A stretch of DNA of 64,000 nt from Raja brachyura (taxonomy: Eukaryota), in assembly GCA_963514005.1 (NCBI GenBank), contig OY740813.1:9548001-9612000 (forward strand), written 5' to 3'. Position numbers and translations under genes: made by a program. Within the stretch, counting starts at the first letter, position 1. Every line of letters begins with the position of its first letter. The notes beneath the pieces were generated by a model. It worked only from the letters and a program-made list of their open reading frames with translations, was not told the origin of the DNA and ran no database searches. Shown piece by piece: positions 1-64,000 of this stretch.

Positions 1-64
1 TTTTCAGTGTGCCTGTACTCTTACACAATTTCAAGTCAACAAAAATAAGGGTAGCTAATATTAA

Positions 65-620
65 AAGCCATAGAGCATTTAAACAGGCCCTCCGGTCTAA
101 CTTGTCCAAGCCAACCGAGATGTCCATCTGAAATAATCCAATTTGCCTGTTTGACCCGTATCTTCCTGAACCTTTCCTATCCATATACCTGTCCAAATGT
201 CTTTTAAATGTTATCATTGTACCTGTCTTAGCTATTTGCTCTGGCCATATACATACTACACTGTGTGGTAAAAATTGCCACTCGGGTTCCTATTAAATCT
301 TTTCCTTCTCACCTCAAATCTATATCTCTAGTTCTTGATTCCTCTATACTGGGAAAAATACTGTGCAGTTACCTTATCTCCACCCCTCTTGATTTCAGAT
401 ATCTCTAAGGGATAAACTCTAAAGGGATAATGTCCAAGACCACCCAACTTCTCCTTATAACTCATCAGTTCCTTGAATCCCGGCAACATCCTTGTAAATC
501 TTTCCATCTGAATGGCATATTTTCTGTAGCAGGCTGACCAACGCTAAATACCTCAAGGGCAGCCTCACCAATGCTTCATACAACTGCCACATCCCAACCG
601 TTGCACTTAATGCCCTGAAT
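65..620 (-). mobile_element. Degraded CR1 LINE 3' fragment
   Basis: Reverse-complement similarity to the other CR1 3' regions (acctttcctatccatatacctgtccaaatgtcttttaaatg). Confidence 0.7.
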
Positions 621-1053
621 ATCCAGGCAGGGATTTGGATTTGCTCTATATACCTTCCATTGTTTCTCGAGACATAATAATGTCCAACATGGAAAGGATG
701 TTGAGGACTTACATTTCCTTACTTCCCCAATAACACACCAATCAGATGAAAGATGCTAATCAAAATTGATTTTTTTTAAAATATTAATCTCTTGTGCCAA
801 TCACATCTTGCAAGAAATGTCTTACATGCCCTCCCATCACCAAACACCTAGACCGAATGTGGCCACAATACCCTCCATAGCCATCTGTATCCAAAAAACA
901 CCCATGTCCGAACTGCAATCTTCTGATTCATTATACTTTGCAAGATTTTTTTTAATACAGACAATTGCAGCCATTAGCAAAGCCAATGAAATGAAACTAT
1001 CGATTTAATGTCAAAATCTAAAAATGTGGGCAATATTATGTAGATCCACTTAC

Positions 1054-47704
<46,651 letters not shown>

Positions 47705-48815
47705 TTTCTGTTACAGGCATAAAAATACATATTAAAAATTGATTTTAGAAATAGGTGAAGACAACGTTAAAAAGCCATCTCAAACATTTCAACTAATAGT
47801 CAACTCCATCCCTGTAATTAAAGCATCCCCCCCCCCCATGTAATTGACTTAAAAACATATAGAACCAGAGCAAGCTTCGTCAAGTTACAATAAATTATTC
47901 AATATGGAATGTTTTGTGAGTAGCATTGTCAGAACTATTGATGGATTTCAAACTCTTTATAGTATACATTTTCTATTACTGTAACCTAATGTATGGATGA
48001 TTGATAAAACATTTAGGGAATTCATCACCATAAAAATCCAGCACCAGAACACTCAAGATCTCACCTGACGAAAAGCCAAGAAGAAACTCCAAAATAGAGA
48101 AGGAACACTTTACAACATCTCCTCAAGCAAAGAGAGCCACTGATGGAAGGATCCATGTATTCATCCCGCAGAACACTACCACAATCTCAATAGGTCAATA
48201 TTACTACAGGTCAGCAAGAGAATGATAAAGCCATCCATCAGCTGAAAAATATCGAGGCTACTAGACAAACAAAATCTGGTGAATTACCGCAACATAATAT
48301 GCAGCACAGAATCAGACCATGTTTCTGCCTTTGGATCTCAATTGAGTACACATGATCACTCTAATCTCCAATATCAGTAACCTACTTCACAAATGCATAA
48401 AAATGGGTCGGCCTCACATTGTACAACAACCACCAGTTCCCCACTGTGCTCTTCTTCTACCTCTATACCCCCAACCCACCGAGACAATAATCAACATCCA
48501 TGGGAACAACGGTTACTCAGTATTCATTCTACACAAAAAAGAAAATTCTCACCAGGTCAGCAATGTTTTGCAGCACTTTCACAAAAGCGAGTGACATCAG
48601 GCTTTGTATTACCACTATCACCAGTGGTGCAGCTAGCACAGTTCCAGGGTCCCAGGTTCTATTTTGACCACCAGTGCATCCGTGTTAGGTTTGCACATTC
48701 TCTCTATGATTTTATGGGTATCCTATGAGTTCTCTGTTTTGCTTCCACATCCCAAAAATGTAAAGGGTTGTAGATTAATTGTTAATTAATCCCTTAGCAC
48801 ACAGGCAAGTGATCA

Positions 48816-49980
48816 GGGCGGCACAGTGGCACAGCAGTAGAGTTGCTGCTTTATATGGCAGTGACTTGGATAGGCTGGGTGAGTGGGCAAATGTTTGGCA
48901 GATGCAGTATAATGTGGATAAATGTGAGGTTATCCACTTTGGTGGCAAAAATAGGAAAGCAGACTATTATCTAAATGGTGGCCGATTAGGAAAAGGGGAG
49001 ATGCAACGCAACCTGGGTGTCATGGTACACCAGTCATTGAAAGTAGGCATGCAGGTGCAGCAGGCAGTGAAGAAAGCAAATGGTATGTTAGTTTTCATAG
49101 CAAAAGGATTTGAGTATAGGAGCAGGGAGGTTCTACTGCAGTTGTATAGGGTCTTGGTGAGACCACACCTGGAGTATTGCGTACAGTTCTAGTCTCCAAA
49201 TCTGAGGAAGGACATTATTGCCATAGGGGGAGTGTAGAGAAGGTTAACCAGACTGATTCCTGGGATGTCAGGACTGTCTTATGAACAAAGACTGCATAGA
49301 CTCGGTTTATACTCTCTAGAATTTAGGAGATTGAGAGGGGATCTTATAGAAACTTACAAAATTCTTAAGGGGTTGGACAGGCTAGATGCAGGAAGATTGT
49401 TCCCGATGTTGGGGAGGTCCAGGACAAGGGGTCACAGCTTAAGGATAAGGGGGAAATCCTTTAGGACCGAGATGAGAAGGACTTTTTTCACACAGAGAGT
49501 GGTGGGTCTCTGGAACTCTCTGCCACAGAGGGTAGTTGAGGCCAGTTCGTTGGCTATATTTAAGAGGGAGTTAGATGTGGCCCTTGTGGCTAAGGGGATC
49601 AGAGGGTATGGAGAGAAGGCAGGTACGGGATACTGAGTTGGATGATCAGCCATGATCATATTGAATGGCCGTGCAGGCTCGAAGGGCCGAATGGCCTACT
49701 CCTGCACCTAATTTCTATGTTTCTATAGCGCCAGAGACCCAGGTTTGATCCAGACTATGGGTGCTGCCTGTCTGGAGTTAGTATGTTTTCTCTGTGACCA
49801 AGAGGGATTTCTCCAGGTGCGCTGGATTCCTCACACATTCCAAAGACGGGCAAGTTTGTAGATTAGATGGCTTCTGTAAATTGTCTCTAGTATGTAGAAT
49901 AGAACTAGTGTATGGTTGATCGTTGGTCAGTGCGAACTCAGTGGGCCAAAGAATCGGTTTCCACGCTATCTCTCTAAACT
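48816..49980 (+). mobile_element. tRNA-derived V-domain SINE (HE1-like), split by a CR1 insertion
   Basis: Head gggcggcacagtggcacagcagtagagttgctgc resumes after the LINE as gcgccagagacccagg...ggagttagtatgttttctctgtg...; tail tctctaaact; colinear with the copy at 17845. Confidence 0.8.
48856..49727 (+). mobile_element. Young 5'-truncated CR1 LINE nested in a SINE
   Basis: DLDRLGEWANVWQMQYNVDKCEV...LVRPHLEYCVQF...TRGHSLRI...WNSLP; tail tttctatgtttctat. Confidence 0.92.
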
Positions 49981-52900
49981 GCTAGAATCTGCTGGGGATG
50001 TGCACAGAATAAAATAGGATTACAGTTGGAGCGAGTGCAATTAGCTGCTTGAAGTCAAGGCTGAAGGGCCTCTTGCCATACTGTGTTACCAAGCCACATT
50101 GTCACCAAAACTAGCAAGCTATTTGTTCATTACTCAAAGCTATACGGACAGAAATTTCTTCCAATTAAAAGACTGCGCAGGCCAAAGTGGCTGTCTCACA
50201 TAAGCAGTGCGTGCAATCTTTGGTCCAAAATGAGCTTCAAAGCCATTACTGCCCATTTCTACATCCATGTTCATCTCAGCATAATTTGTATATTTAGTCA
50301 ACTAAACCTCAAATCCATTTTAACAGGTGTAAAATAACCACAGGTGACTCACAATTCTGTGTGTTAGTTCAATCTGTCCCCCTTTCCCATTGTTAGACTG
50401 CCTACTGGGCACTTATCTCAACAAGAGGGTGGTCATTTGAGCAAGTTATAGAATGCATGGAATTCTACCTTACCAGAGGGGCGGACATGGGGGAAAAAAT
50501 GCTCAGAAAAAAGTAGCAAAATACCATGCCAGCATTCACAAGACAATAAATAACTAAATGATTTGGAAAAGTAATGACGAAAATCCACTGTAGCAGTCAG
50601 AACATTGTTAATTGAGGAAACAAAAGCAATTGTTCAAACACTGGAAACAATGTTCGCTGGTAATTTAAAATATATTCTTAGTCAGCAATTCAAAAAGCTG
50701 AAAATGTAGGAATCTCTCCAACATTCCTATAGCTGATTCGTACAGAGCTTCAAATGTTTATGACAAGTCTCCTCTGCCCTCTCTGCTATCACCCCACAAA
50801 CTGTACACATTCTGATGGAGTGTGTAAAATTCAACAGCTACTATCTAATCACAGACCCAATGCAGTAAAACTCTGATAATCTTTATTTGACTGTTTGGAA
50901 ATTCTGATGAATCTGCATCTGAATCACCAGGTCATGTTTCCTGTGTTCCCTTGAAACTTACCAGGTCCCCACTTCCCATACTCCCTTTAAACTTACTGGG
51001 TTCATTGGAAAAAGTAATATACTGTGTAACATTTAAAGAAGCGAATTAAGAGTCCATTGGCATTACTGTATTATTGGGGATAACATCCAATGCTTCAGAA
51101 AATCCCCCAGTCTAGAAAGTCATGGAGTTATACTGTAATTAGAGAAGAGGGAAACATTTGAAAGAAATTAAAAGAAAGGCTTTTAATGTTGCACTACGAC
51201 TGCATACAATCATGCAGAATAACCCACAGTGCAAAAAGGAATTTATGGTTGAAGTTCCAAACACCAAGATTATCAGGGTCCCAATTGTATTTGGCAATCA
51301 CAAATATTTATGTAATTACTTCAAAAGCAAACAGAAATATATATGTATATGTATATATACACATACAAATATACACACAACACATTCTACCACAACAACA
51401 TTAGCAGTAGGGAACAATTCTGCACCTTCCACCCTGCAGAATACAGAGATAGATTATAGGTTCAGCAGACGAGCACTTTTTAAATCTCATGACTACTGCA
51501 AAAGAGATAACTCCCTTTGTTGTTCCTAATCTGAATCTATCCATTTAATGCTAGACAGAATCATTAGTCTTTGTGCTTAAAATTCCATTCTAATTTGATT
51601 AAAGATGGTGTCATGTAGTCAAAATAATTCTCACAGTCCAAATTCACAACAGCATGGTCCAATTTAATCATAGTATCTGGCAAGTTCAGAGACCAATTGT
51701 TATGTAGATCGAGCCTTTGGCAAATTCCCTCTGGAAACAAAATGTGGTCTTATAGATCATGATTTGCTTGTGATCAAATAGAACATTGCAGATTGATTGC
51801 ATTTCTGGAGAGAAATCCAACAATAAATTCCTCACATATCAGAAGGCATTCTTTGCCAGAATTAACTAGATAAGAATGCCAGTTATTTGAGAATCATGTT
51901 ATTTTATATTGTTTAATAAATTTAGTTTGCATATATTACAATTCATTATGTTACATTCCTACAAAACAATTGAACATTCTTAGCTGTGTAGTTTATATGA
52001 TGTATTATTAAAACAATTACTCCTGGGATAACATCCAGCATTTCTGCTGAACAGCTGATATCAGTTGTACTCTGCATTGCCGGCCCTTATTCTTCCCAGA
52101 GTAGAGAAACACTGACAATTTACTAAGTGAATGCCACAGAAATTATTCAGGATCAGGCTCTGTAAATGGTTAACTGTTTGATATTTCTGAGGCTCTCAAT
52201 ACATATGAAAACAGTACTGAAAAAAAAAACTAGTCCTAAAGCATATATATTACTTTAATAAAAGCCGACAAGTAGCCAAGCTTGTCTCCAACCCACACAA
52301 TCCTCCACTCCAAATCTCAAGGGGGCATTTGCTGATGTGCAATACTGCACACCAGCTGCTCAGGAATAAGACACTCCCATTGCATCGTGGCCCAGTCTGA
52401 TAACGCAAATCAGCAACTTGCTAGAATATTCTATCCAGTATGATTAAATTACGTGAAACTGAATGATCAATAGATAACAGTAGAATGGAATAACTGTTCC
52501 ATACCTCATTTACGGAAGGTGGTCATTAATTTACGACTGCAGTTACCAAGCACTTGTCATTAGTACAACAGATAGTTACTGCTGCCAGCTTAATTTTTTT
52601 TATTTCCACACTTGCTTCATTACTGTTATATTCTTACAAAAAGACAACAGTACAATTACATTCAATATAATAAAAGCTTCAGCTGTGCACTGGAAATATA
52701 TATATAAACATACAACCAAACCAAGATCATATATATTATGTTATTTTATTTCCACATTTTAAAACCATGAGGTAGTCAACAATTTCTATAATGCCAGGGG
52801 CAAAAATACATGTTATTTGAAAAGAGAAGTCATGTCTCAGCATCATTGCTCAACAGCATCACTTGCACACTTTGATGGACTGCATTCCCTTACATCGACA

Positions 52901-54418
52901 CAAACCAGCAACCAAACGATGGCCAAAATTATCACTCCATGGTCATGCCATAATTTAAAATGATCATCATTTGCAGCAAGAGTATTCAGAAAGCTATGGG
53001 GAACAGATGCAGGGACAAAATAAGTCAATTTTTTTTTTTTTTTTTTAAATCACCAAACAGTCTGCCCAAGAAATTCATGCTTCTTAGTGTATGAAGAGTT
53101 TATAAAAGCATTGAAAAAGAAATGGAGCAAAACATCTACCTGCCTTTCATGTGCATAAGCAAAGAATGGGCTGCAGTCAGTGATAACTAAATTTTGAAGA
53201 AATAATTTTAAAATCCGGTTTAATATTCAGACTGAGAATAAAAAGTGGGCTTGACAGAGTAAAACTAATCAACTTATTCACGAGCCAAATTAATATCAGA
53301 AAGCTCAAGTGAACAGAAATAAATAAAAGTTTCACACGTAGAACGTATTTTGTGCAAGCTTTGTTTTTCAAAAAGACAACCAAGATTAAAAGATTAATCC
53401 TACATAGCATACTCAGGTCTTTCTATAACAGTTTGAGAGAAACATTAATATCTGCCATATAAACTTATAATTAAGGTTAAATTAATTTATAGTAACATAA
53501 ATACTTCCATAAAAAAAGGTTCCTTGAGAGAATGATTATAAATAATATAAATATTACTTTTTAAGTTAATTTAAAAGCTTGTTGAATGATAACCTTGTAG
53601 GATATCTTTAAGAAACATTATCCAAGGTAGGACTATGATACTAAGGTAGGACGTTAGTTTCTATACAATTACCCTTGCAAAAAAAATGTACAAGTTAGCT
53701 GCCAATATTTCAACTGAGAATTTTTGTTGTAAATAGTAATTAATTGAAGAAAGGCAGTTAGAAGAACAGTTCTAAGAGCAAATAAAAATGCAAATGAGAC
53801 TCCAAATCATTAAGGAATTCCGTTATATCAGTCGGAGGTAAAATGCAACTGTCAAAGCATGCTGCATGCGTCACCCAATTTATTGCTCTTGTAATCATGT
53901 CCATGTTACTGGAGTACATACCAATTAACAGTCAGTCAATCACACTATATTCCACAAATACACAATACCTGCAGTTTGGTTTTACGGAATGAAGACATGA
54001 TGAGCGGTGCTGTTTGGTAAGCAGAATATCTGCTAAATAATTATAAAACAATTCACACAAAATGCATTCTGCATAAAGATCGGATATTTCAATATAAAAA
54101 GTGTTATTGTTAAATTCTTTGTATTTGTTTCTCTTAACTTCAACACTGAACCAAAAAGGCAATTGTATTCAGGCCTCCTCAAACACAAGGTAGTTTTGTA
54201 ATTTGTATTTAGGCAACCGCATTCAATTCCAAATTCTATTTCGATTAGAAATGGTGGGTTTGCTCAGTTCTAATTTCTTCCATGAAAACCATCATTATTT
54301 AGATTATTAGCAATGGAACTTTTTTTTTTTTTTTTTGTTTTAAGTCATTTAATTTAAAACTGTGGCGGCACATTTTTATAACCTTAAATAAAATTAGGAT
54401 ATTCAAATTGCATTCCAA

Positions 54419-54520
54419 TCGAAAAATCTGAAGAAGGGTCTCGACCCGAAACGTCATCCATTCCTTCTCTCCAGAGATGCTACCTGTCCCGCTGAGCTAC
54501 TCCAGCGTTTTGTGTCTATC
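54419..54520 (+). mobile_element. Penelope-like short repeat with an intact minimal hammerhead motif
   Basis: CTGAAGA-A-GGGTC.TC.GACCC-GAAACGTC at 54428-54455; 11-bp TSD TTGCATTCCAA at 54408-54418 and 54521-54531. Confidence 0.8.
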
Positions 54521-56759
54521 TTGCATTCCAACACAACTGGTAAAGCAATAACTAACTCCACCCTGACCTTGTTTTTGATGCAGTATACAAAACACATTCA
54601 CTGCAAAATCTTCTACTAGCTTCCAATTGCATAACCTTTGCATAAATCTTCAACTTTATGTAATCTTTGAGCATTTATTCTAGTGCACGCCCTCTTACAA
54701 AAATGTGGCAATTAAAAACATTGTGTATCAGACTGATTCTATACCTCTCCCCCTCCCCCCCCCCAATAAATGATCTAACCGTAGCATCAGTATTTTATTT
54801 ATGTAGTTAAATCCATGTCAAATCCTCATACAGAAAAAAATTATTCTGCAACAGCTCAAACCTCCCCCCCCCCATCTTCTTTAACTATGCAGTATGTTTA
54901 TATGTATATATGTTTATAAATATGATACATTTGAACATTTGAACGAAATACCAATAATAACAACATGATGCACTGCTTTAATTACCGTCCTCACCTGGAA
55001 GATATCCTGCCACACCACCAATTGGACTTTTCACCATTATGCAATTTTAACCTATTGCCCCAACTAAAATATTTTCCCCTCCCTGTATACGTTTGAGATA
55101 ATTAAATTTAGATTACACATTGGCAGCACTGCAAAACACACAAGAGGATTTTTAATAAATTGTACTCCAGGAAAGAGCTAGGAATCCCTTGCACACATCT
55201 TCCAAATTTAATCTGAATGGCCAATCAATCTATTATTCCTACAGAATGGGTCACTGTTTCACATTAGATTACACATTATTGGATCGTGCCTTTATACAGT
55301 TGCATTCCAACAAATAAATTCATAATATACATGACAGATTAATGTAATAACTGTGATAAAATACTTTCAAAAAAATAAGCATTGACAATTTGCTTAAATC
55401 ATCAAAAATCCAGCAGAATGGAATAAATTCTGGCATGTCCATTTTTAAAAAGTATATTAACAATTTGTCTTTGCGGAGGCCAGGTTTCTTTAGTTTCATG
55501 TTTCCATGAAATTAACGAAAAGAAAACAATTGTTAAAATCATGTTAACTAACTAAACCTTTGCATTAAACAAATGAAATGGTCCTGGAACAGAAATGATA
55601 ACATTCACACAACTCCTGCTTCCAGTACCACTCAGCCTTCCATAATTTTATGGCCATAAAACCGCTTTCATTACAACATCACATTTTGATTTGGATTCAC
55701 TGTAACATGCTCCTGGATATAGTTAATTCTTGGGGAAAAGCATTGCATTCCTCAACTGTTGCTAGAGGAATCGCCCTGACATCTGTTATTGGGAATCTAA
55801 ATGAACCAGTTTTCAAGCTGTTCTGTTAATTAATGTGGGATTATTTTAAGGTCCATTTTGTCGCAATAAAGTATTTTAAATCCCTCCCCTCCCCCCCCCC
55901 CCCCCCCACTTAATTTCCAGAAATAGTTTCATGTCATGGATTTTATGAACACCGAACAATGAATTAGCTATTCTAATACATTTTCTCTTCCTGTCGGGCC
56001 ATTCGCCAAATCCATTTATTTCTATCAAATTATGTACTCCCCATTCATTCAATCCAAGATCATCTGCCAACCTATTTGAGAGAATACATCTATGTTTTCC
56101 TCTTCCTTCTACCACCCACCGCTCTCCTCTGACCTTCCTTCCCTGGAAGAAGAATTCCACATTGCCACAATGAAGACGAGCCCTCTCCCCAAGACTACCT
56201 CTGGACCGATTCCTCTCATCTATGGATATTTATATTCTAGATATGTTCTCTGACCTTGCTGCGGTCGAAACCGCAGGAAACCCATCCCCGCAGCCATTTT
56301 AAAGCTCATTGTGATTGAAAACACCAAAAACCAGGGGGGAGAAAAGCCATGTTTAACATTATCTTAAACATGCCGTACAATTGTATGCAACAGCACATAG
56401 GAAAAAAAAAATCTGAAAATGCGCAGCCGCGGGGAACAGAAATATTTTACATATTTTTGAAAAAATACTCCAGATGTCAGATATACAGATTCAGTTCAAT
56501 TATTCAGTTCAATAATTACAGTTCAAATGTATATATTAAAATTCCTCGCTCCTTAGACCGGAGACAACGCCCGATAACCATGTTGACTGCAAACCCTTCT
56601 CCCATATCAGTCAAAACAAAATGCAAAATCAAACAGAAATTTGATGTTTTACCTCAATAGTTTATTCAAATGATTTCTCAACAACCACACTTAAAATATG
56701 AATATATATAAGTAGATATTACGCAGGTTGAATAAAAACGGAGCATTGAAATGGATAAA

Positions 56760-57350
56760 TTACCGACTTTAAACCATCATATTTCCAGATAAATGTAAAA
56801 CATACCAAAACCCTTCCTTCGCTCGCTCGCTCGCCGATCGCTGCAGACTGTCGCCCTCCGAGCTCGCTCCAGCCTCTTTTACCGACCGCGATGATGATGT
56901 CACTGTTCTGCAGCAAGGAAACGAACAAACCCGAGCACCTTCGGCCAATTCCGTCAAGCGGGCGCGGCAGCTACTTCGGCACTTTCCGTCATCGGGGTGA
57001 GGCGCCTGCTTCGGCGAGCTCCGCTGTCGCCCAAACACTGCACCGCTCCAATCCTCTCAAGGTCAAGAATGTTTTTGAATGTTGGGGTGTTTAGCAGAAA
57101 GATCAAAAGCTAGATTCGCTCCGAACAGCCTCGGTGAATTCCGCATATCCTCTGCGGCGTTGCATCGGCAACCACGCACCATTCCGAATTAACATTTACC
57201 GAAATCATCTCTTCGAAGTAATAGATTATACGCGAAGGGTTTTTATTTTGTTCAAGCACTGTCGGTGACATCAGAAAGACCATATGTGCCAATGTGCATT
57301 TCTAATTGGCCCGAGAAAACGATACTAGAATACGAATACTTTGCATGCCT
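56760..57350 (-). promoter_or_regulatory. CpG-rich probable SPTAN1 promoter and non-coding exon 1
   Basis: The main non-repeat CpG-dense segment, about 9 kb upstream of the ATG exon. Candidate donors TTG|gtatgt (exon edge 56806) and TCG|gtaatt (56764). CCAAT on the minus strand at 57305-57309. The TSS cannot be determined from sequence. Confidence 0.65.
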
Positions 57351-57749
57351 CGAATTCTTCTTTTATAAATATGGCATTTATTGCCTATTTAAGAAGTGGG
57401 TGGTGAACTACTCTTAACAACTGGGTACTCTCACAATAGTATGAAGTGGGACGTTCAAAGTAAATTTACAACGATATTTGGTAAGGGAAAACTGGGACAC
57501 AGATTAAATGACATAGGGGCGTGTGCAAGCCTATACATTTACAGCTATTCTGATGGGAGAATATTTAGGGATGCAAGTAATAAAACCCCATGTGGGTTTT
57601 AGAAGACAACACATATTCACGTAGTCGCCCCAAGCACATGTAACCTTGCTCCCTTCTTAGACATGTAACCCGACTGTCTAAGAAGGGAGCAAGCAAGGCA
57701 AAAAAAAAAGTGGTGGAGAAACTCAGCGGGTGCGATTTCCGTGCTTGGT

Positions 57750-58545
57750 AAGACTTTAGCTTCCATTATTAAGGATGAGGTTTCAGGGTACTTTGCCTGA
57801 CAAATCTTGGAGTTATTTGAGGAAGTAACAAGCAACATAGACAAAGGAGATTGTATGGATTTTATTTACTTTGATTTTCAGAAGGCCTTTGACCAGCCGC
57901 AGTCCGAGAGGCTGCTAAACAAGATTGGAGGCCATGGTATTCGAGGCAAGGTATTAGCATGGAAGGAAGATTAGCTGACTGCATATGGCAAGGAGTGGGA
58001 TGAAAGGAGGTCTTTTCTGGTTGGGGACCAGTGACTAATGGCTGAAGAAGGGTCTCGACCCGAAACATCACCCATTCCTACTCTCCAGAGATGCTGCCTG
58101 TCCCGCTGAGTTACTCCAGCTTTTTGTGTCTATCTTCTGTTTAAGCCATCATCTGCAGTTCCTTCCTACCACTACTTCTCACACTCTATATGAATGATCT
58201 GGATGTTGGAATTGCATGGGATGATACAAAGATAAGTGGAGGGCAAGTAGTATTGAGGAAGCAGGGAGGCTGCAGAAGGACTTTGACAATTTGAGAGTGG
58301 GCATTTTTGGTAGTAGGAATAAAGGAGTAGGCCATTTTCTAAATGGAGAAAGGATTCAGAAATTGGAGTAATAAAGGAACTTGAAAGTGTAGGATTCCCA
58401 AAACTTTAATTTGCATGTTGAGTCGGTATTAAGGAGGTTATACGTTGTTTTTAGTAGAAGAAGAATCTAGGACCAGAAGGCACAGCCTCAGAATAAAAGC
58501 ACATTTGATGGATTGAATGGCCCAATTCTGCTCTGTCTTATGATC
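57750..58545 (+). mobile_element. Degraded CR1 RT fragment with an inserted Penelope-like repeat
   Basis: tgcctgacaaatcttggagttatttgagga, tacttt gattttcagaaggcctttga (DFQKAFD), gatgatacaaagataagtgg. Confidence 0.7.
58041..58168 (+). mobile_element. Penelope-like short repeat, hammerhead-like motif
   Basis: ctgaagaagggtctcgacccgaaacatc...ccagagatgctgcctgtcccgctgagttactccagc. Confidence 0.75.
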
Positions 58546-60839
58546 TGAAGAACAATGTAGCCAACAAGCTACATGTTTAGTGTAGAATCTAATGCAGAAA
58601 ATACTACAGCCAAATTATTCACAGCTAAATCTGATAAAGATGACAAATAACCAGAGAGAAATATCGACCAGAGGTCCAGAGAGAAATCCTATCACAATGG
58701 GAGTTGTACAAGGTAATACATCTCAGCTGCTGCTACAAGAGTCCCTCAGCAGTCTAGGATAATGAATAGTCCCAGTTACCTCCCCAACTACTGAAAAGTT
58801 ACCTCCCCAGATGCTGCCTCATCTGCAGAGTTCCTCTAGCATTTTGTGTTTTGCTCAAGATTCCAGCACCTGCAGTTTCTTGTCTTTCCAGTCTTGGACA
58901 ATGAACTAATCTGTCAACACGCTACACTCACTCCCCCTATTTTATTTTATTCCTTTCAAGTAGTGGTACTCGGGTTAATAACATTTCCCCTTTAAATAAG
59001 GCTGATTTTTCTACCACATGCAATTCTGTCCCAAACCTAATCACGCAATCCTATGTATTGTGCACACTGCACCAAATATCTGCAGAGCCCACAATACCAC
59101 CGTTCCACCAGGAAAGGCTCTGGAAAATGCAGTTAAAAATTTGGCAGGTGTTCAAATTACTCAGCATTTTTTTTTGTCGCCAGTATTGGCAAAGCTATTT
59201 TTCTTAAAAAGATCGAATTATTTTGTCTAATACTACAAAAAGATGCATTATTTGGAAACAAAAAAAAGTTGTACTTTTTTCTACTCCAAAGTCAGATTTC
59301 CTATTTAGCACTTGTTTACCTGTGCTATCAAGCATGCACATTGCTGTGATCATTCTTATTCTCCCAAAGGACATACTTTTCAGTCACTTCCCTCATATTT
59401 CTCTTCCATATTAGTTTTAGGGTATTAAACAATCATGTGCAAATCAACATCTGCAGTGATTCTGTACCTTCATTCAAAAAATGTTTTTTTTTTTTTTAAC
59501 TCAAATGGGCTCAGAATAATCAAGCAGGGTCAAGGACTTTCCCCCACTAAATTTCCCCTCCTGCCGAGGACTTACGCAGTGAATGCTTGGGGCAAGGAAC
59601 TGTTTCACCTCTCCGTCAATTTTAATGTTAAATTTACTTCTTACCCCCCCCCCCCCCCCGAATGGAATATCTCACCCCAGTTCCAACCTATGCCATGTTG
59701 TCACCTTCTCCCTCCCCCTTAACTTCCTCCTCCCCGACACCAAGTGGGCAGTCCTCGCAGAAGACTCACGTTCGTACCCATGCACCCCGAGTTTTGGGTC
59801 TAACAAGATGTTGAGTTCTGCTGTCACTGTCTTTGTGACTATTCTTTGATTTCAAAAAATGTGCCAGTTTTCATTGATGGGTCAGCAATAGAAGCAGCAG
59901 GTTCAAATTCCTGGGCATTAACATCTCAAGATGAACTGTTCGGGGACCAACACAAAAATCATACTAACTGTTCATGTTAATAAACTCAACTTGACTATTT
60001 CTTCAGCATGGAATCCTCACCCCTTGCCGAGAAGCTAATTCTATGTCTCCAGCTCTCCCCTTCCACCTGGACAACCCTCGCCTGGCCTCTTACCCTCTCT
60101 TGACTTTTAATTTCAAATTACCAATGTAACATTGACAACCGCAACTTCTCCACACCTTCCCACTTTCCAACCTCACTCCATCTGAATGTCACCTCCCCCA
60201 GCCCATCATTGGCTCATCATTCCACAAACTGAATAATCCCACCACTACCAGTCTCCAACACTCTCCCAGTCTCTCCCTATCACTTTGATATATTGACTAC
60301 CTTGCCTCTAATTTGAGTTCTGATGCAGTCTGACATCCATCCAACTTGAAACTGACATCCATTCACTCCACAGATGGCACTTTATCCCCCAAGGGCTTCA
60401 AAAGGTTCAGGAGTGTTCGACATATGAACTGAACAACAAAATTCTTACTTATTGCAGCTTTATAGGAGCATTAGTTAACAAAAGAGAAATACAATAAATC
60501 AGTTACTCTCAATACAATAAACCGACCAAGATAGTGCAAAGACCAAAAAAACACATTTTGATATAAACTTAAATAAATTAGATCAGAAACCTCTAGATGC
60601 AATTAAGACAATTACAATAGATTGACATAATTCACAGCAAAGGTCTTTAAGCAGTAATCAGCTAGAAACCCAGTTGATACTTCTCATTCTCAGCCAAGAA
60701 AGGAGTGGGATTAAGTTATTGCACTCCTCTTATAGCATATGGGATAATCTCCATCCTTGTCCTCCTTGACCAACCAGCAGACTGTTAGTTGATCATATTA
60801 TCCTCCTGACAATCTTATCTTAATCACTGAGGCCAACAT

Positions 60840-61760
60840 CATAAGATCCTTCATGAGTTTGAACCCTCAAAAAGCATCTGAACCTGGTTGCGTTCTCAAT
60901 ACCTGCACTGAACAATTGTCTAGAGTGTTTGCGGGGATCTAATTACAGACACCTGCAGTTCCCACCTGCTTTAAAAGGGCATCAATAATACTGGTGCTCA
61001 AAAGAGTAACGTAGCATGCCTCGATAACTAGACATGTAATACATCTGTGGCGATGAACTTCTTTGACAGGTTGGTTATGGCGCATATCAACTCCTACCTT
61101 ATCAAAAACCTGGACCCACTACAATTTGCCACGACCACAATAGATCAATAGGAGATACTATCTTGCTAGCTCTCCATTCTTCACTGACTACTTGGACAAT
61201 AAGAAAACATACGTCAAGCTGCTGTTCATAGATTACAGCTCGGCATTCAACACCATCATCCCCTAAAAACTTATTATCAAGCTCACAGAACTGGGTCTCT
61301 GTGCATCGTTTGCAACTGGATTGTGATGTCCTCATCACAGACCAGATAGCTACGAATTGATAACAACACTTCCTCCTCGATAACCATCAGCACAGGCACA
61401 CCAAGGCTCCTTCTATACTCACTCTATACCCATGACTGTGTAGCCGGGTACAGCTCCTACCCACCATTAAATGACATTGACACCAATGACAATCACACCA
61501 ATATTGTTGGACGAATTACTGGCAATTCTTCTTCATCAGGAAGATATTGCAGTTTGAAAACTGTGACCTTCAGGTTCAGGTACAGCTTCTTCCCAAAAAT
61601 CTGACTCTTGAACACGACAAACACCAAATAAATTATTAATTGCAATGGTTTTGGATGATCTAGGGACTCTGGGCTTTTGTTCTGCATTAACAATGCGTTT
61701 TAATTTATCAATTCTATTTTTATTATCGTGTTATTCACGAGTACTGTGTTTACAGATCTG
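60840..61760 (+). mobile_element. Rex1/Babar-type LINE RT remnant
   Basis: 61210-61263 reads [18 protein letters not shown]; also ctggacccactacaatttgcc (LDPLQFA); contains stops and frameshifts. Confidence 0.8.
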
Positions 61761-63343
61761 TCAAGAGTCAAGTCAAGAGTCAAGAGAGTTTTATTGTCAT
61801 GTGACCCAGATAGGACAATGAAATTCTTGCTTGCTGCAGCACAACAGAATATGTAAACATAATACACTGTGCAAGTAAGAAAATAAGAAATAATTAAATT
61901 TTGTTTTCAGTTCAATTGACAATTAAACACTCTTGATTCATCCTTCAACTTCCTTCTTAACGCTTGCCTATGTGTTGCTCCTCAGCATCATCATTCTAAA
62001 GCACAACGGTTTCCTCTATATCATAATAATACCCACGTTTATCAAATCACAACCATCTCTCTTGGCCTGATATTTATAAATTGTCAGCCTGTCTGACATT
62101 TAGGAATGGTTCAGTGAAAAAAAATAAAGCACTTGTCACAAAGACTGTTCCCCCAGTCACGGAATCTGTCACATCACATCTTTCTAAAAATTGATTCACT
62201 GCTCACAAGCAAGGTATGTTTTCTGACCAAGATAAGTTTTGAACACTGTTTCTGTGACAGATTTAGACTGTTCCAACTAATTATCACCATCCAACTCGCC
62301 CATCTTCTGCTGAATCCCTCATCCAAGGGTTCACCTCAAAACACAAACATGTCATTGTACTCCTGCCTTCCCTATAACTTTCTATCATAGTAAGGCATGA
62401 TGCATTGATATATACAGCATCATCCCATTTATCAGTTCTCCATGATATTGCAGTTCAGAAAACCATTAACTTCAAAATGCTTATCCTCGCTTTCATGCCT
62501 TGCCCCTTTCTATATGTACAGCCTCTTTCAGCCCCTTAGAATTATCTGTATACTTTGAGTTTTGGCTTACTCAGTAAAATTATTTTAAAACAAAATCACT
62601 CCATCATCTAGAGCCAAGTCCCTAAAAGCTTGGAGATCATCTCCTTTATCTCTAAAGCAGTGGTTGCAGAGGATATTTATCTTTAAAGCTGAGACTGATA
62701 GGTTTCTTGATTAGTAAGGGCATCAAAGATTACAGGGAGAACAGGGTTGAGAAGGAAAAATAGATCAGACATGATTGAATGGCAGAGCAGATTCAATGGG
62801 CCAAATAGCCCAATTCTGCTCCTACGTCGTATGATCTCTCTACCCCTCCCGAAGACTCTCATTAAAATCCAACTTAAGTTTTAAAAGTTTAGTAATGCAC
62901 CAATACCTTCACATGGTACAATATCAATTTTCTTTGATAATGCCAGTGTTGTTTTGAAATATTTCTGCTCTGTTAAAATCATTAAAGTGGATACTGCATC
63001 TTGCATACAAAAGGACAAAACCCATTAATTCATAAATGCTAAATTCCAAAAGTGCTATAAACTATTGCATTTAGGAATACATTTAACACAAACGCTCTTC
63101 GCAAAACGATAATAGATTTGACACAATGCAATACAAAAAGTCTTCTGACCAAAATCAAGTAGGATAGCCCATGTTCATTCAACAATTGTTTATGAATTGA
63201 CCTCTAATTTTATTTCTCCTTGCACAGAAGAAATACAGAAACAATATCACATGGTTATTTTCCATTTTTAAAAAAGGCTAGTTAATCTCAGTTTCGTGAC
63301 AACATTTTTTTTTTAAACTCTAGGAGAGGTAGAGATCTTTAAA

Positions 63344-63422
63344 GTCTGAAGATGGGTCTCAATCCTTCCCTCCAGAGATGCTGCCTGTCCCGCTGGGTTA
63401 CTCCAGCATTTTGTGTCGACCC
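63344..63422 (+). mobile_element. Penelope-like short repeat, internally deleted
   Basis: gtctgaagatgggtctc...ccagagatgctgcctgtcccgc; 14-bp TSD TAGAGATCTTTAAA at 63330-63343 and 63423-63436. Confidence 0.75.
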
Positions 63423-64000
63423 TAGAGATCTTTAAAATTATAAATGGCTATTTAAAGGAGAAATAAAACAACTTCATTTGTAGGGAAGATATCCAAAACT
63501 GGGGTTCATAAATACAAGAGAGCCACCAATAAATTCAATGAAGAAAGAACATTTTGCTGATGGGGCAGGGTAGGAAGAGCCTATTATATCCACTCATGCA
63601 GATTTGGACTAGATGGGCCAAATAGCCATCTGAGGTGTTGAAAATTCTATGCAAATAGAAATTTCTGCACAAAGCTGTTCTACTCTGAGAGCATAATGAC
63701 AAAATAAATAGAATTATCAGTTGATAAGAGAAAAATGAAAATACAACAGGGGGCAGCTTACGTGGACCACAAAGTCACAAAGCAGATGGATGCAATGGTC
63801 TTTATAATTTTCTAGGAACGCCTTAAATACTTCATTTATTTATATGCATGATTGTCCCAAACTACAGGGAAGTGGCAAAATACATCTTATAAAGTGTAGA
63901 AAATATAGTAAAGGAATAAGCAGAAAAGGGCCAAATAAAACTTCCCAACCCCACATCTAACTGGTTCCCCATCAGGCAGATTACCAGAGTACGCCTCAGT

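What the first reader, a model, noticed from the sequence alone, without database searches (positions are those of the whole stretch)
54408..54531. Dispersed 80-130 bp repeat family built around a minimal hammerhead-ribozyme motif
Seen: CUGAAGA-A-[GGGU CUCG ACCC]-GAAA-CGUC at 54428-54455. This gives both hammerhead core boxes, a stem II, a palindromic ACGU in place of stem III, and a GUC triplet (predicted cut after 54455). Related copies lie at about 8345, 14422, 17303(-), 26829(-), 37362, 58042, 58805 and 63345. Known: Penelope-like retroelements carry minimal type-I hammerheads in their terminal repeats that are thought to act as dimers through a palindromic stem III, and an extra nucleotide after A9 occurs in natural hammerheads. 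Caveat: stem I is only about 2 bp in this copy. Inference: a very abundant ribozyme-bearing retroelement remnant in this genome.
Basis: partly seen in the sequence, partly recalled or inferred. Interest (0 to 1): 0.7.

Follow-up and report, generated by a model that had tools for sequence, protein, structure and literature searches.

The report
Million Penelope stubs with uncut hammerheads
This short repeat is the cut-off end of a known kind of jumping gene (a Penelope-like retrotransposon) that carries a tiny hammerhead-ribozyme motif; it fills an estimated 4% of this likely cartilaginous-fish genome, and its end points suggest it was mostly copied from RNA that the ribozyme had not cut.

Summary
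Observation confirmed. 54428-54455 holds both hammerhead core boxes, a 4-bp stem II, ACGU and a GUC triplet. The copy sits between 11-bp target-site duplications. All eight other copies exist, but only one of them keeps both boxes. The repeat is the pseudo-LTR end (hammerhead plus 'tail') of an endonuclease-bearing, Neptune-like Penelope element: RT, a zinc-finger linker and GIY-YIG lie directly upstream in longer copies. Sampling gives about 1.2 million copies (4.1% of the genome), and 82,164 exact intact motifs were counted genome-wide. Copies decay like dead DNA, stem II shows no two-sided covariation, and the predicted fold hides stem II. Of 325 copies, 163 start at the 5' edge of the core and only 11 start within 3 nt of the cut site. 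Head-to-head pairs pair one long-tail with one short-tail arm in 39 of 45 cases. So the motif is a real Penelope hammerhead, but these stubs were likely reverse-transcribed from uncut RNA. Known kind. The scan already reported the same family in this and other genomes. Cleavage and expression are untested.

The parts
54408..54418 (+). left target-site duplication (11 bp)
54419..54426 (+). 8-nt filler between the duplication and the element; origin unknown
54427..54520 (+). Penelope pseudo-LTR stub, from the 5' edge of the hammerhead to the short-tail end (model column 93); about 5% from its subfamily majority
54428..54455 (+). minimal type I hammerhead motif: CUGAAGA, extra A, stem II 54436-54447, GAAA, palindromic ACGU 54451-54454, C17 at 54455 (predicted cut after 54455)
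   Evidence: compared with PMC4209133
54521..54531 (+). right target-site duplication (11 bp)
58042..58167 (+). copy with both core boxes, palindrome lost by CpG change, long tail
8344..8439 (+). older copy, decayed core
14422..14515 (+). older copy, G12 lost
17288..17386 (-). older copy, C3 changed
26821..26892 (-). copy without the hammerhead; 15-bp duplication at 26811-26825 and 26891-26905
37362..37456 (+). copy with pyrimidine-rich upstream pLTR-like sequence and an internal deletion
58799..58882 (+). old copy without the hammerhead
63346..63426 (+). copy with stem II deleted; 14-bp duplication at 63330-63343 and 63423-63436
1890..47700 (-). host context: coding exons of a spectrin-repeat gene (alpha-II spectrin/SPTAN1-like; name recalled). 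A CpG island at about 56.5-57.5 kb suggests the focal copy lies in its first intron, antisense to the gene

Best explanation
The repeat is the hammerhead-plus-tail end (pseudo-LTR) of a Neptune-like Penelope retrotransposon, and the 95-130-bp stubs are likely the default short products of its copying cycle rather than active ribozymes. Shown: the same sequence stands at the 3' end of RT-linker-GIY-YIG elements, and at the 5' end of near-full-length copies, where the tail runs on into the element body. Stubs end at two fixed 3' points about 30-35 nt apart, carry 9-18-bp target-site duplications, and often form head-to-head units. Inferred, by analogy with the anole element PAc: the element's protein nicks both target strands and starts reverse transcription internally at the two tail sites, often one site per strand. 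It copies the RNA through the uncut hammerhead and stops at a ragged point 0-5 nt upstream of CUGAAGA. That point is likely the RNA's 5' end, a TCAGT initiator-like start of an internal promoter. The hammerhead would cut only weakly, as a dimer or with protein help, at another stage of the cycle or not at all. After insertion the copies decay neutrally. The focal copy lies antisense to its host gene, so it would not cut the host pre-mRNA.
For: GIY-YIG C-terminus upstream: about 24 of 30 loci picked by the endonuclease end show the hammerhead 100-220 nt after the endonuclease match (counted by eye; one is the query's own locus). RT motifs, a CX2-5CxxC linker and GIY-YIG stand in order before the hammerhead in L114 and L119, and parts of that order in L104, L113 and L227. 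Pfam: GIY-YIG E 2.9e-4; RVT_1 in 4 of 10 fragments, best E 5.7e-5. 31 longer homologues, 6 of them listed with GIY-YIG, the best a shark protein at 62% identity. The tail continues into the element body in L226 and L227, and L227 also ends in a hammerhead; 0 of 150 long-tail sample copies run past the tail. 3' ends are bimodal at about column 95 and about 126. Duplications of 9 bp or more flank 35 of 212 solo copies against 0.6% in shuffled pairs. 56 head-to-head pairs against 11 tail-to-tail and 8 head-to-tail among 358 hits; a duplication flanks 13 of 56 (control 1.7%); both arms are of one subfamily in 44 of 54 (26% expected). One long plus one short tail in 39 of 45 classifiable pairs, p 5e-7. 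5' ends: 163 of 325 at the core and 11 of 325 within 3 nt of the cut site; all five subfamilies have both long and core-starting copies. Stem II probability is 0.008 in the focal copy and at most 0.06 in six copies with native upstream sequence. G12 is mutated in 63 of 206 copies, like other CpG guanines. PMC11167929 (parts 1-2 of 4 read): internal RT start at two tail sites, both strands extended, uncut RNA the dominant substrate.
Against: No RNA evidence for a start site, for expression or for cleavage could be obtained here. The initiator reading rests on a 5-nt motif that is also a splice-acceptor-like site. Non-CpG core positions differ from their subfamily majority at 4.6% (64/1390) against 8.5% (874/10341) for other invariant positions, which at face value suggests some selection on the core. 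A-run slippage and hidden subfamilies confound this, and same-context columns do not differ (G5 0.95 vs 0.93, G8 0.93 vs 0.94). Pfam scores are below the curated cut-offs (21.5 vs 22.6 bits for GIY-YIG), no intact ORF was seen, PDB searches gave 0 hits, and no RT tree was built. The 80 sampled stretches were round-number positions on large contigs, not a formal random draw. Thermodynamic folds ignore protein chaperoning and tertiary contacts.
Confidence: 0.8

Rival explanations
1. The stubs are a self-propagating non-autonomous SINE-like family. A few short master copies that start at TCAGT are transcribed from their internal promoter and borrow the Penelope protein.
For: Huge excess of short over long copies (163 core-starting against 26-49 long, of 325). 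Solo copies carry their own duplications. Stubs are nested inside other copies (L038, L046, L057).
Against: All five subfamilies hold long as well as short forms, and endonuclease sequence lies upstream of long copies in four of them, one weakly. 5' ends are ragged over about 6 nt. So short forms arose repeatedly from long sources. This does not exclude that stubs are also re-copied.
Confidence: 0.3
2. The 5' boundary is set by splicing or by an RT stop at a spliceosome-bound 3' splice site (polypyrimidine tract plus CAG just before the core), as the Drosophila virilis Penelope intron ends at helix I.
For: Long copies have a pyrimidine tract and CAG directly before TCTGAAGA. PMC4209133 part 2 reports that intron end in D. 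virilis.
Against: 57 of 110 strict short copies keep 2 or more nt of TCAGT, 34 keep the AG and 22 keep the CAG. No shared first-exon sequence follows upstream (flat composition at -6 to -10). No GT-AG joint among the 15 joints shown of 182 (contigs only, RNA status a guess).
Confidence: 0.15
3. An active retrozyme: the hammerhead cuts multimeric RNA into monomers or circles that are reverse-transcribed, as for non-LTR retrozymes.
For: Intact core in every subfamily majority. 82,164 intact motifs. A few short tandem arrays (L085).
Against: Only 8 head-to-tail pairs among 358 hits. No 5' peak at the cut site. Stem I is 2 bp and stem II is sequestered in the predicted fold; the predicted dimer swaps the stem II strands instead of pairing ACGU. 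No covariation above shuffles.
Confidence: 0.07
4. The hammerhead likeness is a coincidence inside an ordinary LINE or SINE 3' end.
For: Rfam gives no hit. No two-sided covariation.
Against: All core positions plus the Penelope-specific traits (extra base after A9, G10.1-C11.1, palindromic 15.2-16.2; PMC4209133 part 2) are present at the expected pLTR place behind a Penelope ORF. In subfamily majorities only 1 of columns 2-28 varies (loop II), against 10 of columns 29-47.
Confidence: 0.04

Closest known systems
Minimal type I hammerheads in pLTRs of metazoan Penelope-like elements (Cervera and De la Pena 2014, PMC4209133; parts 1-2 of 4 read, figures and supplements not seen)
   Same: CUGANGA and GAAA boxes, extra nucleotide after A9, G10.1-C11.1, palindromic 15.2-16.2, no helix III, position in the pLTR, mostly single dispersed motifs from truncated elements.
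   Different: Stem II is 4 bp and stem I is 2 bp (S. mansoni: 7-8 and 4-5 bp; D. virilis also has 2 bp). One nearly uniform family rather than many covarying ones. 82,164 exact motifs against about 4,000 (coelacanth) and 9,000 (Xenopus) reported there with a different descriptor.
Neptune-type EN+ Penelope-like elements (Craig et al. 2021, PMC8557442; 12 passages seen)
   Same: [quoted passage not shown]
   Different: Clear 9-18-bp duplications here, in ordinary AT-rich DNA. Most insertions are reduced to the pLTR end. Clade placement by tree not done.
PAc, Poseidon element of Anolis (Frangieh et al. 2024, PMC11167929; parts 1-2 of 4 read)
   Same: Two RT start sites about 100-130 nt past the hammerhead that define the tail; both strands extended; uncut RNA as template.
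   Different: A different clade (Poseidon). PAc's ORF starts at stem II, whereas most copies here have no ATG there (N7 is A in 89%). The evidence here is genomic, not biochemical.
Non-LTR retrozymes (Li, Clavereau, Pollet 2026, bioRxiv 10.64898/2026.07.22.740005; part 1 of 5 and 7 passages seen)
   Same: Type I hammerhead, pLTR origin, no coding capacity in the short form.
   Different: Retrozymes are tandem arrays with a hammerhead in each unit. These copies are dispersed or head-to-head and do not start at the cut site.

Membership tests
EN+ Penelope-like elements | PLE-type RT upstream (DKG, MDV, GxxMG, YIDD) | tested here: met
EN+ Penelope-like elements | GIY-YIG endonuclease in the same element | tested here: met
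   Pfam E 2.9e-4, just under the cut-off; motifs; 6 of 31 homologues listed with PF01541
EN+ Penelope-like elements | RT and EN in one intact ORF | tested here: inconclusive
   all copies examined are frameshifted or interrupted; domain order is collinear
EN+ Penelope-like elements | pLTR repeated at both ends | tested here: met
   L226: hammerhead and tail run into the 5' body; L227: tail at the 5' end, hammerhead at the 3' end; 2 loci only
EN+ Penelope-like elements | inverted 5'-truncated copy and 30-40-bp tail at one end | tested here: met
   56 head-to-head pairs; 39 of 45 long/short
EN+ Penelope-like elements | retained spliceosomal intron | tested here: inconclusive
   acceptor-like site before the core and a donor-like site about 35 nt past the tail; no usable RNA reads
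Neptune clade | CX2-5CxxC linker between RT and a C-terminal EN | tested here: met
   L104, L114, L119 and 5 of 6 homologues checked
Neptune clade | RT phylogeny groups with Neptune references | not tested
   no labelled reference set was on hand
Minimal type I hammerhead (PLE min-HHR) | core C3-A9, G12-A15.1, U16.1, H17 | tested here: met
   unchanged in five subfamily majorities
Minimal type I hammerhead (PLE min-HHR) | extra base after A9, G10.1-C11.1, palindromic 15.2-16.2 | tested here: met
Minimal type I hammerhead (PLE min-HHR) | helix I of 4-5 bp, as in S. mansoni min-HHRs | tested here: not met
   2 bp only (U-A or U-G, then G-C); D. virilis has a 2-bp precedent (PMC4209133 part 2)
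Minimal type I hammerhead (PLE min-HHR) | compensatory covariation in stem II | tested here: not met
   0 of 4 pairs with a two-sided change; one pair U-A to U-G in 6 of 28; whole-structure score 259/500 shuffles; the family is too uniform for much power
Minimal type I hammerhead (PLE min-HHR) | self-cleavage as a dimer or with protein | not testable with these tools
   needs a bench assay
Non-LTR retrozyme | tandem units, each with a hammerhead | tested here: not met
   8 head-to-tail pairs among 358 hits
Non-LTR retrozyme | copy ends set by the cleavage site | tested here: not met
   11 of 325 within 3 nt, no excess over neighbouring columns

The most novel reading that the evidence does not exclude
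About a million stubs form a fossil record of Penelope transposition. The RNA starts at an initiator overlapping stem I, which disables the hammerhead on that transcript. A dimeric RT primes the two target strands at two different tail sites in one insertion event, one site per strand. In this lineage the hammerhead sequence would be kept mainly as promoter or RNP structure, or would cut only read-through RNA. This gives an in-genome test of the open question of what Penelope hammerheads are for, in what may be one of the most hammerhead-rich genomes counted.
Probability: 0.35. Interest if true: 0.55.

Novelty: new member of a known kind. Interest (0 to 1): 0.3.

Why it matters
The kind is known: Penelope-like elements carry minimal hammerheads in their pLTRs. 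What adds value is scale and regularity. About 4% of a 2.7-Gb vertebrate genome is one 100-130-bp pLTR end, and its end points can be counted. They support in a vertebrate genome what was shown in vitro for one lizard element (two internal RT starts, both strands primed, uncut template), and they point to where the RNA begins. The role of these hammerheads is stated as unclear in PMC8557442 (passage seen), so a family with a million recorded events makes that question testable by counting.

Tried and rejected
Rfam at gathering thresholds: 0 hits. A genome-wide pattern for other hammerhead families (5,344 matches, control 1): the 100 listed all looked like mutated copies of this family. A descriptor scan of 864 kb gave 63 hits, 62 from this family, and 0 on reversed sequence, so no cross-family covariation set could be built. 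Covariation on 28 copies: nothing above shuffles for stem II, stem I or two candidate tail helices. PDB searches with one RT fragment and with a 10-sequence profile: 0 hits. The ESM Atlas gave no result for this sequence. Sequencing runs: no RNA holder listed on record and no raw reads, which is no evidence on expression. Four contig sets whose RNA status is a guess were laid on L045: loose ends fall at the same boundaries (1756-1761; 1850, 1880, 1889), but contigs cannot show starts, ends or strand and most rows were not shown, so I use this only as a weak hint. An A-run before the core seen in the first 30 loci was a selection effect of my query and vanished in the sample not chosen by that query. 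An exact boundary at the AG splice acceptor was rejected because ends are ragged and often keep CAG. Literature searches listed no paper on this family in skates or sharks. The library lacks most subscription journals and Repbase/Dfam, where the repeat is probably catalogued, and bioRxiv supplements could not be seen; the one chondrichthyan genome in the 2026 retrozyme preprint may bear on this.

Full report
Observation. All eight other copies exist. Of the nine, two keep both core boxes and one keeps the ACGU palindrome as well. Two lack the hammerhead altogether. Rfam finds nothing at its thresholds.

Context. The window lies at G000:C35:9548001-9612000 of a 2.7-Gb genome. The best homologue of the element's RT is a shark protein at 62% identity, so the host is likely a cartilaginous fish; 'skate' is my recall and earlier AI notes, not a test. 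Exons of a spectrin-repeat gene run on the minus strand from about 47,700 down to at least 1,890 (Pfam Spectrin for 3 of 3 exons sent). A CpG island lies at about 56.5-57.5 kb. The focal copy is therefore probably in intron 1 and antisense to the gene. The two copies that lie in the gene's sense direction (17386 and 26892) have no intact core.

What it belongs to. One of the first 30 loci carried a Penelope-type endonuclease end upstream of the motif. Searching with that end gave 30 loci, about 24 of which show the hammerhead 100-220 nt after the endonuclease match (by eye). Walking upstream gave RT motifs DKG, TMDV, GxxMG and YIDD, a CX2-5CxxC linker and GIY-YIG, in that order before the hammerhead. 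Pfam support is modest: GIY-YIG E 2.9e-4, below the cut-off, in 1 of 4 fragments; RVT_1 in 4 of 10. The 31 longer homologues include RT plus GIY-YIG proteins of 630-1060 aa. In L226 the hammerhead and tail run on into the 5' body of the element, which is shared with L227-L230, and L227 runs from the tail through RT and EN to a second hammerhead. So the repeat is the pLTR of an EN+ Penelope-like element, Neptune-like by its linker. No intact ORF was seen and no tree was built.

Abundance. In 80 ten-kb stretches at round-number positions plus the window (864 kb), a profile of the 127-column end finds 377 hits covering 4.1% of the bases, and 0 on reversed sequence. That extrapolates to about 1.2 million copies; density varies (mean 4.6, sd 3.7 per 10 kb, 10 of 80 stretches empty). 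An exact pattern for an intact core with paired stem II and ACGU matches 82,164 times, control 0.

Ends. 3' ends pile up at about column 95 and about 126, and 0 of 150 long-tail copies continue into the element body. This is the PLE 'tail', which in the anole element marks two internal RT start sites (PMC11167929, parts 1-2 read). Of the 325 hits at E below 1e-8 (52 weaker hits dropped), 163 begin at the core, 26 are long and 23 possibly long, 64 begin within columns 7-25, 11 within 3 nt of the cut site, and 38 further down. There is no excess at the cut site: 1.6 per column against 3.4 in columns 7-25. Among 110 strict short copies, 35, 18, 23, 12, 8 and 14 keep 0 to 5 nt of the upstream TCAGT, and composition is flat beyond it. 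All five subfamilies have long and core-starting copies, so the boundary was produced repeatedly. Duplications of 9-18 bp flank 35 of 212 solo copies (control 0.6%; 68% AT). Among 358 hits there are 56 head-to-head pairs, 11 tail-to-tail and 8 head-to-tail. Duplications flank 13 of 56 whole units (control 1.7%), and both arms share a subfamily in 44 of 54 (26% expected). In 39 of 45 classifiable pairs one arm has the long tail and the other the short tail (p 5e-7; 11 pairs unclassified). Inverted copies and a one-sided tail are known PLE traits (PMC8557442, passages).

Is the ribozyme real and working? The motif has the PLE-specific traits listed in PMC4209133 (parts 1-2 read). Across subfamily majorities the core never changes, and only the loop II column varies in columns 2-28, against 10 of columns 29-47. 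The tail motifs are equally invariant, so this is constraint on the source elements, not proof of catalysis. Stem II shows no two-sided change in 28 copies: one pair goes from U-A to U-G in 6, and the whole-structure score sits at the shuffle mean. Individual copies decay: 72 of 212 have an intact core, 46 also keep stem II, and G12 is lost in 63 of 206, like other CpG guanines. Against neutrality, non-CpG core positions vary at 4.6% against 8.5% elsewhere. A-runs and hidden subfamilies confound this, and same-context columns do not differ. Predicted folds bury the core in an alternative hairpin (stem II probability 0.008 in the focal copy, at most 0.06 in six long copies), z-scores are near zero, and the predicted dimer swaps the stem II strands instead of pairing ACGU. 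Published min-HHRs cut only weakly as dimers (PMC4209133), and the anole one cuts only with its protein and is not needed for insertion in vitro (PMC11167929).

Mechanism. Shown: identity as a pLTR, two 3' ends, duplications, pair asymmetry, the 5' boundary and no cut-site peak. Inferred: staggered nicking and priming on both strands, at the two tail sites, on uncut RNA whose 5' end lies at TCAGT. That motif resembles an initiator (consensus recalled). D. virilis Penelope has a LINE-like internal promoter (PMC2377424, passages), though there it lies upstream of the intron and the hammerhead. A start there would leave almost no 5' strand for stem I and so disable cutting on that RNA. Rivals are re-copying of short masters, a stop at a splice acceptor, and a retrozyme cycle. 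No RNA data could decide among them.

Novelty. A new member of a known kind. I formed this reading before the look-ups. One search found no notes near this window, and one search listed eight AI notes on the same family in this and other genomes with the same conclusion; they are not independent support. My six literature searches listed no paper on this family in elasmobranchs, but Repbase/Dfam and most subscription journals were not searchable. PMC6155905 (passages) only confirms the general PLE-hammerhead link. Interest 0.3: ordinary in kind, unusual in scale, useful as a record of mechanism.

Noticed in passing
window 1890-47700 (-), CpG island about 56500-57500: Spectrin-repeat gene (alpha-II spectrin-like; name recalled). 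First coding exon near 47,700; a probable promoter and non-coding first exon at the CpG island.
   Followed up: partly
window 48779-49636 and 57801-58371: Fragments that read like CR1/L2-type LINE RT ends (family label recalled, not tested); the 58042 stub sits inside one of them.
   Followed up: no
L038, L046, L057 (3' UTR of longer copies): Short stubs inserted inside the 3' UTR of longer copies of the same element, with duplications visible in L038 and L046; suggests the element often inserts into its own pyrimidine-rich pLTR.
   Followed up: no
L227 oriented 1750 and 8356-8445; L228 and L229 5' ends: Near-full-length copies begin inside the tail (about columns 100-110), and L227 ends at the short-tail site (column 94), like a unit-length permuted copy. 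L228 and L229 are 93% identical, so not independent.
   Followed up: partly
L226 oriented about 2274; same site in L227-L229: Donor-like AAG/GTATG about 35 nt past the tail, followed about 36 nt later by an acceptor-like site in L226; a possible very short intron at the start of the element body.
   Followed up: no
alignment A1 columns 61-68 with 123-130, and 78-81 with 90-93: Two candidate helices in the tail, 93-95% paired but without covariation; possible binding or start-site structure for the RT.
   Followed up: partly
L085 1125-1429, L081 9739-9892, L096 4163-4387: Short head-to-tail arrays of an about 67-nt unit that starts at GAAACGTC or just after it, lacking the first core box.
   Followed up: no
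L148 about 1220-1259: A stub inserted next to telomere-like (TAACCC)n repeats.
   Followed up: no
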